The notes under the pieces were generated by a model. That model did no database searches, was not told the DNA's origin, and saw only the letters and a program-made list of their open reading frames with translations. The translations under genes were made by a program, and so were the position numbers. 64,000 nucleotides of DNA, from the NCBI GenBank assembly GCA_030390025.1, contig CM059432.1:37140001-37204000 (forward strand), written 5' to 3'. Shown here in pieces: positions 1 to 64,000 of this stretch (positions are counted from its first letter, which is position 1; the number at the start of each line of letters is the position of its first letter). This DNA comes from Squalus acanthias. Its lineage: Eukaryota.

Positions 1-376
1 CCTGCTCTCGTCCACACAGGTTGCAAGAACCTCGTAACTGTTGGACAAGTGCAAGGGCTGAGACTTCTCCAATGCTACCTTCTGGATCCCCATACCTGCC
101 TCACTGGCTGGCAGACACACACTCCTGTCCCTGACCACAGGCCAAATCTGAAGTATTTAACCTAAGGAGTGTGACTGCCTCTTGGAACCAAGTGTCCAGG
201 TAACTTTCTCCCTCCCTGATGTATCTCAATGTCTGCAGCTCAGATTCCAGCTCATCAACTCTGAGCCGAAGTTCCTCGAGCTGCAGACACTTAGTGCCGA
301 TGCGGTCACCCTGGATCACACTGGTGTCCACCAGCTCCCACATGCTACAGCTGCAACACATCACCTGCCTTGCCAT
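1..376 (-). mobile_element. CR1-type LINE ORF1 N-terminal fragment
   Basis: ORF 101-376(-) MARQVMCCSCSMWE...KCLQLEELRLRVDELESELQTLR: Cys cluster followed by a coiled coil, the pattern I recognise from fish/shark CR1-group ORF1. Confidence 0.6.
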
Positions 377-577
377 CTCTATTGTATTTTATTTAATTAA
401 TTACGTAAATATCAATCAATTGTCTATTTATAGTTTTTAAACTAGGTAATAACCTTGTTTAATGTATTAAATTTATTAAAATAAGTTTAGTTATATGCTA
501 TAGGTCTTTACTGTAACTTAGCCCTCAGTCCTAAGAGAAAATAAATACTCACCACCAATCACCTACCTGCTTAAGTG

Positions 578-920
578 TAGTATTGAGGGAGTGCTGCGTT
601 GTCACAAGTGCTGTCTTTCGGATCAGACTTTAATCAAAGGTCCCACCTTTCCCCTTGGGTGGACATAACTGGTCCAATGGCAATATTCTAACAGAGCAGG
701 GGAGTTCTCTTGGTGTCTTGTCAATGTTTATCCCTCAACCAGCAACATGAAAAATCGATTATCTGGTTATTATCTCCGTGGTATTTGTGGAACTGTGCTG
801 TGCGCAGATTGTTCGTCGCTTTCCTACATTACAACAATCACTAAATTTTACAAGTACTGTATTGCCTGTGAAGTGCTTTGGGACATCCTGATGTTGTGAA
901 AGGCGCTATATAAATAAGTT
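578..920 (+). mobile_element. DeuSINE/SacSINE1-like SINE fragment
   Basis: Reverse complement of the SINE body at 37968-38402, ending ...gtgctttgggacatcctga..tgtgaaaggcgctatataaat. Confidence 0.6.
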
Positions 921-2100
921 GTTTAACACCCAGTGGTCATGCAGGTCGCTCCAGCACATGATCTGGAACAGTTAGGTAGATAAACCGGTTGTGTCTGTTA
1001 ATTGCTATCCCTTCTGCTTCCTGTATGATGATCTGTTGGGATGAAGTGCTTTGGCTCATTTGATCTCATTCCTTCCAGTAAACCAACCTGACTGACCCTC
1101 CCATTAAAGTGTTTTAATGTCCATTGGAGCAGGCAGACTAACTTGCAGATACACAACAGTTGGAGTAAACTATTGGCTGCAGTTTTCCTTGTATATGCCA
1201 TTCTGCAAGAGGAAAACATTCAACCCTGTCCCCCTTGTCTCCTTCAAAAGTCATTTTTCTTTATCCACACCTTTGGTCGCCTCTCCTCCTTCCTGCTCAT
1301 TATCAACCACTCCTTGGTTGCATGAACAATGCTGTGCAATTGTTTTCCTCTTCCCTTTCCCTTCTGCTGAATTTAGGATAAGGTACATGATGGTGAAAGA
1401 CAGCAGCTGCTTACAATTTATATGGAGTGTGTAACAAAGCAGATGGTTTTCCAGCACCTTGTAGGTAGAGTTCAGACCCCAGTGGGAGGGACAGAGGATG
1501 AATGAAAATGATCTTGCTGCATTTTTGCACCTCTGGGAGAAGAGGAATGGGGAACGTGCTGCTTTGTCACCAGGGTAAATATGTGCATTTACTGAGCCAG
1601 CATTATCAAATTTGGTTGATGGGTCTCTTAAACACTAATGAGACAGCAGAAGAACGGTCCTTGTCTGACCTTGTTAGAGCTTGACTGCTTAATGAGCTGT
1701 CCACCTTCGCTCCGCCACACACGATTATGACAGATTAATGAGAAATTTGTCTTGGTTGTAACAATCAAATTGAATAAATGGAATCATTTGCTCGACTCTT
1801 TAGTCTACCTTTCCTTTGGAGGGGTTATGTCTGTTGAAATTTCCTGCAGTGCTGAATGTCAAAGGGTGATATTTGTACAACTATGGTCACCTGTGTTTAC
1901 AAATAGAGCCTGAAGTGAAGAGGACAGACAACTTAGTTAACCCGTGTGATTGCTGGGATTTGAGAGACTTGGAGTAATTGCACTGGGCGTATCAGTGGAA
2001 GAGTTGCAGATTGCCTGTACTCTTAAGAGTGATATTCAGTTGCGTGTCCCAGCCCAAAGTATCTGATTGTAGTCCTTTCTGCAATCAGAATCAAAATTGT

Positions 2101-2201
2101 ATTCCCTCACTGTACCTGACGAAGGAGCAGCAGCTCCGAAAGCTCGTAATTTCAAATAAAACTGCTGGACTATAACCTGGTGTTGTGCGACTTCTCATTT
2201 T
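2101..2201 (+). mobile_element. 101-bp Penelope-pLTR-derived insertion carrying a hammerhead ribozyme
   Basis: Flanked by a 14-bp direct repeat AGAATCAAAATTGT (2087-2100 and 2202-2215); homologous to 42072-42158 and 42518-42604. Confidence 0.8.
2113..2148 (+). ncRNA. Minimal type I hammerhead ribozyme
   Basis: TAC CTGACGA A GGAGC agca GCTCC GAAA GCTC^GTA: CUGANGA and GAAA cores, 5-bp stem II, stem I UAC:GUA, palindromic AGCU stem III, CUC cleavage triplet. Confidence 0.75.
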
Positions 2202-3192
2202 AGAATCAAAATTGTCACTGCACCTCCATGGTCAATGGAATTTTCTCCTTAAACGACGCTGCCTTGCTGCTTCTTTTCTTCAAAGTCTCCTGAAGAACCT
2301 GTCTCTTCAACCACACTTGTCTATCCTCTCCGTTAATCTTTATTCTTTCCTGCTCAGCTGTCTACGATTAGCCAGTGAAGTACTTTGAGATGTTTGAGTT
2401 GTACTATATGAAAGCAAAGTACCCTTGCTCTGACAGTACTGTCTCAAGTGACTGCATTTAAACTTACTGTAAACAACGGATAGTTTTACTGAGAAATTAT
2501 TGTAACTTTAGTATTTTATCGGAACAGGAGTAGGTCATTCAGCCCTTTGTGCCTGCTTCATCATTCAATTAGATCATGGGTGAACTGTACCTCAACCACC
2601 GTTGCTCCATGTCTCTTGATGCAATACCCTAACTGAACCACCCTCTATCGGTCTTGAAAGCAGTTTCTCTCTTCAATATCTAATCCTTTTATCATTTTTA
2701 TGCTAATTAAACTCCTGGTTACAATCTGTCTTGCAATAGACTTTGTGTGTAATGCCTCACTACTGTGAGGATAGAGTATTTTTGTCAGATCACAGATCCA
2801 TCCATCTGGTCTGTTAATCCAGTTATTCTTTTAATTTCCTATGAGAAGTCCCTTGCAAAACTGAAGTGTGAATTTATGAAGATGCGGGAACTTGTCTCTG
2901 CTATTTCAAGCACTCTTAACATTGCCCATTTGACCAATTATGCTGCAGTTTGCTCTGTGTTTGCCCTTGAATGTTAAGTGTGGGCAGCCTCTCATGCCAT
3001 CCTTCATCTCGCAGCAAGGACAGGCAGGTTGGTGTTGGAAAAGAGACACGAAACAGTTTGATTTATGTGGTGCTTGGAGAAAGTGATATTCTCTTAGTTG
3101 AATGAGGAGTTGAGAATCACTGCTTTTTAAAATGTTGACTGCGGACGCCCTTAGCTTGCAGCATTTGCAAGTAATTGTATTGCTCTTTGCAG

Positions 3193-3354
3193 AGGAATTT
3201 TCCCATGTGAGGGAGGAGGTGCCAGTTGAACTGGTGGAGGCGCATGTGAAGAAGGTACAGGAGATGGCTCGGTCTTCTGGGAAAGTGGATCCTTCCTATG
3301 GTCTGGAAAACAGTGGCATTGCAGGCACTGCTCCGGAGGAACCAGAGAAAACTG
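3193..3354 (+). CDS. SMARCC1: SMARCC1 (BAF155) internal coding exon, region following the SANT domain
   Basis: ctctttgcAG acceptor and G|GTAAGT donor; 162 nt, phase 1 to 1. Encodes [54 protein letters not shown], matching my recollection of vertebrate SMARCC1 ([39 protein letters not shown]) better than SMARCC2. Confidence 0.93.
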
Positions 3355-3455
3355 GTAAGTTAAAACGACTTCATTTTTTCCTGCATGTCCAGCCTGTAAT
3401 ATTGCAGACAAGTGCCCCAACTTCCCTCAGCAATGTTGTGCGATTTATGATTTAC

Positions 3456-3885
3456 GGGCAACGCGGTGGCATAGTGGTTAGCACTGCTGCCTCACAGCGC
3501 CAGGGACCCGGGTTCGAATCTGACTGTGTGGAGTTTGCACATTCTCCCCGTGTTTGCGTGGGTTTCCTCCGGGTGCTCCGGTTTCCTCCCACAGTCCAAA
3601 AATGTGCGGGTTAGGTTGATTTGGCTATGATAAATTGACCCTTAGTGTTAAGGGGGGATTAAATATGTGGGGTTATGGGGATAGGATGGGATATGTTAGG
3701 GGGAATTAAATACGTGGGGTTACGGGGGTAGGGTGGGATATGTGTACTGTGGGGATTAAAGCAGGGACAGGGTACTGGATTTGGATGATCAGCCATGATC
3801 GTATTGAATGGTGGAGCAGGCTCGACGGGCCGAATGGCCTACTCCTGCTCCTAGATTCTATGTTTCTATGTATGTTTCTATGATG
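3456..3885 (+). mobile_element. HE1-like tRNA-derived V-SINE with CR1 (HER1-like) 3' tail
   Basis: A-box TGGCATAGTGG and B-box GGTTCGAATC; V-domain gagtttgcacattctccccgtg..gggtttcctccgggtgctccggtttcctcccaca; LINE tail ggagcaggctcgacgggccgaatggcctactcctgctcc followed by ctatgttt repeats. Confidence 0.85.
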
Positions 3886-6249
3886 GGCCATCGTGACTTG
3901 TATCAGGATGAGTCCCTTTCTGCCCCTGTTTTCACTCCTTCTCTGGCTTGCTTTGTAAGAGATGTAGGAATGTGCAGAACTGGAAAAGGCTGGTCCCAAG
4001 GTGCACAAAATTTTAAGCTTTTTTTCTCAAGCTTTCTCTTGCTCATGCGGTCGCTCTCGCATTACCCTGAATTACTACTTTTGCCAAAAAGGCCTATTCA
4101 GCTTTCACTTGAACTTGCTGACACTGCATCTGATGTTTGCCTGGGCAGTAGATATAATAAGTTGTGGTTGGGGGGCGCTGCTCGTTCAGAGTTCACCACA
4201 AGTTTGAGAGTTCAAATCCCTTCATGGGACATTGTGCGGTTGAATTCAGTAAATCTGGTCATTTGTGTGCTGTCGCCAGAAGAATTAATCATGGAAGTTG
4301 ATGGATTGATATAAAAGCACAACTGGTTCACTAATGTCCTGCAGGGAAGGCACCATGCTACCTCAAGTAGTTGATTCAAACAAATACTTTGGGATGGGCA
4401 ATATATGCGGCCAGGACCGCACCCGGATAACATTTTTTAAACCTGCATCTCACCTCGATTTCCAGCAGCAATTATGGCTTTTTAAAAATCTGCTATTGAT
4501 GGTTATAGTTTAGATCAGCATATCAAATGTAAGTTTTTTTGGCTTGTATTGAAAATTAATTGATGGCTCTGATGATTATGGGGTCAATGTTGGCGCAATG
4601 GGAGGAATTTTTCTCAATCTGCTTCTCCTCCCCTGCTCATGCCATGTCCTTCCTCTGGTTAAGCAGTATGGCTGATGACCTGCTGCCAGACATCTGCCAA
4701 TGTTGGTTTATGGCCTGCTGTTGGGAGGAATGCTCTAACTCTACATAATGACGGGCATTGATATCTCTGCTTGTGCAGCATCGTGGGCATGTGCTAAACG
4801 CGTTGGAGTTGCAGTGCATCGCTCTCCGATAGCCTCTTTGGTAAATGCTGCACCCAGTGTAGCACTGATATATATCGACTCATCTCCTGTGTTGTACTGA
4901 GCTTGGGGACTATTAGGGATGTGGAGGCCAGATACAGTATCCCAGAGTAGGGAAGGGAAAAATCAGCTGGTGGTTCTGCCGCCTGACTGAATTCTCTTCC
5001 CCCGTCTCTACCTCATTGCTTACTTGCAAGATACTGGAACTGTATCCCATAAGAAACCCTGTCATCCTCAAGAAGGTCAAATAAAATTGCCTTATTCAAG
5101 AGCTCCAATGCATTGCAGGGAAAAGGCCAGTTCTGTTTTTCAGTGAGCGCTGCAAGCCACCTGGTCTTGGCAGAATTGTCCTTGGAGCCATTCAAACCTC
5201 AGCAACAATAAGCTGACTTCTGTGATCCCTTGAAATTTAAGTGTTGACATTTGACTGTTAATGAATGTAAACGACATACTGATGGCTGCTGCTTTGATTT
5301 GTTTTCCTGTGCCCTTGATGGGTGTAGTCACTTACTGGGTAATGACTTGTGGAAAGGGACGTGACATTTTTTTCCAATGAGAAAGCTGCTTGAAGCCCAT
5401 TTGTTTTTTTAAAAAATTAGTCTCGATTGTTGCTTGTAATTCCCTGATTGACATTTAATGTCTAAGTTAGTGGTGCAGTAAAGATTTATTGTTTGGCCTT
5501 GACCCTTCAGAATGCTGGTTGGATTTTCACTCTACTGTTGGGTCAGTGTGTGAATCTGTTTTGTCAGCTCAGTGTATGTACAATAACGGGTACTGGCAGC
5601 ACACCTTGGGCATCAAAAGATTAAATCGATCAACCAGAGCAGAGTTTAGCTCAGCGAGAAGGAAACGAAACACCCATTTTAGATTGAACTGCTTTAAACA
5701 GTGGTTGAATATATGGAACGGGTTAGCTGGGGAGGGATTGGGGCTGATAGTCTGCAAATTAAAGGGGCAACTGGTTCGATGTTTGGTAGATAATCACAAC
5801 AGCTACTTTACAAAGCCCCACAACAGTCATAAGACTAATGGCATTTAATCTGTTTTTGGTGTTGGTTGAGGCATGAATGATGACCAGGGCACTGGAAGAA
5901 CTGCTCTCCGAATCGTGTCATGGGATCTTTTACGTCCACCTTGAGCAAGCAGTTGAGACCTAGGTTTAACATTTCATCAGAAATAAAGCACCTTTAATCT
6001 CTGGTAGAAGCAGCTCCCAAATTGGTTTGAGAACCCATCAGCTGTGGTTTTTAGTAGTTCTTTTCACATCAGCTGGTTAAACTGGTGCCTCCATTTTCAT
6101 GGTTTCCTTGGATGACATTTTAAGATGGAATTAGAAAAACATTTGGAGAAGAATAATATTGAAGGGTGCAAAGAAATAGAATTGAGATCTGCTGGAGGAG
6201 CTAGCACCAGGGCAATGGACTGAATGACCTCCTGTACTGAGATTTACAT

Positions 6250-6880
6250 TTTCGAAAGTTTTTTTCAGTTAAGGGTATCAAGGGATATGGACCAAAGACA
6301 TGTAAATGGAGTTGAGGTACAGATCAGCCATGATCTATTAGAATGGCTGAACAGGCTCGAGGGGCTGAATGGCCTACTCCTGTTCTTAGGTTTCCTATGA
6401 AATTTCTGAGGTTAACAACAACTTGCATTTATATCATGCCTTTATCATAGTAAAACTTCCCAAGGTGCTTCACAGGAACATTCAGACAAAATTTGACACC
6501 AAGCCACATGAGATATTAGGACAGGTGATCAAAAGATTGATGAAAGAGGTAGGTTTTAAGGAGGGGAGAGGTGCGGATAGGTTTAGGGAGGGAATTCCAG
6601 AGTTTAGGGCTTAGACAGCTAAAGGCATAGCTGCCAATGGTGGAGCAAAGGAAATCGAGGATGCACAAGCGGTCAGAATTGGAGGAATGCAGAGCTCTCT
6701 GATGGTAATGGTGCTGGAGGAGAGTACAGACATAGGGAGGGGCAAGATCATGGAGGGATTTGAACACAAGCATGAGCGTTTTAAATTTGAGGCATTGCTG
6801 GATTGGGAGCCAGTGTCGGGTTGATGGTTGAATGGGACTAGTTGCGAGTTAGGATACGAGCAGCAGAGTTTTGGATTCGT
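6250..6880. mobile_element. CR1 3' tail (+, ~6250-6400) abutting an L2 3' end (-, ~6420-6880)
   Basis: Tail motif ggctcgaggggctgaatggcctactcctg; minus-strand L2 C-terminus LVFKSLHDLAPPY...AFSCLSPKLWNSLP. Confidence 0.75.
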
Positions 6881-9800
6881 TGATTATTCGATGGCTAAGA
6901 TGTGAAATGGACAGTGAACAGGCATTCTGATTGAAATGTTCCCTTGTGAATCTTTTCATTTTGCTCTCCCTTCCTATCCCTTCCCCAAATAAAGGTTAAC
7001 TGCTCTAGAAGAACCATGGAGGTTTGCAGCACAGGAGAGCAATCCAAAACTGATCCCACTGCCTTCGTCTCACCCCACAGCCCAAGCGTCTGCTGACATT
7101 GGTCTGTCACTGGCCCTGCACAAGTGCTTGTGTCTCCTTTGCATTGCACTTTTTTTATCTTTCCTTTCAGAGACTTAGACTTATGTTGTGGTATGGTTCC
7201 ATTGTTACGAGTACACTTTTGATACTTCAATCAAGTGGCTAGTTTCCATGTGTGAGCCTAAACAATGAGTGTTGGGCCATTCATCCATAAAGGGAATTCC
7301 TGCACTCATTAACTTCATGTGAACCTTTTGCGAAGGGGTGGTCACTGTGTTCTAATCCAGAGGTGGGTGGCTGATTATCTTCCTTTCCTCTTGCTCTTCT
7401 CTCTCTACTCAAGGGTGCTGAGGCCAATTGTAGTGTACCGATGACCAACCCTGGCTGAGGTCAGGTACTGCTACACAGACCAGGAATTGAACTTGGGACC
7501 TTCTGGCACAGAGAACTGAGTTGCATACTATCTTCACTAACTCAGCCAGCAAGCGAACCTGGGATTTTTCTAACCGATGTGTTTAAAATAAAAAATACAT
7601 GGACCCAGTTGTACATCCTACTTGGCATCTTTTGCTACTGGACGGGGGAGCACTCTCCTCAGCAGGGGTTTTAGTTTTTTTCTTGCATTATTACCGTTCA
7701 TTATACTGATGGACGCTACTCCAAACAACCTACAGCATCCTTTTAGAGGAGGCAAGGCCTTTGGTAATAGTATTCATGAGACCAGGGGTAGCTTCCTGCC
7801 AGCTGGCGGTTGCTGTGGTGTTTCCATGTCCCTTCCATCACACTTGGCCTGACCTGTCAGAAAGGCTCAACCATCTTCCCTCCTCAAACTGCAGCTGGGT
7901 AATTGGCTCTGATGTGCTGGCATCTGCACACAGCAAAGTGAGCTGTTGTAAGATGCTTTTCCTGTTCTTGATTCTGGAAGTGTGATGTTTGTTTGAAAGC
8001 TTTCTTTCCTGTGTGGTCTTGCAAGTGATGAGCTGGGAAGGATTGTTGATGTTGAAGTGGTCTCCTCTGATCACTTGGGTTAACAATTGCCACCAGCGCT
8101 GCCCATATTTTTATAAAATATGGAGCCTAAATATAATTTGTCAGGGATTGAATGTGCAAATATCAACTGCTGATGAGTTCTCCGCCCAGCTCACTGAATT
8201 ATTTTGTGATACACTTGTTGCAATGAGGCATAACCATACTGGAAAGACTTTGTTTTGTACAGTACCTTACCACATGCTTCAGGCGTTCATCAAAGCACTT
8301 AAAATGCAATGACTATTCTGGAGAGAAACATGGTAGTCATCTTGTGCACTGCAAGATGCCACGGACTGTGTTGAATGAGCAGTTATTCTGTTTGTGATGG
8401 TGATTGAGGGCAGTTTCCCTCTTTAGCATCTCATACAAAGTAAGGCACTTCTGACAAAAAGAAAAGGAAGAAATGCCGTTGTAAAGTATCTTTCATAAAC
8501 TCCAAACTACAGCCAATGAAGTACTTTCTGAAGTATAGTCACTGTTCTAATCTAGGAAACACTGCAGCCAATTTGCGCATAGCAAGCTCCCACAAACAGC
8601 AATGTGATAATGACCAGATAATCTGTTTTAGTGATGTTGGTTGAAGGATAAATTATAGCCCGGACACCGGGAAAACTAGCCTGTTCCTCTTCGAGCAGTG
8701 CCATAGGATCTTTTACATCCACCTGAGAGGGCAGAAGGGGCCTCGGTTTAATGTCTCATGAGGGCAGGTGTTTTGAGGGACAGGCTGTGATATCGTAGAA
8801 GTGCTGGCAGAGACGGTTCTTGAGGCTGGAGCATGGTGCCTGGAGACCGTCGTAGATGGTGGAATGGAGGGAGCAGGGAATAAGGAGTAGATGTTAAATG
8901 AGTGAAGGGATGTGTAATTTTGGGTGATTGCTAAGCAAGTGTGTGGTGACATCATGGGAGGGGTTATTCAAGGCAAGGGGAAGGATCTTACTAAATTTGG
9001 GACATGTGCTTGTCGAACTTGGCGAAGACTGGGTGATGGGAAGCGAGTGAGGGTGTTTAACACAGTAACTTAGATCTATAGGGACTATACCCAAATACAG
9101 TAAACATTCTCCACCAGCAAAATCCCACTCACTGAAACAAAATAACCAGTTAACAACGAGAACAGTAGCTTGCATTTATATGGCGCCTTTAATGTAGTCT
9201 TTTTGTTTGGTTGAGTGGGTTGAGGAATGTTGGGCAGGATGGTGGGACAACTCTGTTGCTTTTAGAATAGTTCTATGGAATCTTTCGCGTCCACCTGGAC
9301 AGGTAGGTGGGGATTTGTTTTTTATAATAGCTGATCTGAAAGACCACCTACATTAATCCAGCATTCCCTCTACTGTACTGGAGTATCCGTCTAGATTGTG
9401 CTTTAATCCTGATGTGGGTAGTTGGGTGGAAGGTAGTGTGTAACACCAGTTGTTGGGCATTGCAATCTTGTAATCTCGATGAGAAAGTTTAAATGAGGAA
9501 AAAGCCTGAGTAATCTCTGCTGCTTTTGTTGATGAGAGCTGCCAACTGCCATAGTTGCAGATTTAGCAAGAAAGGTGCTGCCTTAAACTCAGTTTTTGTT
9601 GCGGTTATTCATTTTTTTTGTTTGAAGTCACCTTGACCAAATAAGGCAGGGTTCCTGTGGATGATGCTGCACTTCAATTTCAGTGAAGCTTTTAGCCACT
9701 GAATGTGAATTTGTCAACTGGAGCAACAGGCGAAGGAGGCGGCCATTGGAATAGCAACACGTGAGCTTTCTCTGTGGGGGGATACTGCATAACATGGGCC

Positions 9801-9984
9801 AAGGCAGGGATTGTTTTTGTTGACATTGTTGCGTTGTGTAGACGTGGCCGAGTATCCTGTTCTGACAAGTGACTGGTCATCTGACCTCAAGTCACTGCTC
9901 TTAACAGCCGACAGTCTCTGCTTGTGACTTATTCCATGTGGATTCCAACTGAAATTCCACTCTTAATGTTTTGGATACACCTTG

Positions 9985-11590
9985 GATTACAGATATCTCT
10001 CAGATGTTCAGCGTTCCTCGAACCACTGTTCTCGCCGTATCCTGAGATCCACGCTCAACGTCATGCGCCGCCACATACACGCTCTTGACCTCTCTTCAGC
10101 AGCACCGACTCACTCTATCTCAAAGCTGTCCTGGTCCGCAGTTCCATTTCATTCTTTGCCTCATCTGGCACTTTAACAAAAAACATTTTTTCTTCCTTTC
10201 AGGTGTCAAGGATCGTAAGCTTCAACAACTCTTGGACAGCAACGTCCCTCTGGAACCTCCTTTCCTTTCACTTTGCTCTGACCCCATCCCTTCTTCCAAT
10301 CTCACCCCCTGCCGTGTTTTCACTATCCCTTCTGACCTTCCCCTCTCAGACCCCGAACAATCAGTCCTCAGCAAAGACCTGAGCTTCATCCACTTACGAC
10401 CCCACCGCAATGAATTTCAAGCTCAGCATGACGCGGAGCTCTTTTTCCGTCGCCTTCGTCTCCGTGCCCACTTCTAAAGCTAGGAGTCTTCCCGCCACCC
10501 CCTGGCCGCACAGCTGGCCCTTTCTCCCGTTTTCAGAAATCTCGTTCTACTTGGACCCCTCGCTCTGGCCTCTTATCCTCTCTAGATCTTTTCATGGAGA
10601 ACTGCTGGCGTGACATTAGCCGTCTCAATATCTCTGCTCCGCTTACTCACTCCAACCTACCTCCCTCGGAACTTGCAGCACTCCATTCTCTCAGATCCAA
10701 CCCCAACATTGTCATTAAACCTGCCTACAAGGGTGGCACTGTTCTTTGACAAACCGCCCTCTACCTTGCGGAGACTGAAGGTCAACTCTGAAGCCTCCTC
10801 CTACCGCCCCCTGGACCATGATCCCACTACCGAACATCAAGCCGTCATTTCCAAGACTGTCGCTGACCTCCTCTCCTCTGGAAATCTTCCCTCCATGGCC
10901 GCCAACCTCGTTCCCCAACCCTGCACAGCCCGCTTCTACCTCCTTTCCAAGATCCACAAACAGGACTGCCCTGGTAGACCCATCGTTTCAGCCTGTTCTT
11001 GCTCCACTGAACTGATTTCTTCCTATTTCTCCCTTTGTCCAGTCTCTTCCTACCTGCATCCGCGACTCTTCTGACTCCCTCCGCCACTTTAACAGTTTCC
11101 AGTTTCCTGGCCCCAACCATCTCCTTTTCACTGGACGTCCAATCCCTCCACCCCCACCAGGATGGCCTGAGGGTGCTCCGCTTGTTTCTTGAATAGAGGC
11201 CCAACCAGTCCCCATCCACCACCACTTTCCTCCGTCTGGCTGAACTTGTTTTCGCATTGAACAACTTCTCCTTTGACGACTCACTTCCTCCAAATTAAAG
11301 GTGTTGCTATGGGAACCCGCATGGGTCCCAGCTGTGCCTGCCTTTTCGTGGGATATGTGGAACATTTTGTTCCAGTTCTGCTCAGGTCCCCTCCCTCACC
11401 TCTCTTTCCAGTACATTGATTACTATCGGTGCCATTTTCTGCTCTTGTCCTGAACTAGAATATTTCATGCACTTTGCTTCCAGTTTCCACCCTTCCCTCA
11501 CCTTCACATGGTCCATCTCTGACTCTTCCCTTCCCTTCCTTGACTTCTCTGTCTCCATTTCTTGGGATAGGCTTTAGACAAACATCCGCT
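9985..11590 (+). mobile_element. Penelope-like element (PLE) reverse transcriptase, decayed
   Basis: Frameshifted peptides PLDHDPT, PCTARFYLLSKIHKQDCPGRPIVSACSC.TELISSY, LNNFSF..HFLQIKGVAMGTRMGPSCACLFVGYVE and a YID motif, characteristic of PLE RTs. Confidence 0.85.
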
Positions 11591-11592
11591 AT

Positions 11593-13430
11593 GCTTGCAG
11601 GGAACATAAAAACTGACTGTAAAAGCTTCTATAGATATGTGAAGACAAAGATTGGTGAAGTCAAGTGTAGGTCCCTTGCAGTCAGAATCAGGGGAATTTA
11701 TAATGGGGAACAAAGAAATGGCAGACCAATTAAATACATACTTTGGTTCTGTCTTCACAAAGGAGGACACAAATAAACTCCCAGAGATGTCGGGGAACAT
11801 TGGGTCTAATGAGAGGGAGGAATTGAATGAAATCAGTATTTGTAGGGAAATGGTGTTGGGGAAATTGATGGGATTGAAGGCCGATAAATCCCCAGGGCCT
11901 GATAATCGACATCCTAGGGTACTTAAGGAAGTGGCCCTAGGAATAGTAGATGCATTGCTGGTCATCTTCCAAAATTTTATAGACTCTGGAACAGTTCCCA
12001 TGGATTGGAGGGTAGCTAATGTAACCCGACTATTTAAAAAAGGTGGTAGAGTAAAGCGGGGAATTATAGACCGGTAAGCCTGACATCGGTAGTGGGCAAA
12101 ATGCTAGAGTCCATTATAAAAGATGTAATAGCGGAGCACTTGGAAAACAGTGACAGGATCGGACAAAGTCAACATGGATTTACAAAAGGTAAATCATGCC
12201 TGACTAATCTACTGGAATTTTTTGAGGATGTAACTGGTAGAATAGATAAGGGAGAACCAGTGGATGTGGTGTATTTGGACTTTCAGAAGGCTTTCGATAA
12301 GGGCCCGCATAAGAGATTAGCGTGCAAAGTTAAAGCACATGGGATTGGGGGTAAGGTACTGATTTGGATAGAGAACTGGTTGGCAGACAGGAAGCAAAGA
12401 GTTGGAATAAACGGGTCTTTTTCCGAGTGGCAGGCAGTGACTAGTGGGGTACCGCAGGGATCGGTGCTTGGACCCCAGCTATTCACAATATATATGAATG
12501 ATCTAGACGAGGGAACTAGATGTAATATCTCCAAGTTTGCAGACGACACAAAACTGGATGGGCGTGTGTGCTGTGAGGAGGATGCAGAGAAACTCAAGTA
12601 TGATCTGGACAGGTTGGGTGATTGGGCAGATGCAGTATAATGTGGATAAATGCGAGGTTATCCACTTTGGTGGCAAAAACAGGAAGACAGGTTATATGAA
12701 CGGCAAGAGATTGGGAAAAGGGGCATTGAAACGAGATCTGGGAGTCCTCGTGCACCAGTCGCTGAAGGTAAGCATGCAGGTGCAGCAGGCGGTTAAGAAG
12801 GCAAATGGTATGTTGGCCTTCATAGCGAGAGGATTCGAGTACAGGAGCAAGGATGTCTTGCTGCAGTTGTACAGGGCCTTGGTGAGACCACACCTTGAGT
12901 ACTGTGCAGTTTTAGTCGCCTTATCTGAGGAAGGATGTTCTTGCCATGGAGGGAGTGCAGCGAAGATTTACCAGACTGATACCTGGGATGGCAGGAATGA
13001 TGTATGAAGAGAGATTGGGTCGATTAGGCTTATATTCGCTAGAGTTTAGAAGAAGGAGAGGGGATATCATTGAAACTTATAAAATTCTAACAGGACTAGA
13101 CAGACTAGATGCAGGAAGGATGTTCCCGATGGCGGGTGAGTCCAGAACCAGAGGTCACAGTCTAAGGATAAGGGGTAAGCCATTTAGGACTGAGATGAGG
13201 AGAAATTTCTTCACCCAGAGAGTGGTGAACCTGTGGAATTCCCGACCACAGAAGGCAGTTGAGGCCAATTCATTAAATATATTCAAGAAGGAGTTAGATA
13301 TATTTCTTAAGGCTAAAGGGATATGGGGAGAAAGCAGGGACAGGGTACTGAATTTGGATGATCAGCCATGATCTCATTAAATGGCGGAGCAGGCTCGAGG
13401 GGCCGAATGGCCTACTCCTGCTCCTATCTC
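11593..13430 (+). mobile_element. CR1 LINE, 5'-truncated ORF2 (RT) with 3' tail
   Basis: KSPGPD, QHGFTKGKSCLTNLLEFF, YLDFQKAFD, GVPQGSVLGP, SKFADDTKL, RPHLEYC; frameshifted. Confidence 0.95.
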
Positions 13431-13431
13431 A

Positions 13432-15130
13432 TTAAATGGCTGAGCGCACTGGATACAGCAATGGCTATGGGCCCTGACAACATCCCGGCTGTCGTGCTGA
13501 AGACTTGTGCACCGGAACTAGCTGTGCCTCTAGACAAGCTGTTCCAGTACAGCTGCAACACTGGCATCTATCCGACAATGTGGAGAACTACCCAGGTATG
13601 TCCTGTCCACAAAAAGCAGGACAAATCCAACCCAGCCAATTACTGCCCCATCAGTCTACTCTCAATCATCAGCAAAGTGATGGAAGGTGTCATCAACAGT
13701 GCTATCAAGCGGCACTTACTCAGCAATAACCTGCCCAGATTGGGTTCCGCCAGGACCACTCGGCTCCTGACCTCATTACAGCCTTGGTCCAAACATGGAC
13801 AAAAGAGCTGAATTCCAGAGGTGAGGTGAGAGTGGCTGCCCTTGACATCAAGGCAGCATTTGACTGAGTGGCATCAAGGAGCCCTAGTAAAATTTAAGTC
13901 AATGGGAATCGGGGGGGGGGGGGGGTAAACTCTCCAAAGGCTGGAGCCATACCTAGCACAAAGGAAGATGGTTGTGGTGGTTGAAGGTCAATCATTACAG
14001 CCCCAGGGAATCGCTGCAGTAGTTCCTCAGGGCAGTGTCCCAGGCCCAACCATCTTCAGCTGCTTCATCAATGACCTTCCCTCCAACATATGGTCAGAAA
14101 TGGGGATGTTCGCTGATGACTGCACATTGTTCAGTGCCATTCACAATTTCTCAGATAATGAAGCAGTCCATGCCCGCCTGCAACTAGACCTGGATGATAT
14201 TCAAGCTTGGGCTGGTAAGTGGCAGGTAACATTCGCGCCACAGAACTGCCAGGCAATGACACTCTCTAACAAGCGAGAGTCGAACCACAGCCCTTGACAT
14301 TTAACAGCATTACCGTCACCAAATCCCCCACCATCAACATCCTGGGGGTCACCATTGACCAGAAACTTAACTGGACCATCCATATAAATACTGTGGCAAC
14401 AAGAGCAGGTCATAGGCTAGGTATTCTGCGGTGAGTGTCTCACCTCCTGACTCCCCAAAGCCTTTCCACCATCTCCAAGGCACAAGTAAGGAGTGTGATG
14501 GAATACTCTCCACTTGCCTGGATGAGTGCAGCTCCAACAACATGCAGGACAAAGCAGCCTGCTTGATTGGCACCCCATCCACCACTTTAAACATTCACTC
14601 TCCCTACCACCGGCGTACCGTGGCTGCAGTGTATACCATCTACAAGATGCACTGCAGCAACTCGTCAAGGCTTCTTCGGCAGCACCTCCCAAACCCGCGA
14701 CCTCTTCCACCTAGTAGGGCAAGGGCAGCAGGCGCATGGGAACACCACCACCTCCAAGTTCCCCTCCAAGTCACACACCATCCTGACTTAGAAATATATT
14801 GCCGATCCTTCATTGCCGCTGGGTCAAAATCCTGGAACTCCCTACCAAACAGCATTGTGAGTGTACTTTCACCACACGGACTGCAGCGGTTCAAGAAGGC
14901 GACTCACTACCTCCTGCTCTAGGACAATTAGGGATGGGCAATAAATGCTGGCCTTGCCAGCGACGCTTTGGTATCAAGGGATATGGGGAGAAGGCAGGTA
15001 CAGGGTACTGAGTTTGGATGTTTAGCCATGATCTCATCGAATGGCGGAGCAGGCTCGAGGGGCCCAATGGCCTACTCCTGCTCCGATCTTCTATGTTTCT
15101 ATGCCCACATCCCATAAACGAATGAAGAAA
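13432..15130 (+). mobile_element. Second CR1-group LINE (different family), with a short CR1 tail nested at ~14968-15101
   Basis: GPDNIPAVVLKTCAPELA, PISLLSIISKVME, VPQGSVPGP, MFADD; its 3' end ...ggccttgccagcgacgc|ccacatccc is split by a ~135-bp CR1 tail. Confidence 0.85.
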
Positions 15131-16597
15131 AGATGTTACCTGATCTGTTGAGTATTTTCAGCATTTTCTGTTTTTATTACTGCTCTTCACATATTCTGTA
15201 GAATTGGTGAAATGCACATTCTCTAGAATAGATAATTTATACAGTTGAAAGAAAGAATTGCATTTAAATAGCGCCTTTCACGACTGCCAGACTTCCCAAA
15301 GTGCTTTACAGCCAATGAAGTACTTTTTGAAGTGTGGTCAATGTTGTAATGTGGAATAGGTAATATAAGCAAGGAATTGCTACAAGTTATTGATTATACA
15401 GACAAGAGAAATGATCTTAGATGTACGAATGTACTGGTCTGGAAAAGGCCATTGTGGCCGATCTGGCTGGTTCATGTCCTTCTTAGTCTGACTTAATGTG
15501 AGAGTGGAGCCCTTATTTTGTATTTGCTGTTGAGCTGTTTGCAGGACAAGTGGACTTGAGCGCTTGGAGGTGGGAGGTTGAATTGGTGTCCTACAATTGC
15601 AAGTGCGGGTTGTGTTAGTCCAGAAAAATGTCACATTTTTCATCGTTTTACAGTTTCTTAGTGCTTTGGTCATTATTTATTTTTAAAGTTTAACCTTTAA
15701 AAATCTATTTTAAGATTAGCATCTGGGGAAAACTTTTTTAAATTGGATTTTTTGGGCCTCTGGCCTAAGGTGAATCTAGCAAGTTTACTTTTCAAAAAGC
15801 AAAATACTGCAGATGCTGGAAGTCTGAAATAAAAGCAAAACAAAATGCTGGCAACACTCAGCAGGTCTGGCAGCATTTGTGGAACATAAAGAAACATAGT
15901 GTTAATGTTTCAGGTCTATGACTTTTTGTCTGAACTGGAAGATGTTGCAGGCGAGCAGTTTGTAAGCAGGTACAGAGCAGGAGACAAGGTGACCGCAAAC
16001 GAAAAAAGGACGTCTGATTGATTGGGTGACGGGCAGTAGATGATAAAGTGACAGAAGTGATGGTGAAAGGCCAAAGGAGGTGATGAGAGAAATTACAGAA
16101 ACAAAATGTGTCCAGAGGATGTACGGATTGTTACAGGAGAATAACAAGGGGAGGGAAGCTGGGGAAATCTTGCAAAGCGGGAGAAGGTTTCCGTTTACTT
16201 TACAATTGCTGCTGGCTTTTGTAGTCTGGTGACATTTGCTTACCACCGAAGCCACGTACTGGAGCAACACTAAGGGAAAATTTTGTCGTGCATGTGTGCG
16301 CTGTTTCAAATACTGCCCAAGTAGTGATTATCTTGCTAACTTGCTTCAGAGGGCAATAAGAGTCGAGCATACAGTCAACTATAGTTCTGTGTTCGCCAGA
16401 CCAGGTTGTAGGTTCCCTTCCCTGAAGGGCATTAGTGAAGCAGTTGGGTTTTTATGACGATCCAGAAACTTTTGTGGTCATTTTTTCTGGTGCCAGCTCA
16501 CATTCTATAACCTATTTAATTCAATTTCACTGTGCAATGGTGGGATTTGAGCTAGTGATTGTCCAGTCATATGCCATAACTGCTACACAACTGTACC

Positions 16598-16753
16598 CAA
16601 TGTTCCCACTAAGCTGCGCGAACATGCAGCAGTCGTGAGGTCCCGTGAAGGCTGCTCACCATCTTTTACGTGGAAGAAACCGCGCATGCATCAGAATGGG
16701 CCGCGCGGCCAGTTAAAGGGACCACGTACGAAAAAAAATTCGAGGGAGCATTG
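16598..16753. mobile_element. hAT-type MITE
   Basis: Termini CAATGTTCCC...GGGAGCATTG; degenerate 8-bp TSD ACTGTACC/TCTGTACA; related to 26357-26527. Confidence 0.6.
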
Positions 16754-16901
16754 TCTGTACATGTAATTTTTATGAACTATGCAATATTTTATTTTTAGCT
16801 TGCCAGTTGGCCTAGTGAGTGAAGTCACTCCCTGATTTGGACTAAGCCAGTTATCTTGGGCCACACAGGTGAGCACCATGGAGCCTGAGGCCTTGCATAT
16901 A

Positions 16902-17472
16902 GGGGTAGAATTTCCACGTTGGGTGCTGTCTGCAAGCTGGGCACAAATTGCCCTTGGAATTGCGCTGTTTTTCCAAAGTGAAGTGATGGTTCAAGTTTCT
17001 GACCAACTCATTTGCATAATCACAAATGTAAAATCTCTGCACCAGCACAATTAGGCAGTGTAATAGAATGTAATTTTTTTCTTGCTTTTAAAATATATTC
17101 ATTGATGTATTCAAGAGTGGTAACCTGGTGCATTTTTAATACTAGTTTCATTGGTGTACACCAGTCAATTTCGCAGTAAATTAACTTTTTTAATATTTAA
17201 AAACGTGCGTACTAATGCCTGTGCTTTAAAAAGAAAAGGCACCCCAATAAAGCTAGCTTAATTTGAACAGCCTCCAATGGGTGCAGTTGGTGGAAACTCG
17301 CCCTGCTCATTATTTTGATCGGGGGCGGGGCCAGTTTTGTGGGTGGGACTGGCTTCAGCGCGATATTTGTTAAACCAGCAATTTATGATTGACGTAATTT
17401 ATGTTTAAAATTTGGCGCTGGTTTGGCAGATTTCAGCCAGATTCCGCTGATAACTAGCAGAAACTCTCGGCC
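16902..17472. mobile_element. Possible non-autonomous PIF/Harbinger-like element
   Basis: Imperfect termini GGGGTAGAATTTCC / AGAAACTCTCGGCC flanked by ATA on both sides; no coding capacity. Confidence 0.35.
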
Positions 17473-17489
17473 ATAACGTTTAAATCCAT

Positions 17490-18230
17490 TTTTTTTTGTT
17501 CTTGGGATGTGGGTGTCGCTGGCAAGGCCAGCATTTGTTGCCTATGCCTTGAACCGCTGCAGTCAGTGTGGTGAAGGTACTCCCACAGTGCTGTTAGGAA
17601 GGGAGTTCCAGGATTTTGACCCAGCGACGATGAAGGAACGGCGATATATGTTCAAGTTAGGCTGCTGTGTAAATTGGAGGTGGTGGTATTCCCATGTGCC
17701 TGCTGCTCTTGATCATCTCGGTGGTAGAGGTTGCGGGTTTGGGAGGTGCTGTCGAAAAATCCTTGGCAAGTTGCTGTAGTGCATCTTGTAGATGGTACAC
17801 ACTGCAGCCATGGTGCGCCAGTGGTGGAGCGAATGAATGCTTACCGTGATTTCCATATAGCTGAACATGGGAATGTGAGTAGCCCCTCGAGCCTGTTCCG
17901 CCATTCAATGAGATCATGGCTGATCTGTGACCTAACTCCATATAACTGCCTTTGCTCCAAATCCCTTAATACATTTGGTTAAAAATGATCTATTAATTTC
18001 AGATTTAAAATTAACAGTTGACTTCGCATCAGTTGCCGTTGCGATAGTGTTCCAAACTTCTACCACCCTTTGTGTGTAGAAATGTTTCCTAACTTCACTC
18101 CTAAACGGTCTAATTTTTAGGCTATGCACCCTTCCCCAACCAGCAGAAATAGCCTCTCTCCTCCTCTCCCCCCTCTCTCTCTCTCTCTCTCTCTCCCCCC
18201 CCCTCCTCCTCTCTCTCTCCCCCCCTCCTC

Positions 18231-18294
<64 letters not shown>

Positions 18295-18314
18295 TCTCTC
18301 TCTCCCCCCCTCCT

Positions 18315-18365
<51 letters not shown>

Positions 18366-19160
18366 TTCTCCTCTCTCTCTTCTCTCTTCCCCCTCTTTCT
18401 CTCTCTCTCTCCCCCCTCTCCTCTCTCTCTCCCCCCTCCTCTCTCTCTCTCCCCCCTCCTCTCTCTCTCTCCCCCCCTCCTCTCTCTCTCTCCCCCCTCC
18501 TCTCTCTCTCTCCCCCCCTCCTCTCTCTCTCTCCCCCCCTCCTCTCTCTCTCTCCCCCCCTCCTCTCTCTCTCTCCCCCCCTCCTCCTCTCTCTCTCCCC
18601 CCCCTCCTCTCTCTCTCTCCCCCCCCTCCTCTCTCTCTCTCCCCCCCTCCTCTCTCTCTCTCCCCCCCTCCTCTCTCTCTCTCCCCCCCTCCCTCTCTCT
18701 CTCTCTCTCCCCCCCTCCCTCTCTCTCTCTCCCTCTCCCTCTCCTCTCTCCTCTCTCTCTCTCTCCTCTCCTCTCTCTCCTCTCCTCTCTCTCTCTCTCT
18801 CCCCCCTTCCCCCTTAAAATCTTGGATCAAATCACTATTCACCTTGTAAATTCCAGGGAATACAATCCTAGTTTGTGTCGTCTTTCCTCGTAATTTAACC
18901 CCTGGAGTCCAGATATCATTCTGGAAAATCTATGCTGCACTCTCTCCAAGGCCAATATATCCTTCCTAAGGTGTGGTGCCCAGAACTGCTCACAGTACTC
19001 CAGGTGTGGTCTAACCAGGGCTTTGTATAGCTGTAGCATGACTTCTACCCTCTTTATTCTAGTCTTCTAGATATAAACGCCAGCATTCCTTTAGCGTTTT
19101 TGATTATTTTCTGTATTTGTCCATGACATTTTAATGATCTATGTACCTGGACCCCCAGTT
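17490..19160 (-). mobile_element. LINE 3' fragments (17490-17840 same family as 13432-15130; 17870-19160 CR1)
   Basis: Minus-strand peptides AAVCTIYKMHYSNLPR, LQLYKALVRPHLEYCEQFWAPHLRKD, HFYTQRVVEVWN. Confidence 0.85.
18153..18814. repeat. ~660-bp pure C/T low-complexity tract
   Basis: Mixed (CT)n and C-runs with no purines on the + strand; the 241-aa ORFs on both strands are artefacts of it. Confidence 0.97.
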
Positions 19161-19309
19161 GCTGATACTGACACATCTTGCTCTTCTCATTTAGGATTTA
19201 TCCATCAGTGAGGTGACAGCACCAACAACAGCTCTTTCCAAATCTTAATGCGCAAATTCAAACGGAACCAACCAACATATAAGCAATATAAGTGCAAATA
19301 GAATAATAC

Positions 19310-19550
19310 CAAAGCAAAATACTGCAGATTCTGGAAATCTGAAATAAAAACACAAAATGCTGGCAATACTCAGCAGGTCAGGCAGCATCCGTGGAGAGCA
19401 AGAGAGTTAGCGTTTCAGGTCAATGACCTTTCATCAGAACTGGAAAAAGTTAGAGATGTAACAGGTTTTAAGCAAGGGTGGGGGAGGGGACGAAAGAACA
19501 AAAGGGAAGGTCTGTGATGGGGTGGAAGGCACGAAAGATTAAATGACAAT
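19310..19550 (-). mobile_element. Penelope pLTR fragment (family B) with a degenerate hammerhead
   Basis: Minus strand 19441-19405 reads AGTT CTGATGA A AGGTC att GACCT GAAAC GCT AACT, next to the recurrent cagcattttgtgtttttatttcagatttccag tail. Confidence 0.7.
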
Positions 19551-20001
19551 AGAACGAAGATGCCTTTTTTTTACACTGGGGACTAAATTATACAGATCAT
19601 AAAGTCACAGCTTTGATCTCTGATCTGTGCTGTTGGCAGAAGAGCTACAATTGGCTTCCCTACAAATGGGCTTGGCAGGGGGAACGTCAACAAGGCTTCT
19701 CGCTCCTGATTGTCCACTGACCGTTGCTGTAAGTTTGCAGTTCTGGATATTGGTGTGATGACCATCATGGTCTGAAAGCCTGCCATTCCTTACCATGTAG
19801 ATTCATGCCAGTACCTATGTGTCTTCAGCAAGAGATGATTGGAAGGGTTAAACAGCTATTCCAACATTGGTTTTCAAAAAGAGGAAGTGAAGTGTGGCAC
19901 TTGGGTGCTCTCTCTTAAGTAAGGGGAATGCAGTCAGTATTTGGAATCATAGCAATTATTGTACGAAATATTGAAATGTTTTAATTTTGTTTCTTAAGCA
20001 G

Positions 20002-20060
20002 CAGATGTTGAAGAGGAAAAAATGGAAACTCAGGAATCTGAAGGGCAAGAACCAGAAAAA
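20002..20060 (+). CDS. SMARCC1: SMARCC1 short coding exon, acidic linker
   Basis: Pyrimidine tract followed by AAG-CAG-CAG (start could be 19999, 20002 or 20005, all in frame); donor AAA|GTAAGT; phase 1 to 0. Encodes (A)DVEEEKMETQESEGQEPEK, similar to human GAEEEKMEADPDGQQPEK. Too short for the ORF track. Confidence 0.85.
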
Positions 20061-20149
20061 GTAAGTGAAATAGTTTTCTGCGCACTAATGGGGGAGTGGC
20101 AGGATGATATGCAATTCTGGTGCTGAGCCCTGTGTGCTGAAGGAAAGAG

Positions 20150-20570
20150 AAGTTTGTATAGCACCTTTTTATAGTGACAAAACATCCCAAAGTACTTGAT
20201 GCAGTGAATTATTTTTTTAAGTGCTGTGACTATTATGAATCCATTCTTACCCAAGGGAATGACATACGAGCAGCCATCAAATGCATGACCAGTTAATCTG
20301 TTTTTGGTGCTATTGTTTGAGGGATGGATGTTGGCCACGCAAGTGAGAATTCCTTGCTCCAGTGTCATGGGATCTTCAAACATCTAACGATACAGACAAA
20401 TGAGACCTTGGTCTGGAGTCTCATCTGAAGAAATGCTCCTCAGACAATGCAGCACTCCTTCAGTACTGCATGGGAGTGTCAGCCTGGATTATGCACTCAA
20501 GGCTTGATGTGGGGTTTATAACCCACAAACCTCTGACCTGACGGCAAGAGTGTTATGACCCTAGCAAATG
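20150..20570 (-). mobile_element. DeuSINE/SacSINE1-like SINE, decayed
   Basis: Homologous to 37968-38402 (ttgtatagcacc..., gcagcactccttcagtactgca, tRNA-like head at the right end). Confidence 0.6.
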
Positions 20571-20815
20571 TGACACGGAAGCTGATTGTCTCCGCCTGGA
20601 AGGTGAAGAAAAGCACATGGGGAAGCGAGGAGTCTCATTGGTAGATAGCAGTTATGCATTTCCCAGCAGCTGATGAGGGTATGGATCCGCAAATTTTTTG
20701 CAAGTGATTAATGTACTTCCAAGCTCCTGTGCTGTTGTGTGGTTGAGGTGCTGTGCAACAGCCAGCTATCTTCCATCTGGAGAGAAAATTCTGGAGATGT
20801 TTCATCACCAAGACC

Positions 20816-21590
20816 ACCTATTTTCATCTCCATATTATCCGCCCGTCTCAGCCTATCTGCAGCTAAAACCCTCGTCCATGCTTTTGTTACCTCCAGACTC
20901 GACATTTCCAATGCTTTTGTGGCCAGCCTCCCATGTTGCACCCTGCATAAATTTGATCATTTAAAACCCCACTGCTTGTATCCTAACTTGCACCAGGTCC
21001 CATTAACCCATCACTCCTGTGCTCGCTGATCTACAATGAACCCCTCAAATTTACAATCCTCATCCTTGTGTTCCAATCTCTCCCTGGTTTCGCTCCTGCC
21101 GCTCAACAACCTTCTGAGAACTTTCCTCCCACTGTCTCATCATGCATCCCCCACTTCTTTCACCCCACCATTTGTGGTCGATCCATCAGCTATCTAGGCC
21201 CTAAAATCTGTAATTCTCCCTCTAAATCTGTCCACCTCTCTTCCTTTTAAGACGCTCCTTAAAATCATTTTTTTCCCTCCAATGTCTGCTTAAAAAACAA
21301 AATTAAAACATTTCAATATTCTGCACAATAATGGCTGCCATTCCAAATACTGACTATATTCCCCTAACTTCGAGCACCCAAGAGCCACACTTCATTTCCT
21401 CTCTTAGGAAACCAATGTTGAATAGCTGCGATCTATTTAACCCTTCCAATCATTTCCTATCTCTTTGACTAAGCTTTTGGTTACCTGTCCCAGCGTCTCC
21501 TCCTTTAGCCCTGTCAATTTTTGTATGATTACGCTCCTGTGAAGCTCCTTGGGATGTTTTACTACGTTAAAGATGCTATATAAACAAAAC
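20816..21590 (+). mobile_element. L2 LINE 3' fragment, interrupted at 21266-21453
   Basis: LSLSAAKTLVHAFVTSRLD peptide; L2 tail gacgctccttaaaa|cctatctctttgactaagcttttgg...bridges the insertion and ends ...gatgctatataaa. Confidence 0.85.
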
Positions 21591-21961
21591 AAGACCTTGG
21601 CAGAGGCCTGCGAGTAAGTTGCCTGGCCTAGGTGAGAATGTCTCATTTCTTGATGAACCCTGAAATAGAATTACATACAAATAACATGGAAGCAGGCCAA
21701 TGAGCCCAGCCAGTCCATGTTGTTTATCCTCCACACAATACTCCTAATCCCTTGTGGCCACCCTGTTCCTTTATACCTTTTATCCCCTTTTCCTTCAGCC
21801 ACTTAGCTAATCTATTCTTAAATGTTGACGTGGTCTCTGCTTCATTCACTAGCTCCAGTACTGCATTCCACAGCCTCAACCATCTGGTATAAAAGAAAAT
21901 TTCTTCTATTCTCTGTCCTAAATCTGTGACTGTAACCTTGGTGCACTACCTATCCTTGTCC

Positions 21962-21962
<1 letters not shown>

Positions 21963-22036
<74 letters not shown>
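21963..22036. repeat. (CT)n microsatellite about 100 nt upstream of the 22136 acceptor
   Basis: Perfect TC dinucleotide run. Confidence 0.97.
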
Positions 22037-22037
<1 letters not shown>

Positions 22038-22135
22038 AGCCTTTTACAAGGTTGAGCAACAATCATCCTCCAATGCAGACAAGGAAACCTGACCAGGGAG
22101 TTGCGTATTCAACAGACATGTTTGCCTTTTACTAG

Positions 22136-22262
22136 GTAGAAAACAAAGAGGAGACCGAAGCAGCTTGCGAGAGTACAGAGAAGATGCAAGTCCCATCTCC
22201 CAAGGAGCTGGCATCTGAGAAACCCATGGAAGGGGAAACTGCTAACACGGATATTAAACCAG
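22136..22262 (+). CDS. SMARCC1: SMARCC1 coding exon, acidic linker
   Basis: tttgccttttactAG acceptor, CCAG|GTAGGC donor; 127 nt, phase 0 to 1. Encodes VENKEETEAACESTEKMQVPSPKELASEKPMEGETANTDIKP; phases bridge the flanking exons. Confidence 0.8.
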
Positions 22263-25200
22263 GTAGGCGCAAGAAGTGCCTTTCATGCAGTGAGTTACTT
22301 CGAAATGGATGGCGAGCAGGAGGCCAAATTGAATGTTGTCAGTTGTGCAGTGAGTGTAAAGGTTTTGTAAACAGGGAGGGAAGAGACAAAGTGCAGGGGT
22401 TTAAGGAGAAAGTTCACGAGCTGACTAAGCGATCACCTGGTATTGCTCAGTGTCGAGGACTGGAGGGTGCATGCTAGTGTGCAAGGCTGGAGGAGATGCT
22501 ACAGTCGGTGAATTGTGATCTGTCGTAGGTTGAGCTGGGAGGCTGGCAGGAAATTATGGAGAAGTTCAAAAGTGAGCTGATTAAGGCATGGAAGTGGATT
22601 GGAGCAATCTGGTAATGAACAGCTGTGGGGGGTGGAGAAGTTCGTTTGGGGTCGAGCAGTGCACCAAATTTCTGCGCATCATGATTGAGCCTGAGGTTGG
22701 TGCTGGGAGGCCACGCCAAAGGCATGCAGGTGCTGCCAGGAGCTGAAAATAGCTTTGATACTGAATATCATTCTCGTCCGGTTCCACAAAATAAAGCTTG
22801 GTCGCTTCTTCGTGTTAGGCACTTAGAAAAGAGGTTAATCTAATGTCCTTTATTCATCAGCAATGATCTCAGTATTGCTCTTTTAAAAAAAAAAAACTTC
22901 CTTAGAGTAATAAGGTAACCTTTAGTAGTTTTAAAATGGGGTAGACGTGTGCTGTCATAGCGGGTGGGGTGTTCAACCCTTAGGAATGGGGTGGGGAGGT
23001 TGGGGTCGTGTGCCACATTGTGAGTGGGCTGTTGATGAAGGCTAGATTTCAAATTTGCCTTGTGACTCGAGCATTTAAGCAAACTAATTCTGAAAATTAT
23101 AGGTTGTCTGAGTGTTGGCAGCACCATTTTGGGTCCGCAAGTTTGACAATCTCTGGCCTTAATCAACCCATCGAAGCAGCTTTTTAAAATCATGCAGGCC
23201 TGAGAAGCTCAAAAAGCTGAAGCAGGCAGTTCAAGGAACTTTACGTATACAAGGGCACAAATAGAAAACAACTGTTTGGTGCTGGCGGACTGAGTAATGG
23301 AAGCTCGTGGAGTGTCTGGTTTACTGGGTAAAAGTATTGCTGTATATATTCAGCCAAATAGACCAGAAAGGGTCCAGGTTTGATTTCTCAGCTGTGTGGA
23401 GTTGGTTGATCTCAGTCAGAACAGCAATGAGTATGCTGCAATTCCTCTCCTTGCTTCTGGGCTTTGAGATCGGGGATGGGAAAGTAGCTGGGGGGGTTCC
23501 TGATTCTGCTGTCTCTCCCTTGACTCCTGCTGTGTGCATCTGGTTATGACTGCATTGAACTTGGCCATCGTGCCCATCATGTTTCAGTAGGCTGGCACTC
23601 ACTTTAGGCTCAAGTGAGCAGTAACCATTTGGGCAAGGTACCCATGGAGCTGTCCCCCCAACAAGAGAAGAGTACGGTAGACAAGGGGTTATGGTACAGG
23701 ATTAGCAACCCAGAGCTCAGGTTGAAATTAATTTTGAATTCAAGCAATCTGGAAACTTGTGGGCTGGCACCAGAAAAAAATCTGCCACAAAAGCCCAACT
23801 GGTTGACTATTGACCTTCAGTGAGGGAAACCTGCCACTCCAACGTGCTCTGGCCCTACTTGTGACTAGCCCCATACTGCGTGGTTGACTCTTAATGTCTT
23901 CAGGGCAACGTGGGATGTGCAATAAATACTGGTTTTTCAGTGTCTGTCACATCCCAAGAATATGTTAGAGTTAACACCTTCAGGAGCAATGACAGAAAAC
24001 GGAGGGGAGATGATGAGTGCTGGAACATGCTCCCCCATTGCTTAGTTTGTTCCGACAAGCTGGAGGAACTCCAGCTGATTGGGACAGATTTTTTTTCCCC
24101 CAAGGTTCATGTGTGCAGAGAAAGATGATTGTTGCAAAGTGTTGTGACTTAACCTGACAAAATTCCAGTTTTAGTTAGCAAAGGGAAAGTGAAGAGATCT
24201 TTGTATCCTTCAACTTAAAAGTTTGCTTTCTAATTTTACAATTCATTCTGGCCAACTGGTACTTGAATCTGCAGAGAATATTGTTAGTCCACTGTGGGTT
24301 TAATCTTGGTGGTTTCCAATTATAGAATTAGAATCGACGGAAGTGAAATATATGATCGTAAACATCTTTAAGGACAGTTGATACAGTGCACTTATTGGGT
24401 GACCTCAGTTCTTCACTACTGTTTTCAAAACTGCTGGTCAGATGCAGTCTTGGCACAGATGTTCCATGTGAAGCCTTCTCCCCCTTTTAGTGATGACAGA
24501 CCAGTCAAACTGTGCAGCATTTTAAGATATTTCAGCAGTGTGTTAAATATTGCAACTTTTTTTTCACCTGTAGTTTCTCTTCTGCGGTATGAATGGGAAT
24601 GAAGCAATTGGAGAGCAGTTGCACAAAATGTCAGCTCGAGCTGCTCCTTAGCAGCAAGAAGCAACAGAAATCAAGGAAGGTTGAGGGAGACGTGTGTGCA
24701 AGTATTTCTTGGGATTCAACTTAGCTCAGAGTTCTCCATTTGTGGAATAACTGACCAGTGCTCACTCTGGTTTCCAAGTGTGGACGAGACATCAGAGCTT
24801 CGAAACACTCAGCCAGAGCTTTTTGTTCTCGCTGGGTGATGCTGGCAAGCCTGCATTTTTGCTCATTCCCAGTTGCCCTGAGCATGTGGTGCTGGGCCTT
24901 AAATATTGATTTTAGGCTACTTCAGAGGGCATTAAGGATCAACCACTTAGTTTGGGTCTGGAGTCAGATGCTGGTTTGGGTTAGCAAGTTGCTTTCCCAG
25001 AAGGATGTTAGTGAACCGGTTGGGTTTTCATGACAATCTGACCGTTAATCATTTTTCTTCTGGTGCTAGTCCACAAATTTCCAGATTTGTGGAATTCAGT
25101 TTCACAACCTGCTGAGGTGGGATTGGAATTCACAAGATCTGGATTGCTAGTCGAGTGACATAACCACTGCACTGCTACATCCCGAAGAGTCAGTGCCTTC

Positions 25201-26356
25201 AGAAGGGAGGATGGGAAAAATTTGGAGGTGGGGGTGGCAAATTTAAAACAAAGACTTGCACGTATATAGCGCCTTTCACGACCATCGGACGTCCCAAAGC
25301 GCTTTACAACCAATGAAGAACTTTTTGAAGTGCAGTGTTTTTAGTGATTGAGGGATAAATATTGGCTAGGTCACCAGGGATAACTCCCTGCTCATCTAGA
25401 TTGTGTCCACTGTAGGATATTGTACTGTTAAGTTATTTCAATAGTCCAGTTTTAATGTCTGTTAGTGTACTCCTGTAATCTTGCACCTTTTTGGACTTGT
25501 ACAGCCTTGGGACAGCCAACCTGCGCTGTTGATTTTAAAGTTCTAGTTACTGCACGGAACGGTGCTTTTTTTTTTGAATGGCACGATTTCAGCTGCTTTT
25601 TCCTTCACAGTGGTGACTATAACCTCAAAGAAGTATTGAGCAGTGGGCTTGCTCCATTCAAAGTGGTGTAAGCGGTTGAAGAAGCTTTGTTATGGTAGAG
25701 TTAGGCAGATAATGAGATTGTGAAGTGGGGCTCTGTTTCAGAGGCCATTTTTCTTCTTGAATAGGTGCTTTTCATTTTGTTCCAATAGCCGTGCTGAATA
25801 ATGCATATGTTCACTGAAGAAATTCTCCCGAGATTGATTGATTGGCTGTTTTTAGTTAGTTATGTTCGGCCAAACGCAGTTTGAATGAAAGAGTGGGGGG
25901 TACTGCCTTGGGACCAAACTGCATTCGTTGTGGCCGCATTAGCTGCAGGCAATGGTGAATGAAATCTGCCAATTTGTTGTCCAGTTACTTTTGTGCATCT
26001 GGTTTGGCTAATGGGTACCTCGGTTATTCTGTAGTGTTTTTACATCATTGTTAGGGCTCCGATTAAAATGATAGTTGGATGCTGTTGGAAAAGTTTTTTG
26101 TGAAGTGTGCTGCCAATTCCAGCAAAGTCCCATAGAAGAGGAGAGTTTTGTGCTACTGTTGGCAGATCTGGGACGCTACCAGAAGCATGAAGGTTTTATT
26201 ATTTGTACTGGAGACTCCCCAGAACTGACATGGGGGTCTGCAGCTGGCAAACTGCTATGGTCAATCTGCTTTTGAAGTGAATGTTTGTGAAATTGTAATT
26301 TTGAGCTGCCTCCCTGCTCCCACCCCACACAACAAAGTCACCCTGAAACCCAGCAG

Positions 26357-26527
26357 CCATGTTCCCTGTAAGCTGCGCTTTGTTCTGCGCGACCTGTTTC
26401 TTTTAATGCACTGTCTCTTTAAATTTCTGCGCATGCACGTTATTTACAATATAAAAGCTGGTGAGCAGCCTGCATGGGACCCTTCCCATTACTGTATTGC
26501 AGGCTGTGCAGATTAAAGGGAACATTG
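26357..26527. mobile_element. hAT-type MITE (171 bp)
   Basis: Termini CCATGTTCCC...GGGAACATTG; perfect 8-bp TSD CCCAGCAG (26349-26356 and 26528-26535). Confidence 0.8.
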
Positions 26528-27499
26528 CCCAGCAGTAGTTCCTTGTATACCCAAGTCTTATTTGGACTTCCATAACCTGATGGTAGCAAACTGATTTGAG
26601 TGAGAGCGAGTTGCTAACTGTGGCCCTTGGCCCTTTATTTAGGTTTATCAGTTTTTAAAATTTGCTGGTGCTATGTGGGCACAACTAAGCTGGACAGCAT
26701 TCAAAAAATGCATATTATTGGTGTTTAGGATTCTTCCCAATCAGATCCAGCAAGGTAGTTCCCTCATTGATAGCTGGTCCTGCCTTCGCAAGTGATGTAT
26801 TGATGAGTTCTTCTGTTGAACTCCAGCAGTACCCCTGTGTACACTCCAGGGGTGGGGGAATCCCTTAATCCTTGACGACTGCTAACCTGTGCTTGAGCTC
26901 TCTGGGATTAAGTTAGTGGGGTGTGTCTCTTTGGGAAGACTGCAATCCCAATCTTGAATGTGAGGACTGGTAAACAGAAACTCCACCTGTGTGAATTTCC
27001 TAGTACCTCTGTTGGAATCTTTGGAGCACAGTGATGGATTTCTGTGAACCAGTTAACCAGATAAAAGGATGAAATGATTGTTTCCCTTGATTGGCAAATC
27101 GGTAGCAGAGACTGTGGATTATCACTAGAGTCTTACCAACTTCCAAAAACTCAGTGTCTCCCAACACACTGAATTCAGAATCAGGGCATTACTGGACCAT
27201 ACCATCACAACCTTCTCCAGCCCGCCATCCCATTGCATGCCTTATGGTCCTCTGACTGGCTTCCTGTGGATTCCCTTCCCATCACTCCTGAATTTGGCAG
27301 AAGAGCTTTCAACTGTCAGTCCAAATGTTTGAAAGTCACTTCTGAGGCCTGTCTGCCATGCCTTTAAAAACCTCCTTAAAACAGCTCTTCGACTGAGCAT
27401 TTGTCATCTCTTCTCTTTTTCAGTCCAAACCCTTTTGTTTGATGTCTGAAGTCAGGAGGTAAGATGGATTGTGTTTGACAAACCTGATAGTTCTTTGAT

Positions 27500-29530
27500 G
27501 AGGGAACAGATATGGGGAAAATGTAGTGGAGATTTTCTAGACTGGTACCAGGGTAGTTATGTGGAGAGACTGGAGAAGCTGGGGTTATTCTCCTTAGAGC
27601 AGAAAAGATTAAGGAGACTTGATCGAGGTGTTCAAAATCATGACTGGTTTTGATATACTGAATAAGGAGAAACTGTTTCCAGTGGCAGAAGGGTTGGTAA
27701 CCAGAGGACACAGATTTAAGGTGATCGGCAAAAGAGCCAGAGCCGACATGAGGAAACTTTTTTTTTAAATAGTTGCTGTGATCTGGAATGCAGATTTAAT
27801 AACATTCAAAAGAGAATTGGATAAATACTTGAAGGGAGAACATTTACAGGGCTATGGGGAAAGAGCAGTGAAGTGGGATTAATTGGATAGCTTTACCAAA
27901 GAGCCAGCACAGGCACGATGGGCCGAATGGCGGCCTCCTGTGCTATATCATTCTATGATTCTATAAAGTGTACATGGACTATCAGAAAGCCTTAGACAAG
28001 TTACCGCACAGGAGACTATTGGAGAAGATTGGTGGGTATGGAATTAGAGGAAGTCGCAAATTGCATTAAAAACTGGTTAGAAGGGACGAAGGAGAGTAGA
28101 AGTTCACGTAAATGTCTATGAAACCTTGGTAAGACCATATTTGGAGTACTGTGTGCAGTTTTGGGCTCCATTTGACAGATGGGAGGTTCAGGCAATATCG
28201 AGAATAGAGCAGAGATTCACGAAGATGCTGCCTGATACGAGGAAATCTGAAGACAACGGAAGATTTGGAAAATTGGAACTTTTTTTGGGAGGAGATTGAG
28301 TTGATTTGAGAGGTGTTTAAAATTATGAGGGGGATGAACTTCATAAATTCATAAATAGACTGCTTTCAGTGATTGAGGTATGTAGAACAAGTGGTCATAT
28401 CTAAGACTAAATGTAAGAGATTTAGGTCAGAGAGCAGGCAAAGCTCTCTTGGAGGGTTGTGTGACTCTGGCGGTACATTCCAGTCTGTGATTGGAGCTGA
28501 GACCATGTCAACATTTAATAATAGGTTGGATAGATGATTGTTACCTCTGGTGTCCCCAAGAATCTATCCTTTAACCCTCCTATTTCTCACATGCATGCTG
28601 CCCCTCAGTGACATCATCTGATGAGACAGTGAGAGTTTTCACATGTACACTAATGATACCCAGCTCAACCTGTCTTCCACCTCTCTCGAACCCTCCACTG
28701 TCTGTATCCTGCAAGATTGTTTGTCTCACATCCAGCACTGGATGAGCAAAAATTTCCTCCAATTAAATATTGGGTAGACTGAAGCCATTGTATTCGGTCG
28801 ATGCCACAAATTCCATCCTTCTCCCTGGCAACAGTCTGAGGCTGACCCAGTCTGTTCACAACCTTGGTGTTATATTTCATCATGAGTTGAGCTTCCTATC
28901 TCCTATGTGCCATCACTAAGACCGCCCGACTCCACCTCTGCCTCAGCTCATCTGCTGCTGAAACCCTCATCCATGCCTTTGTTACCTCTAGACTTGACTA
29001 TACCAATGCACTCCTGGCCAGCCGCCCACATTCCACCGTCCGTAAACTTGTGGTCATCCAAAACCCTGCTGCCCATGTCCTAACTCGCACCAAGTCCCAC
29101 TCATCCTGTGCTTGCTGACCTACATTGGCTCGCAGCTAAGCCATGCATCGATTTCAAAATTCTCATCCGCATTTTCAAATCCCTCCAGGGCCTCGCCCCT
29201 CCCTATCTCTGCAATCTCCTCCAGCTCTCCAGTTCCCTGAGATCTCTGGCCTCTTGAACATCCCCGATTTCAATCGCTCCACCATTGGCGGCCGTGCTTT
29301 CAGTTGCCTCGGTCCCAAGCTCTGGAATTCCCTCCCTAAACCTCTCTGCCTCTCCACCCCTCTTTCCTCCTTTAAGACGCTCCTTCAAACCTACCTCTGT
29401 GACCAAGCTTTTTGTCATCTGCCCTAACATCTTACATGGCTGGGCATCAAATTTTGTTTTTGATCACGCTCCCGGGAAGCACCTTGGAACATTTTATTAT
29501 GTTAAAGGCGCTACCTAAATGAAAGTTGTT
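27500..29530 (+). mobile_element. Cluster of CR1 3' fragments (27500-28540) and an L2 fragment (28540-29530)
   Basis: SYVERLEKLGLFSLEQKRLR; gtaagaccatatttggagtactgtgtgcagttttgg; L2 motifs gaaaccctcatccatgcctttgttacctctaga and GGRAFSCLGPKLWNSLP. Confidence 0.85.
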
Positions 29531-30268
29531 GAAGGAAAGGGAAAGACAGGGATGTGAGAACAGGGCAGGAAAATGGGATGAGGACTACTTCTATGGAGGG
29601 TAAACACCAACACGGACTGGTTGGGGGCAGCATCCTATTTCCATGTTGTAAATTCTGTGAAGAACTTCATGACATCAGTTCAGAGTGTGATTTTTGCCAT
29701 TTTGTACCAGTGTGTCCTTATCCTGTCATGGTTTAACTTTTATATAGTGATTGCTTCAGAGGTTGTAGGGAATCTGGATAAAACTACAATAAGGAAAATT
29801 AAACCTGCTACAAACTCCTGCAGTGTACCCGCAGGTCACGATTCGCCTTGTGAAAAGGTTAGGGTGTGAGGGGTAATCAGTGCACAGCAGTCAGGAATGG
29901 GATCGTTTATTTTGGTATGTGGCAAGTGAATTTCTCACAGCACAGTGTCACTTTTATCTTTTTCTGTGCAAGTGTCGGTGCCTGCCATCTGTCTGATTAC
30001 AAATGAGACACCTTTGCACCAGCACTGTGCTTCTGTGAGAAAACTGGCGAGGCTTTAATTTTTTTAAGCATGTGTTCAGAAAACAGAAGTAGTTCTATGG
30101 TATGTGTTGTATGGAAGATGAAGCATTGGTTTTGAAAGCCAAACTGGTTTATTCAGCTTTCAAAAGGACAAAAGTATGCGTATAAAGCCAAGGTTAAATT
30201 TGTGCCTTATTGAGCTATATTTAGATTACCACATCTTTCCGAATTTGCTTTGTTTTTTGGTCCCACAG

Positions 30269-30435
30269 TTGTAGCAGATGAAAAAGACAAAGAGGAGAAC
30301 AAGGAGAACATCGACGTCAATGGCAAAGACAAAGAATTGGACGTTGGGAAGAAGAAGCTAGAACATCACATTGGTGAAGGGAACATCGTCACTGCTGCCG
30401 CAGCAGCTCTGGCCTCCGCTGCTACTAAGGCAAAG
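30269..30435 (+). CDS. SMARCC1: SMARCC1 coding exon ending in TAAAAALASAATKAK
   Basis: tgttttttggtcccacAG acceptor, AAG|GTAACG donor; phase 1 to 0. Encodes ...GKKKLEHHIGEGNIVTAAAAALASAATKAK, the conserved lead-in to the SMARCC C-terminal coiled coil. Confidence 0.93.
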
Positions 30436-30489
30436 GTAACGTTTATATTCAGCTGTCAAGTTTTTATGTGAGCAGAAGTCTAATAGAAA

Positions 30490-30900
30490 GGACTTGCATT
30501 TATGTTGCGCCTTTCCCGACCTCAGGACATTCCAAAGTGCTTCCCAGCCGATGTACTTTGTAAGTGCAGTCTCTGTGTAATGTAGGAAAATGTGGCAGCC
30601 AGTTAACACACAGCAAGGTTCCACAAACAGCAATGAGATAAATGGCTAGTGATGTCAAATGAGAATCACGGACAACTCCCCTGCTGCGCTTCAAATAATG
30701 CCATGGGATCTTTTATGCCCACCTTGGAGTGCAAACAGGTCCTCAGTTTAACATCTCACCCAAAAAAAAGTGACCACCGACAGACAGTACAGCACTGCTC
30801 AGTACTGCTCTGAAGTGACAGCCTAGATTATGTGCTCAAGTTTCTGGAGCAGAGTGTGAACCTACAGCCTTTTGACCAAGGTGAGAGGGGTAACACTGAG
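30490..30900 (-). mobile_element. DeuSINE/SacSINE1-like SINE just downstream of the 30435 donor
   Basis: gacttgcattta..cgcctttc, gcagcc...cacagcaaggttccacaaacagcaatg and cagcactgctcagtactgc; homologous to 37968-38402. Confidence 0.7.
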
Positions 30901-31399
30901 TCATGGCCTTATGCCAGAAGTCAAGTAATGGCTTCTGTTCAAAGGTTGTCTGTTCTTGCATAAAACATTTGCCTTTGTGACTAACGTGCGGAGTGTTTTG
31001 GGCCCTCATTAAAACAATACTTTCACATCCCTTTTTACTCTTCATCCTCTTCTCCTTATCACTTGTGAAAAAGGAGTGATTCTGGAGTATGGGCATCCCT
31101 TTGGTATCTCTTCCTTCACCGTGGACCTGGACAGTAACTATCAGCAGTAAATAGATAGGCTTCGAGGGCAATGTGTTCACAGCTAGATCCTCAATTGACA
31201 TCAACGGATGTGCACTTTCCAGTCGTGGATGCAAGATGGTGATCAGGAGTGGGAACATCTGCCTGGTTTCCCCCCTCTTCTCCACCCCCCCCCCCCCCCC
31301 CCAATTACCACACCATGTGTATATTTGCCCTCCAAGGCATTGGTGTTTATCCATCAATTTATAATATTGCAAGTTGCTAATGAGATTATTTGTTTATAC

Positions 31400-32908
31400 C
31401 AGGGGTTCTCAACTGGGGTTCGTGACAAGATTTCGGAGTGTTTGCCAGTTGTTTTGTCCCATCAATAAACAGGGGAGACTGTTTATGGGATAAACATCAG
31501 TAGTCTCCCCTATATATTGAGATGAGTGGAACAGTCTCAGCTATACATAGACTGCATGTGCAGTCAATTCAGGTTCTTACTGTTGGATGTCATTTGATCG
31601 CTTAGACAAGTCGTCTTGTGTGTCACTGACTTTTACAACAGTATTTATCTCATTTTGAATTTTTATCCGGTCATAATCGCTTCCACGTTGATCAACCACT
31701 CGCCGCTTTTAACTATTAAATAAAATAGTGGAAGTTATAACTTGTCTTCCCGGGAATTAAACCTGATTTGGGGGTGGGGACATGCACAAGTTAGTCTGGC
31801 GTCGTGTGGGCTAAGGTAGTGTGAGCCTTCCTTTCAACCCTGTTCTTTCCCCTCGTGCGGAGCCGCCCTCTGTCAGTTGGAAGCTGCTCGAGCGTTTTCA
31901 AAAAATCAGTTAATGGCTAGTGGCCTTGGAGGGGGGCGGGCGAAAGGGAAGAAAGAGATTTTCCATTCTCTGGGCCTACAGCAAGGCCATAATAATCGGG
32001 ATCCGGTATGACTCACTCTCCTTCAATGTCTTCAGTCTGAGTTAATAAAATAGCTGAACGCGTTATCAAGATTTACCTCGTACCTCAGACTCTCAGCTTT
32101 ATATTCATGACCATGTGCTTCTCTGACAGACAGATAGGCTTAATCTGGGTGCTCGTGACCTTTGAACTACCGCTGCCTAGTTGTGAAAGGGTGGGGAGGA
32201 GAATGAGTGGGGCTGCCTTTGTCACTAAAGGATTTATGGCGATGAGGTTGGGTGGGTTAAGTCACTCGGCCCTCTTTATTTCTCCATTTCTTGTGCCATC
32301 TGCCTCCGCCGTTACTGGTGCTGCTAATTCAGGTCGCTGGCTTTCACCACTGTGTTGGGGTTTGGTATGGAAGTAAGAGGGAAGTACTGTTTCCGAAGTA
32401 GAGGACGTGGACCTGGAAGTTTCGTCCAGTCCGACCGAGTGAGCACCAAACGAGCCTGTGGTGAGCACTGCGCTTGTTCCTGGTTTATTTCCCGTTGAGC
32501 AAATAGTTGATGGGGTGGAGCAGATCTTGGGCAGCAAATGGGCACATAATGTAAAGATTAAAACAGAAAATGCTGGAAATACTCAGCAGGTCAGGCAGCA
32601 ACTGTGGAGAGAGAAACAGAGTTAACGTTTCAGCTCAATGACCTTTTGTCACAATTGAAATGTTAACTAACTTTCTTCCACCTGCTGAGTATTTTCAGCA
32701 TTTTCTGTTTATTTCAGATTTCCAGCATTGAATATTTTGCTTATGTAAATTTAGGACTTGATAAATTCTTTACGTAAGGTTTAATAGAGCTATTAATAAC
32801 AAATCTAACTTTTATACAGAAAAAATACTTGTTGTGTTACAGGGGGTCCATGGAATTTTTATAATACGGGATGGGAGTCCTCGGAAGCAAAAACGTTGAG
32901 AACCCCTG
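31400..32908. mobile_element. Non-autonomous hAT (Charlie-like) DNA transposon, 1.5 kb
   Basis: Perfect 14-bp TIR CAGGGGTTCTCAAC / GTTGAGAACCCCTG and perfect 8-bp TSD GTTTATAC (31392-31399 and 32909-32916); no transposase ORF; a PLE fragment is nested at ~32555-32742. Confidence 0.9.
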
Positions 32909-33869
32909 GTTTATACAATGTCACTATAAGCACCTATCCCATCTTCCTCTCTGGTCAGTGGGTCGCACAGCTGGAAGCAAGATTTGTGCAGGTGAAAGCT
33001 GTACAGGGCCTATAATGGGGGAATTGTACATTACATTTCTTTGGCATCTTCTCTTGACCGTTCTGGTCAAGGTTCTGATTGCTTGCTGTCTTTTCTCAGC
33101 ATATCTCTTGACCGTTCCAGCCTCTTCTGTAGTTAGGAACTTGCTGTTAACAAGAGGTTATTACTAGGATTCTACCACTGTTAATCTGTCTTGCAGGTTG
33201 ACGTTTGTTAGAATTAATTTTTTTTTAAAAGAGTTGCTTATGTGAACAAGCCCAAGCAGTTACAAGTCTATGTTGTCTCATGGTAATCTTAATATAATTT
33301 ACACTAAAGCAGCGTTACATAGGATATAATGTGCTTCATGCACTTGAAGACTATGCAGAATGTAGACGTTGGGAATGCTGCTTTCATCCTTGAGTGAGTA
33401 GAGCAGTTGAATACTTCACTGACTACGCCTCGTGCCAATGTGCTTTTCACTCTGCTACTTTCTCGTATTTTCAGGCCTGCTAGACGTAGTAGGACCTTAA
33501 GAGCATACAAGATAAATAAGAAGTAAACAGAAATGTTTCTATAAATGAAAGGCATTTAATACTCAACTAAACAGAGTTCAGTACAAGGAACAACTAAAGA
33601 AAACGAAGGCTACTATTAGATCAGCAAAAAGGCTAATGGAAAAAAGGATTGTAGACAACAGTGGAAGCAATGGGAAAAGCTTTTTCAGTTATGTGAAGAG
33701 TCAGAGACTATATTAGGCCATTTGAAGGGTGTTCAAAGACAGGTTACAAAGGACTCGCTGGGTATGGCAAATATTAAATGAGTACTTTGCATCGGTCTTC
33801 ACCCTTGAAGATGATGATCAACTATTAGAATTTAATAATAAAACTAGTATTAACACAGCTGAAGATACT

Positions 33870-36225
33870 GGGCCAGAAATTCGGCTCTCCGGCTTCCCAC
33901 GGGTGCAAGGATCGCGCGCGTACTTACCTACCGCGCCTGCCGTTGTGCTTTGGGCCCACGTGGACTTAGGCTCCTGGGCCTCCTGCAGCTGCTGGCACGC
34001 AGTGCTTGCGTATCCCAGGGGCGCAGTTAGTTCGAAGCGTCCCCTGGGGTCACGTGGGCCAGGAAGACCTGTCAAATCTATGAATAGAGATCACCCCCCA
34101 AAACCTAAAACTTCAAATAATTTTTTTTTAAAAAATCACATTTTTAAAATAACTATAAATTGCATTACTTTAAACAAATTTAAATTTTTGAAAAAATTAA
34201 TTATACTTTTTAACGGTGCTAAAAATAAACTTGCCTTTCTTTAAAGTATGTAAAAAAGATAAACCTGTTGAAAAAATGTTTAAATTGTATTTAATTCACC
34301 ACTTACCTTGTTAAAAGCAGGCCTTGCGCCGCCTTTTTTCCTGCGCAGCTTCTCTGTACTTACCCTCACGGAGAAACCTGAAAAAAAAAACGAAGTTCGC
34401 TGCGTACGCGCTGCCTCTCCGGCGCACACGGTTGACCCTCGAGCCCCTTCTTTCACGAGACCGGAAGTTCCGGTTTCCTGTGCATGCGCGAAACCAGCTC
34501 TTCCGGTGGCCCTACGGGTGGTAGAGAGAAAGCGGGGAATTACAGACCGGTAAGCCTGACATCGGTAGTGGGGAAAATGCTAGAGTCCATTATAAAGGAT
34601 GTAATAGCTGAGCATTTGAAAAACAGTGACAGGATCGGACAAAGCCAACATGGTTTTACAAAAGGTAAATCGTGCTTGACTAATCTACTGGAATTTTTTG
34701 AGGATGTAACTGGGAAAATAGATAAGGGAGAACCAGTAGATGTGGTGTATTTGGACTTTCAAAAGGCTTTCGATAAGGTCCCGCATAAGAGATTAGCGGG
34801 TAAAGTTAAGGCACATGGGATTGGGGGCAAGGTATTGACTTGGATAGAGAACTGGTTGGCGGACAGAAAGCAGAGAGTAGGAATGAATGGGTCTTTTTCC
34901 GAGTGGCAAGCAGTGACTAGTGGGGTACCGCAGGGATCGGTCCTTGGGCCCCAGCTATTCACAATATACATTAATGATCTAGATAAGGGAATTAAATGTA
35001 ATATCTCCAAGTTTGCAGATGACACAAAGCTGGGTGGGAGTGTGTGCAGCGAGGAGGATAGCGAGAAACTCCAGGATGATCTGGACAGGTTGGGTGAGTG
35101 GGCAGAAGCGTGGCAGATGCAATATAACGTGGATAAGTGCGAGGTTATCCACTTTGGTGTCAAAAACAGAAAGGCAGACAATTATCTGAATGGCAATAGA
35201 TTGGGAGAAGGGGAAGTGCAACGAGACCTGGGTGTCCTTGTGCACCAGTCGCTGAAAGTAAGCATGCAGGTGCAGCAGGCGGTGAAGAAGGCAAATGGTA
35301 TGTTGGCCTTCATAGCGAAAGGGTTTGAGTATAGGAACAGGGATGTCCTGCAGTTGTACAGGGCCTTGGTGAGACCACACCTTGAGTACTGTGTGCAGTT
35401 TTGGTCGCCTTATCTGAGGAAGGATGTTCTTGCCATGGAAGGAGTTCAGAGAAGATTCACAAGGCTGATACCTGGGATGGCAGGAATGACATATGAGGAG
35501 TGATTGGGTCGATTGGTATAGAAGAATGAGAGGGGATCTCATCGAAACATATAAAATTCTGACAGGTCTGGACAAACTAGATGCAGGAAGAATGTTCCCG
35601 ATGGTCGGAGAGTCCAGAACCAGGGGTCATAATCTACGGATAACGGGTAAACCATTTAGGACAGAAATGAGGAAGAATTTTTTCACCCAGAGAGTGGTGA
35701 ACCTGTGGAATTCTCTACCACAGAAGGTAGTTGAGGCGAAGTCATTAAATATATTCAAGGATGAGTTAGAAATATTTCTTAAAGCTAAAGGTATCAAGGG
35801 ATATGGGGAGAAGGCAGGTACAGGGTACTGGGTTTAGATCATCAGCCATGATCTCATCGAATGGCGGAGCAGGCTCGAGGGGCCGAATGGCCTACTCCTG
35901 CTCCTATCTTCTATGTGTCTATCTATGTCCCCTGGGATCACGTGGGCCATGGAGAGCCAATGGCAGCAGACCATCTTTCATTCATAGATTTGACAGGAAG
36001 ACCTGTCAAATCTATGAATACAGATTGGCCCCAAAACATCCCTAAAACTACAAATAAATTAAAAAAAAAAATCACATTTTTAAAATAACTATAAATTACA
36101 TTAACTATTTTAAACAAATTTAAATTTTTGAAAAAATTAATTACACTTTTTAACGGGGCTAAAACTAAACTTACCTTTAAAGTAATTAAAAAAGATAAAT
36201 CTGTGGAGACCCGAATTTCTGCCCC
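33870..36225. mobile_element. TIR element (PIF/Harbinger-like, non-autonomous) hosting a CR1 insertion
   Basis: 21-bp TIR with 2 mismatches, GGGCCAGAAATTCGGCTCTCC vs rc GGGGCAGAAATTCGGGTCTCC; 3-bp flanks ACT/ATT. Superfamily assignment is inference. Confidence 0.6.
34520..35928 (+). mobile_element. CR1 LINE, 5'-truncated, relatively well preserved
   Basis: ORF of more than 300 aa NYRPVSLTSVVGK...FADDTKL...RPHLEYCVQFWSP plus 3' tail; very similar to 12050-13430. Confidence 0.95.
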
Positions 36226-37230
36226 ATTGTGTTGGGAGATTGGGCTCAGGACTGGAAAATAATGTATAACTTAGATAAGTGCAGTGTTATGCATGTGGGC
36301 GGGGCAAATGCTCAACATTCATACACCCTTCAGGGAAAGGCATTGAAGATGGTGGAGATAGAAAGAGATTTGGGCATTCTCGTACATATATCCTTAAAGG
36401 TACATGAGCAATGCTGTGTCGTGATAGCTAGAGCATATAGGGTGTTGGGGTGTATCCATCGGACAATTGAGTATAAGACGAGGCATACTGTTTTGTCCTT
36501 GTACAAGACCTTAGTCGGCTGCACTTGGAATACTGTGTCCAGTTTTGGTCTCCTCACATGGTGAGCTATTGAGCCTTTGGAGGGTGCAGAGGAGGGCCAG
36601 TAGACGAATTCCCAGTTTAAAGCATCTTGGTTATCATCGGCTAAAAGAGTTGGGACTCTACGCTTTAGAGAAGCGTAGACTTGATGAGGATCTGATTGAG
36701 GTTTATAAGATAATTAAGGGAATAGATTGTGTTCCAGCTGACGGTTTATTTCAATTAAATAGGTTAGGCAGGACCAATGGTCACAAATTTAAGTTGTATA
36801 ACGCTAGATCTAGTTTGTCAGGAGGTGGTTCTTTTCCCAGAGAATAGTGGACTTCTGGAACAGGCCGCCGTCTTGTGCGGTGGACGCAGACTCACTGAAT
36901 TACTTCAAGCGAGAGCTGGATTTGTTTGTGGCTGGGGTGGAGATCACCTCTTACAGAAGGTAGATACTGCAGGGAATTCAAGGTCAGAGTGATGATCTGG
37001 ACTAGTTTCGATCGCCTAGATGGGTCGGAGAGGAATGTCCCAGATTTTTCCCCCCCAAATTGGCGTGGGTTGTTTATTTGTTCTTTTGCTTCTCCCAGGA
37101 GATCACATGGCTTTGGGTGGGGTGGAGTGTATATGTTGTGATACACAAGGTATTGCAATTGTGTGGGACAGGCTTGATGGACCAGAGGGTCTTTTAAAGA
37201 CCTGTCGGTCATTGTTCGTATTAACATGTT
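36226..37230 (+). mobile_element. CR1-group LINE 3' fragment (upstream remnant probably 33540-33866)
   Basis: LGDWAQDWKIMYNLDKCSVMHVG, ERDLGILV, LGLYALEKRRL.EDLIEVYKII; upstream remnant has ILNEYFASVFT. Confidence 0.8.
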
Positions 37231-37967
37231 GCACATTTTAGTATGGTGGATCGTATGCAGTTTAACCAAGTGACGATGCTATGTGGCAGATAGTTGCAAA
37301 AACACACAAGACACTTCCAACTTGTATCCTTCCTCAAAGTAAGGTGCTTTTAATTCATCAGCTTGCTGTGCGTGCATGGTTTGAAAACTTAACTCATCAT
37401 TCAGGTCTCTGCTCAATTACGTGACTGATTTTAATTCAGATTGTTGCAGCATTTTGTCGATATTTACATAGATTGGAGAGGGGGAAGAAGCTTGTGCTGT
37501 GTTTGATCTAAGCTAGTCACCGTTTCATATTGAAGTGCATTAATTCAACTTCATGCTGTGTATGGTGCAGTGTGTTAAGTGGAAGCCACTTGTGCGTTCA
37601 GTGAAGTCCAATAATTATTTCAAGCTCTTGGTGTGTGATGGATTATATAGGATATACGGCAGAGGAACAGGCCATTCGGCCCAACCAGTCCATGCTGGCG
37701 TTTATGCTCCACTCGAGCCTCCTCTCTTTCCTCATCTAAATCTATCAGCATAACCCTCTATTCCCTTCTCCCTCATATGCTTGTCAAGCCTCCCCTTGAA
37801 TGCAGCTATACTTTTCGCTTCAACCACTCCCTGTGGGGTAGTGAGTTCCACATTCTCACCACTCAGGGGAAAGAAGTTTCTTCTGAATTCCCTATTAGAT
37901 TTCTTGGTGACTATTTTATATTGATAGCCTCTAGTTATGCTCTTCCCCACAAATTAAAAAAAAAAGG

Positions 37968-38402
37968 AAGACTTGAATTTATATCGCGCCTTTCACGACC
38001 ACCGGACGTCTCAAAGTGCTTTACAGCCAATGAAGTACTTTTGGCGTGTAGTCACTTGTAATGTAGGAAATGCGGCAGCCATTTACACACAGCAAGATCC
38101 CACAAACAGCAATGTGATTATGACCAGATAATCTGTTCTGTTATGTTCATTGAGGGATAAATATTGGCCAGGATACCAGGGATAACTCCACTGCTCTTCG
38201 AAATAGTGATCTTTTGCGTCCACCTGAGCAGACGGGGCCTCGGTTTAATGTCTCATCCGAAAGACGGCACAGCCGACAGTGCAACACTCCCTCAGCACTG
38301 CACTGGAGTGTTGGCCTAGATTTATGTGCTCAAGCCCCTGGAGTGGGACTTGAACCCACAACCTTCTGACTCCGAGGCAAGTATGCTACCCACTGAGCCA
38401 CA
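37968..38402 (-). mobile_element. Near full-length DeuSINE/SacSINE1-like tRNA-derived SINE
   Basis: Minus strand starts TGGCTCAGTGGGTAGC (A box) ... GGGTTCAAGTCCC (B box); central block gcagccatttacacacagcaagatcccacaaacagcaatg resembles the Deu domain. Further decayed copies near 8480-8760, 15255, 25255, 45040-45300 and 46580-46900. Confidence 0.75.
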
Positions 38403-38892
38403 GCAACATTCTCTCAGTATCCACTCGATCAAAAATTTTCATAATTTTAAAGACCTCTATTAGGACAACCCTCAGCCTTTTTTCAAGAGGAAAGAGACCC
38501 AGCCTGTTCATCATTTCCTGATATGTATACCCTCGCATTTTTGATATCTTTGTAAATCTTCTCTGCACCCTCTCCAATGTCTCTACATCCTTTTTATAAT
38601 ATGGCGACCAGAACTGTACACAGTATTGTAAATGTGGTCTAACCAAGGTTCGATACAGGTTTAGCATAACTCTATACCTCTAGAAATAAACCCTAGTGCT
38701 TGGTTTGCTTTCTTTATGGCCTTGCTAACCTGTGTCGCAACATTTAGTGATTTGTGTATTTGTAGTCCAAGATCCCTTTGTTCCTCTACCCCACCTAGAC
38801 TCGCACCCTCTAAGTAATAAGTGACCTCCCTATTCTTCCTACCAAAATGTAACAGCTCACATTTATTTGTGTTGAACTTCATTTGCCAATTA

Positions 38893-41644
38893 CAGGAAAC
38901 TCTTTGGTATCCGGGACCGGGGTGGTGCTGGTTGAATAAAAATTCCAGATGACGGAGAGGGTTATCTACCGAGGCTATTTTTAACAAACAAAAATAAAAA
39001 AAATCCAATGTGCAGTATACAGTAATTGGGTACTCACCTACAGAATGTTGTTAAATGGATGGTGGAAGATGCTTGATTAAGTACAGTACTGCCAGTTGAG
39101 GGTAATCCATAACTCTTTAATTACTTAACAGTAAAACTAAACTTATAAACGACTGTATACAGTACTGTAGTTGACTACACTTATTCCAAGTCAGCTGGTT
39201 CATCAGGAATATCCATGCCAGCTGGGTCATCAGGATCATGCACTTCAACAGATTCTTCAGGCACTTCCACTGCTTCAACTCTTTTGGAAGCTTTCTTAAA
39301 CATGTCCCGGATGTCTCTCTGCTTAGTGCACTCTTGCCTTTTCTGTAGAGCGGTGGAATGCAGAATATGGAGGTGCATAACTTCTTGGGCAGAGCAGCAA
39401 GGCTGCCTTTCAGCAAATTGGAGGATTGAAGCAAATCCTTCTGCAGCTTTAGCCCAAGAAATCATCATCTTCTCTTCAGAAATCTCATCCTCTTCACTTT
39501 CCATCTCACTTTCCTTTTCTTTCTTTGGATTCAAAACATTCTCAATTATTTCATCATCACTTAGCATATGCACAACACCAACTTCTCTATCTGCATCAAC
39601 CCACTGCTCGATATCACTTTCACTGAGGTGACGTAGAGGGTTTGCTGGGCCTGCATTTTTCACCATGCCAGCCATTTCCATTATTGTGCTCTTGGGACGA
39701 ACATTGAACCCATGAAATTCCTCCTCTGAAGAACCTTCAGCAAACATTACAGAAGGCCACAATTTGCGCCAGGCTTGCCTCAGAGTGGGACCTTTCACCA
39801 AGTTCCAGGAACATGCAACATTATAGATGGCATCTTCAAGATTGTATTCCTTCTGAAATGCGTGAATGTTGTCATCTTGGTTTATCAGTTTACATAGGAA
39901 GTCTTTCTTGTAATGACGCTTCAGATTTTGGATAACGCCCTGGTCCATGGGTTGTTTGAGAGAACTTACATTTGGTGGCAAATAAATGGTGAAAATATTT
40001 CCCGAAACCAACTCGGATTCATGCGGATGGGCTCGACAATTATCAAGCAATAAAATGCATTTGCTATCTTCAGGTTTCCCTATTTTACGGAAATGTTCCC
40101 TCACAGATGGAACAAAAATATGATAGAACCAATACGAAAAGATTTCCTTATCTATCCAAGCATTTTTTTGAGCTATGTACAGGAAACTCTTTATTAACCG
40201 GCACCGACGGGACCAGCGTGTTGCCGGTTAATCAAAAAGTCCGGATAACGGAGAGTTATATCTCCCAACGTGCGAGAGCCCCGTACACATTGACATGCGC
40301 CTGCATTCGGAGCTCCGTCTCCCCGGGGACCGCCAGCTGACCATCTGTCGTGTCCGCTGCCTACCCGGGCTGCACATTCCCCTCCCAATCTACACGCTCC
40401 GATACAAGGCAAACGCCTCGGTTTTTTTTTAAGTTATTTTTAAAGGAGAGATGAAGGAAAACCCCGGTTACCTACTCAAGAATTTTGCCGGTTAAGAGAG
40501 ATTTCCAGATATTTGGGTGCCGGTTAATAAAGAGTTTCTTGTACTCAACAGGTAAGTGCCTCACATTTTTAAATGCACGGGGATTTTTATACTTCCCAAT
40601 AACAAGAAGTTTAACCCGGTGTGATCCAGCAGCGTTCGCACATGTTAGCACGGTTACACAATCTTTATTTTTCTTGTAACCTGAAACATTAGCCTCACTA
40701 GCCCCAGCAAGCGTTGATTCTGGCAAAAACCTCAAATAGGCCAGTTTCATCGGCATTATATATCTATGCCGGCGACAAATCATGTTGCTGCACAATCCGA
40801 TTGAAATAATCGCAGTATTCTTCTGCGGCGTCGTGATCAGCTGATTTCTTCTCCCTGGAAATATCGAGTCGTCGTATCCCGTGCTGTAAATTGAAGCACG
40901 TTGGCCATCCCTCGGAGAAAGCACACTTGTCAGTGAGCTCCATCCTTACGTACAAATCCTTCGCTTTCTCGATTAGTATGGGTCCGGAAAGTGGAGCACC
41001 CTCTGAACGCTAAAGAGAAAGCCACTCGTAAAGCACGGCATCCAGCTCTTCAAGCTTAGGCTTACGAGCATACGCCATTTCTCTACACTCTTGGATGTCT
41101 CCGAGCTTGAATAAAACTTGAGCAGCTTATCCTTCTGCGTTTTGATGTCGTAGATTGTTGACGAACCGATTTTGAGTTCATTCATAATGTTGCTACGCTT
41201 CTCTCCCCTTTCTAGTCGTTGGCATATCTCGATTTTCTGTTTTAAAGTTAACACCACTCTTCCTTTTGCTTGGACCAACTTTTGGGAATTCCAAAATGCA
41301 AGATGGGGGAGATAATTCACGATAAAGATGGAGAGACACACAGAAAAATGGTGCATCGGAAGAGACGACCAGCAGCGCGGGAGACACACAGTAAAATGGC
41401 GGATCAGAAGAGACTGGCAGTGCGGGAGAATCAGACTCCTGTTATTGCGGTATTCGGACTTCCAACAGCGCCAGGAAGCCAAGTAGTGGCACTTTGGAGA
41501 ACTACCTGCACTGACTAACTCGGCGTTCGCGCGAGACTCGGACTTGTCAACATTGCCGGTTATTGAGTTGTTTTCGGAGTATGAATTTTGCAGGTTAATA
41601 GAGAATTCCGGATATTTAGGTGCCGTTTAAACGAGAGTTTCCTG
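38893..41644 (-). mobile_element. pogo/Tigger (Tc1-mariner superfamily) DNA transposon with a disrupted transposase
   Basis: TA on both sides; TIRs begin CAGGAAACTCT. Minus-strand HTH (RVVLTLKQKIEICQRLERGE...IGSSTIYDIK), [30 protein letters not shown] and DDE motifs [10 protein letters not shown] and [17 protein letters not shown]; several frameshifts. Confidence 0.93.
40180..40541. mobile_element. Tigger-family MITE inserted in the transposase gene
   Basis: 26-bp TIR CAGGAAACTCTTTATTAACCGGCACC (1 mismatch) with TA TSD; removing it restores [19 protein letters not shown]. Confidence 0.92.
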
Positions 41645-41893
41645 TATATGCCCATTCTGCAAGTTTATTAATGTCCTCCTGTAATTTGTTGCAGTCCTCC
41701 TCAGTATTGACTCTCCCTGCCCAATTTGGTGTCATTGCAAATTTAGAAATTGTGTTTTTGATTCCAAAGTCTAAATCGTTGATATAAATTGTGAACAGCA
41801 GTGGTCCCAGCACTGATCCTTGTGGAACACCACTACCCATCTTCTACTGTGAATAGCTACCTTTTACCCCTACTCTCTGCTTTCTGTCTTGAA

Positions 41894-42158
41894 CATGATG
41901 CGGAGATGCCGGTGTTGGACTGGGGTGGACAAAATTGAGAGAAGTTAATTAACTTTATCACACCTCGGCAGATAGTCAGGATGATTTAATTTATTGGTCT
42001 GCAATTGTAAAGTACACATGCTTTTTTTTTCCCATCTATATATGCTCTGGCGATTCTGTATCCAATTTACTTCACCTGAGGAAGGAGCGATAGCTCCGAA
42101 AGCTTGTGATTTCAAATAAAACTGTTGGACTATAACCTGGTGTTGTGCGACCTCTCAA
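41894..42158 (+). mobile_element. 265-bp PLE-derived insertion with hammerhead
   Basis: 12-bp TSD TTCTGTCTTGAA (41882-41893 and 42159-42170) inside the CR1; same 3' end as 2101-2201. Confidence 0.85.
42072..42109 (+). ncRNA. Minimal type I hammerhead ribozyme
   Basis: TCAC CTGAGGA A GGAGC gata GCTCC GAAA GCTT^GTGA; stem I UCAC:GUGA. Confidence 0.75.
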
Positions 42159-42517
42159 TTCTGTCTTGAAGCCAGCCAGCAATCCATTCTGCTACTTGTC
42201 CCCTGACTCCGCATTCTCTGACCTTGTTCATCAGTCTATTATGGGGTACCTTATCGAAGGCCTTTTGAAAATCCAGATAAATTACATCTACTGCATTACC
42301 ATTGTCTATTCTGTTACCTCTCCAAAAAATTCAGTGAGGTTGGTCAAGCAAGTCTTTCCCTTTTTGAAATCCATGCTGATTATTCATTACTATGTTTTTG
42401 GTTTCTAGATGTTCTATTTTCTCCTTCAGTAGGGATTCCATTATTTTTCCGACCACCGATGTTGAGCTGACTGATCAAAAATTCCCTGGACATGTTCTAT
42501 CCCCCTTCTTAAATATA

Positions 42518-42651
42518 AATGAGAAGTCGCACAACACCAGGTTTTGTCCAACAGATTTATTTAATTTTACAAGCTTTCGGAGCTGTCGCTCCTTCGTCAG
42601 GTAAGTTAGCAATGAGAGAATCTCCCAGAATTCACAATTTAAACCCAGACA
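42518..42651 (-). mobile_element. 134-bp PLE-derived insertion with hammerhead
   Basis: 8-bp TSD TAAATATA (42510-42517 and 42652-42659) inside the CR1. Confidence 0.8.
42567..42604 (-). ncRNA. Minimal type I hammerhead ribozyme
   Basis: Minus strand: TTAC CTGACGA A GGAGC gaca GCTCC GAAA GCTT^GTAA; stem I UUAC:GUAA. Confidence 0.75.
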
Positions 42652-45377
42652 TAAATATAGGTATTACGTTAGCTATCCGCCAGTCTTCTGGCACTACACC
42701 TTTTTCTAACGAATTATTAAATATGCATAGCAATGCCTCTGCCATCTCTTCCTAGATTCTTTTAAAATGCGTGGATGCAATCCATCCAGACCAGGGGTTT
42801 TATCCTCTTTGAGTTTGATTAGTTCATTTAATGTATCCCCCCTCTATTTTAAATGCACTTATCTCATTACTAATCTCATCATCCAATGTCATGCCCACCT
42901 GTTCTATCTCCCTGGTAAATACTGAAGCAAAATAATTATTTAATATTTCTGCCATCTCTCTCTCATTGTCTGTGGTATTATCCTGTTTATCCTTTAATGG
43001 CCCTATTCCCATACCAACCTTTTTTATTGATGTGCCTGTAAACTATTTTACTATTTTGTTTTATGTTCCTTGATAATTGAATTTCATAGTTACTCTTTGC
43101 CTTGCTAATTGTTTTTTTTTTTACTTCTCTCCCAATCTCTCTCTTCTCCCTTATCATGCACTCCCCTGCTGTCTATGTACTTAATGTATGCGGCTTTCCT
43201 TACCCTCAATTGTTCTCTTATGGCTTTATTCATCCATGGAGTGTCATTTGTGTTTAGTTTGCTCTTTCCTTTTAGCGGAATATATTGTTCCTGCACTCTG
43301 TTGAACACAGTTTACAATGTTTCCCATTGCTGTTCTACATCGTTGTTGGCCAATATTGTTGCCCATTTTATTTTCCCAAGTTCTATTCTCAGCCCCTCAA
43401 TCAGCTTTTCTCCAATCTATTACCCTGGTTTTCATCATACTTATGTCCTTTTCAATTATCATCATTATTATATTATGGTCACTATTGCCTAGATGTTCCC
43501 CTACTTTTCCTTCTCTTATCTGCTCTGGTTCATTCTCCATATCTAGATCCAATAGCGAATCCTCCCTTGTAGGGCTTTTTACATATTGGGTTAGAAAGGA
43601 GTCCTTTACACATTGTAGGAACCCCATTTCTTTATCCTCTTTATCTACCTCTTCTGTCCAATTAATATCGGGGTAGTTGAAATCGCCTATGATTATTATT
43701 CTATGTTTTTTACTCATTTGCCTAATTTGTCTGCATATTTCTTCCTTCACCTCCCTTCCACTATTTGGTGGTCTGTGGACTACACCTATTAGTGTGATTG
43801 ATCCTTTATTATCTTTTATCTCTAACCATATGGATTCTATTTTTGTCTTGCTGATAGCTGCGTCACTTTTTTCTCCTGCCATTGTTATCCCTAATAAATA
43901 GTTACTCCACCTCCCTGTTTCCCCCCTCTATCTTTTCTAAATATGTTATACCCTGCAATGTTTAATTCCCAGTCCTGATTTTTCTGTAGCCATGTCTCAG
44001 TAATCCCTACTATGTCTGGTTCCTCAATGCATTACCAACAAAAAACCTGTGGTCGTCTCTAGTCTCCTGCTGTAGTAAGTTAAAATTAGTCTCTGTCTCT
44101 TGCTGTGTATCAGATTAGAAAAACCCACACAAATTCTTGTTTTTGTCAGGTGTGTGGTTCATTCATTGTCCCTTTGCAGAAGAGTTGTCTCAATCTTGAG
44201 CAGAGGTCATTCAAGCGATCAACCTCTGCAAGTGCTGGGCTCAAAGGACTTTTATATTTTGTTGCTAGTTTTGGCAGTTGGCACCATCCTGCCATCCCAG
44301 TGTCATTCTCTCCTGTTGGCCACTGAGCAGGGGTAGAGCCAGTGAATTCTGCTGCAGCGAAGAACTGTGGGTCTCTGTTGCCAAGGCAGTCATGAAGTCT
44401 CTTCCTAACTGCAGCCGAAGACGAGGTGCAAAGTGTTTGCTGAATGCGGCAGCTTTTAAATCGATAGGGATCAAGTTGAAGTTCTTCCTCCTTTTGGGGA
44501 TGCACTCGACAATCTGATTCAATTGTGGTCAGCCATAGAGAGAGAGAACCAACTTGCCACCTTTCATGTATTGAGGCAATCAAAACTAATTGTATTTTGA
44601 AGGTGTCGCCATTGTTATGTAAGCAAATGCAGTAGTCGGTTTGTGCGCAGCAAACATCAAGGAGGATGTGGTTGTTTTCATATCTTTACATGCTTCCCTT
44701 GGAGAATAGTGTGAAGTAGCGGAAAGATTCGCAGGCTGATTGTATGACAGGCTGCAACGTGAATGCTCCTTCTATGGCCGTAACTATCTTTATACCAGCC
44801 GAGAGGATGGTTTGACCTATATGGTGAGAGCGTTTTATGCGCTCGCACAACCCTCAAGATGAGGGGAGCACCCACACCCACCGGACATGAGTACCCATTG
44901 AATGAATGTCAACCCACCATTCAGAACTGGAACTCTGGTCTGCACTCACCAGGCCTTGTCTGGAGTGTGGTTCAAACCCTGCACCTTCTGACTCGGAAGT
45001 GGGAATGCTACCACTAAGCCAAAGGTGAATGAGTAGTTCACCTCTTTTAAGGTGGTGTTGTTGGCCGGCATATCAGGAGAACTTGCTTGTGCTTATTTGA
45101 ACATTGCAATGGGATCTGTTATGTCCACCTCAACAGACAGTCAGGGCCTTGTTGACCATCTTATCCAAAAGACGGTTCCTCTGACGATGCAGCACTCCCT
45201 TGGTTCTGTGTTGAAGTATCAGCTTCGTTTATATCTGGGACTTGAACCCATGACTGTGACTCAGAAATGCGAGATCTACCAACTGAGCCAAGCTGACAAT
45301 GTAAAGCAGCAGTGTGTCACCATAGAGAAAAACTACATCTACTTTGCCAACATAGTGGCTTATTCAATAAAATCTGA

Positions 45378-45480
45378 AGAACCTATAAATTCCTCTTTCT
45401 CTACTCAGTGGGGTACTAATTTCTGCTGCAGAACCTATAAATTCCTCTTTCTGTACTCACTGGAGTACTAATTTCTGCTG
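45378..45480. repeat. Tandem duplication, 52-bp unit x2
   Basis: agaacctataaattcctctttct.tactca.tgg.gtactaatttctgctg repeated twice. Confidence 0.85.
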
Positions 45481-47237
45481 TGTGGTTCAGCAGGCCTTGG
45501 CAACCTCTCTAGAGCCTCATTTGAAGTTAAGAAAAAAGTTACAATTGCAAGCCTCTGCATTGGAAAAGACACAATTGAGAATGTTTGCAAAGAGTGTAAC
45601 CTGTGAAATGTAGCTCTTCCTTGCAATTGCACATTTTGTTAGTCACACTGGCCATAAAGTAACAAATATGCACATCTTTGGATGTTTAAGTGGCAATTTA
45701 TGTTCTCCAAGACCACTGAGTATCAGCAGGTTCCACCCATGGGTGTGGCCACTAAACCTAGGTTTGTCCTAATCTGATATCACTACACATGCATTCAGCA
45801 GCAGTTATGTTTCATGAGGCTGTTGAGGTGCAGAGAGAGAGAGAGAGACAGCAAGGCAAAGAAGTTAAGGGAGGATTCCAGAGTGCAGGGTTGTGTTTGT
45901 TCCATCTGCCATGATGGTAGACTGGAACAAGGCACATGAGATTCGGTATGAAGGGACTGAATAGTGCAGTCAGATAACACTCTGTTACTTGAGCTCTGGG
46001 CTCTTGTTTGGAATCGAGATGCCGACAACCCCTTCATAATTTTGCAGTGTGCTTCACATTTTCCCAGGGCTGTCTGTGTGAATTATTAAAGCAGCCAGCT
46101 GCTGCATTGTTCTAAATTAGTATGCCTTGTAGTAAACCTGCACAATGTCAATATTTTGCAGGGAAATTTTGCAGTGTTCAGTTAAACTTTACTGATTAAT
46201 TTGTTTCATTATTGGAAAGGAAAAGCTTTGTGAGGAACTGAAATCTTCAAGTGGAAGTCTAGTTTATAAAGCTGCTACAAAAAAGTGCCTCGATGATCAA
46301 GTTTGTCAATGTTAATGTGTAGAAACATAGAAACATAGAGCAGGAGCAGGCCATTCGGCCCCTCGAGCTTGCTCCGCCATTTAATGAGAGCATGGCTGAT
46401 CATCCAAATTCAGTACCCTGTCCCTGCTTTCTCCCTGGATCCCTTGATCCCTTTAGCTTTAAGAAATATATCCAACTCCTTCTTGAATATAGAAACATAG
46501 TACTTGCAGATGGCACAAAGGCAGTAGATTAAAAAGTAATTTGTGCACACCAGCAGCACAGTGGAATCTTTAGCAACAGCCTTGCATTTGTATAGCACCT
46601 TATTACATCTCTTGATCATCCCAAATAGTTTCACATATGCTCAGTTACTTTGAAGTGTGATGACTTCTGTAGGCAAACGTGGCTAGCCAATTTACACTTA
46701 AGGCCACGGAAAACAGCAGTTGGATGAATGACTGGTGGTGACGGTGTCGAGGAAGAAATGTTGGCTCGGACATTAGGAGAAAGATTCATGTGGCATTGTG
46801 AAATCTTCAACTTTGACCTAACAGGCAGACAGGGCCTCAGTTTAAGCCTCATCTGAAGGACGGTGCCTCTGACAATGCAGCAGTCCCTCAATGCTATACT
46901 AGACTAATGTGTTGGTCTGAACCTGTTGATACAAGTTTGGTTTCCCCAGGTCATGGAGCATCATTCACAATCTATCGCTTGCTTATGTATACACTCTTGA
47001 TTATGCTCTGTAAGGGAAGCCCTTTGGAGGTGGAAAAGCGATGGCCATTACCAGTTAGTCTTCTCATCTAATAATCCCTAAATTTGACTGAATTGAAACC
47101 TGGATGGTAAGGCTGTAAATAACCTGATCTATCAAATAGAAGATGACTTGCCATTGCAGCTCATTGAATCTGAGCAACAAAGTGCGTAAATATAACCGCC
47201 TGTAGTTCTGACGAAGGATCTCACCTGACACTGCTAA

Positions 47238-47600
<363 letters not shown>

Positions 47601-48669
47601 TAAGGTTGTGCAGTTCATCAGAAGAATATTTAGGAACAGGGAAAGGCCATTAGGGCCAACTTGTTAAAAAATGATCTTCTCCATTGTCTTTTTCCAGAAA
47701 CTTAATTAATTGTCTCAACGCCATTTAGAATATCTGCTACAATGACCATCCCTCATTAACTTTACTATCCTTTAGTGTGCGGAAAGTATCTGCCTAACTT
47801 AGCTTTCTAATTTTTAAACTGATGTGCCTTGGTGTTGGAACTTTTTGCCACAGTGAACAATTCACCTTGGTCAGTTTATCAATTTATTCCCTTTTGTAAT
47901 AAATTTAAATCATGTTATTAAAATTCCTCTTTGGTGTTTTCTTTATTTTTGTGTTTTTAATTTCAATAATTGGTAATTTTATGCTCACTGAAGTGAGCAA
48001 TGAAATAGCTTTGACTTCTGGCACATGGTGCCAGTGTTAAGTGCTCCCAGGTGAGGTGAAATTCAAGTGAGGTATTGAGTTGTAGTGTGGCTGAGGTCAT
48101 TTCAAGCTCCACTGAGACCTGTGCTACCAGTGGAACATTTTTCAATTGCATTGGAGTGTGTCTCTCTGTGTAGTTCATTTTGTGCTTTGTACTTTCATAG
48201 GCTGAGAAGTGGAGTCAAGGTTCCCAAACTAGTTCCACTTTGGGAGCAGACACTTTGAATTTATCAGTTTGAGTTGGGTTCGAGGCAAAGGTGAAAGACT
48301 ACTAAGTTTAAACCCACTGTGTACGTCACTCAGTTCCATTCCTTGCTCAAATTATTAGCCGTGGTATGGCCATAACAAACCTATTACTTTTTTTGAACAA
48401 AAATAGCAAAAAACTGCAGATGGTGGAAATCTGAAACCAGTTACTGGAAACACGCAGCAGGGCGGGCAGCATCAGTGGCGAGAACAGATGAATTGAAGTT
48501 TCAGGTGTGGACCCACAAAATGTGTACACCTGTAACTGTTACCTTCGCAGATGCTGACTGACCTGCTGAGTGTTACCATCATTTTCTGATTTTTACCTTA
48601 TTTTGACTCGTCTTGTGACTGGTTTATATTTCAAACTAACTTTTGCGCATGATTACAGGAATATGTTAC

Positions 48670-51358
48670 TCAGGGCGTAGCGCTGTTGATGAGGGATGAG
48701 ATCGGTACGGTAGAGATAAAAGATCTTGGCTTGGCAGATCGTGATGTAGAACTGGAATCAGTTTAGGTGGAGCTAAGCAACAGCAAAGGGCAGAAAACAT
48801 TGGTGGGAGTTGTGTATAGGCCACCAAACAGTAGTGGTAATGTAGGGCACAGTATCAATCAAGAGATTAGAAGTGCATGTAACAAGGGCAATACGGTAAT
48901 CATGGGGGACTTTAATCTACATATTGACTGGGCAAATCAAATTACCACTAATGGTGCGGAGGACGAATTCTTGGAATGCATGTGCGATGGTTTCCTGGAT
49001 CAGTATGTGGAGGAACCAACCAGGGAACAGGCAATTCTGGATCTGGTACTGTGTAATGAGAAAGGGCTAATCAATAATCTTGTGGTAAAGGGGCCTTTAG
49101 GGACAAGTGACCATAATATGATTAAATTTTACATTAAGTTTGAGAGTGATGTAGTCCAATCTGAAACTAAGGTCTTCAATCTAAACAGAGGAAACTACAC
49201 AGGGTATGAGGGACAAGTTGGCCATGGTAGATTGGGAGACTACACTAAAAGGTATGAAGGTGGACATACAATGGCTAACATTCAAGGAAATAATGCATAA
49301 TTTGCAACAAATATCTATTCCTCTAGGGCATAAAAACCCAAAAGGAAAAGTGATCCAACCATGGCTAACAAAAGAAATTAAAGCTAGTATTAAGTCAAAG
49401 GAGGGAGCTTATAAAGTTGCCAGAAAAAGCGGTCAGCCTGAGGATTGGGATCTTTTTGGAAATCAGCAAAGGCGGACCAAGAAATTGATGATGAAAGGGA
49501 AAATGGAAAATGAGCACAAACTAGCGAAATATAAAAATGGATTGTAAAAGCTTCTATGGGTATGTGAAAAGGAAAAGACTGGCGAAGGTAAATGTAGGTC
49601 CTTTACAGTCAGAGATGGGAGAATTTATAATGGGGAATGAGGAAATGGCAGAGAAATTAAATAAATACTTTGTTTCTGTCTTCACGGAGGAAGACACAAA
49701 AAACCTCCCAGAAATACGAGAAAACCAAGGGTTTGGTGAGAATGAGGAACTTAAAGAAATTATAATGAGTAAAAAAAACAGTACTAGCAAAATTAATGGG
49801 ATAAATCTCAAGGACCGGATGACCTACATCCTAGGGTTTTGAAAGAGGTGGCCATTGGGATAGTGGACGCATTGGTTGTCATCTTCCAAAATGCTATAAA
49901 TTCTGGAACGGTTCCTGCAGATTGGAGGATAGCAGATGTAGCCCCGCTATTCAAGAAAGGAGGGAGAGAAAACGGGGAACTACAGACCTGTTAGCCTCCC
50001 ATCAGTAGTTGGGAAAATGCTGGAATCTATTATAAAGGATGCAATAACTGGGCACTTAGAAACTAATAGTAAGATTGGGCAGAGTCAACATGGATTTATG
50101 AAAGGGAAATCCTGTTTGACAAACCTATTGGAGTTCTTTGAGGATGTCACTAGTGGAGTAGACAAAGGGGAACTGGTAGATGTGTATTTGGATTATCAGA
50201 AGGCCTTCGATAAGGTCCCACACAAGAGGTTGGTGAACAAAGTTAGGGCACATGGAATTGGGGGTAATATACTAGCATGGATTGAGAATTGGTTAACAGA
50301 CAGAAAACAAAGAGTAGGGATAAACGGGTCTTTTTCAGGATGGCAGGCTGTGACTAGTGGGGTACCGCAAGGATCGGTGCTTGGGCCCCAGCTATTCACA
50401 ATCTATATCAATGATTTGGATGAGGGGACTAAATGTAACATTTCCAAATTTGCTGATGACACAAAGCTAGGTGGCAGTGTCAGTTGCAAAGAGGATGTGA
50501 AGAGGCTTCAAGGGGATCTCGACAGGCTCAGTGAGTGTGCGAGAAGATGGCAGATGGATTATAATGTGGATAAATGTGAAGTTATCCACTTTGATAGAAA
50601 AAACAGAAAGGCAGTGTATTTCCGAAATGGTGAAAGATTGGGGAATGCAGATGCTCAAAGGGACCTGGGTGTCCTTGTACATGAGTCACTGAAAGTGAAT
50701 GTGCAGGTGCAGCAAGCCATTAGGAAGGCAAATGGTATGCTGGCCTTCATTACAAGAGGATTTGAGTACAGGAGTAAAGAAGTCTTACTCCAATTATATA
50801 GGGCCTTGGTGAGACCACACCTGGAGTACTGTGTACAATTTTGGTCTCCTTACCTAAGGAAGGATATACTTGACATAGAGGGAGTGCAACGAAGGTTCAC
50901 GAGATTGATTCCTGGGATGGCGGGACTGTCGTATGAGAAGAGATTGAGTAAACTAGGCCTGTATTCTCTTGAATTCAGAAGAATGAGGGGATCTCATTGA
51001 AGGATACAAAATTATTACAGGGCTTGATGGGGTGGATGCTGGGAGAATGTTTTCCTTGGCTGGGGAGTCTAGAACCAGGGGCCACAGCCTCAGGATAAAG
51101 GGTAGGCCATGCAGGACTGAGATGAGAAGAAATTTCTTCACACAGGGTGGTGAATCTTTGGAATTCTCTACCCCAGAGGGCTGTGGAGGCTCAGTCATTG
51201 GGTATATTCAAAACAGAAGTCGATAGATTTCTGACTGGTAAGGGCATCAAGGGATATGGCGATAGGGCTGGTGAATGGAGTTGAGGCAGAAGATCAGAAT
51301 GGCAGAGCAGGCTCGAAGGACCGAATGCCCTACTGCTTCTCCTATTTCTTATGTTCTC
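48670..51358 (+). mobile_element. CR1 LINE ORF2 (EN + RT), frameshifted, with 3' tail
   Basis: VGVVYRPPNS, IMGDFN, LGTSDHN; QHGFMKGKSCLTN, GVPQGSVLGP, FADDTKL, RPHLEYC. Confidence 0.95.
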
Positions 51359-51379
51359 ACGGCTATATCTTTTTTTTAA

Positions 51380-53850
51380 AATTAGGGCAGATGACCAAAA
51401 GCTTGGTCAAAGAGGTAGGTTTTAAGGAGTGTCGTAATGGAGGAAAGAGAGGCGGAGAGGTTTAGGAAGGGAATTCTAGATTTTAGGGCCTAGCTAACAA
51501 AAGGCACAGCCACTAATGGTTCAGAAATTATAATCAGGGATGCTCAAGAGGGCAGAATTAGAGGAGCGCAGATATCTCGGATTGTGGGGCTGGAGGAGAT
51601 TAGAGATAGGGAGGGGCGAGGCCATGGAAGGATTTGAAATTTAGGATGAGAATTTTGAAATCGAGGCGTTGCTTAACCAGGAGCCGATGTAGGTCAGCGA
51701 GCACAGGGGTGATGTGTAAGCCAACTGTTTCCTGTTTGTTCTGTAAATTAGCTCCACTCCAGCGGGGAGCTTACTGAGGGTGAGATGGAGCATTGCAGCA
51801 AGGAAGATCGAGAAGCGCGTTGGTGCGATGACACAGCCTTGCTTGACCCCTGTCCGTACTTGAATTGGGTCTGTGGTGGAACCATTGGTCAGGATCACGG
51901 CTTGCATGTCGTCATGAAGCAGGCGGAGGATGGTGACAAACTTTTGAGGGCAGCCGAATTTGAGGAGGACATTCCATAATCCCTCATGGTTGACAGTGTC
52001 AAAGGCCTTTGTGAGGTCAAAGAAGGCCATGTACAGCGGTTGGTGCTGTTCCCTGCATTTCTCTTGTAATTGGCGCGTGGTGAAGATCATGAAGATCTCA
52101 CCCTCAGTAAGCTTCCCGCTGGAGTGGAGCTAATTTACAGAACAAACGGGAAACTGTTCAACCTCCGTTGCCTCCTGTCCAGATCCAAGGTCGCCCCTTC
52201 CTTTGTCGTCGCATTACAGTATGCAAACGATGCTTGCGTCTGCCCACCCGTGGAGGTCCAACTCCAAACCATCGTTAACACCTTCACAGAAGCGTACGAG
52301 AGCATAGGCCTTGCACTAAACATCCGTAAGACAAGGGTCCTCTACCAACCTGCCCCCGCCACACAGTACTGCCCCCGATTATCAAAATCCATGACAAGGC
52401 CTTGGACAACGTGGACCACTTTCCATACCTCGGGAGCCTACTGTCAACAAGGGCAGACGTCGATGACCAAGTCCAACACTGCCTTCAGTGTGCCAGTGCA
52501 GCCTTTGGTCGCCTGAGGAAGAGAGTGTTTGAAGACCAGGACCTCAAACCCGGCACCAAGCTCATGGTCTACAGAGCAGTTGTAATACCCGCCCTCCTGT
52601 ATGCCTCAGAGACATGGACCATGTACAGCAGGCACCTCAAAGCACTGGAGAGGTACCACCAACGCTGCCTCCGCAAGATCCTGCAAATCCATTGGCAGGA
52701 TAGGCGCACCAACGTCTGTGTTCTCGCTCAGGCCAACATCCCCAGCATCGAAGCTTTGACCACGCTCGATCAGCTCCGATGGACGGGTCACATCGTCCGC
52801 ATGCCCGATACGAGACTCCCAAAACAAGCGCTCTACTCGGAGCTCCGACAAGGCAAGAGAGCCCCAGGTGGGCAGAGGAAATGTTTCAAGGACACCCTCA
52901 AAGCCTCCTTGGAAAAAGTGCAACATCCCCACCGACACCTGGGAATCCCCGGCCCAAGACCGCACAAAGTGGAGAATCGTCCGGGAAGGCGCCGAATACC
53001 TCGAGTCTCTTCGCCGGGAGCAAGCGGAAGCCAAACACGAGCGCACGTCAACCCAAGCACCCCACCCACCGTCTGCCCCACCTGTGACAGAGACTGTAGG
53101 TCCCGCACTGGACTCGTCAGTCACCTGAACTCGTTTTTAATGTGGAAGCAAGTCATCCTCGGTTCCGAGGGACTGCCTAAGAGGAGAAGATGATGTACTT
53201 GGTGCGAGTTAGGACACAGGCCGCCAAGTTTTGGATGACCTCAAGTTTATGTAGGGTAGAATGTGGGAGGCCGGCCAGGAGTGCGTTGGAATAGTCATAT
53301 CTAGAGGTAACAAAGGCATGGATGAGGATTTCAGCAGTGGATGAGCTAAGGCAAGGGCGGAGGCGGGAGATGTTACGGAGGTTGAAAGCGGCGTTCTTAG
53401 TTATGCCGTGGATATGTGGTCGGAAGCTAATTTGAAGGTCAAATATAACGCCAAGGTTACGAACAGTGTGGTTCATCCTCAGACAGATGTTAGGGAGAGG
53501 GATGGAGTCAGTGGCTAGGGAACGGAGTTTGTGGCGGGGACCCAAAACAATGGCTTCGGTCTTCCCAATATTTAATTGGAGAAAATCTTTGCTTATCCAG
53601 AACTGGATGTCGGACAAGCAGTCTGGCAATCTGGAGACCATGGGTCGAGAGAAGTGGTAATGAGATAGAGTTGGGTGTCGTCAGCGTACATGTGGAAACT
53701 GGCGCTGTTTTTTCAGATGATGTCGCCAAGGGGCAACATGTAGATGAGAAATAGGAGGGGGCCAAGGATAGATCTTGGGGAACACCAGAGGTAACGATGC
53801 GGGAGCGGGAAGAGAAGCCATTGCAGGTGATTCTCTGGCTACGACTAGAT
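51380..53850 (-). mobile_element. L2 LINE split by an RTE insertion
   Basis: CLSDIQFWISKDFLQLNIGKTEAI...ILIHAFVTSRYDYSNALL (53177-53641); the 3' part continues at 51716-51380. Confidence 0.85.
51720..53190 (+). mobile_element. RTE-clade LINE, 5'-inverted
   Basis: Inverted part (-) IFTTRQLQEKCREQ..AFFDLTKAFDTV..GVKQGCVIAP; forward part LQYAND, FPYLGS, LLYASETW, QLRWTGHIVRM..RLPKQ, CPTC..CRSRTGL.SH. Confidence 0.92.
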
Positions 53851-54109
53851 AGAGATACAATGCCTACCTTTGCGAGCAGGATATCTAAAGCCTAATGGGT
53901 GGTGCTTTTTAGTGTGTCTCGAGCTTGCTCCACCATTCAGTGAGATCGTGGCTGATCGTCGACCTCAACTCCACTTTCCTGCCCGATCTCCATATCTCTT
54001 GATTCCCCTAGAGTCCAAAAATCTATCTATCTCCGCCTTGAATATACTCAGCGATTCAGCATCCACAGCCTTTTGGGGTAGAGAATTAAAGACTCCCCAA
54101 GACTCTCAA

Positions 54110-54965
54110 CTTATCGACTGCCTCTGTCCTCCTGCTCGTCCAACATCCAGTCTTGGATGACCTGCTAAACCTTGAAAGACTGAAGCTATAGTCTGCGGCT
54201 CCTACCACGAACTCCATACCCTTGCCACTGATTCCATTTTCCTCCCTGGCAACTGTCAGAAACAAAATGTTTGAAACCTCAGCACCCTATTCAACCCTCA
54301 ACTCAGATTGCAACCCTATAACTTCATCACAAAGACTGCCAACATCTACCCCTGCGTCAGCCTATCTGCTACTAAAACCTTTATCCATGCCTTTGTCCTC
54401 TCCAGACTTGACGATTTCAATGCTCTCCTGACCGGCCTCTCATCCTCCAACCTCCATAAACTACTGCTCATCCAAAACTCTGTTGCCTGAATCCGAACTT
54501 GCACCAAGTCCTGTTCATCCATCATCCCTGTGCTCACTGACCAACATTGGCTCCTGTTCCCCTACCTCCATTTAACTTAAAAAATCTCATCCTTGTGTTT
54601 AAGTCTCTTCATAACCTTGTCCCTCCCTATCTCTGTAAACTCCAGCCCCAAACTTTCCGTTCCTTTGACTCTCGTCTCTTGTGCATCTCTTTCCCCCCCC
54701 CCCCCCTTCTCTTCACCCCGCCATTGGTCGATGTGCCTTCAGCCGCCTAAACCCCATACTCTGCAATTTTCTCCCAAATCCTCCCCACCACTTTCTCCGT
54801 CTCCTTTAAGAGTTTCCTTGAAACCCACCTCTTTGACTAAGCTTGTGGTCACCCCTCCTAATATTGCCTTTTGATTGGCTTTCATTTTTTATTGATTACA
54901 CCTCCTGTGAAGCGCTTTGGGATGTTTTTATACGTTAAAGGCGGTCTATAAATGAAAGTTGTTAA
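54110..54965 (+). mobile_element. L2 LINE 3' fragment
   Basis: SLSATKTFIHAFVLSRLDDFNALL, LVFKSLHNLVPPYL; tail ...gttaaaggcggtctataaatgaaagttgtt. Confidence 0.8.
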
Positions 54966-57009
54966 AAGTGCGTCCGGCTTCACGATAGCATATTAGGCCA
55001 AGAATGGGCGGAAACACCACCGAACCCAGGGAGTAACAGAGATGGAAATCTGACCGTTTTGTGAGCGCAGTGAGTCAAGAGTTTGCAGGCATGCACAAAT
55101 TATTCAAATGAGGTACTAACGCATATTAAATGGTCTGTACATAACTATTTTAAATTCTAATCTTCAGGGTCATGCAGAAGTATTGCCTCTTGAGCCTATA
55201 ATTCTCTCACCTTCCCAAGTGTCACAGCCCAGTGAGCAATTGGACAGATTAGTATTTAAACAGTTTCGATAACAGTATGCTGCTCCATTGTTGTTGCATT
55301 TCAGTGAACTGGAATGGTGTGTGTTCACTTGAACAATGACAGCCTCCCAGAAATATAATTATAGTTTGTCATTCCATACTTCAGTTGTGTCTGGAGAGCA
55401 TTTTGTGCTGTGTAGAACCATTTCAAAAGTGCTGGTACTTCGAGGTCTATTATTGCTCCAAGTTGGAGCAATTTGAGGTGGTGCATTGAGTATCTTGCAT
55501 ACATGCTCCCCTGATGGCTGAGAGTTAATCTCGTGAGAAACTAAGCAACACAGTTTACTACTCTCAGCCAAGGTCTCTGGGCCAGGGATCCCGCCCCTGA
55601 TTGCTATTCACTATTTGTGGATGTCATGAGAACAGAACAGAGTTTGGTAGTGATTCCCTCTGTGGTCAAAGAGCCTGCTTGCTGACACTCTGTCGATGCT
55701 CATACAGTATGATGGCTGCTAGGGGAAAAGTCAGTTGGGGGAAGGATGATGCAAAAATGTCTGGAAGATGTATTAGCCACACTGAAAGAAGCCCGAGATG
55801 TAGTCAAGTGGCAACGTACCTACATGATTCTTCCTTCAGTGTCTGATGTGTTTGATTTAAAGAATGTTCCAGATGATGCTTCAGCATGGGATTTATTTAA
55901 TCCTGCAGGGCTCGAGATTAAACTCTTCTATAAAACTCTGCCACTTTAGAAAAGATAATATTCTAAGAGTTAACTCCCCTGGTCACTCAGTGGGTTCAGC
56001 AGTGCGGTGGTTGTTACTGGACTGTCAATCCATTTGTAAATAAAACAATTGGTATCTGTAAAAGTGACCATGAAGCTGTCGGATTGATGTAAAAATGCAA
56101 CTGGTTCACTAATGTCCTTTTTCGGAAAGGAAATCTGCTGTCCTTACCTGGTCTGGCTTATATATGACTCCAGTCCCACATTGATGTGGTTGGCTCGTAA
56201 CTGCCTTCTGAATTGGCCTAACAAGCCACTCGGTTATATCAAACTACTACAGAGAAGACTGCTGACTAGTAATGAACAATACTTGGCAGTGATGTCCTTA
56301 TTTTAAGAATGAATAAAAAAAATAATTGAAGTTTCATCCATTAAAAGCAAGGTATGTTTTCCAACAGAGTAGTTGAGGCAGAGACCATTGTATCTTTAAG
56401 GGAAAAGTGGATAAGTATTTGAAACTGAGCATGACAAAGCAAAGAGCTGGTACAGATACCATGGGATAAATGGCTTTCCTTCTGTTCTGTAAGTCTTTAT
56501 GGTTTGTTAAACCCTTGGCACATAAATATTTCCATTCTCATTGGGCTGTAGGATTTTGTATGTTTTCAACTTTTGTACTGCCGTTAAAATGCTGCTTAAA
56601 AATCCAGAATGTTGATGTACTATTTACGCTAAACTACTGAAAGCACAGCTTTGAACAAAATTTATGAAAATAATCTTTTTCAGATCCCAAATTTCTTGCT
56701 ATTTGATGTTTTCTGCACCTAATTTTACTTCAACTTCAATTTGACTCCAACTTGCTCTACTCTACCTATTTTGTACTAAAGCTTTAAAATTATTGTTCTT
56801 TTGCTCCCAATTCCCATTGTGCTTCTGGCTCCCAAAGTCTCCTTTGGAGGTGACAGCAACTTTGAAGCAATTGCCACTCAGCTTAAAGCTGGCATTCGAG
56901 GCCAGATCTTCAATGAACTGGCCAAGAAAACAATGTTGATCTGGTCACACTATAGATGCAACCAGAGTAACATTTGCCTTTTGTTGAATCAGAACAGGAG
57001 GGTAATGCC

Positions 57010-57079
57010 TGACCTGAGTATTTCCAGCATTTTCTGTTTTTATTTCAGATTTCCAGTATCCACAGTATTTTGCTGTTGT
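57010..57079 (+). mobile_element. 70-bp PLE pLTR tail insertion (family B)
   Basis: 14-bp TSD AGGAGGGTAATGCC (56996-57009 and 57080-57093) around tgacctgagtatttccagcattttctgtttttatttcagatttccag. Confidence 0.8.
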
Positions 57080-58904
57080 AGGAGGGTAATGCCAACTGAT
57101 GAGTATACTCAGCCCTCTGTTAGAAAGAGAATAAAAGCTACATGTGTGGAATCATAGTGGAAAAGGAGCAATTAGGAGCTGGGACCCATGATATTTTAAA
57201 TCCTTTTTAGTTTTCATCCCATTTGAATAATGTATGTTCTTGGATCGCAATCTACATAAGAGAAGGTTGTTTGGGTCTCCATTTTTCTGAATGTACCCTG
57301 TGTGCGCTCAAAGTGATGCTGTCTTTTGAGAAATTACGTCTTGTTAAATGCTGCTTAAATTTAGGACAAAGGAATCAGAAGACTGTGAAAGAGTGTAGTC
57401 TGTTAATTGAATGGCGCGCAGTCTATAAAAAGACTGCTGTATAATTAATTCACTGTCCAGTTGTATATTAACAGGGCAAAACAGGCAAGAAATGATGAAT
57501 GCTTACATTAAAACATTTATTTAAATACAGGCACTTATTGTGAAACATTAATTTTTATTCTGAGTTTATAGTTGGCTGTTGACTGATCTAGTGTGTAATT
57601 ATACCGCAATGTGTAATGTATTCACTTTTGTGAAGTTTTATTCCTTCTGTAAATAGGCTAATTAGCATTAGCAGATGTATCCGTTCTAAACTTGTTTTTA
57701 CCACTACATTAGCTTAAACAATGCAAAAACACAGTAAAAATGAGCAAGCGATACGTGGGCTGGAATAGTTAGGTCAAGTTGCATATGTTCTTGTCCTTCT
57801 CCTGGAAAGCAACTGCACCCCTTCCACACATGCACACCATGGTTTAAGGGGGCACGAGTCTGTAGGGAGACATAAAATCACTATTGATGGTATTATGTGC
57901 TAATGAGAGGATTCACAAAACAGATTGTTCAACTTTTGAAAGAAAACTGCAGCCATGACTTGCCTGCTGTTGCTACCCCAGTAAGTGTCTGAGTGCAAGC
58001 TATATGTGTAGGCCACCCTCATGTTGTGATGGTTCATAGGACCATTTAGAAAACTCGAGCAGCATTATATAGCAGTATACTGCATAGGTTGAAGAAGACA
58101 ATCTTTAGATTGCTGACATGTTGAGGGAAACTCTGGTCTCCCTGAGCTATTTTTTTTAAATTTTAAGCCAGGTGCATTGGCACTGAACTAAATGAATATT
58201 GCACTAAAAATTAGCTAAGCATCAGGGATAGTTTTGAGTGAAAGAACAGCAGAATTTAGGGGACCCAGTACACTAAGCTAGATCACTGGCACGGAAAACA
58301 TTTGGAGGCGAGTGAGATGCTGGGCTTCACCACAGAGGTATAGAATGTAAAAACAAGTACTCCTGCAGTTGTTCAAAGTGCTCAGATTTTTCTCCTTGCC
58401 TTGAGACATTTTTCTATGTTAAAAGTGCTGTATAAATGCAAATTGTTCCATTATCATATCCTGTACAAGGGAATGTAATTTTACAAATCAAACGAAGCCA
58501 CAAAAATCATCACGTAAATGAGGAGAAACTGTTTCCAGTGGTAACCAGAGGACACAGATTTAAGGTGATTGGCAAAAGAACCAACATGACGAAACATTTT
58601 TTTTACGCAGTGAGTTGTGATCTGGAATGCACTGCCTGAAAGGGTGGTGGAAGCAGATTCAATAGTAACTTTCAAAAGGGAATTGGATAAAAACTTGAAG
58701 GAAAAAAATTTGCCACGCTATGAGGAAAGAGCAGGGGACTGGGATTAATTGGATAGCTCTACCAAATAGCCGGCACAGGCACGATGGGCCGAATGATCAC
58801 CTTTTGTGCTGTATGATTCTATACAAGGCTGTGTCCCAGGAGGCCATAAATGCAGAATCAATTGAGGTGTTGAAAAATGAGGTAGATGCTTATTTGAAAA
58901 GTAA

Positions 58905-60320
58905 CTATCATAGAAATTTACAGCGCAGAAGGAGGCCATTCAGCCCATCTTGTCCGTGCTGGCTGACAGAGCTTTCCACCCTGATCCCGCTTTCCAGCAC
59001 TTGGTCCATAGCCTTGTAGGTTACGACACTTCAAGTGCATATCCAAGTACAGGAAACTCTTTCGTATCCAGCACCGATGGGACCGGGATGGTGCCGGTTG
59101 ATTAAAAATTCCGGATAACGGAGAGGTATATCTACCGAGGCTATTTTTAACAAACAAAAATTAAAAAATCAAGAAATGTGCAGTATAATTGGCTACTCCC
59201 CTACAGAATGTTGTGTTAAATGGATGGTGGAAGATGCTTGATTAAGTACAGTAATGCCAGTTGAGGGTAATCCATAACTCTAATTACTTAACAGTAAAAC
59301 AAAACTTATAAACGACTGTATACTGTAGTTTTCGGAGTATGAATTCAGCCGGTTATTAGAGAATTCCGGATATTTAGGAGCCGTTTAAACGAGAGTTTCC
59401 TGTACTTTTTAAATGTGATGAGGGTCTCTGCCTCTACCACCCTTTCAGGCAGAGAGTTCCAGTCCCCCCCCCCACCACCCTCTGGGTGAAAATATTTCTC
59501 CTCAACTCCCCTCTAAACCTCCGACCAATTACTTTAAATCTATGCCCCCGGTTATTGACCCTTCTGCTAAGGGAAATAGGTCCTTCCTATCCACTCTATC
59601 TCGGCCCCTCATAATTTTGTACACCTCAATTAGGTCTCCCCTCAGCCTCCTCTGTTCCAAAGAAAACAACCCCAGCCTATCCAATCTTTCCTCATAGCTA
59701 AAATTCCCCAATCCAGGCAACATCCTCGTAAATCTCCTCTGTACCCCCTCTAGTGCAATCACATTCTCCCTGTAATGTGACCAGAACTGCACGCAGTATT
59801 CTAGCTGCGGCCTAACTAGTGTTTTATACAGTTCTAGCATAACCTCCCTGCTCTTATTAGCCGAGGCATAGAATATAAAGGCAAGTATCCCGTATGCCTT
59901 CTTCACCACCTTATCTACCTGTCCTGCTACCTTCAGGGATCTGTGGACATGCACTCCAAGGTCCCTCTGATCTTCTGCACTTCTCGGTGTCCTACCATTT
60001 ATCGTGTATTCCCTTGCCTTGTTAGCCCTCCCCAAATGCATTACCTCACACTTCTTCAGATTGAATTCCATTTGCCACTGTTCTGTCCACCTGACCAGTC
60101 CATTGATCTCTTCCTGCATTCTGTAGCTTTCTTCTGCTTTATCAACCACACAGCCAATTTTTGTATCATTTGCAAACTTCTTAATCATACTTCCTACATT
60201 CAAGTCCAAATTATTGATACAGTATATACCACAAAAAGCAAGGGACCCATTACTGAGCCCTGCGGAACCCCACTGGAAACAGCCTTCCAGTCACAAACAC
60301 CCTTCGACCATTACCCTGCT
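58905..60320 (-). mobile_element. CR1 LINE 3' part with a nested Tigger MITE
   Basis: KFANDTKIG, WQMEFNLKKCEVMHLG, RPQLEYCVQFWS. Confidence 0.9.
59050..59402. mobile_element. MITE, internal-deletion derivative of the 38893-41644 Tigger family
   Basis: TA TSD and CAGGAAACTCT TIRs; left ~280 bp match 38893-39172 and right ~75 bp match 41570-41644. Confidence 0.92.
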
Positions 60321-61559
60321 ACACCGTCTATAGACTCGGCATTCAAACACACGAAGGGTGTGAATTTGAGGTACTTAGCCACTAGATACCCACTAAACAT
60401 GCCAGAAAAAGTTAGTGAAACAACCTCTCTGGTGCTCTAAATTTACTTTTACAAGTGTGAAGTCTCATTTGAATTAATGTTGGATATTTAAAAAAAAAAT
60501 AGAATTTTTTTTTAACTTTTTTCTTTTTCTTTTATCTCCCTCTCTCAATCCCATTTGTCTTTCCCTCTCTTTATTTTGCTTTCTGTACATGATTTTACAT
60601 TGAATTAAATATTCTAACTTGCACTTCCTGCGTGCCTCAGTGAGGATTCTTCAATCTGATTGGTTGAAGAGAAATTCTGTTGCTTGTCCTGCTCGCACAC
60701 CGCACAGATCCCCTGTGGAGGGCGCCACGCTGAAATGGATCCTTAATTACCGTAAATTGCCGTGCAAAAGCCCACAAATTCTGTGGGCTGCTGTAATAAC
60801 ATCGAGCGCCGTTCGTTCGCCGCTGACTGCAAAATCCGGGCCTATATTTCAAAGAAAGCTGAACAAATTGTATAGCATTTTCAGCTCTCTTGCCTTAGCC
60901 CATACATAAGCTCTTCAGGGTTTCAATATCTCAAAAGTATTTAATTCATGTCAAGACTGTGGAGCTTTGACAGCCCTCCAGAATACCTGTCCTTTACAAA
61001 AGCAAAACCATAAGAGTTCCACTCCTATCCATCTGGACTAAAGTAACGACAGTTTGGCTCAGTTGGTGCGTGCTCTTACCGGAGTTCAAAAGTCAGCTGG
61101 CTCAAGGTTCACTCCGAGACTTGAGCATGTAATCTCCTAATTCAGTGCAGTACAGAGGGAGTGCTGCACTGTCAGAAGTGACGTCCTTCAAATGTTTCCA
61201 TGATTCAGGTCAAGTTCTACCTGAGACGCTATGTGAAGAAGCGGTAGGGTCGAGTCCTGGCCAATGTTACTACTTCAACTGGCACCGTCAGTGCCTGTGT
61301 GGAGCTCGAACTTTACCCCCCAAGTGTCAGCAGTCTATTCAGCTGTTTTGTACCCCATTCAATTTTACTTTCCAGGAGGAGACCGAGTTGTCGTTTAGTA
61401 TATTCAAGACAAAGATCGATAGATTTTTGAATATCAAGGGATATGGGGATAGTTCAGGGAAGTGGAGATGAGGTAGAAGATCAGACATGATCTTATTGAA
61501 TGGCGGAGCAGGCTCAAGGGGCCAAATGGCCTACTCCTGCTCCTATTCCTTATGTTATG

Positions 61560-62730
61560 TTTCCTGCCTCTGAGCCAATTTTAGATCTAACTTGCCACTT
61601 TGCCTTGGACCCCATGGGCTTTTACTTCCGTGACCAGTCTGCCATGCGGGACCTTATCAAAAGCCTTGCTAAAATTCATATAGACTACATCAAACGCACT
61701 ACACTCATCGACCCTCCTTGTTAGCTCCTCAAAAAATTCAATCAAGTTAGTCAGACACGATCTTCCCTTAACAAATCCATGCTGAATGTCCCTGATTAAT
61801 CCGTGTCTTTCTAAATGGAGATTTATCCTGTCCCTCGGAACTTTTTCCAATAATTTTCCCACCACCGAGGTTAGGCTGACTGGCCTGTAATTACTCGGTG
61901 TATCCCTTTCTCCCTTTTTTAAACGACGGTACCACGTTAGCAGTCCTCTGGCACCACACTTGTAGCCAGAGAGGATTGGAAAATGATGGTCAAAGCCTCT
62001 GCTATTTCCTCTCTTACTTTTCTTAACAGTCTGGAATACATTTCATCCGGACCTTGGGATTTATCCACTTTCGAAGATGGTAAACCCCTTAATACTTCCT
62101 CTTGCACTGTGTTTATTTCATCTAATATTTCTCACTCCTCCCTGATTGCAATGTCTGCATCGTCCCTCTCTTTTGTGAAAACATATGCAAAGTATTCATT
62201 GAGAACCATACCCATGTCTTCCGCTTCCACACACCGGTTAACTTTATGGTCCCTAATAGGCCCTACTCTTACTTTAGTTATTCTCTTGCTCTTAATGTAT
62301 TTATAAAACATCTTTGGGTTTTCCTTGATTTTACTTGCCAATATTTTTTCATGCCCTCTCTGCTATCCCAATTTCCTTTTTAATTTCACCCCTGCACATT
62401 CTATGCTCCTCTAGGCGTTCTGCAGTATTGCGTCCTTGGTATCGGTCATAAGCGTCCCTTTTTTTCTTTATCCTATCCTGTATGCCCCTTGACATCCAGG
62501 GTGCTCTAGATTGGTTCGTCCCACCCTTTTTTCTTTAATGGAACATACTTGCTCTGAACCCTCATTATCTCCTCCTTGAATGCCTTCCACTGCTCTGACA
62601 CTGATTTACCTTCAAGTTTCTGTCTCCAGTCCACTTTGGCTAAATCACCTCTCAGCGTAGTAAAATTAGCTGTTCCCCAATTGCAAACTCTTATTCCTGG
62701 TCTATCCTTGTCCTTTTCCATAACTACCCT
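61560..62730 (-). mobile_element. CR1 LINE internal fragment
   Basis: KENPKMFYKYIKSKR, VLNEYFAYVFT, QHGFVKGRSCLTNLIEFF, FSKAFDKVPH. Confidence 0.9.
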
Positions 62731-63674
62731 AAAGTAATGTGGAGAACGGCTGCGAAATTGGCATTAAATATACAGAGCTGCCACAGCTAACAAAATAGTG
62801 TTAGGCTGGCTCGACTGAATGGCCTCCTACCTAAAACACACATGAATAGGTTTAAACACTTTATCTGTGTGTTCCATGAGTCCTATTCTCTTCACTCTGA
62901 CTGGGGGGAAGCGAAGGGGAAGTACATGGGATCTCTTTGATGTCACAGTGGCTCTACGATGACACATCTGTGATGCAAGTTTGGAATCAGACCCAACAAG
63001 TAGAATGAAGTGATGTACATAGAGCTGTGCTGCTGTGGGAAATAAAAGGAATTCGAGATGATCAAAAACTAGGATGAGTGCCCGACTCTAAATGATCAAC
63101 TCGCTGGAAGATGGAATGGTACAATTGAGAGAACATTCCTAAAATCTGCCAGTGAAGTTGAAGTAAAATAAACTAGTTTAAATTCCCTTGGAGTGAAGGA
63201 AAGCAAAAATGGAAACTATAGCCCTTAAACTCCCCGATGACCCAGTTGGTAAAGATACCAACTGTCGTACTGAACTGTGCAGAGCACAAGTTCAATTCCC
63301 AATATGTGCTCTGGCTGATTTAGAAGAGTAGCAAGTTGGTCTACTCCAACTGGTCTCCGCACCCCCAGGTCACAAAGTGGGGGGTGGGGGGGGGTCTGGG
63401 GGGGTCTGGTTTCTTGCTTCTGATTGCTGTGCAATGGTGTCTGACGTGGATGGGATTAGGTTTGGCCACACCACCAGTCAGGGTCGAATAACCTACCAGC
63501 ATGCAATGTCCAGATTTACACCAAGACTGGCCACTTGCTGAAGTTATTTGATGTCCCTGGCACCCTTGGAAGTATGCTCCAGCAAGGGTCTGTGCCTTTG
63601 TCGGGGAGAACATTGGTTTACACGCTCATTTGTTGGACAATGTTCATGTGTGTCATCTTTGCACTTTGTTTCAG

Positions 63675-63951
63675 CTGGAACAGCAGCGACAACAGCTGCT
63701 CACGGAGCGCCAGGCCTTCCACATGGAGCAGTTGAAATATGCTGAAATGAGAGCCCGACAGCAGCTGGAGCAGCAGCATCAGCAGCAGCAGCAGCAGCAG
63801 CAACAACAACAACAACAACAGCAGCAGCATTCGCAAAACACCCCCTCTGCCCCTGGAATGCAGCAGCTGGGTTCTATTGGTATGATGCAACAAGGTCCAA
63901 CACCGCCACCTCCTTATCCGATGATGCACCATCAGATGCAGCAACAACTAG
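63675..63951 (+). CDS. SMARCC1: SMARCC1 coding exon, end of coiled coil plus polyQ and Pro/Gln-rich tail
   Basis: ctttgtttcAG acceptor, CTAG|GTCAGT donor; 277 nt, phase 0 to 1. Encodes [35 protein letters not shown](Q16)[42 protein letters not shown]. Confidence 0.93.
63780..63827 (+). repeat. Coding (CAG)7(CAA)6(CAG)3 polyglutamine repeat
   Basis: 16 consecutive Gln codons in frame in the SMARCC1 exon. Confidence 0.95.
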
Positions 63952-64000
63952 GTCAGTGCAGTGTTCTTACATTGGTTAAATCAAACCCTTATTTCCTCAA

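Follow-up and report, generated by a model that had tools for sequence, protein, structure and literature searches.

The window analyzed here, a stretch of 64,000 nucleotides of the Squalus acanthias genome, contains part of SMARCC1, the gene of BAF155. An upstream coding exon (exon A, 3193..3354, + strand) is delimited by its AG and GT ends and by its translation, ends in phase 1, and gives a peptide that matches named shark and ray SMARCC1 proteins. It is separated by an intron of 16.6 kb from exon B (19999..20060, + strand), which runs from phase 1 to phase 0, encodes an acidic linker peptide, and is identified by its sequence, by protein matches, and by the X9 contig described below. Exon C (22136..22262, + strand; 127 nt, phase 0 to 1), recognized from its sequence, has a peptide that matches SMARCC1 of a ray. 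The region as a whole matches SMARCC1 of sharks, rays, and chimaera, and the identification of the gene is based on the match of the exon peptides to named SMARCC1 proteins and on the domain set of a close homologue. Further downstream, a SMARCC1 exon at 63552-63998 encodes a long polyglutamine run, and the Narcine protein has no run at that place.

Exon B ends at 20060 and may start at 19999, 20002, or 20005, as three tandem acceptor AGs (19997..20004, + strand) give exons of 62, 59, and 56 nt; the length and phase proposed in a preliminary description of this DNA, made from its sequence, were thus correct. The start of the exon is conserved to chimaera in protein comparisons, and the tandem acceptor looks conserved across sharks and rays, since a series of isoforms that differ by one residue is annotated in Narcine (three forms), Mobula, Hypanus, Hemitrygon, Pristis, Carcharodon, Heterodontus, and Heptranchias. 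Long CT-rich tracts lie in both introns around exon B (18150-18815 and 21960-22036), the second one 100 nt upstream of the acceptor of exon C. The single match to Rfam over 19000-23000 fell on the CT repeat and was weak (E 0.075), at the level of chance.

As had been proposed, skipping of exon B alone would shift the frame: translation would meet its first stop in exon C, at codon 27 of that exon, with further exon junctions downstream. Transcripts with a premature stop in such a position are expected to undergo nonsense-mediated decay (NMD). Exons B and C together have 189 nt and are in frame, and their joint skipping would drop 63 residues of the acidic linker. The peptides of both exons are present in all 34 chondrichthyan SMARCC1 proteins listed (of 53, in four clusters), none of which is the joint skip form, a count that weighs little against skipping because a frameshifted form is not listed and these species may be without the insert described next.

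An inverted copy of the acceptor within a dispersed repeat

In S. acanthias, the SMARCC1 intron downstream of exon B contains, in reverse orientation and as a single copy, a duplicate of the splice site that lies upstream of it in the gene. The source (arm 1, 19832..20024, + strand) was delimited by self-comparison and consists of the last 167 nt of the intron and the first 26 nt of exon B. The inverted copy (arm 2, 21265..21455, - strand) has 191 nt and was delimited by BLAST and by alignments of the repeat that hosts it; it is also spanned by a contig of a second organism (see below). BLAST aligned 19832-20024 on the + strand with 21266-21456 on the - strand at 80.5% identity over 200 columns (E 9e-46), which confirms the inverted duplicate that the preliminary description had reported. 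Its account of the extent of the copy was right for the presence of the intron end and the exon start, while the exon part, counted from the first acceptor, is 26 nt and not about 20 nt. In a global alignment the arms have 162 matches, 22 mismatches, and 16 gap columns, i.e., an identity of 88% when gaps are excluded and a divergence of 12% (13% corrected).

Two blocks of high similarity, both noted previously, are present in this alignment. The first, a perfect match of 26 nt (19967..19992, + strand), covers the pyrimidine tract together with the inferred region of the branch point, and the equilibrium fold predicts it to be fully paired, in a helix that starts at 19967; the second (19880-19910) is the block described as 28 of 30, with 2 mismatches. 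When the 27 differences between the arms were scattered at random over the 189 columns, a run of 26 nt appeared in 34% of the shuffles (P 0.34), so the perfect block is no sign of selection.

The copy interrupts an older sequence. A dispersed, LINE-like repeat occupies 20847..21264 (+ strand; 17 relatives of at least 80 nt in 464 kb, median identity 71%) and resumes exactly past the insert at 21456..21584 (+ strand; 7 relatives, median 75%). The sister copies of this repeat, which have a (GTT)n tail, join 21264 and 21456 continuously in all four cases aligned, which identifies 21265-21455 as a clean insert of 191 nt and the exon-side arm, only 1.24 kb away, as its donor. Hence, the proposal of a local templated insertion into a repeat holds. 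The repeat had been called L2; it is dispersed and LINE-like, and L2 is a putative label, with no Pfam match in three translated fragments. We also considered joints skipping 21266-21459 in organisms B, C, and D as candidates for the empty allele, and rejected them: their sides, of 21-28 letters, derive from sister copies of the repeat.

The junctions, which are old, have about 1 nt of microhomology on the right and one unmatched base on the left, and the alignments of the host repeat reveal neither a target-site duplication nor a poly-A at either of them. The marks of class 1, LINE-mediated insertions (target-site duplication, poly-A tail, and TTTT/A target, as given in the accessible text of PMC5110952) are all lacking at the insert. 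The absence of target-site duplication and poly-A, the microhomology of about 1 nt, and the nearby unspliced template suggest that the copy arose through repair, by end-joining or template switching. Most likely, the old repeat suffered a break that was filled by synthesis, either on the opposite strand of the DNA lying 1.2 kb upstream or on nascent RNA, and then rejoined.

It is most improbable that both arms instead belong to a dispersed element of great age, or that arm 2 was copied from reverse-transcribed pre-mRNA by the LINE machinery. A search of the 3.7-Gb assembly with either arm, suggested earlier as a check of uniqueness, returned two matches at 81%, which are the two arms themselves, and nothing elsewhere, whereas a control repeat gave 687 candidates in the same search. 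The search missed a 95-nt partner with 76% identity, and therefore excludes only copies above roughly that level; this is what an old element would need, but arm 1 contains a true exon start that is conserved to chimaera, and the donor is single and identifiable within this limit. As for a cDNA, the sense orientation of the insert on the minus strand would suit a patch made from one, and templated sequence insertions in cell lines measure 191 bp in the median (accessible text of PMC5110952). The lack of poly-A and of target-site duplication argues against it, with the reservation that an RNA template that leaves no such marks is indistinguishable here from a DNA template.

To place the insert in its genomic context we used a background sample of 464 kb, i.e., the window and 200 kb on each side. 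It contains 23 pairs of sequences present in two copies, and 13 of these pairs lie within 5 kb of each other, against 2% expected by chance. Six of the twelve other close pairs were searched genome-wide: five, four inverted and one direct, had no dispersed copies that we could find, and one was a dispersed repeat. These five single-copy local duplicates, 74-87% alike, are at L008:6398-6452/7618-7667, L030:2904-3025/3374-3511, L027:4913-4999/5251-5339, L030:8432-8524/8816-8910, and L018:386-743/1306-1669. Adding the SMARCC1 pair brings the inverted ones among these single-copy local duplicates to at least five in the 464 kb, or about one per 90 kb. This figure counts pairs by copy number and distance, and some of those separated by short spacers may derive from old transposon ends or hairpins. 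Considering all copy numbers, 36 inverted pairs of at least 50 nt occur within 3 kb. Local templated copying thus seems frequent in this genome. As a rough extrapolation from one region, a density of one per 90 kb means that a genome scan should meet some pairs over an acceptor.

Other inverted pairs were noted in the region. The pair 51723-51786/52095-52158 was tried as a second case and rejected, as its two 64-nt arms, 95% alike, are the inverted ends of an element that is young and present in many copies, with 687 candidates in the genome, many of them 99% identical. An inverted duplication of about 2.9 kb, 98% identical and with arms that almost abut, lies at about 37396760-37402650 of G000:C8 (L046) and is either a recent event or an assembly artefact. 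A 598-nt inverted pair, 98.5% alike and 650 nt apart (L016, about 37037890-37039730 of G000:C8), probably corresponds to transposon ends.

Predicted pairing and inclusion of exon B

We computed the folding of 19800-21500 that the preliminary description had suggested, and a long duplex over the pyrimidine tract is indeed predicted. The arms would form 170 pairs, with helices of 26, 21, 19, and 16 bp, at -225 kcal/mol, compared with -348 kcal/mol for a perfect copy. At equilibrium the tract is predicted to pair with arm 2 with a probability of about 1.0, and the acceptor AGs lie in a weakly paired spot (P 0.4-0.9). A duplex over the acceptor region is therefore physically possible in this model, and stable pairing over a splice signal, as predicted here, is one of the properties of structures that regulate splicing. 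In the long intron upstream of exon B there is also a 308-nt inverted pair (14588-14895/17548-17843, 82% alike) whose predicted duplex, at -479 kcal/mol, is stronger than that of arms 1 and 2.

Such a duplex could matter for splicing. On part of the nascent transcripts it might hide the branch point and the pyrimidine tract, and so lead to skipping of exon B and NMD, or to the joint, in-frame skipping of B and C, in which case it would be a tolerated or kept tuner of the level of BAF155. The predicted helices, the near-certain pairing of the tract in the fold, and the stop that skipping of exon B places in exon C would all suit this explanation, as would the upstream intron, whose length suggests that it may be removed late, and, by analogy, the precedents of CHM and MANBA discussed below. 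We nevertheless consider it unlikely, for reasons that start with the transcripts and continue with the divergence of the arms.

The X9 contig of S. acanthias, which is presumed to be RNA, has 1920 nt at a depth of 78.8. Its positions 1290-1355 fit 19998-20063 without a single difference, and its overhangs of one and three bases are those expected from joins to exons A and C, so the assembled transcript includes exon B. It uses the first acceptor. The assignment of X9 to RNA is a program's guess, and the inclusion seen in it must be read with two features of the data: a skipped form is unable to map on 19500-21945, which is without exons A and C, and contigs drop rare forms, among which NMD would further thin a skipped one. 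The cover of X9 is without the core of arm 2 and the intron part of arm 1, and thus has no bearing on editing. Minor or NMD-hidden skipping of exon B would escape notice in this contig.

Editing by ADAR offers another way in which the duplex could act. It would be edited in unspliced RNA, and editing or partial pairing would shift the choice among the three tandem acceptors without any skipping. The long predicted helices with 8 A.C mismatches, the weakly paired position of the AGs, and the presence of three acceptors are compatible with this scenario, but the same series of one-residue isoforms occurs in rays and distant sharks, known there from proteins and not from introns, so the choice of acceptor seems to need no insert. 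Together with the lack of any sign of selection on arm 2 (see below), this makes it very unlikely.

Age and divergence of the arms

To compare the arms with those of relatives we used 20 runs, all of them contigs and none on record as RNA, of which 4 were aligned to 19500-21945. Arm 2 is covered by organism B alone, and its lack in organisms C and D is a gap in cover rather than an absence of the insert. The contig of organism B over 20435-21501 has 68 substitutions, with a net change in length of +3, and, as it spans the insert, organism B carries it; the insert is thus kept in at least two species, a point in favor of a tuner. The background divergence to organisms B and C is 6.2%. Since the arms differ by 12% (13% corrected), we infer that the insertion predates the split from these organisms, about two to three times over. 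An absolute date was also attempted, with the rate of 7e-10 per generation given in the accessible text of PMC10587355; applied to a divergence of 13% it leads to around 1e8 generations, which is implausible, so we retain only the relative age.

The differences between the arms give little indication of a maintained structure. There are 15 transition mismatches, 7 of which give G.U and 8 A.C, and 7 transversions. There is thus no bias towards wobble pairs, whereas a selected structure is expected to favor G.U, and this absence argues against a tuner. The differences are not clustered either (P 0.39 and 0.66). We looked for selection opening the acceptor end of the duplex, and rejected it (6 events in 25 exon columns vs 21 in 164, P 0.12; scan P 0.39).

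The rates of change of the two arms differ. The intron part of arm 1 evolved more slowly than its flanks in organisms B and C (3/167 vs 28/502, P 0.028), a point for a tuner, with P rising to 0.097 when the last 40 nt are left out and to 0.32 if the 4 unlisted changes of organism B fall inside. This slowness is the one result of these sequence comparisons to lean towards function, and ordinary constraint close to the acceptor explains part of it. For arm 2 the count is indirect: taking the 32 changes of organism C over 20435-21001 as those of organism B, about 36 changes of the latter are left for 21002-21501. One expects 29.8 if arm 2 is neutral, 21.4 if it changes at the rate of arm 1 (P 0.002), and 18.0 if it is frozen (P 0.0001), a comparison that draws on contig totals and not on listed positions, the changes of arm 2 being among 130 rows beyond those listed. 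In line with this, organism B has 12 more changed places than organism C by the same kind of indirect count, B alone covering arm 2. Arm 2 appears to drift near the neutral rate, which is hard to reconcile with a tuner.

Individual changes point in the same direction. At 19931, the base found in organisms B, C, and D can pair with arm 2, and the S. acanthias genome no longer has it; judging from this alignment, one pair between the arms broke without compensation in the lineage of S. acanthias. Organisms B and C have deletions of 7 nt and 1 nt in arm 1. Conservation of both arms with compensatory or wobble-keeping changes was not found, given the 7 G.U and 8 A.C mismatches, an arm 2 near neutral by indirect count, and an arm 1 that is mildly slow. 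The role in dosage control or as an editing target envisaged in the preliminary description is accordingly not borne out as a maintained one: there is no wobble bias and no excess in the perfect block, arm 2 is near neutral, similar inverted pairs are common nearby, and the transcript contig contains exon B.

Taking these results together, the feature is real, its origin ordinary, and a function unlikely. The probable explanation, in our view, is that of an old insert, made by repair in an old repeat and copied in inverted orientation from the end of an intron and the start of an exon of SMARCC1 itself, that has since decayed neutrally while the exon is still included. The copy would have been tolerated and fixed, and would then have lost about a third of its pairing energy. 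This tolerance may be a matter of timing: arm 2 follows 1.24 kb behind, and by the time it is transcribed the acceptor would already be committed to splicing. In unspliced RNA a duplex may nonetheless arise, which could undergo low-level editing and leave the mRNA unchanged.

As a neutral patch, the insert is of little import: it is one more old local templated insertion, notable for having a splice acceptor as its template. A more consequential history would be that the repair accident gave the shark lineage an antisense copy of the acceptor that was later kept as a cis-acting attenuator. In a share of the transcripts the duplex would arise while the 16.6-kb intron is still in place, so that exon B would be skipped and NMD would follow, which would tune the dosage of BAF155. 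On the present sequences this is distinctly unlikely. If inverted pairs of this kind occur at about one per 90 kb, hundreds of shark exons could have such a pair, and they would form a natural series to learn what length, perfection, and nearness a duplex needs to silence an acceptor. Were skipping to be shown, the locus would clearly illustrate how a structure that regulates splicing can arise, with a traceable origin, from one repair event.

Comparison with known systems

Our literature search, which covered accessible main texts, found no published report on this SMARCC1 locus concerning skipping and NMD, NAGNAG acceptors, or a templated insertion at a splice site. The closest parallels for its origin are the class 2 templated sequence insertions (TSI; TSIP when polymorphic) of Onozawa and Aplan, which, in the accessible text of PMC5110952, have 73-414 bp with a median of 191 in cell lines. 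Like them, the SMARCC1 insert is a short templated patch, devoid of target-site duplication and poly-A, with junctions that resemble end-joining. In contrast, their templates are distant, whereas that of SMARCC1 is 1.2 kb off and inverted, and its event is old and common to species. A TSIP is defined by a distant donor and by polymorphism in the population, and here the donor is 1.24 kb away and the insert is found in a second species. The SMARCC1 insert works like a class 2 TSI without being a TSIP by definition.

For long-range RNA structures the comparison is with stems that mask splice sites in Drosophila minigenes (Raker et al., PMC2724269), where RNA is cited as folding within about 60 nt behind the polymerase, and with the conserved boxes of BRD2/BRD3 (PMC10789245). 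As far as the accessible text of both papers goes, the SMARCC1 arms share with these boxes an intronic pairing over more than 150 nt that is able to mask a splice site. However, the boxes are defined by the conservation of both arms and by rescue with compensatory mutations, and arm 2 of SMARCC1 appears unconstrained. Alu elements that lie in introns as inverted pairs can also shift splicing (Lev-Maor et al., accessible text of PMC2533698). They too have inverted arms of 80-90% identity in the pre-mRNA, with possible editing and a possible effect on the neighboring exon; unlike them, the SMARCC1 arms do not form a pair of transposons, the splice site itself being one of the two, and editing is hypothetical.

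Finally, human intragenic inverted duplications have been tied to exon skipping at CHM exon 12 (PMC8756506) and MANBA exons 8-10 (PMC6549551), where, according to the accessible parts of these reports, the skipping was observed in patient RNA and the hairpin was predicted. They are the nearest precedents for a function and share several features with SMARCC1: an inverted copy of sequence next to an exon, lying in the intron downstream, a predicted hairpin, a proposed template-switch origin, and, in CHM, an out-of-frame skip. Yet the CHM and MANBA copies are new and perfect, have 1.75 kb and 13 kb, and include whole exons in these descriptions, whereas the SMARCC1 copy has 191 nt, is 12% diverged, covers the acceptor only, and leaves the exon included in one contig. 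This suggests that an inverted copy of 190 nt can be fixed 1.2 kb downstream of a frameshifting exon of a core chromatin-remodelling gene, and makes the SMARCC1 insert a useful contrast to the disease alleles of CHM and MANBA.
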